Of a stretch of 64,000 bases of DNA, positions 1 through 64,000 are shown piece by piece. Each line of letters begins with the position of its first letter. The first letter of the stretch is position 1. The stretch lies in assembly GCF_036365525.1 (NCBI RefSeq), contig NC_090407.1, positions 28,275,860-28,339,859 on the forward strand, in the 5' to 3' direction. The notes beneath the pieces were generated by a model. It was not told where the DNA came from. It saw nothing but the letters and a program-made list of their open reading frames with translations, and did no database searches. This stretch comes from Heterodontus francisci. Taxonomy: Eukaryota. A program made the position numbers and the translations under genes.

Positions 1-594
1 CAGCCCATTGTGTCTGCACCAGCTTTCTGAATGAGCAATTCACCTAATGCCATTCCCCTGCCTTCTCCCTGTAACCCTGCACATTCTTTGTTTTCAGACA
101 ACAATCCAATTCCCTTTTGAATGCCTCAATTGAACCTGCCTCCACCACACTCTCAGGCAGTGCAGTCCAGATCCTAACCTCTCGCTGAGTGAAGAAGTTT
201 TTCCTCATGTTACTTTTGCCTTCTTTTGCCAATCACTTTAAATCTGTGCCCTCTGGTTATCAATCCTTTCAGGAGTGGGAACACTTTTTCCCTATCCACT
301 CTGTCCAGACCCCTCATGATTTTGAATACCTCTATCAAATCACCTCTCCGCCTTCTCTTCAAGGAAAACAGTCCCAACTTCTCCAATCTACCTTCATAAC
401 TGAAATTCCTCATCCCTGGGACCGTTCTCGTGAATCTTTTCTGCACTCTCTCCAAGGCCTTCACATCTTTCCTAAAGTGTGGTGCCTAAAACTGGACGCA
501 ATACTCCAGCTGAGGCCAAACTAGTGTCTTAAACAAGTTCAGAATAACCTCTTTGCTCTTGTACTCTATGCCCCTATTAATAAAGCCCAGGATA

Positions 595-1200
595 AAAGCA
601 AAATACTGCGGATGCTGGAAATCTGAAACAAAAACAAGAAATGCTGGATTCACTCAGCAGGTCTGGCAGCATCTGTGGAAAGAGAAGCAGAGTTAACGTT
701 TCGGGTCAGTGACCCTTCTTCGGAACTGACAAATATTAGAAAAGTCACAGATTATAAACAAGTGAGGTGGGGGTTGGGCAAGAGATAACAAAGGAGAAGG
801 TGCAGATTGGACCAGGCCACATAACTGACCAAAAGGTCACGGAGCAAAGGCAAACAATATGTTAATGGTGTGTTGAAAGACAAAGCATTAGTACAGAATA
901 GGTGTGAATATACTGAATATTGAACATCAGCAAGTGCAAACCTGAAGAAAAACAACCTGAAAAAAACAGTGGGTAAGCAAACTGAACAAACTAAGATGAA
1001 ATGAAATAAATGCAAAAAAAGATTGTAAAAAATGTAAAAAGGAATGCAAAAAAAAGGGAAGAAAAAATAACTAAAAATGACTAAAAATGAAAGTAAAGTG
1101 GGGGGCTGTCATGCTCTGAAATTATTGAACTCAATGTTCAGTCCGGCAGGCTGTAGTGTGCCTAATCGGTAGATGAGATGCTGTTCCTCGAGCTTGCGTT
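595..1200 (-). mobile_element. Penelope-like element 3' fragment (GIY-YIG C-terminus plus pseudo-LTR)
   Basis: Minus-strand peptide RKLEEQHLIYRLGTLQPAGLNIEFNNF, typical of the Penelope C-terminus. Terminal AAAGCAAAATACTGCGGATGCTGGAAATCTG is shared with copies at ~5625, 29144 and 53250. Possible 4-bp TSD GATA (591-594 / 1201-1204). Confidence 0.85.
691..727 (-). ncRNA. Minimal type I hammerhead-ribozyme-like motif in the Penelope pseudo-LTR
   Basis: Minus strand reads AGTT-CCGAAGA-A-GGGTC-ACT-GACCC-GAAAC-GTT-AACT: stem I AGTT/AACT, core C(C)GANGA, perfect stem II, GAAA, palindromic AACGTT stem III. Confidence 0.6.
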
Positions 1201-1452
1201 GATACTGCATGTCTTTATTAACCAGTCTCTCAACCAGTTCTGTCACCTTCAATGACTTCTGCGCATATATCCCCAGGTCCCTCTGTTCTTGCACCCCCTT
1301 TAGAGTTGTATCCTTTATGTTATATTGCCTCTCCATGTTCTTCCTACCAAAATGATTCACTTCACATTTCTCGACATGATCTTCATTTCCCACTTGGCTG
1401 CCCATTCCACCAGCTTGTCTATGTCTTTTTGAAGGTTTACACTATCCCCCTC

Positions 1453-2556
1453 TGAAGAAGGAATTTTCCTCCACACAAGATCAGGGGGCAGGTTGTTCAA
1501 CCTTGCCCGTCTAAGAGCGAAGTCCAAAGTACGGAAAGTCCTCATCAGAGAACTCCTCTTTGCTGACGATGCTGCTTTAACATCTCACACTGAAGAATGC
1601 CTGCAGAGTCTCATCGACAGGTTTGCGTCTGCCTGCAATGAATTTGGCCTAACCATCAGCCTCAAGAAAACGAACATCATGGGGCAGGATGTCAGAAATG
1701 CTCCATCCATCAATATTGGCGACCACGCTCTGGAAGTGGTTCAAGAGTTCACCTACCTAGGCTCAACTATCACCAGTAACCTGTCTCTAGATGCAGAAAT
1801 CAACAAGCGCATGGGTAAGGCTTCCACTGCTATGTTCAGACTGGCCAAGAGAGTGTGGGAAAATGGCGCACTGACACGGAACACAAAAGTCCGAGTGTAT
1901 CAGGCCTGTGTCCTCAGTACCTTGCTCTACGGCAGCGAGGCCTGGACAACGTATGCCAGCCAAGAGCGACGTCTCAATTCATTCCATCTTCGCTGCCTTC
2001 GGAGAATACTTGGCATCAGGTGGCAGGACTATATCTCCAACACAGAAGTCCTTGAAGCGGCCAACATCCCCAGCTTATACACACTACTGAGTCAGCGGCG
2101 CTTGAGATGGCTTGGCCACGTGAGCCGCATGGAAGATGGCAGGATCCCCAAAGACACATTGTACAGCGAGCTCGCCACTGGTATCAGACCCACCGGCCGT
2201 CCATGTCTCCGTTATAAAGACGTCTGCAAACGCGACATGAAATCGTGTGACATTGATCACAAGTCGTGGGAGTCAGTTGCCAGCATTCGCCAGAGCTGGC
2301 GGGCAGCCATAAAGACAGGGCTAAATTGTGGCGAGTCGAAGAGACTTAGTAGTTGGCAGGAAAAAAGACAGAGGCGCAAGGGGAGAGCCAACTGTGCAAC
2401 AGCCCCAACAAACAAATTTCTCTGCAGCACCTGTGGAAGAGCCTGTCACTCCAGAATTGGCCTTTATAGCCACTCCAGGCGCTGCTTCACAAACCACTGA
2501 CCACCTCCAGGCGCGTATCCATTGTCTCTCGAGATAAGGAGGCCCAAAAGGAAAGG
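1453..2556 (+). mobile_element. Young 5'-truncated RTE-clade LINE with an open ORF (1493-2500)
   Basis: RT motif ELLFADD, FTYLGS, C-terminal CxxCGR...IGLYSH. Perfect 14-bp TSD ACACTATCCCCCTC at 1439-1452 and 2557-2570. Confidence 0.95.
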
Positions 2557-2703
2557 ACACTATCCCCCTCACAGATCACAATTTGTCCAAGTTTCGTATC
2601 ATCCACAAATTTTGAAATTGTGCACTGTACACCAAAGTCTAGGTCATTAATATATGTCAGGCGCTATATAAATGCAGGTTCTTCCTTTAAGAGTAACACA
2701 AGC

Positions 2704-3770
2704 TGTTATGAGCTCAGTAAGATGTTAAATTACGAGATATGAACCCCCCACCCAGAACAATTTAAAGAATTACATAACAAAATTTCATGTTTTGAGAACT
2801 TACTAAAACAACTGAAGTAAAAGAAATCCCCATTAACTAACTGGTACTCTGTAAGTAGCTGATTCCCCAAATTACAAAGAAAGGTATTTTCTTTACTTCT
2901 TAAAACACTTGAAAACCTCACATTACACAGTCCTCCTTGATGGCAAAATCATTGCAGCTAAAAGTCCCAAACTCCTCCCAGTTGCAAGGGGTTGGATCTC
3001 CCAAACCCTTCACCAAGTAATTATCCTCTTCACACACTTCCCCTAGCACTTTTGACCTTGATAAAGGACCAATGTGCAGGATTACTGGAGAAGGTGGGGG
3101 AATTGGGACTAGGTGAATAGCTCATTTGGAAAGCTGGTGCAGATACAAGGGGCCAAATGGCCTCCTTCTCTGCTGTAATAATTCTGTGATTTCTATGCCC
3201 ATGAATAAGGCAATTCCTGGTGATCCTGTCAGTCTCTTTTCCGCAAACTTCAACTTTCAAAAACAGGTTCAAGTCTTCACAGTCTTTCGCTGTATCAGGC
3301 TTCCAAGAGCAGGTGATCCCTCTCTCTCCCTTGAGGCTGCACCACTGGTTTTCCTTCTCACAGCCTGTCTGCCTTCAGAAAATCTGTTGAATTTATCTGG
3401 AATCAAAAGTCAATAGCCCATTGTCTTTCTCCAATATGAAAAGTCCACAAGTCTGGCTTCAGCAGAGCCACCCAGGCTTTCCATTGTTTCCAGGTGTTAG
3501 CAGCTGCCGTGCACATTTACAGCCTCATAATCACTGATAACTTATTTACGATCTGACAGTCAGGGAGGGTGAAACCCATCGTTTTTCAGGTGTTATACCC
3601 CTGTGTTCTCTTCTTTTCGAAAAAGTCTTTGATCCAGGTTCTCTGTTGTCCTGGTAACCAAGATTCCTATTTTGGCTTTAAGCAGAGCAGATGTAAGGTC
3701 ACCTGACTTCTCTGACTCCATCTTAAACATTTAAAACATAATCATGTTACAAAGTCCAGCATTCAGAACA
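2704..3770. mobile_element. Probable old solo LTR, with a small CR1 tail fragment inside (~3075-3200)
   Basis: Termini TGTTATGA...TCAGAACA; flanks AAGC/GAGC (3 of 4 match). Confidence 0.45.
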
Positions 3771-4469
3771 GAGCATTCATTGATTCTTATTCTAATTCTT
3801 ATTCCCTCCCATTGCATTATTTTTTTACTTTTTTTTCTTTTCCTCCTCTCCTGAATGTGTTATGTCACACCAGGGCAGCCATGCCTGGAAGACCCATAGA
3901 GTGTCCTTGTGGATGACCATGCAGAGTTTTGGCAGCACTTTGGAACAGGCCAGCTGTCTGGCATTAAACAGGCAGCTTATTTCATCTCTGAGAAGGAAGG
4001 GAATTAACTTAAATCCAAATTCACAAGTCAAAAAATTCTAAATACTTACAACCAGAAGGAACTCAAACAGCGAATCTTAATGACTTTGTTGGCTTAGCAA
4101 TAAATATCCTATTATGATATGAGTTACTTAGCAACAATGGGTATCCAATTACGATATTATTAGCAACAGAGTATTATGTGATGTCATCAGTTATTTAACA
4201 AAATGTATCATGTTGTGATATCATTGACTTATTACTGGGGGATTATTTCATTTCGAGAGGACACCTCATCCAAAGGGTCATGATGCAATTTCATCTTTGT
4301 TGTGCCTGGGAATGAAGAAGAAAATCTTCCCTAATGATTTCGGGAAAGCAGAGGAGAAAATTAAAAGGGAGGGAGTCACATGAGTAACAAGATTATATGC
4401 ACATTAAAATGGAGTGGACAATATTTGGTTAACTGAATCAACATCCCAATGAGGATCTAGATACTTTAA

Positions 4470-4880
4470 AGAACTCACATTTATAAAGCACCTTTCACAT
4501 ATTCAGGACATCCCGAAGTGCTTTATAAACAACAAAGTATTTTGAAGTGCAGTTACCATCATGTGGAGACAAACATGGCAGCCCCACAATAAGGTCCTAC
4601 AAATAGCAATGAGCTGAATGACCAGTTAATCTACTTTTGGTGATGTGGTTACGGGAACAATGTTAGCTAGGACACTGGGACAACTCCCAAATAGTGCAAT
4701 GGGATCTTATATGACCATCTGAACCAGGTAAACAAGACCTTAGTGTAACATCCCATCAAAAAGACAATTTGTCTGGTATTGATTTGAAATGTTGGCCTAG
4801 ATTATGTACCTACATCCTGGAACGAGGCTCGAAACTACAACCTTCTAATGCAAAAGTGAGAGAGTATTACCAACTAAGCC
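4470..4880 (-). mobile_element. Deu-type tRNA-derived SINE (SacSINE1-like), diverged
   Basis: Reverse complement of the family at 10058 and 30520 (ACATTTATAAAGCACCTTTCA...GGACATCCC...TTTTGAAGTGCAGT). Confidence 0.65.
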
Positions 4881-4974
4881 AACAAATACTAGTCACTTAT
4901 GACTATTGTGTTGAAAAAAATCATCAATTGTGTCTGAGATACTTCAACGTGACAGAATGCTTACCTTGTGTTTG

Positions 4975-5160
4975 ATGGGTGGTGGAAGCAGATTCAATAG
5001 TAACTTTCAAAAGGGGATGGGATATATACTAGAAAAGGATAAAAAGTGCAGGGTTATGGGGAAAGAGCAGGAGAACGGGACGAATTGGATAGCTCTGCCA
5101 AAGGGCTATCACAGCACAATGGGCCAAATGCCCTGCTTCTGTGCTGTATGATTCTATGAT
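4975..5160 (+). mobile_element. CR1 LINE 3' tail fragment
   Basis: GGTGGTGGAAGCAGATTCAAT...ATGGGCCAAATG...TGTGCTGTATGATTCTATGATT tail. Confidence 0.7.
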
Positions 5161-5619
5161 TTCATTGTTTACATCCAGGGAAATGAATCATAGACAAAGA
5201 CAATTGAAATGCTGATTTTTCCATTCTGTATATTGAGGCAGTAAGTGAGAGGAGACAACTGGGAATGTGATCTCACTGAGATAACCATATAAATAATTTC
5301 ACAGAGCGGCAGGGAGTTGATTTACACCTGATTGCTTGTGAAATTCATGAGAAGGTCTGGGTGTAATTTCCCGTATGATCGAGGAATGCAGGCTTAACTT
5401 TGCTGGTTAGCCTGCTCAAATGGTAATCCTAGCTCCAAATTAATTCGTCTCTGGGGTCAGTGATATTAACTCTGTGTTTAAGTACCAGGGCACAACATGT
5501 GAAGGAGTTGTAGGTGTGACAAGGTCACTCAAATAGAAGGAAATCGAAACAGTAACAGTATGTATGATGTGTGTAATTAGCCACACTGGCAATTCATGCT
5601 GAGACAACAGAGTAATCAG

Positions 5620-6660
5620 ATACAAAAACAAAATACTGCGGATGCTGGAAATCTGAAACAAAAACAGAACATGCTGGAAATACACAGCAGGTCTGGCAGC
5701 ATCTGTGGAGAGAGAAGCAGAGTTAACCTTTCAGGTTGATAACCTTCCATCAGAACTGGAAGAAGTTAGAGAATTAACAGGCTTTAAGCAAGTACAGAGG
5801 CAGGGAAAGGGGAGGTGAGAAAGGTAAGAACAAAAAGGAAGGCCAGTGAAAGGGTGGAGGGCAGGAGTGATAAAACCACAAAAGGAATGATGGTGCAATG
5901 TCAGAGAGGGGGGCGGTAATGTAGCAATAAACAAACAAAAGATGGGTAAGGAGGTGTAAATAGCAACAGGAAAACTATTAGCGGTACCTGTCTGAGAAAA
6001 CAATAGTGCTGGTTATAATCTGAAGTTGTTGAACGCAATGTTGAGGCTGGAAGATTTTAAAGTTCCTCATTGAAAGGTGAGGTGCTATGCCTCAAGCTTT
6101 CATTGAGCTCCATTAAAACAGGGTAGGAGGCCAAGGACAAAGAGATCAGAGTGGGATTGAGGTGGAGAATTAAAATGACAAGCGACCAGCAGCTCAGGGT
6201 CACACGTACAGACGGAACAAAGGTCTTCAGCAAAGCAGTCGTCCAATCTGCATTTGGCCTCACCAATGTAGAGAAAACTGCATTGTGAGCAGTGCATACA
6301 GTGTAATAAATTGAAAGAAGTACAAGTAAATCACTATGTCATCTGCAAGGAGTGTTTGGGGCCCTGGATGTTGGGAAGGGAGGACGTGAAAGGGCAAGTT
6401 ATGCAACTTCTGTGCTTGCATGGGCAGGTGCCAGGGAAAAAGGGACTGGGCTTTGGGGATGATTGAATATTGGACCAGGGAGATCCATTGAATATGGAGG
6501 CTGATGAGTGAAAGGTGAGGACAAGGGGGACACTATCGTGGTTCTGGAAGGGAGGATAAAGGGTGAGAGCAAAGATGGAGGAACTGGGATAGTCACGATC
6601 AAGGGCATTGTCAACCTCTGTGGATAGGAATCCTCAGTCAAGGAAAAAGGAAGACATATT
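5620..6660 (-). mobile_element. Older Penelope-like element fragment with a decayed GIY-YIG endonuclease
   Basis: Minus ORF HCSQCSFLYIGEAKCRLDDCFAEDLCSV resembles the Penelope CxxC...YIGETKRRLxDRFAEHL motif. Same pseudo-LTR end as 595-1200; hammerhead-like motif at 5721-5757. Confidence 0.85.
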
Positions 6661-7004
6661 GTAACCAGTTTATTTGGATTTACAATGGCTCCATGTTGAA
6701 TGTTTCTCCATTGTTTCCATAGAGTAAGCAAACTGGACCTACAACTGTTCCAACAATGCTGACTGGGCACATGACACAAGAGAATTGACTAGTGCCAAAA
6801 GCCTTGCCTTTCTGGCCCCTCCATCCCCCTTTGATTGAGACATATTTCTTCGAGCACTGGACTTTTACCTGCCACAGGCATGTTGTGCTCCTGACCACTC
6901 CCCTCTATCCCACCCCCAGAAGCCATTTAAATACAGGCTGCCCCTTGGGGTGGGAGTTTATCTGCAGCAGGCCTCGTGCTGCCTGCAAAACTAAACGTCT
7001 TTTA

Positions 7005-7735
7005 GAATCATAGAGTCATTACGACACAGAAGGAGGCCATTTGGCCCATCGAGTCCATGCTGGCTCTCTGTAGAGCAATCCAATCAGTCCCATTCCCCTG
7101 TTCTATCCCTATAGGCCTGCAAGTTTATTTCTCTCAAGTGCCCATCCAATTTCCTTTTGAAATTGTTCATTGTCTCGGTTTCCACCACCCTTGTAGGCAG
7201 CGAGTTCCAGCTCATTACCACTCACTGCGTAAAAACATTCTTCCTCACATCCCCCCCTGCACCTCTTGCCCAAAACCTTAAATCTGTGTCCCCTAGTCCT
7301 TGAACCATTAGCTCTTTATCTAAACATGTCATAATCTTGTACACCTCTATCAAATCTCCCCTCAATCTCCTTTGCTCCAAGGAGAACAATCCCACCTTCT
7401 CCAAACTAACCTTGTAGCTAAAATTCCTCATCCCTGAACCATTCTGGAAAATCTCCTCTGAACCCTCTCAAGGACCCTCACATCCTTCCTCAAGTGTAGT
7501 GGCCAGAACTGGACGCAATACTCTAGTTGTGACCTAACCAGAGCTTTATAAAGTTTCAGAATAACTTTCCTGCTTTTGTACTCGATACCTCTATTTATGA
7601 AGCCCAAGATTCCATTTGTTTTCTAACTACTCTCACTATGTCCTGCCACCTTCAAACATCTATGCAGATGAACCCTAAGGCCCCTCTGTCCCTGTACACT
7701 CTTTAGTGCCATTAAGTCTATATTGCTTCACTGTA
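7005..7735 (-). mobile_element. CR1 LINE 3' fragment
   Basis: MRNFSYKVSLEKVGLFSLEQRRLRGDLIEVYKIM; tail (TAGAATCATAGAG). Confidence 0.85.
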
Positions 7736-8358
7736 TCTTTTCTCTGTACAAGCCCTGCTTGCCAAGTGGTTGTCCAGGCCCAGTTCCAAAACCCCCAGCA
7801 CTGTCCGGAGAGCACTGGAAGCCAGGGTGGAATGGGTGGCTCCAGCCTTCAAAGGATGCAAATTGTAGGAAACATGTTAGAAAATGTATTTCCCTGATTT
7901 TCACACCATTGGCATACTCCAGCCCACATATAGGTGATTGTGCCCACTCCCACTCGACCCAGGCACTGGGAAATAGGGAGAAACGCAATGAGAAGGGGAC
8001 ATGTTATTGAGCGACTGTTCACCCACACTCATTTGGGACCTGCTGAAAAATTGACGGAGGGCCAGTGAAAAGCTAAGGCCTAAAAAGTTTTAATAACTGG
8101 AGTGAAGCCCAGCATGTCGCCCACCAGGCCTGCTCTTTCCACAGCCTACATACATTCTGCCCTTTCATGGGCTCTACCCCACATAGTTAATGTTTTCAGG
8201 GTAAGTAATATACAAATGCCCACTGGTCCTCAAAGGGGATCAAGGAAACTCCAGATTATGTATCCACCCTTACATCTCCCTTAGCTGAAAGAATGAAAAT
8301 TAACATTTTAGAAACTTCCAGTTCAGCCAGTTCCGTAGAAACAAGAGAAAAAGCACTT

Positions 8359-8925
8359 GATTAGATTCCAACTTATAACTCACTCCTCGATATTCTTTAG
8401 AGAAACCAAATTACCCCTTCAATTAGATTCCAACTTATAACTCACTCCTGCATTTCCATTACTCTATCATCAAGCCATCCACTCCTTTGATTTAATTCTA
8501 GCCTGTAACTCACTCCCCAGCATCTGTTATTTTATATTTATTTAGAGATACAGCACTGAAACAGGCCCTTCAGCCCACCGAGTCTGTGCTGACCATCAAC
8601 CACCCATTTATACTAATCCTACACTAATCCCATATTCCTACCACCTACCTATACTAGGGGCAATTTATAATGGTCAATTTAGCTATCAACCTGCAAGTCT
8701 TTGGCTGTGGGAGGAAAGCGGAGCACCCGGCAAAAACCCACACGGTTCACAGGGAGAACTTGCAAACTCCACACAGGCAGTACCCAGAATTGAACCCGGG
8801 TCGCTGGAGCTGTGAGGCTGCGGTGCTAACCACTGTGCCACCCACCAATTCTTATAAGCCATCTGAATATCGCAGTCAGATTCCAGCCTGTAACTCACTC
8901 CCAGATATCCATTATTCTACATATA
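8359..8925. repeat. Degenerate ~62-bp tandem repeat (core TAGATTCCARCYTRTAACTCACTCC), 4 units, interrupted by a SINE
   Basis: Core seen at ~8361, 8423, 8492 and 8877. Confidence 0.7.
8530..8846 (-). mobile_element. HE1-like V-SINE
   Basis: Minus strand has a tRNA-like head GTGGCACAGTGGTTAGCACCGCAGCCTCACAGC...GGGTTCAATTC and the V-domain GTGTGGAGTTTGCAAGTTCTCCC. Close paralog at 42641-42960. Confidence 0.85.
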
Positions 8926-10057
8926 AATTGCCTGAGCTTGTTGATATCATCCACTGTGCTAATAGTTAGTCTCAAAGCCTTGTGACCAGGGAGTGGAAAA
9001 TCAGCTGGGGAATCTCCTAATTGCTGGCCAGAAACCCTTGCTGGAAAGTGTGCATGTCCAGCTGAGGACAGAATAGGCGTTTGACTATGATACTCCCCAC
9101 GGTCCAAAAGCTTGACAACGTTTACTATCTTGGCTCATACATGAAGAATGACCACCTCCGCTAAGTATCAGGGTATTCCCATGCCTGTGGGACCCACTTC
9201 CATCAACAGCTCTAGGAAAGCGTGCAGTAATGTGAAGTTAAATGAGGTTTCAGAATAATGTTGGCATAGGACAGGATAATGAGCATTTGAGCAAATTGCT
9301 GCATATGTCAAGGGTCTGTCGGGAGCGAATAAGTTAATTTTTTTTTAATAGAGAACCAGATGACAGCAACACCTGAAAATGTTCCCACAGTCTCTGTTCT
9401 GCTGGTAGAAAGGACTGAGAGCAGTTGGGTGGTATGTATGAAGGGCGGGCTGCCAGTGACAGCCGCACGATAAACCTTTTCATGTCAAGCACAGCAAATT
9501 ACTCACTCCCTGAAAGCTGAGTGGATTTGAGGGCAGAGTGACTTTCATTGAATGTCACAAGCACCAAGGTCAACACAGCCGAGAAACTGCTCCCGCAGTT
9601 TGAGTCTGTCACTGCTCTGTTTACACTGGCTAGCATCGCTGAATTAAAGGAACACTGCCTACGTGTGAATGGACTCCAATTAGCCCTGTTGAGAATGCCA
9701 GTTGTCACAGATGCACTCCATCGCTCTTGCTACCAGCTATAGTAGTTTCTAGGCGCACATCTCCGTGACGGCTCAAGAAAATCTTTATATTATGAGCTGG
9801 CTGATCTCAGCCGGCAGTTGAGCAATTGACCTCAGTGTTTCTGAGACTTCAATAACTTCAGGATAGGCAGAAGAGTGAAAAGGGGAGGAAACTATTCAAG
9901 ACCATGCCAGGAAGCTTCCAGATTCAATTCTTAGTCTTAGCTTGGAGCGATGGATGGGTTTAGAGGCACTACAATCTTCTCAGCTAGAGTCCCGGTTCCC
10001 GTTCAGGATCCAGTGACCTCTCCAGCTAAGAAGTGGCCACAGACAGACATTGGTATC

Positions 10058-10465
10058 AGCTGTGGCTCAGTTGATATCATTCTTGCTTTTGAGTGAGGGA
10101 AGTTGAGTGTTCAAGTCCCACGCCAGAGACTTGAGCACAAAGTCTAGTCTGATGTTCTAGTGCAATACTCAGTGAATGCTGTATTGTCAGTGGTGATGTC
10201 TTTCAGATGAGACATTAAACCAAGATCCCAGGTGGACATAGAGTTAAGCTCCTGTGCACTATTTTGAAGAAAAGCAGGGGAGTTCTTCCCTGTGTCCTGG
10301 ACAGCCCCTAAAACAGATTATACGGTCATTATCACACTGCTGTTTGTGGGATCTTGCTGTTACAAATTGGCTATGATGTTTCCTACATTACAACAGTGAC
10401 TACACTTCAAAAGTACCTCACTGACTGTAAAGTACTTTGGGGTGTGCTGCAGTCATTAAATATGC
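10058..10465 (+). mobile_element. Deu-type tRNA-derived SINE (SacSINE1-like)
   Basis: Head GTGGCTCAGTTG...GTTCAAGTCCCAC; body GATGAGACATTAAACC...GCTGTTTGTGGGATCTTGCTGT...ACAACAGTGACTACACTTCAAAAGTA. Confidence 0.8.
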
Positions 10466-11984
10466 CACTATTGAGTAAGGATAGGATAGGACTCAGCTGT
10501 AGTGCACCCCACAGTTGATCAGCCTTCTAAAGATTACTGTCTTGGCTCGCTCAAGAAGACATGTCCCTTTGGTGAGGTACAATTGTATTCCAGCAAAAGT
10601 AACCTGCTTCAGGAGAGGATGGAAGGAATTTGGGAGATGGAGAAGACGAAGACAAAGTGGAATACTCCAGGATGAGGTTTTACCCTGGAGGCCACATGAT
10701 GGAATCATCGCCCACAGTTAACTCTTCATTTTAAACTTTTAGAATTTGAACAATTATATTTTTAAAATGACAGACCAAAAACAGCAAACAATGCAAATTC
10801 GCAGCATGTCAGTCAACATTTGAAAGAGCTTTCCCCTGGTGAAAATCAGAGTCAGACCTGTAGAGGTGAGCTAACTCAGCACAGGCCAAGCATGGAACCT
10901 ATATTTCCTGGCCAGTATAACTCAGTGCTGCATTGGACGATACAGTCAATGAATTTCTTAAGCAGGAAGACCATCACTATCTCCTTTCAAAGGGTCTCCC
11001 ATTTATATTTGATTCCTGACTCACACACTGTAAATTAATCTCCCTCAGATGGGGTTTCTTCCGTAAGTGAATCTAGTCCAAACCTGTTGTGTTTGTTTTA
11101 AGACTGACTTTCTACTGAATTACAGCTGGATATAATGTGCTGAAATATTTAGGACTGGGTCATACTGAGTGAGTATTTGACTATTGAGAGTTGCCTTTGC
11201 TGATCATTATCCAATGAGCTTTACTACATAATGTATCTATACACGTATATATAATGTATGTGAGCAATCATTGGATGAGAACAGGATCCTTGAAAATTGC
11301 CATCCTTAGTAGGATTCCTTCACAATGGGAGGGAGGGAGGCAATAGGCAAAAAAAAGAAGCAAAGTCCTTGATTATTCCGAAGAAACAGTATAACTAACT
11401 TTTTGCCAACAACTTGCGCTTGTTGTTAAAGATATCCCAGGGACCTCACAGGTAGGGTTTTGAGAAGTTTTTAAAAGGAGACAAAGAGAGGTGGAAAGAA
11501 TTGGCAAACAAATCCATGTAGAAGGAGCCTGATGACTGAGGGCTCTGCCACTGATGGTGTTTGAACTTCTAGGTTAGGAAAGGGCTGTTTTTAGTGCTTT
11601 TGCCTCAATGGCGGATAACTCCTAAACATGAACACAAGGTTTGTTTTCTAACTGCTGTTTGACATCTATGCAATTAGAACATACTTTTTCAGCCTCAGAC
11701 TAGTGAATGTGGAACAGATTCCCAGCAACAGCAGTTTAGATTGAATCATTAACGCCTTCAAAAAGGAACCTGGATAAATACTTGGTTGGGAACGGGATTG
11801 GAGGTACAGACTGTGATGATCAAATACTCCATACAACATGATAATTCTTCTGCTAACAGGTTGGAAGATGGGAGAATGTTATTTAGTGGAGGGAGCAAAT
11901 CCAGTCTGAAAATGGAGATGAGGATGGAAGAACATTCTGGAGTTTTGTTTGGCTCCCACTGGGAATCAGGAAGTCTACATACAA

Positions 11985-12290
11985 TTACATGCACTTATTG
12001 TAGTAAAACATCCCAACATGATTCACAGGAATGTTTTCAAACAAAATTAGATACCAAGCCACATAAGGAGATGTTAGGACAAGTGACTGCAAACTTAGTC
12101 AGAGGTAGATTTTAAAGACCATCTTAAAGGAGGCAGGAGAGGTAGAGAGGCAGAGAGGCTAAGGGAGAGAATTGCAGAGCTTAGTGTCCAGGCAGCTTAA
12201 AGGGCAATGCCACCAATAGTGGAGTGATTAAAATCAGGGATGAGCAAGAGGTGCCAACTGGAGGAGTGGTTTGGAGGAACGCAGAGATGG
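11985..12290 (-). mobile_element. L2-clade LINE 3' fragment
   Basis: Reverse complement of the L2 tail at 56150-56535; further copies at ~25085-25330 and ~62040-62300. Confidence 0.65.
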
Positions 12291-13099
12291 GAATTAAATG
12301 GGTGGGATAGAGTTCATGATGGTTTAGATTGAGCATGATCCTGTGGAAAGAACCTAATAGGGCAAATATTCATTCCAGACTTCCTGAAGTTTTTTGCTCC
12401 TGTGATAATCATGTCATTCTTCAGTTGTGTTGCATCCTCATAGGACTCTATAAACCAACTATTCTATATTGAAGGACACAAAGCTGAGGCTGGTGTTACA
12501 GATTGCTTGGGGTGACACTATATCTAATCCTCTCAAGTTATTGAAAACTCTTTACATGGTAGTTGTATATAGGATGAGAAATGGCCATTCAGCTTCTCCC
12601 TCTGGTATCCTTCTAGCACCTCAACTTTCCCATCGAAGCTCATCCCTTAGTATCCTAAGTCCAATTATGTTTTGTTTCCACAACTCTGTATTTCTAACAT
12701 TCATCGCCCTTTCAACAGAGATGCAATCATCCATTGAGTCTAAACTGCATGGACAACATTTTCACTTTTTTCCTGAGGGATCTGTCTCAACAGAAATTGG
12801 AAACATCTTCTAATCCCAGGATTACATTGAACAAAAACAGGCAACGTTGAGCTATTAATACCATCACTGGGATTCTGCCCTTTGTCCTTTGGTTTCCCCG
12901 GAAGGATTATTTCCCCAAAATATCCTGCCTACTTCAGTGATGCATGAAGATGAAAATGTTTTTTTCTCCAATTTTCTCCCACCTCTTCTGGATATTCTGA
13001 TATGCAAGGAGCTTACACCTCAAGGGCCAGTAACAGGTTTTACACTGATACAACTGGAAATTCGCTATTTGCATCTATTTCTGACAGTCAGGAAATTAT

Positions 13100-15420
13100 C
13101 ATAATAATGTATATTGCCAGGTGCAAATTTGGACTTTACTGCAGGCTGCACTCTGGTAGTGGTGTGCAAAATGACATGCAAATGAAATTTAAAGAGGGGA
13201 GGCCAATAAAAGTGACATGACTCCAGAGGGTCACAAAAGTTCTGAAAGCCTGTGGCCCAAAGTCACCGTAACTCATTAGCAGTGTTTGCCAAGGCCAAAG
13301 GGGAACTGGTCAAAGTGGTGATGAGAAGGAAGGAAACCAAAGGTGTAGGCATGAGCCTGTAGGCAAGTGACAGAGCAGACCAGGACCCAATGCCCTGTTT
13401 GCTGAAGTGGAGCTGGTGCTGCTTGAGTTGGTTATGAGGAAGCTCGTATACCACCCCAAAACATTCTTCCCTTAGTCAGCACTGCAGCACATCTGCAAGG
13501 AGTTAGAGCCAAGTCTCAGTCACACCTGACCATTGCTCGAACTGGATTTGCTGGCCTTATATCTTGGAGGTCTCTTTGCAGTTCCTCATGATCATTGCCA
13601 GGAGCTGCAGATCTTTTTTGGTGAGCTTTTCATGAGTATAGATAGTTATCTTGCCATGCTTTCCTTCTTGTGGTGCCACTGGAGGCATAACATATGGTGA
13701 TTGGGATGCTGCCAAGGAGACACCCAGCAGTAGGATTAGTCAAGCAATCAGATATATTATTGGTGCCAACTGATCTGCTATCCAGTTTCCTATGGGAATG
13801 GAAGCCTCCAAATGTACTAATCATCTGCCAGGGTGATATGCGTATGCTCACCTTTATCTACAGTTGCGTCTGTGGATACTGGCAGGTGGGTTTATAGCAG
13901 CTCTCATGTAGCCTGACCATGTGGCATTTCTCCATTGGTCTTTCCTTTTCCAAGCATGCCAGATAGGGGGATCCCCAATGGAAAACCCTTTAGTGCCAGC
14001 AATTGTGCTGGCGTCAAAAAGGAATTACAAGTGTCAGCAGAAAGAAAGCCAAAACATGAAGAAAAACAGTTCAGAAATGCTTGAAGTACACTTAACCTAA
14101 CAGTACAGTTAAAACCCTTTGTACACTTGGCAATACCAAGCAACCCTGAGTGTCCATGTCACACGAAGGAGCGGATGGCATGCAGGATATCCTGGCTCCC
14201 ATGTAAAAACCCATCTGTTTCACTAATTCCCTTTAGGGAAGGAAATCTGCTGTCCTTACCTGGTCTGGCCTACATATGACTCCAGACCCACAGCAATGTG
14301 GGTGACTCTTAAATGCTTTCAGTGGGCAATTAGGGATGGGTAATAAATGCTAGCCTAGCCAGTGATGCACATGTCCCATGAATAAATTTTTTAAAAATAG
14401 TCATTGATTGTAGATAGTACCTCAACAAGGTTCAGTGCAGACGTTCATGGAAACAATGGTTGTATTGAAGTGGTTGCTACTGACAGTCACAATTCCAACT
14501 GACATCCTGCTTGAAGACCACAAATCAGGAATGCTAGGGTATAGGTCTGTGCTTGTGATTCCCCCTACAATGAGTTCCGGGTTTTGCACCAGTTTTATAA
14601 TGCAGGTTCAGTGGCTAAACTGTAGCTGAGAGTCCAACAGATTCACCAGAGGTGCTTCTCTTCATGACAGCAGCATATGTACCATATAAAAGTGATTTGC
14701 GATCCCTGCATGTTCCCAAGCTGCAGCTGCAGGCACGGGACTGCCATGGATCATTGAATCAGGACTCCAATGTTATAGCCCCATCTCTGACCCAGACTCC
14801 CTGCTGGGAATCTGGGAGTGTGAGTCATGCCATACACAAACCAACAGAAATTCAAAAGCATTGAATCATGAACGCAAATGGCTGCTCAAAAAAGGCCATG
14901 ATGTGCCTTTATCATTCTGGCTGGAGGTATTCCTTAAAGTTAAGGGAAGGTATCCATACAGGCTGAGTCCCTATACTGGCCTGCACTGATGGCTAGGGTT
15001 CCTTAACAGGAGAAAAAATGTGGCTCAAGTCCTCCCAGCACAAACATACAAACTGCTAATGACTGCCGATGACTTTATTGGATGAACACAATCGGTCCAC
15101 CTACATTAACAAAGGTATCAACTGGTCTATTTTAAAATAGTGGACAGAGGAATCACATACAAACAACAGCGTTCACCTCCAAATAACACCAACAGTAATT
15201 TCTAGTGCATGCTGCCCTCACCACATTTCACTCTCATATTCCAATAACCCACATTGTCACTCGAATAAAATAAGATTTTTGGGGGAAGGACATAAAGCAG
15301 CTGTCTGAGTGCAGTGCAGAGAGGAAATCCCGTCACCTCCTTAACGCAGCTCATCCAAATCACCTCTCTGTGCTGGACCCAAGTAAGGAGTTCAGCTCTG
15401 GTCTGTAAAAAAAATTATCC
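13100..15420 (+). mobile_element. Possible heavily decayed PIF/Harbinger element
   Basis: Weak but ordered remnants: PLFAEVELVLLELV (Myb/SANT-like, ~13393), GFCTSFIMQVQ, RFTRGASLHDS (~14640) and MCLYHSG (~14900). Many frameshifts; boundaries are guesses. Confidence 0.3.
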
Positions 15421-15524
15421 AGGGTGCCCATGAAACAAACAAAATGTAACCCGAGGACATCGGCAAAAATGGACTGAAAGGACTTGAAAGAAATTCAAGT
15501 GGGCTTCCTCCCTCACTGTGAATG

Positions 15525-16370
15525 AGAGCCCAGCCCCCCCTCTCTCTCTCTCTTTCTGACTGGGAGCCCAGCTCCTGTCATGACTGGATGCATGGGCTTG
15601 GGTATTAGAGACTATGGTGCTTGGAAGGGAAACTGAAAGTAGCTTTGTGTTTCGGGAAAACACCTGACCAGGGGACTGTTGTAAGGTCAGATAGGCTTTG
15701 TAGCCACAGTGAACAGCGGTAAGCAAGAACTCTACAGAAGTCTTTGTTATTGAAGCTTGTTAAATATTTGTTAAAGTTAAATCTGTGACTTCAAGTGTGA
15801 TTCTTCAGCCTGCGCTGTGACAGCCCCTCTCTCTCTCTCCCTTTGACTAGGAGCACAGCCCCTCTCTCTCTCTTCCTCCCCACCCCACTTTGACTGGGAG
15901 CCCAGCTCGCTCTCTTTCTTTCTCTGTTCTCCCCAACCCACTCCTCCCCTCCCTTTGGGAGCCCAGCCCCCGCTCACATTCTCCCTCTCTCTTCACCCCA
16001 CCCCACCCCTTTGTGAGTTCAGCCATCTCTCTCCGTTTGACTGGAAACCAAGTTCTCTCTGTCCCCCTCTCTCCCTCTTTGACTGGGAGCCCAGCGTTCT
16101 CTCTCTCCTCTCCTCCCTTTGACTGGGAACCCAGCTCACTCGTGCTCTTTGTCTTTGACTGGGAGCCCATCTCTCTCTCTCTTTGACTGCCAGCCCAGCT
16201 CTCATGCCCTCTCTCTCTCTCTCTCTCACTTGAACAGTTCAGGTCTGGGTCCAGCCCAGCCCTCTCTCACCCCACCTGCCCCTTTGACTGGGAGCCCAGC
16301 GCTCTCTCTTTCCCCCTTTGACTGGGAGCCCAGCACACTCTCTCTCTGTTTGAACAGGAGCCCATTGCTA
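15525..16370. repeat. Minisatellite: core TTTGACTGGGAGCCCAGC separated by variable (CT)n/C-rich linkers, ~12 units
   Basis: Core or close variants at ~15555, 15842, 15889, 15954, 16036, 16078, 16118, 16154, 16182, 16283, 16317 and 16348. Confidence 0.85.
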
Positions 16371-18257
16371 ACTTTCATTAAAAAAAAACTTCAACCTTTA
16401 GTCAGCAAGCAGAGAGAGAGTTACTGGGTTACAGACTGACAGCCATGAATTGTTTAGGATCATTCAATATGACAAAGTGCTGAGTGGTTGAATCAGAGGT
16501 TTATTTAGTACGAAGCCGACCAAACTCAGTCAGGTGCATCAACTTGGAGATACCATCACCTGTTGAAAAATGGGAAATGGCTCTGAGTCAACATAATGGG
16601 CCTGTGTCGACAACAACCTCCTTACAACCAGCATTGCTAATCACCAACATTTAGCCTAATTGATTGCATCAGGACAAGTTGCTCCCTATCCCTTTAGTTT
16701 ATCAGTTTAAATTGCATTTGTTGGTCACAGAGGGTTTGCGACAGAAGAAACCTAGTCTACTTAGATATTGTTATCTTTGATTCCCTGTAACAAACTCAGC
16801 TGACATTAAATCTGATGACCTAATGATTGAGTCACTTATCTGTAGTTGGCACCAGCAGTGCTGTGTCCTTTAGAGTTCTAACATCAATCAAGTAATAGCT
16901 TTATGCAAACTAAGTGGAAAACTTGCTCTCTAACCATTTTCCAAAGGTCACATTCCCACATGCTTAAGGGCCACTTTCAGGAATACTTCTGGAAATAATG
17001 GGATGAGGGTCCTTGCCTGCAATTCCTGAAACAAATGAGTGCTTGATTTGAATGTCACTGACGGTCACTGTCAAGTGGAAGCCCAACACCTTCTCACAGA
17101 AAGAGAAAATAAATGGCAGTATCTGTAGTTGTGCTGTGATTTTATTTTAAAATGGGCTCACTATATGGAAGTTGAGATAACTCCATCTCCTAAAAACATT
17201 TCTTTGCATTTCAGCACTGGAGAGAATGAAAAAAGAGAAGGAACAGTTCTAAATTTCCATGTCAGTCATTGTCTCACACCCTGGCAAGCCGTGTACAGGG
17301 GACTGGAGGCATACAGAGCAATTTCCCCCCAAGGTAGAAGGTGGGTTACAGTTAGTCTCAGGCTGTATCAGGGATTAAGCAGTTCCCCACTGCATTTGTG
17401 AATAGTGGACGACAGGCTGGATGATCAGTTTAAGATGTTTTTGGCGGGCTGAGTGCCCGAGCGTTCACTCAGCGGGCAAGGCGCTGTGCCAATTTGGACA
17501 ATCGGCCCTCATGTTGGGTTTAGTGGGATGCGCAGAGTAAACATGCCAGAAGTGCTAAGACTAACCAGTAGGAAGAGTTATGTTTGGCCTACAATTGCTG
17601 CTGACTGTAGGGGATTTGTGTACCAGGAACCGAATCCATAAACATCTCACTAAATATAAAAGCAGATCTACTATTCTCTAACTTCCCGTTTGTTGCCATC
17701 ATAATCTCCCCTGGGATTTCCAGTTCTTTAATCAACAGCTGACTGACAATTTCTCCAACCACAATGCTCACTTTTGACTTTTTATTTCTCCTGAAGGGGT
17801 TGACTCTCGCTGGTTATATTTCTGTGGGCATCTGTAACCCTTCGATACCCCGAGAGACCATTTGCCATGTCTAATCCCAGTCAGTGAGTGTGGGCAGGGT
17901 ACTAGACAATTCTGCATCACTATCGAGCTCAATGCTACCTTCACTCTAGGCCTGTGCAGACACACAATTTCCAACGAGACATTACTGAATAGTGATCATG
18001 ACTGAATACCCTGGCTTTTTTTTCCTTTGGCCCAGTGACAATGAAGCTAACGTTTGTGTCCCTACCACCAAGTTGTGAACAGTAGGCGAGAGATCAAATG
18101 GGGGATCTTCCTGTCTACATGGTTCAATTCAGTTACTGAGCCATCCCTGGAGCTCCTTGCTCTTTTTATACTTGCTTTCTCTGGCTTTCTCTCTCATTCA
18201 TTGCTTTCCCTTTGTCATGTTTTTATGCCCTTTCTCTCCCAACTGTTTCATTTTGCT

Positions 18258-18665
18258 CTGTGTTCCTTAGAACAGAGGAGGCTGAGGGGTGACTTAATTG
18301 AGTTGTACAAAATTATGAGGGGCCTAGATAGAGTAGACAGGAAGGACCTGTTTCCCCTAGCGGAGAGGTCAATTACCGGGGGCATAAATTTAAGGTGATT
18401 GGTAGAAGGATTAGAGGGGACAGGAGGAAAAGCTTTTTCACCCAGAGGGTGGTGCATGTCTGGAATTTACTGCCAGGATCAGCAGTGGAGGCAGAAACCC
18501 TTAACTCATTTAAAAGGTACCTGGACGTGCACTTGAAGTGCTGTAACCTGCAAGGCTACGGACCAGGTGCTGGAAGGTGCGATTAGATTGGGTGGGTAGT
18601 TTTTTCAGCTGGCACTGACATGATGGGCTGAATGGCCTCTTTCTGTGCCGTAACTTTTCTATGGT
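18258..18665 (+). mobile_element. CR1 LINE 3' fragment
   Basis: SLEQRRLRGDLIELYKIMRGLDRV; FFTQRVVHVWNLLP. Confidence 0.85.
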
Positions 18666-19214
18666 TCTCTGTTGCTTTCACATTCTGTCATCCATTCCCA
18701 GTTTTAGCTGTTGAGCTTTCTTCGTTACACTGTATCTCTTCATTGCAGTCTGTTCCTCCCTATCCTAATCTCGTGTTTTCCTCTCTTTGTCGTGTTCTAA
18801 GTCTACCAGGCTTTAGTCTCTCTCTCTCTCTCTCTGGACTGAACTGAATTTCAAACACCTGGTGCTCATTTGCCTCTTCCTAGAAATCTTGATTAGAAGG
18901 CAACCTATTTAATTTCAGGAACCTGGACTGCAGCCAACCTCAGACAGAAAAGACGGAGCTGTCTTTTCTCTCTCTCTGATAACAGTTAAGTCTCACTGTC
19001 CGCATCCAGCAAAAGCCAATGGTCATTAAAAAGTGAAGACACTTGGAACTGAAGACATCAAAAATAAATAGGTGTATGGTTGGCTCCCTCTGATGGGCAC
19101 ATGTGTAACTGCATATCAATACAATTACATAATATCAGCCTTTATGATGTTACCATACAAATAAATGATTCATGCACTCTGTGCAAATTCTTCTCTCCAT
19201 TGTTTTAATGGGGG

Positions 19215-19986
19215 TGTCATGAAAACATGCTATGTCAAAAGTTGATTTTTTAATACACCAGCTGGAAACTTGAAAAGTAAACTGATGGAGATGAACCACT
19301 CAAACCTTGCAAGCTTCAAACTCTGCCTGCTGACCGTAACCACCGAGGCATATCTCCTGCTGCAGACTGGAGTGTTCAGTGGTTTAATTGATCTGTGTTT
19401 GATTGTGTTAGTCTGTTCACCGATCAATGTTCACTGTGCTTAATGACTTAAGCCTGAGGCTGGAGCTAGTGAGTTGAGAGAAGGTTCTGAAAAGAACAGA
19501 CCGAGACCACCTTGAAGGAAACCTGCCATATTGCTGCCTCCTGTAGTACCACCAAATCAGCCATCCACATCTTCAAACCGAAGCCTCAGGACCACCAAAG
19601 GAAAGTAGCACGACCACCGAATTCAGCCTGAAGTCAGCAAAGTCACCAACCTCCATAGACTATATACCCCTTTTATTTCTCTAGACTCTTAATTTGACCA
19701 ATCTATCCTTTCCCACTCTGTAACCTATTTGTGTGTGCGTGTGAAAGTTGGAGCATATTTTATTATTTTACTTAGATCGGTTTAAGTACAATAAAGCTAA
19801 CCTCTTTCTTTGTTAAACTCGAGAAACCCTGTCCGATTGGCTCTTTTTATGATCACGGCGTGTAAACAGATAAGCATTGACTGAATTGGCAAATATATCC
19901 ACTTCAAAAAAGAAATAAACCTGTTGTGTTCAAACAAGGAGGGAAAAGCAGAGAGCCCTTCGACCCCTCTTCACCTGATCATAACA
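19215..19986 (+). mobile_element. Solo-LTR-like element
   Basis: Termini TGTCATGA...TCATAACA; internal AATAAA (19790, 19914); 3' end resembles that of the 31838-32700 LTR. TSD not clean. Confidence 0.55.
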
Positions 19987-20234
19987 AGGATGCTAACCCA
20001 ATTATTTTAACATGGATTAACACCTCTGTTAAAATGGCAGATTAGGCATTTCATACACAGAGGAATATCACACTGTATAGCTTCCAAGTGATAATCTTAA
20101 ACACAACATCCCTCCTTTCCTTCAGAAGCTAGTGGTCTGATGGAAAAATACTTCACTGCTTGACAGATTACTTTGTCTAGTTCCTAATAGACTGAAAATG
20201 GTGGAGTTCATTGACAATATTAGCTTGTCTCTGT

Positions 20235-21155
20235 TGGTGTAGCAGTCTGAGTCAGAAGGTTATGGGTTCAAGCCCATGTCAGGATTTGAGCCTATAATGT
20301 AGTCTGATACTCCAGTGCAGTACTGGGGGAGTGTAGCACTCTTCTAAGTGATGGCTGTCAGATGAGGCATCCAGTTCTGGCTACCACACCTCAGGAAGGA
20401 TAAGAGGGTGCAGAGGAGATTTACCAGAATGGTTCCAGGGATGGAGGATTTTAGTTACAAGGTGAGGTTTGAAAAGCTGGGTTTGTTCTCCTTGGAACAA
20501 AGATTGAGGGGAGATTTAATAGAACTGCACAAGATTATGATAGGCTTAGATAGGTCAGATAAGGAAAATCTGCTCCCATTAACAAATAATACAAGGAGTA
20601 GGGGACACAGATTGCAAGTTTTGGGCAAAAGATGCAGAGGGAATATGAGGAAGCACTTTCTTACACAGTGGGAGGTGATGACCTGGAACTTGCTACCCAC
20701 AAGGGTGGGGGGAAGCGGAGATCATCAATGACTTCAAGAGGAAGTCGGATGGCCACTTGAGAGAAATAGACTTATGGGGATGGAGCTAAGGAATGGGACC
20801 AACAGCATAGCTCCTTGGAGAGCCAGCATGAACTCGATGGGCCGAATGGCCTACTTCTGTGCCTTATATGACTCTATGAGGTGTTAAACAGAGGCCCTGG
20901 TTACATATTCCTGTGGGCAAAAAGAATCCAGACGCTATTAGAAGACGAGCTCTCCTAACATCCTGGCCAGTATTTGTCTATTAACTGACATCAAACTACC
21001 AAAAAAACCAGATTACGTGGTTATTGATGTTTGTGGGACCACTTGCTGACTGACTGCTACATTTGCCTAGATAACAGTCAGTGCATTTCAGAGAAATGTA
21101 TACGACAAGTCTGAGAGACTTAATAAGTTACTGCATATAACCGTAAATCTTTCTT
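20235..21155 (+). mobile_element. Deu-type SINE split by a CR1 3' fragment (~20370-20877)
   Basis: SINE head CTGAGTCAGAAGGTTATGGGTTCAAG...CAGATGAG resumes as GAGGTGTTAAACAGAGGCCC after the CR1 piece (QRRFTRMVPGM...LRGDLIE). Confidence 0.75.
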
Positions 21156-22160
21156 TAACACATTAATAAGTTTACTGGTCATTTCATTATCCTTATTCCA
21201 GCATATGCCAACTCCTTCAGACGAGAAGTGGAGCAAATCAAAGGGGAACTTTAAACAGTCATTTTCCATGAGTTCACATTGTTCTCCATCTTCATTCTGA
21301 ATGAGATTGGGGATTTCTAATGTTGCTGCATTGACTGGTGTCTGTGCAGCATTTGAAGATTCTGAAAACCAACACCATGTTTCATCTGTTTTGTTGCTTT
21401 CCTTCTGTCATCCTGTCCTTGCCCAAGATCCATAGGTCGACATTTTCAGTGGGGTTCCAATATAGTGATCAGGTGCAGTAACCTAGATAAATTCCCTCTC
21501 CTGAAACATCGTGTCTAATTGTGATGTTCCTTTTGTCCAGTTGGATGTGATATCACAGAAGGAACACTTGTTGAATTTTTGGGATCCTTTTGTTCTCCTT
21601 TCCTTTGGCTAACATTTAATCCCTCTGTTATCCTTCCAGCTTTCGGCAAGATCAATTATCTGTTTGAGATGACCGTTCTTCACGAATGCCGTTTGCCATC
21701 TCCAACAGTTTATTGAAGTTGCAATAATGCCCCCAGTAACTCCAAGTCTATTGAGAGTACAATCCTTTCCCAAGGTCCATTCCCGTTCCCCTGTTTTTGT
21801 ACTCACCCATTGTGATGCTGCGATATACATTGTTCTCTTCCCCATTGTAAAGCAGGAGAAGAACCTTTTCCTCTCAGGCACAGTCACACCAAATCCAATC
21901 ATGTGACTTTGACCAGCAAACCATACCCGGGAGGTTTCAGAGCTGGTGTCAATTAGTGGTTGAATGGACAATGCTGAAGTAATGGTGAGCATGTGTTTTC
22001 AAACAGTTTTCATCTGATTTGCATGGAAATATTACATGTCTTTGGTGTTTATAACCACAGTGTTGTACAGAAACGGGATTCCAGGCAAATATTACTATTT
22101 ATAGGATGACTGTCTTTACTATTCTTGAACTTGTTTTACCCACATTGACCATCAATTATG

Positions 22161-23278
22161 TGTTACAACCAAGGCAGGAGTAATGCACTGTTAATTCAGT
22201 CCCACTACTCCACAGGTCACAGCATATTAGTAAAGTTTCCCACCTACCGCAAATTAGCCAAATTAAACATTTTATTTATCTCCCAGAATAAAGCACACCA
22301 AACCAGGTTTCTTTCAACAATAACAAAATTAACTATTTATTAATAAATCAAGTTTTAAATGATAATAAGATAAATCTCCATGTATGAACAGATTTTATAA
22401 CTCTTTATTCTTCCTTACCCTCATGCATACACACATACATTCAAAATCGGTTAACTGGGAAAAAAGAGTGTTTTGAGTTGTAACTATTTCTTAGGAACAA
22501 TAAAATAATTGTTTGTCAGAGTCTGGTAGGATATTTCCAGATTGGTGAGGTGTCCCAGAGTTGAATAGTCAGATGCCACTCGATGTCTCTCCAGATGAGT
22601 TTGATAAACAGTCTGTGATGGGTAGGTGTTCAGAGCAATTTGTCTGCAGCAGGCATCACACAGATTTTTCAGCTTAAGGTATAGCAACAGGTCCACTTGA
22701 TTTTTAAAGTAGCAGTCTAACAGTAGAGAATTTCTTGAGATTTCAGGAACGTCAAAAAAACACAAAAGGCAACAGGACTCGCTCTTGAAGGAGAGATTTG
22801 CCAGAGACTGGAGACACTAGGAATTTTGCTACCTTCAAAAATGCGGGATTCCTCTCAACAAAGGAGCCTTTCTCCACAGAGAGCAGCAACTCCTCTTTCT
22901 CTGGGTCTTCCCCTCTCCAGGGGTCTTTTTCTTTTCTCCAGGGGTCTTTTCTCTCTCCAGACAGAGCACACCCCCAAAAATGTAAAATTCCTTTTTTACA
23001 AGAGAGACAAGCATTCCTTCTAGGGAGAGTTCTTTTTCTGGTCTGCAAACCCAGGTCTCCAACAGCAACTGGCTTCTCAATCCAAAAGCAAAACTAAACT
23101 TTTAACAACCTAGTCACAAGACAGTCACAAAATCTTTTTGTTTGCTTTGATACAAGTTTTACAGCCTGTTGTTTCAAACACCAGGTCTCAGCAGTCACTG
23201 TTCACGGAAAGCCCTTTTTCTCAGTCTTAAAGGCACACAGACCTCTTAGTATTAAAATAAAATAAAACTCTTATGACA
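22161..23278. mobile_element. Solo LTR (1118 bp)
   Basis: Termini TGTTAC...ATGACA; exact 4-bp TSD TATG at 22157-22160 and 23279-23282. Confidence 0.8.
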
Positions 23279-23914
23279 TATGCCATTAACTAGGTCCCTC
23301 CAATGGCCAGATTGGTAATTACACATCAATATTAACCAGTGCTTAATAACAATGATGCAAAACAAAAATAGGAAACACGCAACACTGTATCTGAAGAGAG
23401 AAAATAGAGGTTAATATTTTGTATGCAGATCCTTTGTACCATCTTTCAGTGCACCATCCAAGCACATTGCCTTCATTTCGGAGTCTTGCATTTATAAAGC
23501 ACCTTTCATATCATCAGGCCATTTATATAGACTTGCACCACAGCAAAATATCCCAACATGCTTCATGAGAGGAGAAGCATTCAGGCTGTGTTTGGGAGAA
23601 GGGTTAGGGGAGGTGACTAATGATGAGCTTGAAGAGGCAGGTTTTAAAAATACTATTGAAGATGGGAAGAGATGTTTTGAGGTGAAGGTCTTGGCAGAGA
23701 ATTCCATAGAGCTGAGCATTGTTGACAAGGCCCTGCCACTGATAGTAGCAATGAGTGCTGGAATGGCTAGTATCACAGCTGAGCATGGTCCTATCCTGAG
23801 CCAATGCCTAAGCAGATGCACTTTGGAACGGGTGTCGCTGGACGGTGATCAGGAGTGGGAAGAGCAACTACAGAATTTCCCCCTATTGGCGCAGCCCTGT
23901 GATGTTCCCCCATT

Positions 23915-24410
23915 ATGAACATACGAACTAGGAGCAAAAGAAGGCCATTCAGCCCCTCAAGCCTGTTCCACCATTCTATAAGATCATGGCTGATCCGTTT
24001 GTGGACTCAACTCCATTTTCCTGCCTCCTCCTGATACCCTTTGACTCCCTTGTTTGTTAAGAATCTGTCTACTTCTGTCTTAAAAGCATTCAATGACACT
24101 GCCTCCAGCGCTCTCCAGGGAAGAGAGTTCCACAGACTCACGGCCCTCTGAGAGAAAAAAATTCTCCTCATCTCTATCCTGAATGGGAGACCCTTTATTT
24201 TTAAACTGTGCCCCCTAGTTTTAGTCTCTCCCACGAGGGGAAACATCCTTTCAACATCCACCCTGTCAAGTTCCCTCAGGATCTTATATTTCAATAAGAT
24301 CACTTCTCATCCTTCTAAACTCAAATGAATACCGACCCAACCTGTCCAACCTTTCCTCACAACATCACTCTCTCATCCCAGGAAACAGTCGAGTGAATCT
24401 TCTCAACCTT
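23915..24410 (-). mobile_element. CR1 LINE 3' fragment
   Basis: YKILRELDRVDVERMFPLVGETKTRGHSLKIKG...FFSQRAVSLWNSLP. Confidence 0.85.
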
Positions 24411-24632
24411 CATTGATTAACTAACACACAAATGCCAACTGGGTAGGTTTGCACATGAGGAATAGTGACCTGGACAAGATACCAAAGGGTTGCTATTCTA
24501 GTAGGTGTCAGCATATTTGCGGGAGGAAGGAGAAAACTGAGGGAAAAGATCAAGCTTACAATGTTCTCACATCGTCTCCCAGGTAGAGAGAGCAGTACAA
24601 AGACACACACCACTGGTTTCATAAGGCAAAGG

Positions 24633-24638
24633 TTTATT
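24633..24638 (-). terminator. Candidate polyadenylation signal of CFAP107
   Basis: Minus-strand AATAAA ~245 nt after the stop, followed by a GU-rich element (GTGTGTGTCTTT, 24599-24610). Confidence 0.6.
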
Positions 24639-24883
24639 ACTGAGAGATTCTTTGTTTAGATATATTCTGTTGATAGGTGTTCATGAACTTCCTCCACAAG
24701 GTCATTCTGTCATGATCAGCAATACCTGATAGGGTGTTCCCAGCATGCCCCATGCAGTGAAGGCACACTGCTGGACATATTGTGACACCCCAATTTCTGC
24801 CGTCATGTTAGGCCTGCTTAAGGAATACTGGAGTAAATTTTTTGTCATTTCTTGACAGGCAGTGTGAGATTATTGTTGGCTGA

Positions 24884-25041
24884 TTATTTTTGATTATTAT
24901 TGCCTCTGGGCTGTCGTGGAACAAGGGAATTGGGACCATAGGAGAGGGTGTAGATGCTGTTATACATTGTGGGGTGGTGCTGACTCCATCTCTTCAATTT
25001 GGCTAGCTTCTCCTCCAAGAGGCCAACATTTGTAGGAGGAG
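24884..25041 (-). CDS. CFAP107: CFAP107/C1orf158 coding exon 4 (last)
   Basis: Acceptor ttctttcAG, phase 1; (A)PPTNVGLLEEKLAKLKRWSQHHPTMYNSIYTLSYGPNSLVPRQPRGNNNQK, stop TAA at 24884-24886. Matches recalled human APPTNYGLYEQL...STYTSSY. Confidence 0.85.
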
Positions 25042-25744
25042 CTGAAAGAAACAGATATAAAAGATGTCTCTGAGTTACAGCAATAATAGCTTGCTTTTAT
25101 ACAGTGACTTTAATGTAACAAAATATCCCGAGGCATTTCACAGGAGTTCTATCAAATGAAAACTGACATCGCTATTTAAGACGGATTAGGACAGGTGACT
25201 AGAAGTTTGGTCAAAGAGTTTGCAGGCGCATCTATAAGGAGGGGAGAGAGGTGGAGAGGCAGAGTAGCTTAAAGAGAGAGAAGCATGTAGCCAATGGAGG
25301 GGTGAAGGGAATTGGGGATGAGCAAAATGCCACACCAGATGCTCCCAGGTTCGATCCCTGCTCTGTGCTGAGTTAACTGATCCCAGCTGTGACAGCGAAG
25401 TGGGATCCTAACAGCCCCGAACTGGGAGGAGGAAAACCGGTCAGGATTTCTTGCAATCTGATCATTATCAGCTGGAAAACTCACATGGGAATATCAAACA
25501 AGGACAGGACTGCTCATGACAATGTCCCACCAACTTTACTCTGCCACCCCACGACCTGCCTACCACCCTCCCATAGAGGAATAAACTTCCAATATTCCTA
25601 ATTGATGATTGACCATTTAGGCAAGGCACCAGAGAGTTGCTGGCAACCCAGCAAACCATAGCCTGTCATGAGTCAGTATCTTCACAGGAGAAAGGAGACC
25701 AAAAAAGGGAGAAAATTGGCATAAATATGTATTGTAATACGCAC

Positions 25745-25919
25745 CTATTAGCGGATAGTCTGAACGTTCTGGGACCCAGCCTGGCTTTCTCTTATCCCAT
25801 TTACGAAGTGGAGGCAAACACGGGTTTGGGCGTCTATTTATTTCTTCATCGTAGTGAGTAACAAAGTACCAGGAGTGTGGAATGTTGTGATGAGGGAATA
25901 ATACCGAAAGAGGTACACC
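25745..25919 (-). CDS. CFAP107: CFAP107/C1orf158 coding exon 3
   Basis: ttttttAG|GVPLSVLFPHHNIPHSWYFVTHYDEEINRRPNPCLPPLRKWDKRKPGWVPERSDYPLI+G|GTGCGT; 175 bp, phase 0 to 1. Matches recalled human GLPYKHLITHH...LPPLRTWNGQKLLWLPEKSDFPL. Confidence 0.9.
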
Positions 25920-27689
25920 CTAAAAAATAAGGCAACTTATTTAGGGGCTCTTCTGATTCAAGCACTGCGTGAGAAAAAAATTAATCATACACAAGGGCTT
26001 CTGGTTTAACAAGGACTGAATAAATCAAATTCTTTGTTACTAGGGATTCCTTGGTTTTTTACTATTTTAAGGGTCATGTTCATGTTGTATCAATAGTCCC
26101 ATTGTTTCATTGGTGACAAAATGGCCTGAATTCCCCACTCATTGAAAAGTTTATGGCATGCTGCTTCTAACACATGCCAACCGCTGCCAGTGCATTACAA
26201 TTTCCTCCAAGATTGGTCCGTTAGTCATGCAGGGCAGTTTGCAGCCAGAAAACCACCTCTCATCGGCTTAGTGCTGCTGGGAGGGAAGGAAGTACAGCTC
26301 TGGTGCAACCAGTTCAAGGGTCACATCGCAAGAGGTCCAAAGGAGCAGCTTTGAGGATTATTCTTACGCCAAACTTCTTTTCGAGTTTGTTCAGCTCACT
26401 GCTAGCTTGCAACATCTATCTTGCAAATGGACTAGACTTGACTAGATTGACGTGTTGTGTAACAGCAAACTTTGGTGCAGCAATTACTATTGTAACAGGA
26501 AAGTCGCCAGCTTCTCATTGTTAAACTGATACATCACTACACAGATACAGATGTTTGTGGAGGTGAAATTGAAGCTTATTAAAATGTAAAAAATATGCCA
26601 TAAGAATAGAGCACCGGAGGACATTCACTGGTTTAAATATGGCCGGACCCACAGTACTAAGATTGCATCTCAGGATGCAGCGGAGACTGCAAAATGCAAC
26701 TGAAGCTGCCCACTCTGGGGGGTGTAATGCACTCCCACCTCCACAGAAACATTCTACAAGGTGGCCCATCAGCTCCTTTTATTTGGAGCCAAGATAAACC
26801 AACAAGCAACCAGCACAAATCAGCCAGAGTTTCTGTCCCTGTTGGAAAATGTGCTTAATACAGATCAGCCAAACAGCCTGCGGGTGCTCACTGTTTAGAC
26901 TCACACATTTAGGGAAGCACTAGAGATCTGCTGATGTCCATGCAAATGTATCCAGCACAAGTCAGAACCCTCCAGGAGAGGGGGAGAATTTGAGGGGTAC
27001 CCCACCCCTTCAGGCATCGCATTTGGGCAAGAAACTGCAGTCAAAGTGGTATCAGAGGCCACCCTTTAGCACCAGGTAAGATATGAGGACTGATTTTCGA
27101 ATAGGTCTCAACTGCCAGACGCACAAATCAAAGACGGACAGAATATGTGGGCCCGTCTGTTGTCTTTCCCCTTTCTTAACGCAAACACACCAATCACACA
27201 GACAAGATCAACAAATTTAAAAGGTGGGTTCTTTTATTGAAGATACTAACTTATATACAGCAATACTGGGAAGGTAGGATAACATGTCTTATCTCTGTGG
27301 TTGCTTCCAACAACTGCCTAGAGATCACATGGTTCTGTAGAATCACAGAATTGTTACAGTGCAGAAGGAGGCCAATCGGCCCATCGTGTCCGCACCAGCT
27401 TTCCGAAAGAGAAATTCACTCAGTTCCCCCGCCTTCTACCTGTAACCCTGTACATCACATCCTGTCTGGTGATTGACAGCCATTTTAGATGCACCCCTTA
27501 AAGTAATACCACAACACCATCTGCAGTTCCTTGATATACGCAAGAATCCCCACTTTCCCACTGCCACAATGGCATGTACTCAGAAATTATTCCATAATCT
27601 GTATGATTATCAGGGTTCAGAAAGGACCTTGTCTTGGTGCCAGGGAGCATTCCTTCTCTGGGACTCCCTTGCCCTGCTATTCGTCTCAC

Positions 27690-27800
27690 CTGATGTTTTT
27701 TCTGTATCAAAACATTCTCTCTGAAGTCCGGCGTGAAATGTGGGTAGCGTGTGTAGTCAGCTCGGTATGTGGTGGTCCCAAAGCAAGTCCCCTTGATGAA
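27690..27800 (-). CDS. CFAP107: CFAP107/C1orf158 coding exon 2
   Basis: gcAG|FIKGTCFGTTTYRADYTRYPHFTPDFRENVLIQKKHQ|GTGAGA; 111 bp, phase 0/0. YRxxY..FP..PD pattern as in recalled human exon 2. Confidence 0.85.
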
Positions 27801-27844
27801 CTGCATGAGCCAAAGGAAATAAACACAACAGTGAGGATTTATAT

Positions 27845-28290
27845 TGGAAATGAACAAGTGGCAAAGCAGCCCACTTGATTGGCACCCCATCCACCACCTT
27901 AATCATCCACTCCCTCCACCATGGCAGCAGTGTGTACCATCTCCAAGATGCACAGCAGAAACTCACCAAGGCTCCTTCAACAACATCTCCCAAATCCGCA
28001 ACTACCACCTAGAAGAACAAGGGCAGCAGATGCATGGGAACACCACCAGCTGCAAGTTCCCCTCCAAGTCACACACCATCCTGACTTGGAACTATATCGC
28101 CGTTCCTTCACTGTCGCTGGGTCAAAATCCTGGAACGCCCTCCCTAACAGCACTGTGGGAGTATCTACACCCCAGTAGTTTAAAGGGAAGGCCCACCACC
28201 ACTTTCTCAAGGGCAACTAGGGTTGGGCAATAAATGTTGGCCTTTCCAGCAATGCCTAATTCCCAAGAACGAATAGCATTAAAAAAATGT
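27845..28290 (+). mobile_element. Non-LTR LINE 3' fragment (CR1/L2 group) of an abundant shark family
   Basis: AAVCTISKMH...SFTVAGSKSWNALP; shared tail CTTCTCAAGGGCAA...GGGCAATAAATG also at ~39855-39995 (+) and ~61235-61430 (-). Confidence 0.7.
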
Positions 28291-28534
28291 GCCCGGTTCA
28301 TCCACTGGCTTAGTTGGTAACAGCAGGGGGTAGCTGCAGAGCACAATAGACGATGGGCTATGCTGAGTTAGCTGATTCCAGCCATAATGACAATGGATGT
28401 GTTACAATTCTCTCAGTACCCAGTGGGCTAGGGAGGGTTAAAATCATCCAATGTGCCTGCTTCTGATTACAAGCCGGGGATTCCTGCTGTGTGGATGTCA
28501 GATAAGGACAGTACTGCATTTGGCTGTGATGCTG

Positions 28535-28955
28535 GTCCCTCTGCTCCTGCACCCCCTTTAGAATTGTACCCTTTATTTTATATTGCCTCTCCTTGTTGTT
28601 CTTACCAAAATGTATCACTTCACACTTTTCTGCATTCAATTGCATCTGCCACCTGTCCGTCCATTCCACCAGCTTTTCTATGTCTGCTTGAGGTCTGTCA
28701 CTATCTGCCTCATAATTCACAATACTTGCATGTTTTGTGTCATCTGAAAAATTTCAACTGTGCCCTGTAAACACTGCACACTAATTCATTAATATATATC
28801 AAAAATAGCAGTGGTCCTAGAACTGACCCCTGGGGAACCCCACTGCATACCTTCCTCCAGTCCAAAGAACAACTGTTCACCATTACTCTCTGTTTCCTGT
28901 CACTCAGCCAACTTTATATCCATGCTACCACTTTCCCTTTTATTCCATGGGCTGT
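28535..28955 (-). mobile_element. CR1 LINE RT fragment
   Basis: QADIEKLVEWTDRWQMQLNAEKCEVIHFGK; GVPQGSVLGPLLF region at ~28805-28845. Confidence 0.8.
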
Positions 28956-29143
28956 AAGAAGACTTGAGTCCGACACCAGCGCTCGGATGTATAATCCCGA
29001 TTCAGTGTCCAATCGTTGGATGTTCTTTGGCTGGGATGTTAACCCGATGTCTGGATGATAAAGATCCCATGGCACTATTTGAAGAACAAGGAGTTCTCCT
29101 GGTGCCCTGGCCAACATTTTCCCCAAAGTCACTATCACTAAAA

Positions 29144-29256
29144 TAAAAGCAAAATACTGCGGATGCTGGAAATCTGAAACAAAAACAAGAAATGCTGGAT
29201 TCACTCAGCAGGTCTGGCAGCATCTGTGGAAAGAGAAGCAGAGTTAACGTTTCGGG
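29144..29256 (-). mobile_element. Very short, young Penelope terminal insertion inside a SINE in CFAP107 intron 1
   Basis: By eye identical to 593-705; 9-bp TSD TCACTAAAA at 29135-29143 and 29257-29265. Confidence 0.85.
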
Positions 29257-29505
29257 TCACTAAAAACTAGCCACACCTCTCTCTGCACAAAGTCCTCCAA
29301 AATAATTTGTTCTTTGACCTGATCAGGCACTATATATCTTTCTTTTTAGCAAGGCAGCCCAGTAATGTCCAAATGCACCCACTACACCAACCACAGGAGC
29401 CCAGAAGAGTCGGACACTGGCTTTCCCCCAGCTCCAAGTTCACATTCTTAGAACTAAACCTCAGTCAGCTGTCTGCAGCCCATGTGTCTCCTCCCTCTTT
29501 CTTAC

Positions 29506-29646
29506 CTTCTGCCTTTCCTCCGCCCAGTTGCCGACCAGCACTCGGTTCTGATAGCGCTGTTGTACTCTCCAGCTGGGCATTGCTCCCAGAGGGTCGGGGG
29601 CAAATCGATCGACAAGGGGTAAAGGGCAAACCGATGGGATCGCCAT
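29506..29646 (-). CDS. CFAP107: CFAP107/C1orf158 coding exon 1 (cilia- and flagella-associated protein); the four exons total 585 nt = 194 aa
   Basis: ATG at 29646; MAIPSVCPLPLVDRFAPDPLGAMPSWRVQQRYQNRVLVGNWAEERQK|GTAAG. Motif PSW...Y..VL.GNW.EER.K matches recalled human PSWQIETKYSTKVLTGNWMEERRK; synteny with AADACL4 and DHRS3. Confidence 0.9.
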
Positions 29647-29720
29647 GTCCAGGGGCGTATGCTTGACTCGGACGCACGTGTGTCACTTTCAATGTATCAC
29701 TTTCAGCCTCTTTGTTTCCC

Positions 29721-29734
29721 GTTTCCATGGAGAC
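29721..29734 (-). promoter_or_regulatory. RFX X-box upstream of CFAP107
   Basis: Minus strand GTCTCCATGGAAAC fits GTYNCYATRGNAAC exactly, 75-88 bp upstream of the ATG of a ciliary gene. Confidence 0.75.
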
Positions 29735-30519
29735 TGCCTTCAGTAACACTCCACTGATCGAGAAGTCTAGGCGCCGATCTGGGTTTACTTTCTGTATCTT
29801 ATTAAGCATTTTCTATAACTCTCTAAGGTCACACATGCGACCTCAGTTTGCACAGCTGATCAGATGATTCCTGATAGATCTTCCATTGACCATCTAGGAT
29901 CAGCCTTGCTGCTCTCCAGTGTATTACCTCCAGTGGACAATGGACCCAGGAGCCACAGGTTTGAGGAATTTCTTTACAACGAAGGTGATGAGCAAGTACC
30001 ACGGATTTTCGGTAAGTGTAACAAGGCTTTATTTACCAAATAGCTAGGTGCTGCAATGGGAAGATGATAGGGTCGATGTTCTGCAAGGAAGATAACGAAT
30101 GGGCTTTCTTTATCCCAACCTATCTTATAATCTCTACAGTCATTGAGCTATTAGTAAACTCAGCTTTTCACAAGGTAGAAAGACTCCTGTGTCTGGTTGT
30201 CTGTATGTTTTGTGATGTAACTTCCCAGGAGTTAGCCCTGTTACTGTCCAATTCCCCTCTTCCATTGTAACATCACAGTAGCATATTACATCAGATTTGT
30301 GATGTCTTGGTACAGTAAGATGAGAACAGTTTGTTGAGAGGAAGTCAGTGATTGTGATTCATGGCTGTGCTGCTTTGACATAGTGTAAATATACTGATCT
30401 AAATTGGAAAATGACATGCACAAGTCAGAAAAAAGTGGATGTTTTAGGTTTCAAAAAGCCAAGCAGGAGATGAAGGTTGGATGGGGGAATCATCTATTAG
30501 TCTGAAACTCTACTGAGTG

Positions 30520-30960
30520 TCAACTGTGACTCAGTTGGTAACACTCACCTCTGAGTCACAATCCAGAGGTTTGGCCACATAATCCAGGCTAACATTCCAA
30601 TGCAGTACTGAGGGAGTGCTGTACTGTTGGAAGTGCTGTCTTTTGGATGAGATGTTAAACTAAGATCCTGTTTGTTTTCAGGTGGATGTGAAAGAACACA
30701 TGCATGGCACTATTTTGAAGAAGAGCAGGAGAGTTCTCCCTGGTGTCCTGGCCAATATTTATCTCTCAATCAACAGCACAAAAACGGATGATCTGGTCAT
30801 CATCACGTTGCTGTTTGTGGGAGCTTACTGTGCACAAATTGGCTGCCATGTTTTCCAACTTTTGAACAGTGACTATACTTCAGAAATATTATTTTATTGG
30901 CTGTAAAGATCTTTGGGATGTCTTGGGTTTGCAAAAGGTGGTGTGTCGAGTCTTTCTTTG
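30520..30960 (+). mobile_element. Deu-type tRNA-derived SINE (SacSINE1-like)
   Basis: Same head and body as 10058-10465. Confidence 0.8.
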
Positions 30961-31139
30961 ATAGTCAGATTTCTTTCTTCCATTTAGTTACCTTATCTCA
31001 TTTCCTCAGATACGATCCACACGTCTTTCTTCCCGCCCCTCACCCAGACTGTGTCTCCAGCGAAGGGGATAAGCATCAGTCCATCTCAGTAAACGATGGA
31101 CTGCGCACGGGGTGTATGTCACTTCTGGATTGAACATTG

Positions 31140-33290
31140 TCTGCTGTGGCTGTAGAGGCTAACTCAGGAGTGGCAATCCCTTCCACAGCTGGCACAGAGG
31201 AATACAGTTGGCCCGAGGTCAACTGAGGTGTCACTTGCAGACATCCTTGTATCATAGATGTGTGCGACTTGTTGGTCTCATGTCACTTGCAAGCTCACCA
31301 TAGAGTATGTCTTCGGGGGCACGGCTGTCATCCTTAACGGCTCAAATGGCCCAGCCAACGGAGTCGCTGCTGAATCAAGAGGGCAAACATGCTAGGGATC
31401 CCTGCACGCTGGCGTACTTCCATATTCGGCCTTCTGTCCTGCCAGGACATGCCCAATATCCGTCTGACGTGACGGAAGTGGAAGCCATTCAGTTACTTTT
31501 CTTGGCTTGCATTAGTTTTCCATACTTCACTGCTGGAAAGGCAGGTGCTGAGAATACAAGCCTGGTACATGCGGAGCTTTGGTATCTTGGGCTGGTTTGC
31601 TGTTGCTCCATACTCGCCTTCTCACTTTGACAACCCTGGTGCTGATTTCAGCATCAAGGGACAGGTTGCTGGTGATTGTTGATCCACGGTATGTGAAGCT
31701 GTTGATGACCTGCAGAGTGAGGTTGTTGATGTTGATGGAAGGTGGCGTCTCTACATCCTGGATTGCTGATTGTCAGTCCAAACTCCTTGCAGGCCCAGGA
31801 GAACCAATCTACAAGCTGCTGCAAGTGAACGGCCTTTGGTCATTCAGGCCCCTACCTGCCAAGACTGAGGCACACATTATTTTACCACATGAACATTAAA
31901 ACTTAAAATTGTTGCTGGGAAGAAAAGAGGGCCTATCACAAGGAATTGCCAGGCCCCTCGCCGGAAAAGCCTTTTTTGCATACTAGCAGACAGTGCTGGA
32001 ACAAAGGAACCAGTCCCTGCTTCCCCAATACACAGAAGACCTGGTCAGATCAGTTTAGTCACATGACTAACTGGCTTTTGGAGTTTTTTGAATTTGAACT
32101 TGCCACAGAGTTTTAGAACTCAGAAAGCTGTTTGCTCCTGGACTGGAAAAGACCTCTCTCCTCTTTGCTCTCATCTCGCTCTCACCAGCTTCGGAAACCA
32201 TTGAAGACACATGAACCCCAAGAGAGAAAAGTCTCCTACAGTGAACAAGGTTTAAGAAGAATACTGGGGCCCAACAAAAAGCGAGAACTACCCACAAAAG
32301 GACTGCAGTGTGCTCGAAGCACAGTAACAAGAAACTCTTCCAATATTGCCTCAAACCTCTCTACTTTATTTTGCCTTCTGCTTTTTTCTGTCTCTATTTG
32401 CATGTGCATATCGTGTATGCATGCTAGTGTGGGGCATGGTGTGTATTCATAGGCATTAACCGAATTAGAGTTTAAGTTTAATAACATTTCACTTTTCTTC
32501 TTTAAACCTAAGAAAGCCTGTTTATGCTCATTTCTTTGCCTTATAATTGGAAAGTGATGAACAAGGATTCACCAAGGGGGAACTCAAAAATGGTGTGTTT
32601 AAAATCAAACCCTGTTACAATAAAACCAGATGAAGGCTGAGAAAGACCCACCCACCCCCCCCCCCCCCCGCCCAGATACCTTTCTCACCTGGTCGTAACC
32701 CTATTTTCCATAGTAGTTTGAAGAGTTTGTCTCTGCTGATAACATTGAAGGCCTCGGTGAGGTCTACAAAGGCAATGTAGAGTGCTCCTGTAGCTGTTGA
32801 AGTGTGAAAATCATGTTGACTGTCAATCTGCCAGCTCAGAAGCTGCACTGAGACTCAGGATAGATGCGTGATGCCAGGGTCTGCAATCTGGTCAGAGCAA
32901 CACGAGCAAAGACCTTCCCCACAATACTTAGCAAGGACGTGCCTCAGTAATTGTTGCAATCCACCTTGTTTTTGCACAAGGTGACTATGTTTGCATCACA
33001 CGTGCCTTGATGCACAGATCTTTCCTTCCAACAGAGACACAAAGTTCATGGAGATGCTGCAGCCGTGCTGTTTTTCCACTTTTGATGATTTCAGATGGGA
33101 TGCCATCATTTCCCAGGGCTTTACCGCTGGTGAGACGATCAGTGGCCTTGTTAAGCTCTACAATGGTGGGCTTGCTGTCCAGCTTCTCCATGACAGGAAA
33201 GTCTGGAATGGCACGGAGAGCTTCCGCAGTTACAACATTCTCCATTGCATATAGTCCGAGGTAATGCTCCACCCACCTTTCCATCTGCTT
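31140..33290 (-). mobile_element. Old decayed RTE LINE, interrupted by a solo LTR and internally deleted
   Basis: Fragments ERWVEHYLGLY...GKALGNDGIPSEIIK, LYIAFVDLTEAFNVISR..LFKLLWKIG and HLQQLVDWFSWACKEFGLTI; frameshifted. Confidence 0.8.
31838..32700 (+). mobile_element. Solo LTR, same family as 53806-54721 (opposite orientation)
   Basis: Shared blocks CCTGCCAAG...ATGAACATT, CATGAACCCCAAGAGAGAAAAG and GAACAAGGATTCAC.AAGGGG...AAACCCTGTTAC; terminal bases degraded; flanks CTTT/CTAT. Confidence 0.75.
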
Positions 33291-33860
33291 TCTTGGTTAC
33301 AATTGCAGGTGCACGAGCCAACCCTGAATCTCAAGTTGTAAAACATTATCTGCCTGAGTTATGCCAGTTTTCTGGAGTTAGGTGAGCTGGGGTGGAAAAT
33401 TTGGACGATGGACCAACCCTGCCCAATTGTGCACAGCAATCGGGACCTTGTGACATCACTTTCACTGGCTGCTGTAAACACCGGACCAAATATGGGGTGC
33501 ATATTCAAATAAGGCGGTAATGACAGCGTGATGTCGGGCTCCTGTCATAACTTCCTTAGTAACACTGGGTGCTAATAGCACCATCATTTCATTGGCACTG
33601 GCTCACCCCCACCCACCCTGTTCATGCTCCATCCCCCACCCATCAAATTCCATCTGCCCGGATGGCAGTCACACCCTTTAAGTTGCTCCAGATCTTGCAG
33701 TGATTCTCTACCCACTTTGTGTCGCCTCCCCCACCTCGGGTAGTGAGATTTACTGTACGGACCGAAACTGGGATCAGTGGAGGGACAGATACACAGACGC
33801 AAGTCCCACTTCATCACTGGAGCAGCACTTCTGATTGTCAATGTACAAATCCACAAATAT

Positions 33861-35177
33861 TCTTCTTCTTTGGCCTCCTTGTCTCGAGAGACAATGGGTA
33901 AGCGCCTGGAGGTGGTCAGTGGTTTGTGAAGCAGCGCCTGGAGTGGCTATAAAGGCCAATTCTAGAGCGACAGACTCTTCCACAGGCGCTGCTGATAAAA
34001 TTGGTTGTCAGGGCTGTTACACAGTTGGCTCTCTCCTTGCGCTTCTGTCTTTTTTCCTGCCAACTGCTAAGTCTCTTCGACTCGCCACGCTTTAGCCCCA
34101 CCTTTATGGCTGCCCGCCAGCTCTGGCGATCGCTGGGAACTGACTCCCACGACTTGTGATCAATGTCACAGGACTTCATGTCGTGTTTGCATACGTCTTT
34201 AAAGCGGAGACATGGACGGCCGGTGGGTCTGGTACCAGTGATGAGCTCGCTGTACAATGTGACTTTGGGGATCCTGCCATCTTCCATGCGGCTCACATGG
34301 CCAAGCCATCTCAAGCACTGCTGGCTCAGTAGGGTGTATATGCTGGGGATGTTGGCCACCTCGAGGATTTCTGTGTTGGAGATGCGGTCCTGCCACCTGA
34401 TGCCAAGGATTCTCCGGAAGCAGCGAAGATAAAATGAATTGAGACGTCGCTCTTGGCTGACATACATTGTCCAGGCCTCACGGCCGTAGAGCAAGGTACT
34501 GAGGATACAGGTTTGATACACTCGGACTTTTGTGTTCCGTGTCAGTGCGCCATTTTCCCACACTCTCTTGCCCAGTCTGGACATAGCAGAGGAAGCCTTT
34601 CCCATGCGCTTGTTGATTTCTGCATCGAGAGACAGGTTACTGGTGATAGTTGAGCCTAGGTAGATGAACTCTTGAACCACTTCCAGAGTGTGGTCACCGA
34701 TATTGATGGATGGGGCATTTCTGATGTCCTGTCCCATGATGTTCGTTTTCTTGAGGCTGATGGTTCGGCCAGATTCGTTGCAGGCAGCCGCAAACCTGTT
34801 GATGAGACTCTGCAGACACTCTTCAGTGTGAGATGTTAAAGCAGCATTGTCAGCAAAGATGAGTTCCCTGATGAGGACTTTCTGTACTTTGGTCTTCGCT
34901 CTTAGACGGGCAAGGTTGAACAACCTGCCATCTGATCTTGTGTGGAGGAAAATTCCTTCTTCTGAAGACTTGAACGCATGTGAGAGCAGCAGGGAGAAGA
35001 AAATCCCAAACAGTGTAGGTGCGAGAACACAGCCCTGTTTCACGCCACTCAGCATAGGAAAGGGGTCTGATGAGGCACTGCCATGCTGAATTGTGCTTTT
35101 CATATTGTCATGGAATGAGGTGATGATACTTAGTAGCTTTGGTGGACATCCAATCTTTTCTAGTAGTCTGAAGAAAC
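33861..35177 (-). mobile_element. 5'-truncated RTE LINE, same family as 1453-2556, with a long open ORF
   Basis: 425-aa ORF with GVKQGCVLAPTLF and ELIFADNAAL; (AAG)n tail; candidate 7-bp TSD CAAATAT at 33854-33860 and 35178-35184. Confidence 0.92.
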
Positions 35178-36245
35178 CAAATATACTCTTCAATAATCAA
35201 AGGTTTTATCAATCCAGAAAAAAAAGTCAAACATGAAATCTACTCACATCATAATCCAAACTGGTTTAAACAGCCATCTACACTATTACAATTGAGAAGG
35301 AGCACAGCAACCTGCACTTTTACTGGCTCTCAGACATTGACCAGAAGGAATTAGCATGTCATATCATACAACATCATTGCTGACTTTGTGCCCATACTTC
35401 TTCTGTGAGGCTGGACACGGATTATCAGTGTGCTATGCGACTGTGAGGGGCATCGCAACGGTGCCTAATCCTGAGAAGAGGGGAGAAATCCTGGACAGGA
35501 AAAATGATTTTAAAAGAAACATGTTATAAATATACAGAGAGAAGTAGTATTGTGGTTCTCAGTGTCTGAAGCACTCGAGGAAATTACACTCATGTCCACC
35601 CAGTATTCTCTGTGTAACTGTGTCTGTTGAGGTACCTCTTCATTGTACTTATAAGGGGTCATATTCTGAGTCTGTGCTTCTAGTAAGGAGCCTTACCCAC
35701 TGGAAGCACATGTTGGAAATTTGGTGTCTGCTGCTCATGATTTTCTAACTGTGCAAATTATTAGTCGGAAAATTGTGCACAATGTGCATTCCAGTTTCTG
35801 ATCTACGCTTCCTGGGGCAAGGTTCAGAGTGGGAAGTTGGAAAAGGGTCCCTTTGGTGTAATCTCAGCTCTCATAACCTCCCCGCTGCAGAATTGGTTGG
35901 TTGGTGCAGTTTCTAATAGATTGTTCCTTCCTTTTTTGTATACTCAAAAATTGCTAATGTGACTCCATAATTTAAGAAGGGTGGTCGAGGGAAGTCAGGT
36001 AACTACAGTCATATCGGTTTAACATCAGTTTTAGAGGAACGGCTATCACCAAGGATGGAGTGACTGAGCACGTGAGAAAACATGAACTGATCAGGGAGAG
36101 TCGGCATGGCTTTGTTAAAGGCGACTAATCCAGTTGAAATTCTGGAGGTGGCCACTAATAAGGTAGACAAAGGAGTTTCTACGAATGCTATATATATGGA
36201 CTTGCAGAAATCATTCAATAAGTTTCCACACAAAAATGAAAGCAC

Positions 36246-36745
36246 TGTTGGATCCCATTAATTATACAAAGAGAGACAAAGTCTGACTGTAGCTTTAAGA
36301 AACTTTATTGCAGTACTTCTTGGTTACATCATCAGCAAAGCAAACAACAACAACACCTGGGCTCTTCTCTCCTCTCCTTCCTGAGCAGGGAAATCAAGCC
36401 TTTCTTATAGTTCATACAAATCAGTGACACCCCCTTTATGTTCCCAATTGGTTTACAAACTTTGCAGTTTCCTGGTGTCATGGCCTGATTGGGGTACTGC
36501 CTTGTCACCTTCCCCTCTAGCAGTTTCTCATCCCCCCTATCTCCTTGGACCGTTAGTAGCATTGTATAGCAATCAGCCTATGAAGCAGCTTGCAGCTGTC
36601 CTGTTAGTTTTTGCTTGTTAGTTTACTTCTACTGATAAACTAACTTCAGGGCTGCACAGAAAGCTTGTTAGTAGTACATGATTGATTAATTATTTCACCT
36701 TAAATGTCCCCATATTATTCTGTTCTCGAAAATTCTGTTTCCACA
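36246..36745 (-). mobile_element. Solo LTR (500 bp)
   Basis: Termini TGTTGG...TCCACA; exact TSD GCAC at 36242-36245 and 36746-36749; minus-strand AATAAA at 36304-36309. Confidence 0.7.
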
Positions 36746-37187
36746 GCACAAGAAATTGGAGGTAGTCTTGGGTTGGAAATTGTGATGCAGGAGTGGAGAT
36801 AATGGCTAAATACAGAGATCTGAGTAGATGTTCTGCATATGGATCCGAACCCATTATGGTGCAAACTCATAATTACTGCCATTGTGCATCATTCCACAGA
36901 CTCCAATACTTTGACCATGTGGATAATCATTATGATTTTAGCAATGCACATCAAGAGACCATTTTTCCATAGAGGGAGGTCATGATAGCCAATTAATTCA
37001 GCATATATCCCAGGATTTGAACCTGGTACTTTGTGCCTGAATGGATAAATTACACACTGACTTTATACCAACTGAGCCATTGAAGGAATGACAGTACCTT
37101 ACTGTTCCATAAGCAGGAGAAAGCCTGAGAATACATGGTGCAAACAGATGGAAATACTGTACCTACAACAAGTACAGTAAACAAACA

Positions 37188-37971
37188 CTATATGTCTTTA
37201 AGAAAAGTAACAATGTTATCAACAGCCTGTTTCCCTGATGGAAAGGTCAGGTAACCATTATCGAAGAAGCTGACTATCCCGTGGAAGCCATCTTGAACAT
37301 GGTACCAGGATACTGGAACACCGTTATCTTCCAGCCTCTTTTTGAACAGCAGTCCGTCGTCCCGAAGTACATCGAACTCACACGTCAGAATGTATGCTGG
37401 CGGCAGTCTCCCAATGGCAGCATCACTGGCTAGAAGAGGGGAGAAGGTCGGCTCTAAGCTGGGCTTGACAAGGTCATAAACGTCATCGTCATGCATTAGG
37501 ACAAGACTGGGCTTGTGCCCTCTGACCTTAAACTCACTGGGGATCAGATCTGCTTTTATCCACTTCCTGTAGTTATTTTTGAGTTCCACTGGTAGGTGGT
37601 GGCCGGACAGTACATCCTCTGCCAATGACATGTCACCATTCAGATACTGCAGATAGAAGAAGATCATGCGTGTTCGAAACAGGAGTGGCACATATTGGTT
37701 TTGCTGGTAGGAGGGTAGGTTGAAATCGACCATTTGGAGGGCTGGGTAGATCATAACCTGGGCGCAGAGAGGTGGAAATTCCAAGCTCTCCTTCATGGCA
37801 GTGATTCTCAGACACACGGCGGCAGTTAGGTTGCCCCCAGCACTGTCCCCACTCACAACGATCTTGGTGCTGTCGACTCCGTAATCGTCTGCGGTCTTGA
37901 GGAGATGCAGAGTGGCGTTTAGGCAGTCTTCAAGCTGAGTAGGGTACCTGTGCTCAGGTGCAAGACGGTAC
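37188..37971 (-). CDS. AADACL4: Arylacetamide deacetylase-like 3/4, coding exon 4 (last)
   Basis: tttctccAG|G-YRLAPEHRYP...GDSAGGNL (catalytic Ser)...CEFDVLRDDG (Asp)...GFHG (His)...FLKDI-TAG; 784 bp, phase 2. Confidence 0.95.
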
Positions 37972-40589
37972 CTGGAGAAACCAGGAGGAAAACATTCGAT
38001 CAACTTGGGTTAGCTTTATTAGCAACCCTGATGAGGGGCCCTGACCCAGAGTGCAGGGCACCACCAAGGTTTAAGAAAGACTCTATACTGCTTGAGGTTG
38101 TCAAGCCAGATTTGGCAGTCAGATGCCCTGTCTGCACTGACCTGTGGCCCATGGACTACAATCCACAGAAGTGGCTTCTGTAGCAGGGAAATGGCGGGGA
38201 TGGGTAATCATCTGAGATCTGAAGGGCTGGCGGTTTTTAAATAGAGAGAGGAAAGGCAGCCGGAAAGCAGAGTGATGGATTGCGGATGCTGGCATGAGTT
38301 GCGAGCCTGAGGCTGCAGCTGTGAGGTGCTTTTCTAGGGGTGGGCATCTAGAGTGAGGGGCAAGGACACACTGAGATGAGGCTGAGAATAGGGAAGGGCA
38401 TTGCTCATGGCATTATGCAGGGAGATGCTGAAGAGACAGACAATTGTCAAAGTCACAAGGAGGAAAGGGAGAGATTCACTGGGGAATCAGAAGGGATGTG
38501 AAATGAAGGACTGAAGCCTTGCTTTAGTTCCGGGAAAAGAAATGAGCCAAATAACTGATGGGAGTTTGAAAGAAGAATTGGGAAATAGTGAGGTCAAAAT
38601 AATTAAGACCAAAGTAAGAAATAAAAAGGGTAATAAATAGTGGAAGTTAAAACTATTGGAATGGAAAAGAGCAAAGTTCAAGGAGATGAGGGATGTGACC
38701 CAAAATAATGGACAAAAAAATCAGCAAACAGGACAATGAAGCAGCAGTGGGGAATCGACAAATGTCAGATGGATAGAATACAAAATAAATATAACACAAA
38801 AATGGGTGCGTCAAAGAATAGAGCTCCATGGATAAAATAGAAAGATAGGAATTGCTAGTTGATAAAGGATCAAAGTTAATTTAGTTTGCCTTCTACCATC
38901 CAGGTAGTTACTTGTTACAACAATATAATGGAGTTACTGACCAATCATAGCAATTAGTCTCGATATAGAGAGATTAAAACTAAATAAGCGTACACAATGC
39001 GGGGCAGGGGTAAAATTAGGCCTCACACTGCTGAATAAAATGATCAAGAATATAGCAAATGTAGTGCGGGGGTGGGGGGGGGTGCGGGGTGTGTGTGTGG
39101 AGGGAGATCGGGTGGGCTAAACATGAATATGATAAAAGGTGAGCAGATAATATAAAAGCAAATAACATCTTTTAGAAGAAAGTTAAAAGTAAAAGCATTT
39201 TGAAGAGAGGATAGGATAGCTCAGGAAGAAAGGAAGGAGTGGAATTGTGGAGGATAAAGGTATGACGGAGATATTAAATAAATATTTGACATATTTTATA
39301 CTTTTACCTGCTGTAATGTGCAAGGCTACGGACCAGGTTCTGGAAGGTGGGATTAGAATGGGTGGCTAGTGTTTTCAGCTGGCGCAGACACGATGGGCTG
39401 AATGGCCTCTTTCTGTGCCAACATTTTTCTATGGTGCTATGGTTCTAAGCCTTTGTTACAAATGATGGTGGAAATGGAAATGTTGAACGTGGGACAATTG
39501 TTAGAAATAACTGTAGAAAAGGAATTGGTTCTGGATAAAGATGAGCAGAATATGACATGGATAAGTCACTGGATCGTAATGTCTGTTGAAAGAAGTGAGA
39601 GAGGAGAAAGCACGGACTCTGGCTACAATATTTCGATCTTCCTCAAGTTGTGGGACTGCAGAGTAGCCGATGCATAACCTGTGTTTGAGAAGAGAGGGAA
39701 GGATAAACTCAGGTATTAATAGAGCGGGTATTCTAATGTTGCTTATGGGCAAACTTAAAGGAATCCACTATTGAAGATAAAATGAGTGACCATTTAGAAA
39801 TGCATGGGTTGGTTGATAGATGCAAAACAAAGAGGAGGGCTAAATATGTGTTGCAGCCCTAACAGCACAGTGAGAGGGCCTTCTCCATACGGACTGCAGC
39901 AGTTCAAGATGGTGGCTCACCACCACCTTCTCAAGGGCAACTTGGCAGTGGGCAATAAATGTTGGCCTTGTCAGCAATACCCATGTCCCATCGATGAGCA
40001 ACGAGAAGCAGGAGATAATGGGGCCCAGCATGGTCTGTGTCACCAGCATTCAGGATTCACTCGTCAGCTGGAATGTTGCTAATAATTACCATTCCCAGGG
40101 AACATTAAGCAGATAGAATGTTCTGAAGAGACGGGCCTAGAGTCGCAGGCATCAGAATTGAGAACGGGTGAGGATAGGATACACAGGAAAGTAACAGGAG
40201 TGAGATAAGCTTCACACATGAATGTAAAGGGCAACGGGCTCATTTGAGAAGAGCAATGTGTTTGGCCGTAATTCCGCCACAGTTGAATAGCTTTCCAACT
40301 CTCCCAATTCTCAGAGGATAACCAGAGGGAATAAGGGCCCCTGACATGTGTTAAAATTTGACAAGCCAAACATGGGGAGGAGGGGAAAGATCAGACAGAA
40401 AACAAAGCCATCCCCTTCACTCTGGAATGAGATACAGAGTGGAGTGGCTGAAGAATTAGACTCCTCACTGGACAGTGGCTGGCCCAGGTGGTGTTGCTTT
40501 TAAAAAGCATAAGCTCAGCCCAGCATTAAGAATTTGCCAATTTTATTAAGCATCGCGTTGCCCTGTGTAAGCAGGCTGCTGATACTCAC

Positions 40590-40653
40590 TCCACAGACAC
40601 CACAACCGAGTCCGTTTCCTTGGCAATGTACCGGCACAAACACTCATAATCAT
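40590..40653 (-). CDS. AADACL4: AADACL3/4-like coding exon 3
   Basis: cctcAG|(N)DYECLCRYIAKETDSVVVSV(E)|GTGAGT; 64 bp, phase 1 to 2, joins exons 2 and 4 in frame. Not in the ORF track. Confidence 0.92.
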
Positions 40654-42381
40654 CTGAGGAGGTAATACATATTAATTACTAGGAATTCATTTTGTGTTTG
40701 TCAACATGCTGGGGAATAGAGGATATTACTTTTCAGGCATCCAATGCAAGCATCAAGCACACCCAGCATTGGTACAGCACAGGATTAGATACAGAGTAAA
40801 GCTCCCCATACACAGTCCCATCGAACACTCCCAGGGCAGTGGTGTTCCGACCGTTGTAATTATTGACTGAATCTGATGCAGGCCTCAGTTCTCAACATGC
40901 ACACCCATGAAGTGAAGCCCCGAGCTGGGAGCACTCAATCATAAAATTTACTGTTGTATACCTTAGTGTAGGGAGTGAGTCTTTGGTCAGTAGTAGCATT
41001 GCTGCCTCTGAAGGGTTCGATGTCCACTCCAAACAGCCCGGGAGAGTGGGGACCAGAATACGGTGTCCAAATACCGAGGGGACATCCAGCAAGGTGGCGG
41101 GGGGGGGCGGGGGTGGTGGTTCTCACATCTGGACGGAGTGACCACTGGCTCAAAGGTAGTGACCTCTGATTGAGTAGGGTTGGGTTCGGTAAAGGGAGAC
41201 TGAACACGAGCTCTGAATACTGGGTTGACATCCAGTGAGGGTTACTTGTGTCTGATGGGTGTTGGTGCCCTCTCCTTATTGTAAAGAGGAAGTGGGGCAT
41301 TTTACCCCTGGTTTCTGCCCACGTAGGAGAGAGTACTCTGAAGATAAAAACCATCTCAGCTGCTCCTCCCGAGTGAGTGCCTCAAAATTTTTGTGTGAGA
41401 CTTGAGTTTGGGGGAGAATACAGATGGCAGACTGACTTCAGTGCAGCCGTGTCCATGTTTACTGACTCCATGGGCTGCACAGATCTGTTACCTGGAGTCT
41501 CAGGGTGTAAACAACATGTCAGGTTTAAATCTGTGTTCCTGTTAATATATCTCAGATTGTTCTGATATAGGAATAATCTACCAATGAGTCAACAGGACTA
41601 AGAACAGCCCTTTTCAAACCTCTACTCTTGCAAAATTCAACTACAACAGACAAGTGAGTACAAACCTAAATATAATTGTGTTGCCTGGGCTTAGAGGGCT
41701 AATTGCCCAGGCTCACAGGCCTTGGCCTGTGCTTTGGACTCCTCTGATTTAGTCAGTAGTTTCCCTGGTTGGTGTACCCCAGAGACTGACTGACCAGGAG
41801 GTGCAAGGCTCAATCCCTGGCCTGTGCTGAGTTAGATGACCGTAAGCCTGAGCAATGACCTGGGGTGCTGAAAATAGCCAGGGCTAGGGAGGGGAGAATC
41901 CTTCTACTCCTGAGTTATCGTGACTCCCTAGTACGTGAGTGAGTGTGGATGGTGGTTGAGGGTTGGATCAACTTGGCCTAAAAGGCCCTTAGTCAACCAG
42001 CCTAAAGATTGAATTTCCACTGGGTGTTTTTATAAAAATAGGAAAATACTTGCATTTATATAGCACCTTCCATGCCCTCAGGACATCCCATAGTGCTCTA
42101 CAGCAATGAAACAACTGTTGAACTATACTGTCCATAAAGTGGAATTTCCTCCATTACAACAGTGATTGCAGTGTGATAATGACCAGATAATCTGTTTTAG
42201 GTGTTGGTTAAGAGATAAATATTTTCCGGGACCCCCGGGAGAACGCCCCTGCTCTTCCTCAAACTTTACCGCAACCCCCTGAGAGCAGACGGGGCCTCAG
42301 TTTAAAGCCTCGTCTGGGGGTTGGTGAAATGAGACATGTGACTGGAGCTCAGTTATCAGGGAGCATGTCTCTGACACTCAC

Positions 42382-42607
42382 TTATGCTGCCAAACACCCA
42401 GCCGCCACCGTGAAAGAACAGGATCCCTCGTCTTTTTCCTGCAGACGCTGAGCGCAGTTGGTAAACCCTCACGGGGACACCATCGAATTGCAAGTCCTGG
42501 ATGATCAGCCTGGCCTCTTCCTTGTGTTTTGTCCCGAGTACTTTTGTGCGCAGGTAGCGAATGACGGTGATCTGGGGTCCGAAGCCCAAGTTATGTGCGA
42601 TGTTTCC
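42382..42607 (-). CDS. AADACL4: AADACL3/4-like coding exon 2
   Basis: ccccAG|GNIAHNLGFGPQ...FDGVPVRVYQ...GILFFHGGGWVFGSI+A|GTGAGT; HGGG oxyanion motif; 226 bp, phase 0 to 1. Confidence 0.95.
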
Positions 42608-42640
42608 CTGGGGGTTAAAACAAGAAAAACTTGCATTTAT

Positions 42641-42960
42641 TTAGAGATACAGCTCTGAAACAGGCCCTTTGGCCCATCAAGTCTGTGCCGACCATCAACC
42701 ACCCATTTATACTAATCCTACATTAATCCCATATTCCTACCACATCCCCAACTTCCCCTACCACCTACCGATACTAGGAGCAATTTATAATGGCCAATTT
42801 ACCTATCAACCTACAAGTCTTTGGCTGTGGGAGGAAACCAGAGTACCCGGCAAAAACCCACACGGTCACAGGGAGAACTTGCAAACTCCACACAGGCAGT
42901 ACCCAGAATTGAACCAGGGTCACTGGAGCTGTGAGGCTGCTGTGCTAACCACTGTGCCAC
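42641..42960 (-). mobile_element. HE1-like V-SINE
   Basis: Paralog of 8530-8846; sits inside the tail of an older SINE/LINE ~35 bp from the exon 2 acceptor. Confidence 0.85.
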
Positions 42961-44624
42961 TATATTTATATAGCACCTTTAGCATAGCTCCCCGTGGTTA
43001 GATAGCCTCTGGCACTCACTGTCCAGACTCACAGAATGGCCGTTTGGGTGAGGTTTCGAGGAGTGAACAGTGGTCTTGGTCCATTGCTGAGCAGGAATCT
43101 CTGCCCCTCCCCCCACCCCACTCCCAATCCTCCGGAGTCAAGGGGAGAAAATTGGAGGGAAAAATAAATTAACCACAAATTAAAAAGCATATATTTTCTG
43201 CCGCAACATGTAGAAACAAAGAAATTTCAAGGCTGGAAGAGACCACCAGTACATCTTGTTTACCCTCCTTGTGCCCTAGAAGTTGCATTTAATAATATTG
43301 TTTCCTTCAAGGTACTTGAATTTGATCCTGAACAGATCTAAGATCTTTGCCCCTACAGCCTCCCTCGAGAAGCTGTTGCAGTAACTGATCACCCTCTCAG
43401 TAAAATCTCTCGGTGTCCTTACTGAATCTATCTGTTTTCCGCTCAACCTCATGCCACTCACGTCCTGCTGTCTTGTGATGATCTGAATACCCCTTGATGA
43501 GTCTGTTCCTCCTTGAATCTTATTTGTTTGATTGTTTCAGTCCTATCCCTTAATCTCATCGCCAGCAAGGGGCGCCTCACTTCTGTGCGTCTGCCTTCAC
43601 GTGATAGATTCTCTTGTCCTCTTATCATTCATGAAAGTTCTTTACTGCACTTTCTCCAGTTCAGCTATGTCCTTGTGTAGTGTAGCAGATACCCTCATGA
43701 GGATCTAACCAGTGATCCATCTCCTGACAAGATGACTTCCTTTGATCTACTCTCTGTCTCTGTGGAGTAAGGAACAGATCAGGGGGCTCTAAAAGGAGTT
43801 ATTCCATTTTCATTCAGGTTCTGGCGTACGCACACCATTGTGTGACGACATGCTTCGCTGCTTTTCCCCCTTGACTGGGCTCTCAGACATATTTGACTTT
43901 GGTTCTGTTGACCTGTCCTGTCGCGGCCGTACAAAACACTCCTATTGTACTGTGACCTTGAACAAACAGTGAAGCCTTTACTTCTGCTCATTCTGTTTAA
44001 AGATCGTGCACCAGCGTGTTGGAGAACTGAGTGTGGAAACAGTCAGTTAATGGAGACCTGTGGGGGTGACAGGACATTTGACCCTTTAATTAATTGAGTA
44101 CATCACAATAAAACTGAACAGTGAATCTTATTGAAGGGAATAATCACTGCAGCTCTCCCTGTAGTTCAGTGGATGTAGGCATACCTGATATGTAATTAAA
44201 CTGGAGAGGTCACAATGTCTCGGTTCAGACTCCAAGTCTGTGTTGATTTAACTAATCTCAGTAAACTGTGACAATTTGCGTCAATGTCTCTAGGTTAGGA
44301 AGGGAGGAAAAAAACCCAATCAGGGAGGATTCCTGCTCCAAACCCCTCTGGAAACTGCACGTGTGAAGGACAGGATCAGTTTCACATATGATGGTCTCCA
44401 CAGTCGAATAGCTTGCTGACACGGTGGCTGGAATCCTGCCCCTTAGGTGAAGTAGTGGAGAGCTACGGCTTGACTACACAGGGGTGGGTTGGAGGTGGGT
44501 GGTGTCTCCAGGCCTGGTCAGTAAAGTGTGATATTAATGGATAAAATTTCCAATTCTGCACCTGCTGCTCAGAGCCTCATCCATTGGGAGCACATGACAA
44601 AAACTGCACATGTGATTTACAATT

Positions 44625-45372
44625 GGGCCACAACTTGCTGAAAAAAAATAACAGTGTGTTAATGGCGCACGTCTTTACTCACGTGCAGAACGGCTGCAAG
44701 TAAGAAGAGATATGGCATGAGTTCAGAATCTCTCGAACTTGCTGCTCAATTTACATTGCTCTGGTGTTTGTTTCATCCCGGCAGCATCTTGACCTTAGCC
44801 TCCCCATTATTTTGAACAACTTGCTAGATTTGCTCATTAATTGCCCATTAAACTCTCAACAAAAAGTTAAATCTGATCATTAAGAGCATACCTTTTTAAT
44901 GACACATTACTTGTTAATGCGGTGCCAATCAACCTCTCTGGCCCAGACTGGGAACAATTGAAAGTGTTCAATCTCATTCCTTCAGGTTGTGAATTGTCGT
45001 TGGAGATTTCAAAAAAATGTCATGTTTTTAAAATGTTTACATTTTTCTCTTACTTTTCCTCTCTTTGTTTTCTCTCTCTCTAAATCTAATCTTTCTTTCC
45101 CCCTCTCTGTGTCTCTTTCTGTATGTGAATTGACACTAATTCACCCTCTTTCACAGTCTATTTCTCAATTCTTAAATTTTACTGGTTAAGGAGATTGACT
45201 GTTGATCCTGCCATTCACTAAAGTCTTAGATGCCCGGTTGCTTTTACTGCGCTGTTATCAACTCGCACTTCCTGAAGTTAGGGCATAAACTTTTTTGACC
45301 TGAAGTATGGTAGATAAATTCGACTGAACAGCGCACATTGGGAGAGGTCCTGCTCGAGCGAAGATACAGCCC
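44625..45372. mobile_element. Non-autonomous DNA transposon (Harbinger-like MITE) in AADACL intron 1
   Basis: Imperfect TIRs GGGCCACAACTTGCT / AGCGAAGATACAGCCC; 3-bp TSD ATT on both sides. Confidence 0.55.
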
Positions 45373-45598
45373 ATTGTGCACTCCCAGCAAGTGAGGCTCC
45401 ACACTGGGAATGTGCAATCAGAAAACGTATCCTTTAAATCTCAGAGTGGGATTTGCCTTTAAGAGCCCAGTCTGGATGAAATGCACTTGTGCCCTCAAAA
45501 GACATGAATGATTAATCGACTGTGTTGGTCGAGCTTTGTATCATGAACCCGCGCCCTTCTCGTTTGCAGAGTTTTCAAACTCTGACTGTATTTCTTAC

Positions 45599-45775
45599 CA
45601 GTGTGCCGATTGCCACGTTCATCCCGTGAATGAGCCTGAGTTTACCTGGCCCCTGGATACCTGGCGGCAGAACTGAGTCAGTGAACACAGAGTAAATTAC
45701 CCCTGAAACCAGCAGCACAAACAAGCCCACCACAAGAGCCACTGTCATTGCCAAAGTCCAAAGCATCAGATCCAT
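45599..45775 (-). CDS. AADACL4: AADACL3/4-like coding exon 1 (signal anchor); the four exons total 1251 nt = 416 aa
   Basis: ATG at 45775 (ATCATGG); MDLMLWTLAMTVALVVGLFVLLVSGVIY hydrophobic anchor, then LPPGIQGPGKLRLIH...GTL|GTAAGA; 177 bp, phase 0. AADACL3 vs AADACL4 orthology is unresolved. Confidence 0.9.
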
Positions 45776-45970
45776 GATAAGGTTTCTGTAAATAAGCCTT
45801 CCAACGGCCTCAGGAAGCTTCCAGACTGACCACACCCTGTCTCCTGTCTGATTGTTCTCTACACTGCTCAGTGGCCTTGGTGCCGTTGAGAATTGGGGAA
45901 GAGGAAATACCTCACAGTGAACTCAGGAAGTGGAAGTGCCTTGTGTAATTGTGTGTTTCATAGAATCATT

Positions 45971-46580
45971 GGCTGGAATTTTATGCCCCCAGGAGTGGGC
46001 TGGGGGTGGCAGTGGGGCATAAAATTGAGTGGGAGGTGGGGGAGAGGGCCGTGCCCATCGCCTTCCCGTCCCCACTGCTATTTTACCAGCGGCAAAGGAG
46101 GTGGCAAATGGCCTGCCCGCCCCAGGCCAATTGATGCCCTTAAATAGCCAATTAATTGCCACAAGGGCTTCCTAGGTTGGTCACTTTAGCACCTTAGGAG
46201 GCCGCCCAGTAAAACCTGATGACCTCTTTGCAGTCTAGGGGGGAGCCCTCCTGATCGGGCACCCTGTACCCAACAGAGAGCCCCCCCAGCAGCATTGGCC
46301 GCCCCCGCTAAAACTACCCCCCCCCCCCCACTGCTCTCCAATTCCCAACCCCCTTGCCGGGGCCCAGCCGATAGTCCCCAGCGAGGCCTGAACCCCACTT
46401 ACCTTCCTGAAGGGCGGCGTCCATCGTTCTCTTCTGGCTGGGTGCAGTCCCAGCAGTGGCCACAATTCCCAGTGGCACTGCTGGGACTGAGGAGCTTCCA
46501 GCCTGCAGATTAGCCAGCAGCTCTTGGAGGCGGGACTTCCTGCCTCAGAGGGGCAGAAGTCCCTACCAAGGCCAATTAAG
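45971..46580. mobile_element. GC-rich MITE-like element in the AADACL upstream region
   Basis: Abrupt GC/CpG-rich block starting GGCTGGAATTTTA, with repeated GGCCAATT(A/G)A motifs; far end not resolved. Confidence 0.45.
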
Positions 46581-47128
46581 GACCAGAGCCACATGTGTTG
46601 GGCTTTTGTGTGTGTGTCTGTGGTTTGTGTGTAATGCTTTTATGACTTCAATGAAAATAAAATTGGGGAGAGATGTACATCAGGCTGCTGACTCACTATC
46701 ACCAGTTTTACACTATCACACAAAATTGAGATCTACCTGGTTCTACAAAACACTGGCCTTGAAATTTGGCCGCATGAGGCTGGTTTCTCGGGCACTAGCT
46801 GGCCTACTAAAGTTCCAATATGGTGGGCAGGAAGTGGATATTTTTCTGCATGGAGGTGCACATGACGCCATATTGGATACAGTGGTAGCGGTGGCATTAG
46901 GAGCGCATTTTGGGTTCATTTAAATAGGGGAATAATTAATTCAAATTTGGATCCTACACTTCTTACAGAACCCACTTTCCGTTTTCAATTGTCCACGTGC
47001 TTCACTTGCCATGTGTTGAACTCACTCAGCTCAATGTGGCGCTAACCGGCTGGAAGGACCCCTCACCGGCCCTATTTAATGGAATCACACTGTACTTATA
47101 AGAAAGGCTGCGTTCGCTGACAATGCAA

Positions 47129-47142
47129 CCACTAGGTGGCGC
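47129..47142 (+). promoter_or_regulatory. CTCF core motif
   Basis: CCACTAGGTGGCGC fits CCASYAGRKGGCRS. Confidence 0.5.
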
Positions 47143-48149
47143 AGCACTAGCACGTGCACAAATGTAGCCTCTTCCACTGAAACGTCACCGTCTGCGATGT
47201 TCAGGCAGCTGCTACAGAAAAACAACTTCAAAAATCCCCTCAAAGGTTGCCATCACCACCTCCATCCCACCCCCAACAGTCCCCTGCTCCATTGCTTCAT
47301 TTGTATCATTTCTTGGATGTGTCCTCCTCAACTGTTTTGATTTTTATTGACAAAGACAGAGCTCTGGTTTGATACTGCTCCTCGCTTCCCCCACCCCTCA
47401 CACCCCTCACACTCCGGCCGATCGAACTGTCCCAGATTAATGTCATCACATTGAAACGGTCCTTCACTGAGAGTCATAGCGGACGGTGTGAGCTGAAAGA
47501 TTGCAGAGAGTTCAACAGGGGAAAGAGCCTTAAATTTGGAACATTGTCCACCTCACTCTCTGTTTCCTGGAGTCTAGGAATAATAATGTGCCTGCTTCTG
47601 ATACAATATCAGTGAGAGATGAGGCCGTCTGTCTCCCAGGGGGGATCTTTCAAGATAAAATGAGACTTCCAGGTCAGCCTGCAACTGATGATGCGGATCT
47701 CTCTCTGTCTCAGGTTCCCCCACCACCCGCTCTCTGACCACTCTGTCTTTCTCAGCCTTGAATGACCCAGCCTCCACTGCTCTCTGGGGGGGAGAATTCC
47801 AAAGATTCACAACCCTCTGAGTCAAGAAATTCCACCTCATCCCCATCTTAAATGGGTGAGCCTTTATTCTGAAACTATGCCCCCTAGATCCCCCCACAAG
47901 GGGATTACAGTTTAGTTGCTGGTTTATCATTTCAGACAGCTGGTTAATGTCTGGACATTTCTTGATGTGTTTTATCACTCTGGAAAGTTCGTTTTGCACA
48001 GAGGAAGATTTTGTGGGTGCTGCACTGTTTCTGCTGCCTCAGAAACACCCTGGCTGCAGTCATGAGCGGGTCTCATAGAGTAACCTTCAGGGCTGGAGGA
48101 TGAGGAGAAGCAGCGAGGAAGATACCACAGGGCAGAGCCAGCTGCGAGA

Positions 48150-49405
48150 AGAGGGAGGAGAAAGCGGGCAGTGCCCAGGAGGTCATACCCACAGCTCGTT
48201 TCAGGGAGCACCTCTTCCACATTAACATGACTCGGTCGCAATCTTACAGGTGCCTTTGCTTCACCGGCACCGAGCGATGTCACCTGCTGCAGCCACAACC
48301 TGAGCCTCAAACCAGGGCACGGACAACACTGTCTGTGGCTGTTAAAGTCACCGTTGCCACAGGTTCCTTTCAGGCTGCAGCTGGTGATATCCCAGTTTGC
48401 AGAGCACCAAGTCTCTCTACACTAGAAACACCTACATCTCCTTCACGATGGACAGAGCGCGGATGAGAGGGCACTCGGCTTCCGCTGGATGGCAGGCTTC
48501 CCCAAGGTGCCATAGACTGCACTCATTGCCTTGCACGCTCCCCATCACCAGCCTGGCCTCTTTACCAATCAAAAAGGATTCCCCTCCCTTAATGTTTGTG
48601 ACCACAGGCACTGTTTCATGTAGTTCTGTGCCCACTATCCTGGCAGCAGTCATGACTCCTCCGTCATGTGCCAGTCCTCTGCCCTGACTTTATTCCAACC
48701 AGGCTGCCAAGTTAAAGGCTGGCGATTGGACAACAGGGTCTGTCTCTTCGGACATGGCTCAGGACTGCTGTCAGGAACCCATGTGCTAAATGCAGGGCAG
48801 GCCGACGATGAGAACGACGCTGAGCTTGGACAGGTCAACAGAACTGAGAGTCAAATACCTCTCAGAACCAGTCAAGGGGGAGGGTTGTGAAGTGTGCCAC
48901 TGAGCAATGCTGTGCTTATGCTCGAATCTCAGTCCTCCTTCCAAAAGCCCCTTATTATTCAGAGGCACAAAGAATTGCAGATCAATGAAGTAATCCTGCC
49001 ATTGGAAAGCACATTGGTTAGGTCTCCACTCGCTTGTGCTCAGTAGGTAGCATTCTCACCTCTGAGTCAGAAGGTTCAACTCCACTCCAGGAACTTGAGC
49101 ACAAAACCTAGGCTCACCTGCCAGTGCTGCACTATTGGAGGTGACATGATAAGCTAAGGACCCTGTCTGCCCCTCTCAGGTGGATGAGAGTCATGCTGCC
49201 AAGTGAAACATCATCAAACAAACCATCAACATGTTGGAGATAGGCTTCTGCAGCCTGACCTGCTCAAGAGGAACTTGAAGTTCATCCCTGAGCAGGAATC
49301 CAGGTTTGTGTTGGTCTGCTGCATGTACCTGGGCATTGGGAGGAGAGAGAGTGACCGTAACAGCCAGAGCTGTCAGAGAGCAGCTCATCAAGAAATACTT
49401 CACCG
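48150..49405 (+). pseudogene. Fossil PIF/Harbinger (HARBI1-like) DDE transposase, interrupted by a SINE fragment (~49030-49190)
   Basis: Ordered frameshifted motifs: LSVAVKVTVA/TGSFQ, YISF, MAGFPKV, GAIDCTH (48506-48526), KGFPSLN, HYPGSSHDS (48633-48659), KGWRLDN, IIKQTINMLEIGFCSL, PEQESRFVLVCCM, AVREQLIKKYF. Confidence 0.85.
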
Positions 49406-51790
49406 AACTCAACCCTCCCATCCCCAATACACCAACAGTCCCATTACCTTCCTTACATCAGAGTTACAGGTTTTATCCTTGCTTCTTCAACATCAAATCC
49501 AGAATTTGAAAAAAACACATTGATAATCAACTCAGTTATATCAGTTAAGAGAAATAATGAAGCCTCACCCTTCTACCAGCCCCTTAGTGCCTGGCCTGTG
49601 TGCTCCATTTCCTATCCTGCACCTCCTATGAGGTGTTTCCCCAGTGGCTGCAGCACAAGAGGACCCTTCAGGTGGTTGAGCTCGAGCAACTCTGGGCCTA
49701 GCTGCAGACTGCGCCATCTCGGCCTCGGCTGGCTATATGGCATCAGTAAGAGCATTGGTGGGGGTGGGAACAGGCATGGAGCCAGGGTCAACGCCCTGAG
49801 ACAGTGCCTCAGTACTCCAAGGGCTCTGTGCAGGACAGCTGTGATGCTTTGGAGGGCTCTCAGTTTCCTTTTTTGTGTGTGCAAGGGTCCCGCTGATGCA
49901 GAAACGCCATTAGAATAATGCAAATTCCCTGGGAAAATCCGGCTTGTTATGTCTGTCCCAAACTCATTATTTAAAAGAACGTGCTAGCTCTCAGTTAAGT
50001 CTAAGCCACAGCCCATGTGTAAAAGCAGACAGTTGCTACGTTCTGTAATTATATAGCAGATGTTGCAAGGTTGCTGTACAGGTTGTGCTGAGATCAGTAT
50101 CTCTTTTATCCACGAGGTGGAGATATAGGATCACTCAGGAACTTGACTGGCCAAGGATTCTCACACTGAACTCCTTTCCCCAAAGTGTGGAATGAAAACA
50201 CCGGCATGGACTGGTGTTGGGCCGAATGGCCTCTTTCTGTGCTGTAAACACAATATAACGACTGCTGATCTTTCTCCCCTCTCTAACCCCGCGGCTCCGA
50301 GGCCATTTATGCTCCAAAGGAAGTTCCACAAGCTCACCACGGATTGGGAACGGACTGCTTCCTGGTTCCTGTGGCTCAGGGCCATGCGTGGGTGCTGCAT
50401 AAACCCAGCGAGCGGAAGAGCGGGGAGCTGTGAAGAAGCCTTTCAAGGTGGGATGAGAATGAAAGCGGGTCCTGTAGCCAGAAACAGATTTGCGTTCAGT
50501 TTCCAAGGCGATGATTCACTTTGCCTGCTGCGCCCACACAGTGCAGGTGGACCTGTCGCTTTGTTGCACCTCTTCAATCCTCTTATTCATGACAGTACAA
50601 GAATTTTTGAATGAGTTTCCAAATTTTGGCTTCGTCACTGCGTGGAAAATAAATGCTAGTTATTACCTTTTCACCCCTAGGACTGTCAGTCACTTAATCC
50701 GGATCCATTGTCTGATGATTGGCCTTGGGAGGCGATATCTTCATCATTAGTAAATTCTGACAGTTAATGACTGCTCCAAGATAGAGTCAGTCTCTGAGCC
50801 AATGAGTCAATGTTCAGGAGGGGAAGGGAAAAACTAGGAAAAGGAAATTATTTCCACTGGCAGGGGGTGGCAGTAACCAGAGGATGAAGACTTTGAGATA
50901 ATTGGCAAAAAAAATCCAGAGGGCAATTTATCTAACGCTACAAATCGTTGTGATCTGGAATGCACTGCCTGAGGGAGTATTGGAAGCAGATAAAACAGGA
51001 ACTCTCAAAATGGAATTCTATGTGTACTTGAAAAATAAAAATTTACAGGGTCTGGGAAAGAGCAGGGGAATGAGACAAATTGGATAGGTCTTTCAAAAAG
51101 CTGGCACAGGCACCATGGGCCGAATGGCCTCCTGTGCTAAATGATTCCAGTTCAAAGACGATACTCTAGCTGGACTTTACTTTTAATAATCTGTTTGCTT
51201 TGCAGTTGCACCATACTGGCTGCAACACGGTTGCACAATCTGGATCGAGTGAAAGGTGAATGGACAGTGTGACTAATGCTGCCCAAAGTTCTTTCATAAC
51301 AGGGCCTTGGTTTTAATCCAACCCCAGCGCATATGATGCCAATCTCTTCCTGCTGCTGGCTATAAAAGTTCTGCACATATTCCCTCAAACGTCCTCTCGT
51401 GGAAGTGGTGCCTGTTGTTGGGCTCTCACAGGGGCTGTGCTGTTCAGTACAAGAGACCATTCTAGGTATGTGAGCCGAGACAGAGAGTGTCAGCAGGTCA
51501 CTCAAGTGCTGCAGCCGAGTGCAAGTTTCCAATGATCTAACCCAGGGATGTTGTGGCCAATAGTAGGCCCCACCTCTGCCCTCAGCCAAGACAGGGGATC
51601 GAGCCTGAGGCCTTCCTGGGCTCTGTGGCTCAATTGTGTACTGAGGGTGCGAAACCGACTTATGGCAATTCAGCAGCCCATTTTTACATCCAATGGTGTC
51701 AGTCTTGGCTCAGTAGGTAATACACTTGTTTCTGAGTCTGAAGGTTCTGTGTTCAAGTCCCATTCTGGGGATTTGAGCACGTAATCCCTG

Positions 51791-52591
51791 TTGATGGAAT
51801 TTAATCCTGAGAAGTGTGAGCTGATGCATTTTGGGAGGACTAACAAGGCAAGGGAATATACAATGGCTGGTAGGACCCTAGGAAGTACAGAGGGTCAGAG
51901 GAATCTTGGTGTACTTGTCCATAGATCACTGAAGGCAGCAGCACAGGTAGATAAGGTGGTTCGGAAGGCATATGGGATACTTGCCTTTATCAGCCGAGGC
52001 ACAGAATATCAGAGCAGGGAGGTTATGATGGAGCTGTATAAAACGCTAGTTAGGCCACAGCTGGAATACTGTGTACAGTTCTGGGCACCACACTATAGGA
52101 AGGATGTGATTGCACTGGAGAGGGTGCAGAGGAGATTCACCAGGATGTTGCCTGGGCTGAAGCATTTCAGCTATGAAGAGAGACTGAAAAGGCTGGGGTT
52201 GTTTTCCTTACAGCAGAGAAGGCTGAGGGGGGACCTGATTGAGGTGTACAAGATTATGAGGGGCATTGATAGGTTAGATAGGAAGAAACGTTTCCCCTTA
52301 GCGGAGGTGTCAATAACCAGGGGGCATAGATTTAAGGTAAGGGGCAGGAGGTTTAGAGGGGATCTGAGGAAAGAAATTTCACTCAGAGGGTGGTTGGAAT
52401 CTGGAACGCACTGCCGGAAGGGGTGGTAGAGGCAGGAACCCTCACAACATTTAAGAAGTATTTAGATGAGCATACAAAGCTACGGGCCAAGTGCTGGAAA
52501 ATGGGTTTAGAATAGTTAGGTGCTTGATGGCCGGCAGAGACATGATGGGCCGAAGGGCCTGTTTCTGTGCTGTCTAACTCTATGACTCTAT
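51791..52591 (+). mobile_element. CR1 LINE 3' fragment nested in a Deu-type SINE (halves ~51695-51790 and ~52592-52950)
   Basis: 212-aa ORF MEFNPEKCE...LYKTLVRPQLEYCVQFWAPHYRKDVIALERVQRRFTRM; (CTCTATGA)2 tail. Confidence 0.9.
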
Positions 52592-53229
52592 GATAGTCCA
52601 GTCTGGTACTGAAGGAGTGCTGCACTGTCAAAGGTCTTTTGGATGAGATGTTAAACAGAGGCACTGACTGCATCTTAGGTGAATGTAAAAGATCCCATAG
52701 TACTATTTTGAAGAAGAGGAGGGGAGTTCTCCCCAGTTTCCTGGTCAATATTGATCTGTCAATCAGCACAAAAAATGATTTTCTGGTCATTATCTCCTTG
52801 TTTGTGGGAGCTTGCTGTGCGCAATTTGACTACCTCATTTCCTACATTACAAAGGTGCCACACTTCTAAAATACTTAATTGGCTGTAAAGCAATTTGGGA
52901 TGACCTGAGGTCATAAAAGGCACTATATAAATACAGCCCTTTCTTCTTTCAATGTCTTCCTAGACTGAGCCTTTTGAGGAAAGATGAAAAATATGCGGGA
53001 AATACTTGGTACTCGGAGACTCATCAAGGCCATTGGCTCATTTGTTGGATAAAAATTGTTTAGACATATATGTAGATGAACTGTAGTAACCCCTACAGTG
53101 CTTATCACCATTCCCCTTTACCATTATAACTGCAATATAAACCTCTCCTGACATTAACTGCTGACAACATTTGGAACATGTGTGAACCACCTTGCACTAA
53201 CACAGATGAACAGAATGTTAAACAAGAGT

Positions 53230-53243
53230 CCACCAGAGGGCAG
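53230..53243 (+). promoter_or_regulatory. CTCF core motif
   Basis: CCACCAGAGGGCAG fits CCASYAGRKGGCRS. Confidence 0.5.
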
Positions 53244-53249
53244 CACAAG

Positions 53250-53390
53250 TCTAAAGCAAAATATTACAGATGCTGGAAATCTGAAACAAAATCCCTGGAG
53301 AAACTCAGCAGGTCGGACAGCACCTGTCGAGAGAAAACCTGTCTGGTTTCCTTGACGGATGCAGCCTGACCTGCCGAATGTCTCCAGTGG
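53250..53390. mobile_element. Decayed Penelope terminal fragment with an inverted (hairpin) arrangement
   Basis: AAAGCAAAATATTACAGATGCTGGAAATCTG start; CTGGAGAAACTCAGCAGGTC pairs imperfectly with GACCTGCCGAATGTCTCCAG. Confidence 0.55.
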
Positions 53391-53805
53391 TCTGAAGCAG
53401 CCATATTGCAAGTGTTTCCCACCTCTTAGTCACTCTGTCCATTAACAGAGAGTAATATTGTGCCGGGTGTAAAACTGGCAATCCACCCAATCCCATTGGT
53501 TTCTCACCCAACGAGTTAGGTTAAAATTGCTCCCCTAACTGTCAGCAGCAGGACTGAGCCTGGTCCTTCTGCACGCTCCTTAGCAACGGTTACTGGACAG
53601 GACCCAAAATGGGAAACACGGCTAGCCGTGAAAGAGGGGAGCCACTGAATCCACAAGGCAGAAACACTGCGAGCTTCAAGCAATCATACTAAACCATAAG
53701 GGCTGATATTAAGGATGTGGCAGGTAGAGGTCAGGGGCCACCTGTGCTACTTAGAACTTCAGCGAGTCATTAAACTGCGGGACCGTCTGCCCTCTCAGCT
53801 GGATG

Positions 53806-54721
53806 TTGTTACTAACAGATAAGAAGGGGTCTAGGGGCTCCCTCTCAGCCTTTGCCTGGTTTAACAGTAACAGGGTTTAATTTTAAAACACCGTGTTTTT
53901 AGCTCCCCCTTAGTGAATCCTTGTTCAATGCTTTCTAATTGTAAGGCAAAGAAATCAGACAGGTTTTCTTAGATTTAAACAAGAAAGGTAAAAGTTTATT
54001 AATCTTAAACTCTAATCCAGTTAACGACTACAAATACGCTACATGACCACGCTAGCATGCATACACGATAAACACACACGCAGATAGAGACAGAAAAAGT
54101 AGAAGGAATAAAGGGGAAAAGTTTGAGGCAATATATGTTAGTGATTTACTGTCCTTTAAGTTCAATGTGGAGTCTTTGGTTGCCGATAAGTCCTGCTGCG
54201 CGTTGGGGCCCAGTTCACGCTTCAACTTGTTTCGATATCGGAGTCTTTTCTCTCTTGAGGTTTATGTGTCTTCCATGGGTCTGGGGGCTTGGGAGAAAGA
54301 GAGAGAGACAGCCAGGAGAGAGGCTTCCTTGTTCCAGCTTCAGTTGCAAAATGCCTTCTGTTCCTTTCTGTGTGGCCCAATTCAAAAAACTCCAGCTTGC
54401 CCAGCAGGTTAATCATGTGACTAGCTCCTTATTTGGAACAGTCTCTTCTGCAAGGTTTGTGGATTGTATTGCCTCAGCAGTCCCAGGAATGCACTTCCTT
54501 ACACCTTCAATGTCTGGTGATCAAAATCCATTTGGGTTAATTGGAGCAGGGAATAGCCCTTTGTCTCCACAAGCAGCGTCTCCTGGTATGCCAAATGTCC
54601 TTCCAGCCCAGTGTTTGGTGATCTTCAAAAAAATTTCTTCACTCCAGCAACACTTCAAAATCAATGTTCATATGACAAAATTAATATGCCTCATTCTTGG
54701 CAGGTGGGGGTCTGCAAGACA
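53806..54721 (-). mobile_element. Solo LTR inserted into a Deu-type SINE
   Basis: Termini TGTTAC...CAAGACA; TSD ATGT/AAGT; the host SINE reads GGATGT|AAAAGATCCCATGG when the insert is removed and continues to ~54990. Confidence 0.85.
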
Positions 54722-55349
54722 AAGTAAAAGATCCCATGGTACTATTTCGAAGCAGAGCAGGGGAGTTCTCCCCAGTGTCCTGGACAATATTTACCCCTCA
54801 ACCAACATCACTGAAACAGATTATCTGATCATTATCACATTGCTGTTTGTGGGAGCTTGCTGTGCACAAATTGGCTGCAGTGCTTCCTACGTTACAACAG
54901 TGACCACACTTCAAAAGTACTTCATTGGCTGTAAAGCACTTCGAGACATCCTGATGTTGTGAAAAGCGCTATGTAAATGCAAGTCTTTCATTTCTATACA
55001 ATTGTACCAATTTATTTGTAGCTTCAAATCCTATAGTTGGGATGTTAAATCCACCACAGATTGAAAACTCATTTCCCTGATCACAACACATGACTCACAC
55101 TGCAACGGTAATGAGTTTTATGTTGCAACATGTTAATGTGAAAGAACACACCCTGTACGTTGATTTTTTATGTTCCTTGCGGAACGCGCCAGTTTCTGAC
55201 TTTGACCCACAATCTCGAACAAACATGTCTGATTCAGCATGAAGTGTTGAAATCATTTATAAAACGACACAAACTCTGCAGTGGTGTTGTGTACCATAGC
55301 CCCAGGGGGAGGGGGCGTGGCGGGATTCGTGCCCAGACACGATTACCAA

Positions 55350-55985
55350 CATGTGCTGCCATGCTGTTGTGTGGAGAGGCCAGATGTTACTTGCTCATAG
55401 CGAAGGAAAACTGGGAAAGAGATGGTGACAAGGTGAGGTAGAGCAAGAAAGGGAAAAACTGCAAGAGAAAGAGCTGTAGAGGAGGCACATGCACATATAC
55501 TCGGAAAGGGAGTCGAAGAGACAGACAGCACTGGGCCGATCTCGTGATCCCTCTTGTGGCTACTTTCAACAGAGCTTCAATCAAAACCTGCAAGCATCTT
55601 GCTGTCTCAGCCACATTAAGCAAGGTAATGAGAGGGTGGTGGTGGGGTATTGGGGATTAATAATCAGCATCAAGAGCACAGGCTCACTAGTGGGTGGAGG
55701 TTTTGGTTTTCCAAGCTAACCCAGCTGCTCTCAAATGCAACACGTGGAGGGCACAGTGTGGGGCAGGGGCCACGGGTGTAACTTTCTGCAGTATGAACAC
55801 AGCCCACAGGCACACGCGAACAGAACCTCACGCTGCAGGTGGACATACGCTCCACGTGTGCTGCTCTGTGGAGATGTCAGAGGCCTGACGCTTCCTCATG
55901 CAAAGGAAAACTGGGAAAGAGGGGAGAGCAAGAGAGGGAAGCCTGCGAGAGAAAGAGCTGTACAGGAGGCACACGCGCATGTACA
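55350..55985 (+). repeat. Diverged ~150-bp direct repeat pair (55350-55500 and 55853-55985)
   Basis: Shared TGTGCTGC, TGTGGAGA, AAGGAAAACTGGGAAAGAG, AGAGCAAGA and GAGAAAGAGCTGTA.AGGAGGCACA. Confidence 0.8.
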
Positions 55986-56149
55986 CACAGAGAATCCGGA
56001 ATGCCTGCATTACATTCTAACCATGAATAAGTCCGAAGGTGGGCACCTACCTTGGTACTGAGGGTCGTGCCACCTAAACTGTCAATGGCAGCATCCGGCA
56101 GGTTGGCAATCGTCAGAAAGCTAGTGTCTCGGGGCCTGACTGAGGTGTG

Positions 56150-56535
56150 TCATTGGGTAACATCCTTGTTTTCAAATCCTTCCATGGCCTCGCCCCTCCC
56201 TATCTCTATGACCTCCTCCAGCCCCACAAGCCTCCACGTTCTCTGTGCTCCTCCAGTCTGGCCTCTCGTGCATCCTCAATTTTAATCGCCCCACCATTGG
56301 CGGCTGTGCCTTCAGCTGCCTGGGCCCTAAGCTCTGCAATTCCCTCCCTATATCTCTGCCTCTTCACCTCTCCTCCCTTACGACATGCCGTAAAACTTAC
56401 CTCTTTGACCAAGATGTTGGTCACCTGCCCTAATACCTCCTATGTGATTTGGTGTCAAATTTTCTTTATTAACATTCCCGTGTAGCGCTTTGGGATGTTT
56501 TGCCATGCTATAGGCCCTATATAAATGCAAATTGT
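56150..56535 (+). mobile_element. L2-clade LINE 3' end
   Basis: ILVFKSFHGLAPPYLYDLLQP...RSL and TIGGCAFSCLGPKLCNSLP; tail CTATATAAATGCAA. Confidence 0.8.
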
Positions 56536-56663
56536 TGATACAGAGATTATACAGCACCATAAAGAGGCACTGCCTCCACACGACAATATCTATTCTTTGT
56601 TCGCTGGATCCTCCTGTGCCACGACACGATTCACACCGAGACACGTCACTGTACCGCTCGTGT

Positions 56664-56673
56664 GTGACGTCAC
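56664..56673. promoter_or_regulatory. Palindromic CRE (GTGACGTCAC) in a CpG-rich patch upstream of DHRS3
   Basis: Full TGACGTCA at 56665-56672 plus half-site CGTCA at 56644-56648. Confidence 0.45.
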
Positions 56674-57263
56674 TGCGAAAAATATGCTGCGTGGTTATTC
56701 TGCTCTCCTGGGTGGTGTCTCTTTAATTAAAGACACAGGCGTCCCCTGATTGTAAAGTGCTGAAAGTGCCTTCCTTAATTTGTTTTAAGAAGAAAAAAAG
56801 TCGCCTTTTAAACAGGAGATGATTTGCCATCCAACGTGCAATCAAGGAGCGCTCCATTGGCTGTAAAGCTTTTCTTTTGGTGGGGGGGGGGGTGAAACGT
56901 CCTGAAAGGCGATATATAAATGCAAGTTTTTTTTGTCTCTTGCAGTCCTGATTGTTATACTTAATGTCAGTCGAGGATGCTTGCTGGGCAGGGGAAAACG
57001 GTGCAGATCCTGGTGCAGGGGGAGAAGTCAGAGGTGGATGCAGGCGAACAGTGTGTGTGTGTTGTCAGAGTTAGAGAAGGAAGGAGAGGGGGAGGGAGAG
57101 AGAGAGAGAGAGAGCCTGCAGTTCTGATGCAGAGACTGGCGTGTTGCTGCTGACTAGAGGGGGGGTGGTGTGTGGGTTGAGGGCTCGGCTTCACACAGTA
57201 GTACCGAGCGGATCAGCTCCCTCCCGACACTTAGACTCGTCAATCAGGATTAATGGACTGCTG

Positions 57264-57270
57264 TATAAAA
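57264..57270 (+). promoter_or_regulatory. Candidate TATA box of DHRS3
   Basis: TATAAAA ~380 bp upstream of the conserved ATG; true TSS unknown. Confidence 0.3.
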
Positions 57271-57339
57271 CCTCACCGCGCCTTTGCGAACACACACACA
57301 AACGTTTCCAGCTCTTTTATTTATATGTATGTGCTTTTC

Positions 57340-57340
<1 letters not shown>

Positions 57341-57370
<30 letters not shown>
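57341..57370. repeat. (TG)15 microsatellite; a second (TG)n at 57598-57618
   Basis: Read directly from the sequence. Confidence 0.95.
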
Positions 57371-57371
<1 letters not shown>

Positions 57372-57646
57372 CTGACTGGTCTGCAACGATTAACCTCTGT
57401 GTGATCCCGGAGAACAGCAAAGAGAAGAAAGAAATAAAATATTGGAAGGACCATGTTTTTTTAAACCAAGTGAAATTGATTGAACAGGACGGGCTCAGCC
57501 AGTGAAATTGACACGCACTTTAAAGGGGCAAAAAAAAGTTTTTTTTATTGGGGGGGGTTGAACTTTTCTGCTGCAGGGAACCGGGTGCAGTTCCTCTTGT
57601 GTGTGTGTGTGTGTGTGTTTGTTTGTTGTTTAGGATGAGCCCGGAG

Positions 57647-57841
57647 ATGGACTGGAGGAGTCTGACTTCGCTGCTGCTGTTCCCGGTACAAATGGCCTTT
57701 TACGTGGTGAAAGCTGCCGTCTTGCTGCTGCTGCCGGCCAGGCTGCGGGAACTGAGCCGGGAAACTGTCCTCATCACCGGGGGAGGCAGAGGCATCGGTC
57801 GCCACCTGGCCCGGGAGTTCGCCAAGCAAGGAGCGAGAAAG
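57647..57841 (+). CDS. DHRS3: Dehydrogenase/reductase 3 (retSDR1), coding exon 1; the gene continues beyond the window
   Basis: [65 protein letters not shown]|GTGAGT; SDR TGxxxGxG motif; 65 codons matching the recalled human N-terminus (MVWKRLGALVMFPLQM...GARK). In-frame upstream ATG at 57635. Confidence 0.95.
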
Positions 57842-60800
57842 GTGAGTCTCTGAATGTAAGGTAGCCCTGGCCCATTTTTGTTACTCTGCAAATGCATTTG
57901 GGGATGAAGTAACCAGCAAGTGATGGGTTACAGAGTTAATATTAATATCAGAGTTACAATTGCAATGCTAGATCACGGTTAGGAGCAGGGCAGTTTGTAC
58001 AAATGTGTTTGCATTCGCTCCGGAAGGATTTGCTTTTTGTTTTTGAATCTTTGAAATAAAGCTGCAATTGTTTCTGACAGTGAGGGTTAGGGGAAGCAGG
58101 ATGACTGTGTGTGTGTCAAAGGGTGAGGAAACCTGGAGCAACGCTGAAGCCTGTTTGCCACAAGAATTTTCCACATTCTCTAGTGTTATCAACGTGGGAT
58201 TGTTGCTGTGTTTGAGTTTAACTTTTAGTGACACTGTGTGTGTCTGTGTGCACGTTTAGCATTTGCTCCGAGCAGTTTACTGTTCCTAATACCAACCTGC
58301 TAATGGGCACATCATTCCTGGTTAGAGACATCTGGGCATGTTAAATTGCATAAAAAGTGCTGATTTCTCTTGTGTGTCGCCAGACCTGCTGTGTTTTTCC
58401 AGTATTTTCTGGTTTTATCTCAGTTCCAGTAGTTTGTGGTAAAACTGGCTATGGTTAATTCAACTTATGTAGGACACTTTTGACTGTGTAGTTATTTAAA
58501 TAACCCGGTCTGATTCTTCTGCAATGGGCCGATCTAAGAGCTGCCTCTGGGCTCAGGGATTTGGGGAGAAGCAGCCAGGCTTTCCCCTGCCGCTGCTGGT
58601 TACTTCGACAGCCCTGTTGAAGGGAGAGTGTGGGTGAGACAGGATTAGATTTGCTTCTACAACCTCTCACTCCCCACCAGACCAGTGTAGCCTGTCAACA
58701 CTTGCTGTCTACACTCACGTGGAGAATGGGAGCCTAGTCTAGCAGTGTCTGCAGGCGAAGAGGCAAGAAACCGCAACAGATCTGGTGCCGTGGGAGTTGC
58801 TTGGTAGGAACAGGAGGAGATCGTTCAGCCCCTCTGTAGCCTGTTCCACCATTCAGTTTGACCATGATTGATCTGTACCCCGCCTTGGTTCTGTACCCTT
58901 AATAGCCTTGCCTAACCAAAAAAATCTCAGTCTCAGTTTTGAAATTTTCAAGTGATCTAGCCTCGGCTTTTTGGGGGAGAGTTTTCAGATTTCCACTACC
59001 CTTTGATTGAAAAAGTGCCTCCTGCCATCAACCCTGAACAGCCTTGCTCAAATACAAAGGGTGCGCTCCCTCTTTGTTCAGGACTGCCCCCGCCAGAGAA
59101 TATAGATTATTTCGAAGATGTCTTCAAACACACAATTGGCAGATCACTATCCAGTTATAGAATCAACGCCCCTCGTGATCATGAAACATAACTGCTTTTG
59201 TCAAACTGTGATTTTTAACAATATCATTGTTAGGCAGCAAGCAGAGATTGTGACATGAGCATTTCACGTGGCTTGGAGGCCCTAAAACGTTCCTTACTGT
59301 GAGTACCTGTCAGGAAAATGTCTCTGTTGTAATCAGCTAGTTATAAACCTATTGCTTGACAAAGTGCACCTTGGCCATCAGCCTGGACGCTCTCTGGTGC
59401 TGAGAGTGTCAAACTGCATGGCTTGTCATGGAGTATTACACTCAGACGAGGTACTGGAGGGTGCTTGGGGCCTTGGGCTCCCTCCCCATGATTCCAGCTG
59501 AGTAATAGAGGATTGAAAAGTGGAGCTTACTCTAATAATTAGCTCCCTTCAATCCACTGAGCAATGTCACCAACAAAATACTGACTTGGTTTCAATATTG
59601 AAACAAAAAGATGAAATTAATTGAAAGGTTTGCCTCGTTGACAGAGTAAGGAATATCCAGGAGGGATTTGCAGGCTGGCATCTAAACGAGGAGACTTGTG
59701 TCCATTTAATGAAACTCAGGATTTAAGTTGGGCTTTGCTTTCATTCAAGTAATGAATTACTTTTCTAAATTGTGTGGGACCTGGAGGTACGCAGTAGCTG
59801 ATGTGCTTTTCAAAGTTGGTTTTGCAACTGCTGCAGTTGTGAAAGCTGGAACTACCATCTCACCTGCTTGGCTGCAACATGCCAACCTGATACCAGTTTG
59901 TTCTGCACCTTGTACTAACATTGTGCCAGGGCACGAGTCCCTGTGAACCAGCTCCTCCCTGGTAATGTGACCAAGGTTGGACAGTGAATGTTGGAAAGTT
60001 AATTGGGCAGAATTTGGATCTTCTCTGCCTCCTCATGCAAATAGTTTATTAACACTTACTCTTTAGCACAGAAAGACTGGACACTTGGACTGAGCATGTT
60101 CAGTACCTGTGGAGCCTGAATTCCAGCACAGGGGGCTTCCCACGCCTTCCCCAGCACAGGGAGAGCCCAGAAAGTGTTCCTTCCCTTCCCTCCCATGTCC
60201 CCAGCGGTAAAGTCAGTGGCAATGGGGAAAGCAAATGCGTGCTGATCCCACAAGCTGCCATGTTGTATCTACTATGGGTGGGTTTAGATGTCAATCCTGG
60301 CCTACCCCAGATGACAGTTTTGGTGTGTGGCTCAGTAACATAACCAGAGGGACCTGAACCATCACCAGACCGACTTTATCCAGATTTAGGTTACCAACGT
60401 CATTGAGGACATGCTGGGCTGTGCAGTAACCAATCTGCAATAGAACCTAGTGAGCGGGGCTCTGAATGGGCCTGGCCTTTACCGATACAGAGCCTGCCTG
60501 ATACCAGCAACTTCGATTATACTCGTAGTGACTAATTTGTACATGGGCTGCCAATCTCTGGTGAGGCTACCAGCATCACTTGGTGAGTCAGTCGGTTAAC
60601 GCAAAGCCCAGTGTGGTGCTGGGGTGTATACGGCAAGAAAGATCCCAAGTTCTGACACCGATTTCTTTTTCTTCTTTTTTTGTGCTGAGTCAGCGGATCT
60701 CACTTCGGGGCCCCAGAATTTGCCTCAGTGCCCCTGGACAGCAGAGCAGAGGGAAATCAGCCCGAGTTCCTGCTTGTGATTACTAATCCAGTGACTCTGG

Positions 60801-62715
60801 CTGGAAAGTGTGAATGTCGGGTGAGGACAGAACCGGCCTTGGCAGTTATGTGTTTCCTGGTCGAATAGCCTTCTGGTAGCCAACTACTTAGGCCTACCGG
60901 AAACCTCCATGAATCGCACCATGCAGAAGCTTGATTTGATGCAGAGCTGCAGAAGCTGGTCACCGTACTTATAATGACTTCATCCAGTCATTGAATTCAA
61001 GCCTTGTGGAGCAGTTTGCTTGTGTATAGGAGGTTGGGGCTGCGGTGTGAATCTGTATTGGGTGCTGGGAGGGAGCGGTTGTTTTGGTTGTGGGATAGTG
61101 AGATGTTTTGGTTTAAATTGATGCCCGGAGGAAGATAAACTGCTTGGAAGTGATGTGAAGTTTAAATGCTTGGGACTGGTCTTGGGAACCTCCAAACATT
61201 GGAACTCCTCTCCACAGCTATATTTTTTGAATCATTTTTCTTTATTCATGGGATGTGGGTGTCGCGGCTAGGCTAGCATTTGTTGCCCGTCTCTAATAGC
61301 CCTTGAGAAAGTGGTTTTGGAACTCTGTAGTCTGGTGAAAGTATTGCCACAGTCCTGTCAGAGAGGGAGTTCCAGGATTTTGACCTAGCGACGATGAAGG
61401 AACAGTGATACATTTCCAAGTCAGAATGATGATTGGAAGGGATTTACCTCGCTTTTCATTGAATTCTTTTATAGTAAGTGTAAACAATTATTACCATTTT
61501 GACTGCACTTTTCCTTAAGTATATATTGTCGGTGCCAGCTTTACTCCTCTCTGTCTGTCTCTTGATATTGATTCTGCCTGTCGTAGTAAAGCTGTGGGAC
61601 CTCCTGCAAGTGTCTATTAATCATGTGTGGACCCGGGACAGTGAACCCTGGATTTTGCCATCAGGACAGCCTCATTAATTTTAACCGGGTTAACCCTGGC
61701 ATTGAGATAACGCAGATTGGAAGATAGCGGCTGTTCAGCCATTGGAGGCATCACAGCTGAGTCTGAGCCTGACCCTTGACCCTGCACGCTCTCGTCCATT
61801 CAGGGTCAATCAGGAGTGGGAGTCATGGCAGTTTCTTTTTTTCTACTTTTTATTTGGGGGAAACTGAGGCCAGGAGTAGTTTCCCACCCGTTGTGCTGGC
61901 TGAGATCAGCAGCTACCTCAGCAAAGAACCTTGCTTTCCCTCTTTCTCTTTTCACCTAACCCCCCCAGCCCCCACCCCACACCCCACCAACCCCATTGGT
62001 ACTTCAATAATGTAGAGAGTAAGGTTCTGGCGTTGGTGACAATTTGCATTTATGTAGTGCCTGCAATGTGGTAAAATGTCACCGTAGTGTTGTTAGCCCA
62101 CATTACAAATATGATGATATCTGACCAAGAGCTTGGTGGAAAGTGGCAGGTCTTAAGGAGTGTCTTCGAGGAGGAGTGACGCAGAGATGTTTAGGGAGAG
62201 AATTCCAAAGTTCGGAGCCCTGGCAGCTGCAGATTCGCTATTGGCGGTGGGGTGATTAAAATCGGGGGATGCGCAAGTGGCCGGAATGAGCAAGGCACAG
62301 GCAGGCTACTGCTATTGTGCGTCCACTGCAGCTTCCGTTTGCAGCATGGAATTGGGAGGGTTAAAAACAGAAATCAGTTTGACATAGTCAACTGCATCGC
62401 AACTCAAATCCTGCCTTTTTACAATTCATTCATTCAAAGGAGCAGTCTTTCTCCTGAATTGATCTTTCCTTTAGCTCTGCCATCTTGCGTTCTCTCTCTC
62501 TTTCTCTCACTGCTTTTGTTTTACTCTCTCTTGCTCTTTCTAACTCTTCCAGTTTCTTTCTTTTTGCTTTCTTTCGTGCTTTATTCGCGCTATCTTTTAG
62601 CTCTCTCTCTCTTTTTACTCTTCCTGTCTCTCTCTGTTTTTGTTCTGTCTTTAAACGGCTTCTGGGTTTCTCTCGAGGAGGGGCGGGAGCACCTTGCAGT
62701 TTAGTCACAGCCTTG

Positions 62716-62732
62716 GGTTCAACAGCAGGTCA
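62716..62732 (+). promoter_or_regulatory. DR5 retinoic acid response element in DHRS3 intron 1
   Basis: GGTTCA-ACAGC-AGGTCA, a perfect RGKTCA(n5)RGKTCA in non-repetitive, CpG-enriched sequence. Confidence 0.7.
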
Positions 62733-64000
62733 GCCGAGTGCTGATGATGTCATTAATCTTGTTTACCACTTAAAGAGGAAACGCACGCTCAAGAGGCAGG
62801 GGATAGAGTGGGTGGGCAGGGGGAGCAAATGCACGAGGGGAGGGGGCAAACTGGTTGCAGATGGTGGGGGGGGGGGGGGGGGGGTTGCAGTTCCACCTCA
62901 TTCGGACCACTGTTGCGGACGCCCGTCAGTCCCTCCCTTAAAGACGCGAGCAGAAACCTTTATCGTAGGTTAAGCCAAATTTTTTATGATCAGTTAACAG
63001 AAGTGTAAGGCATTCTGTAAATAAACCTGATCGGAAGGAGGACAACAGGTTTTACAGTTTATTGGGACCGTCAGACCTTGGAATGCTGGGTTATTGAGCC
63101 AGAACGTCGAGCAAAGGCAGTCGATATTTTAATGTCGCTGTACATTGCTGAGGCATTTATTGCCTTTATTTTGTAATTGCATATATTTAAAGTGAAAGCC
63201 ATGTACTCTGATAGATTAATTTTAGAATTCCAGTAAGTCTGGATGTTCCCAAATGGAATACCATTTCTTCTCAGGAATCCACAGATTCCCAGCCACCCTT
63301 TGACATCTCCCATTCCTTACGTGTGATCCTCATCAGTAGAAATTGAAAGGCTATTTGACTGTGTCGGACTTCGCCACTGAACTTGGTCTTGTTTAGACTT
63401 AGTGACTGCCCATGACTGACCCTGGGCTGGAATGGGATGGCTGGATTAGTGATCAGGAGTTGAGGGTGCTGGCTGATTCCCTTTCCTTAGCAGAATCCCG
63501 AGACCGATTGTAAATATTTCCCCTGTGGCCTTGACTGAGATCAGCTGATTGATACAGAACTATGAGTCAAAAGTACACTGAGCAGTAAATTTACCAAAAG
63601 TGTGTGTGTGTGTGGAGAGAGTGGGAGCTAAAGTGATCTAATCAGTCATTGGTATCTCCTTGTAAGGAAGTGCCCATCATTTTCACAACGATCATTTTTC
63701 TTTTGCTTCATTTTCCTCCCGTTTAAAACAAAATATGAAAATAGATCCTTCATATGTAATTATCAAACATTATTCTCAAATACTCATGTGTTTTTGTGAC
63801 CATACCCAAGTTAAGCCCTGTGCCCAGTTCTAAGAATTCTTGAGCTCTTCCTGCACTGCATTCCTGCCAAATGTTCAAAGTCTATCCCCACATTCGGCAC
63901 ATCACCTCACAGTCCAAAAGCAATGATGTTGGCTTCCCCAGTGCTGGCCGTGTTACTCATTGTATTACAGGGAGGGGGAGATACAGAATGGTGCAGTCTA

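What the first reader, a model, noticed from the sequence alone, without database searches (positions are those of the whole stretch)
62640..62970. Perfect DR5 RARE in a CpG-rich intronic island of DHRS3: candidate ancient retinoic-acid feedback enhancer
Seen: GGTTCAacagcAGGTCA at 62716-62732, ~4.9 kb into intron 1, in unique CpG-enriched sequence with a GC box (GGGGCGGG, ~62679), between a long pyrimidine tract and a ~20-nt G run. It is the only perfect DR5 I spotted in the window. Established: DHRS3 reduces retinaldehyde and is induced by retinoic acid as negative feedback; RAR/RXR binds DR5. Inference: this element mediates that feedback in a shark, implying the loop dates to early jawed vertebrates.
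Basis: partly seen in the sequence, partly recalled or inferred. Interest (0 to 1): 0.7.

Follow-up and report, generated by a model that had tools for sequence, protein, structure and literature searches.

The report
Conserved retinoic-acid switch in shark DHRS3
The first intron of a shark-type fish's DHRS3 gene holds a perfect retinoic-acid-receptor motif inside a short block of DNA also kept in three other species, so it likely helps vitamin A signalling switch on its own brake, as one of several such sites in a feedback loop already known from mouse and zebrafish.

Summary
The DR5 is real (62716-62732, 4.87 kb into DHRS3 intron 1), but the motif alone is not beyond chance: 22 of 100 shuffles hold one, and the genome has 40,462. 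Conservation is what supports it. Contigs of three other organisms align on one single-copy block of about 107 bases (62675-62786; 97%, 97% and about 89% alike) with no listed change in either half-site, while the flanks align at about 86% or not at all. It is not a CpG island (observed/expected 0.57; 2 CpGs in the block). It is one of six non-repeat strict DR5s in 95 kb of the locus; a second constrained pair lies 21 bases past the window's end. The site that dates to early jawed vertebrates is another one, 90 kb downstream inside VPS13D, matching a published mouse Dhrs3 pair (17/17, 15/17); this scan had already noted that cluster in two other genomes, but not the intron-1 block. Mouse has an RAR-bound intron-1 DR5 (cRE5); orthology could not be tested. 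Verdict: likely a genuine RARE enhancer, a new member of a known kind; binding and activity untested.

The parts
57635..57841 (+). DHRS3 exon 1, coding part (69 codons, phase-0 donor at 57842); likely target gene
57842..64000 (+). DHRS3 intron 1 (runs on past the window; 10,401 bases in all)
   Evidence: tblastn of shark and coelacanth DHRS3 on the extended locus; splice sites printed
62675..62786 (.). Single-copy conserved non-coding block; candidate enhancer core
   Evidence: organisms B and C align 62675-62781 with 3 other letters in 107; organism D aligns 62686-62786 with 6 other letters and 5 gap letters; one match in the genome
62716..62732 (+). Strict DR5 (two RGKTCA half-sites, 5-base spacer); candidate RXR/RAR site
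   Evidence: no listed change in either half-site in B, C or D; one spacer change (62726) in B
62680..62687 (+). GC box (Sp/KLF-type; label recalled)
   Evidence: inside the aligned piece of B and C, mostly outside that of D
62748..62773 (+). Possible co-factor motifs in the 3' half of the block: TALE-type, homeodomain core, Forkhead-type (62760-62766), NKX-type (62767-62773); labels recalled
   Evidence: D changes 62751, which breaks the TALE-type motif; no listed change in the Forkhead-type site
62866..62884 (+). Run of 19 G; outside the conserved block, probably not part of the element

Best explanation
The DR5 at 62716-62732 lies in a single-copy, conserved block of about 110 bases in DHRS3 intron 1 and is likely a retinoic-acid response element that an RXR/RAR pair binds to raise DHRS3 transcription when retinoic acid is high. 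Shown: the motif, its place, its single copy, its conservation in three other organisms, and five further non-repeat strict DR5s across DHRS3 and the neighbouring VPS13D. Established in mouse and zebrafish: RA induces Dhrs3 directly through RARs, and DHRS3 turns retinaldehyde back into retinol. Inferred: the shark receptor binds here, neighbouring Forkhead/homeodomain-type motifs would set the tissue, and this site would act together with the other DR5s rather than alone.
For: Block conservation: B and C 3 of 107 letters differ against 14.0% and 13.0% in the best-aligning listed flank pieces (binomial P 1e-4 and 3e-4, before correcting for about 28 windows); D aligns over the DR5 with insertions on both sides of it but none in it. 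B-D were found through the distal element, not through this one. Locus enrichment: 6 non-repeat strict DR5 in 95 kb, 0.64 expected, P 6e-5 with the span chosen afterwards; 7 in 264 kb, 1.8 expected, P 0.002. The second intron-1 pair is also constrained: none of 15 listed changes of organism C falls in its two 17-mers, P 0.02. The distal pair matches the mouse Dhrs3 RAREs of PMC7259794 Table 2 and its architecture occurs once in 6 Gb. Mouse intron-1 cRE5: RAR-alpha ChIP-qPCR, RA-agonist-induced eRNA, DR5 conserved mouse-human (PMC11808460).
Against: No binding, chromatin or reporter data for any cartilaginous fish. The whole block is conserved, so constraint cannot be pinned on the DR5 rather than on its neighbours. 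Each other organism rests on one contig (depth 3.35, 3.9, 10.7); 3 of the 6 runs laid on the site (X6, X15, X18) did not cover it; not every differing letter was listed (B 2 of 3, C 0 of 3, D 3 of 6). B and C share many letters against this genome and are not independent. Organism names are coded, so the depth in time is unknown. A strict DR5 is common (6.7 per Mb; at least 10,587 of 40,462 sit in one repeat). The mouse region-3, -4 and -5 primers match the shark intron no better than their shuffles. In mouse the intron-1 site is weaker than two promoter sites.
Confidence: 0.68

Rival explanations
1. The block is a real enhancer, but it is read mainly by other factors (COUP-TF/NR2F or other nuclear receptors on the same half-sites, or Forkhead/homeodomain factors), and RA contributes little.
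For: Conservation spans about 107 bases, not just the 17 of the DR5; Forkhead- and NKX-type motifs are present (labels recalled); PMC3634737 lists conserved NR2F1 and PPARG:RXRA sites for mouse Dhrs3 as well as DR5.
Against: Perfect DR5 spacing kept in four organisms; DR5, not DR1 or DR2, is what is enriched across the unique DNA of the locus; DHRS3 is among the strongest direct RA targets in mouse and zebrafish.
Confidence: 0.2
2. The DR5 is a chance motif in slowly evolving intron sequence with no function.
For: 35% of 64-kb windows hold a strict DR5; sharks evolve slowly (recalled); the piece tables were cut, so other equally conserved blocks may be unseen.
Against: Sequence just 3' of the block in B, C and D does not align at 80% (loose ends), listed flank pieces differ at 13-14%, and both intron-1 DR5 sites fall in the least-changed stretches.
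Confidence: 0.07
3. The block is conserved as RNA: an alternative micro-exon (62711-62728 has an AG before and a GT after it and would keep the frame), an internal first exon, or a structured non-coding RNA.
For: A long pyrimidine tract lies upstream and splice dinucleotides flank an 18-base in-frame stretch.
Against: The change at 62726 in organism B would make the last codon a stop; none of the DHRS3 homologues fetched carries the predicted peptide; no Rfam match at E up to 1; folding z-scores +0.5 and +1.3. RNA reads were not examined.
Confidence: 0.05

Closest known systems
Mouse Dhrs3 intron-1 element cRE5 (Varshosaz et al., FEBS Lett 2024, PMC11808460)
   Same: DR5 in intron 1 of the same gene; one of several RAREs at the locus; conserved between related species (mouse-human there, four coded organisms here).
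   Different: cRE5 has RAR-alpha ChIP and eRNA data; this site has none. Its sequence is only in a figure that is not held, so orthology is untested; shark intron 1 has two constrained DR5 regions, either or neither of which could be the counterpart. No DR1/2/5/8 with at most one mismatch was found at 55000-57700, where mouse has its two strongest sites.
Mouse distal Dhrs3 DR5 pair, mm10 chr4:145034810 and 145034847 (Berenguer et al., PLoS Biol 2020, PMC7259794)
   Same: Same motif class and presumed target. Its counterpart is present in this genome 90 kb downstream of the finding, inside a late VPS13D intron (17/17 and 15/17 letters; starts 38 apart against 37).
   Different: It is a different element from the finding. 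The paper lists it as conserved to frog but not fish; here it reaches a cartilaginous fish.
Classical DR5 RAREs of RA feedback genes (Rarb, Cyp26a1) and zebrafish RAR peaks at dhrs3a/dhrs3b (PMC8608873, PMC11040003)
   Same: Same half-site pair and spacing; same negative-feedback logic with several sites per gene.
   Different: Those are experimentally bound; whether zebrafish has an intron-1 peak was not seen (2 of 11 supplement rows read, both downstream of dhrs3b).

Membership tests
DR5 retinoic-acid response element | Two RGKTCA half-sites in direct orientation, 5 bases apart | tested here: met
DR5 retinoic-acid response element | Half-sites under evolutionary constraint in single-copy DNA (supporting feature) | tested here: met
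   one contig per organism, names coded
DR5 retinoic-acid response element | Bound by RAR/RXR | not testable with these tools
   no chromatin or binding data for this organism
DR5 retinoic-acid response element | Confers RA-dependent transcription that needs the half-sites | not testable with these tools
   needs a reporter or deletion
DR5 retinoic-acid response element | Linked gene is RA-induced in this organism | not testable with these tools
   gene is DHRS3; induction shown in mouse and zebrafish papers only; none of 4 papers listed for dhrs3 + retinoic acid + shark addresses it by title or abstract start
Orthologue of mouse Dhrs3 cRE5 | DR5 in Dhrs3 intron 1 | tested here: met
Orthologue of mouse Dhrs3 cRE5 | Sequence alignable with the mouse element | tested here: inconclusive
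   only the paper's primers were available; they lie up to 500 bases from the site and scored no better than shuffles
CpG island (length over 200, G+C over 50%, observed/expected over 0.6; thresholds recalled) | CpG observed/expected over 0.6 | tested here: not met
   0.57 for 62640-62970, 0.32 for the conserved block
Structured non-coding RNA | Rfam match or fold stronger than shuffles | tested here: not met
Coding micro-exon | Open frame kept in relatives and peptide seen in homologues | tested here: not met

The most novel reading that the evidence does not exclude
This block is the orthologue of mouse cRE5, and together with the second intron-1 pair and the VPS13D cluster it shows that the whole multi-RARE landscape that lets retinoic acid induce its own brake DHRS3 was fixed before sharks and bony vertebrates split, tying DHRS3 to VPS13D as a conserved regulatory block.
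Probability: 0.3. Interest if true: 0.45.

Novelty: new member of a known kind. Interest (0 to 1): 0.33.

Why it matters
If it holds, it gives a small, testable map of the DHRS3 feedback enhancers in the most distant jawed-vertebrate outgroup to mammals. Sites kept from shark to mouse are the best candidates for the ones that matter in development and for non-coding variants behind DHRS3-related malformations. The loop itself and RAREs at Dhrs3 are already described, so this extends a known circuit rather than revealing a new one.

Tried and rejected
CpG island: rejected. Structured RNA: no Rfam match, no fold. Micro-exon: stop in organism B, no peptide in homologues. Repeat origin: one match in the genome, no cover in a self-comparison of 444 kb. 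Link to mouse cRE5 by primers: 8 primers, both strands, none above its shuffles. Link to bony vertebrates through host DNA in metagenomes: 44 of 44 matches to a DR5-plus-Forkhead pattern were unrelated outside the pattern (best score 34 of 440); that collection may hold no vertebrate orthologue, so this is no evidence of absence. Runs without cover of the block: X6 and X18, X15; contigs show presence, not absence. Literature: a search for the 17-mer, its complement and the distal 17-mer found only PMC7259794, for the distal one; RARE + cartilaginous fish + DR5 and RAR + DR5 + shark + gnathostome gave 0 papers; dhrs3 + vps13d + enhancer gave 6 unrelated papers by title; one search gave 3 unrelated papers. 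The genome-wide list of conserved DR5s (Lalevee 2011) is not held. The VPS13 C-terminal profile did not hit this contig; VPS13D was placed instead.

Full report
Observation. The 17-mer is at 62716-62732 on the + strand and is the only strict DR5 in the window. The exon at 57635-57841 encodes the start of DHRS3: the five best hits among 149 are shark proteins, 87-91% identical, four of them named short-chain dehydrogenase/reductase 3, so the host is inferred to be a shark-type fish. tblastn on the window plus 200 kb of neighbouring DNA maps six exons and an intron 1 of 10,401 bases. The motif lies 4,874 bases into that intron. GC box, pyrimidine tract and a run of 19 G are as described.

The motif alone is weak. 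22 of 100 shuffles of the window hold a strict DR5. The genome holds 40,462, 6.7 per Mb, so about 35% of 64-kb windows have one; at least 10,587 of them sit in one repeat. The stretch is not a CpG island: observed/expected 0.57, reached by 8.6% of same-size windows, and only 2 of its 14 CpGs lie in the conserved part.

Conservation makes the case. A search of sequencing runs with the distal element described below returned 24 runs, among them DNA of three other coded organisms, B, C and D. I laid 6 of these 24 runs on the intron-1 site at 80% likeness. Three covered it, one for each organism: B (X8) and C (X10) on 62675-62781 with 3 other letters in 107, D (X14) on 62686-62786 with 6 other letters and 5 gap letters; X6, X15 and X18 did not cover it. 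No listed change touches a half-site. B changes one spacer base (62726) and one base upstream (62713); D has insertions after 62705 and 62741 and substitutions at 62741, 62745 and 62751. The tool lists only differences away from a piece's ends, so 1, 3 and 3 differences are unplaced; I infer that they lie near the ends. Beyond both ends the contigs run on unlike this genome. In 3 kb around the site, the best-aligning listed unique pieces differ at 14.0% (B) and 13.0% (C), giving binomial P of 1e-4 and 3e-4 for 3 or fewer in 107, before a correction of about 28-fold; the piece table was cut (2,030 rows not shown, many at repeats). B and C share many letters against this genome, so they count as about one lineage and D as a second. 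That B-D are cartilaginous fishes is inferred from shared repeats, not shown. The block is single copy, has no Rfam match and does not fold better than shuffles.

It is one site of several. In 444 kb around the gene there are 8 strict DR5s against 3.0 expected. Two lie in or beside repeats. The other six are in unique DNA within 95 kb from the DHRS3 start codon: two in intron 1, one in intron 4, three in VPS13D introns; 0.64 are expected, P 6e-5, with the span chosen after the fact. The second intron-1 site starts 21 bases past the window's end (G000:C37:28339880-28339896, minus strand) and has a one-mismatch DR5 29 bases beyond it; B and C align there at 87-89%, and none of the 15 listed changes of C falls in the two 17-mers (P 0.02). 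B-only changes there were cut from the table.

Age. PMC7259794 (passages and section 11 with Table 2 read) lists two mouse Dhrs3 DR5s in an RA-dependent H3K27ac peak, conserved to frog but not fish. Both are in this genome at C37:28428574-28428628, 17 of 17 and 15 of 17 letters, 38 bases apart against 37 in mouse. The first 17-mer with its exact spacer and free half-sites has 13 matches in the genome, but the pair architecture has 1 match in 6 Gb and 0 in the reversed control. A third, one-mismatch DR5 precedes them. The cluster lies in a late intron of VPS13D, which faces DHRS3 tail to tail; that the mouse pair is also inside Vps13d is recalled, not from a call. B, C and D hold 56-58% of its sampled words. 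So a DHRS3-linked RARE does date to the shark-mammal split, but it is this distal cluster. I found it before opening the scan's notes; two earlier notes (e1-9845133, e1-9502656) report the same cluster in other genomes, and none reports the intron-1 block.

What is known. PMC11808460 (passages and parts 3 and 6 of 6 read; figure and supplements not seen) shows mouse Dhrs3 to be a direct RAR target with three RAR-alpha-bound regions: two about 1.0-1.4 kb upstream and cRE5 in intron 1, whose DR5 is among the best conserved between mouse and human but is the weakest of the three by ChIP and eRNA. PMC8608873 (passages and a few supplement rows) and PMC11040003 (passages) show RA induction and RAR peaks at zebrafish dhrs3a and dhrs3b; vps13d is also RA-induced there. 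PMC8950952, PMC3458940, PMC3634737 and PMC12774775 (passages only) agree that Dhrs3 is a strong RA target. I could not obtain the cRE5 sequence, so whether the shark block is its orthologue is open; the published primers do not match the shark intron above shuffles, which says little as they lie up to 500 bases from the site. No paper on a shark DHRS3 RARE came up; subscription journals are mostly not searched.

Mechanism. Shown: a perfect DR5 in a constrained, single-copy intronic block of DHRS3, within a DR5-rich locus. Established elsewhere: RXR/RAR binds DR5 and RA induces DHRS3, which lowers retinaldehyde and so RA. Inferred: the shark receptor binds this site and, with the other intron-1 pair and the VPS13D sites, raises DHRS3 in proportion to RA; nearby Forkhead/NKX-type motifs (labels recalled) may restrict the tissue. 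I put this at 0.68. Rivals: an enhancer read mainly by other factors (0.2), a chance motif (0.07), an RNA-level element (0.05).

Verdict. A likely real RARE enhancer and a new member of a well-known kind. Interest 0.33.

Noticed in passing
G000:C37:28339880-28339942 (L033:2021-2083), 21 bases past the window's end: Second DR5 region in DHRS3 intron 1: a strict DR5 and a one-mismatch DR5 on the minus strand, 29 bases apart; listed changes in organism C fall around but not in them. An equally good candidate for the counterpart of mouse cRE5.
   Followed up: partly
G000:C37:28428540-28428628 (L021:8681-8769): Three DR5s within 89 bases in a late VPS13D intron; two match the published mouse Dhrs3 pair (17/17, 15/17); held by three other organisms. 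Already noted by this scan in two other genomes.
   Followed up: yes
G000:C37:28347340, 28375419 and 28385807: Three more strict DR5s in unique DNA (DHRS3 intron 4; two in the long VPS13D intron near its 3' end); conservation not tested.
   Followed up: no
L022:5609-5737 and genome-wide: At least 10,587 of the genome's 40,462 strict DR5s share one 20-base context that reads as the end of a LINE-type reverse-transcriptase frame (CR1-like label recalled): a repeat has spread perfect DR5 motifs through this genome, a possible source of new RA-responsive sites and a trap for motif scans.
   Followed up: partly
window 1738 and 34665-34678; L020: The same DR2 (with a DR8 beside it) recurs three times in 264 kb, probably repeat-borne.
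   Followed up: no
window 55000-57700: No DR1, DR2, DR5 or DR8 with at most one mismatch upstream of the DHRS3 start codon, where mouse has its two strongest RAR-bound sites; the promoter sites may be younger or more degenerate than the intronic and distal ones.
   Followed up: partly
run X15: A very small run (51 million letters, kind not on record) holds 56% of the distal cluster's words but did not cover the intron-1 block; if it is an enrichment library this could reflect open chromatin at the distal site, but its kind is unknown.
   Followed up: no
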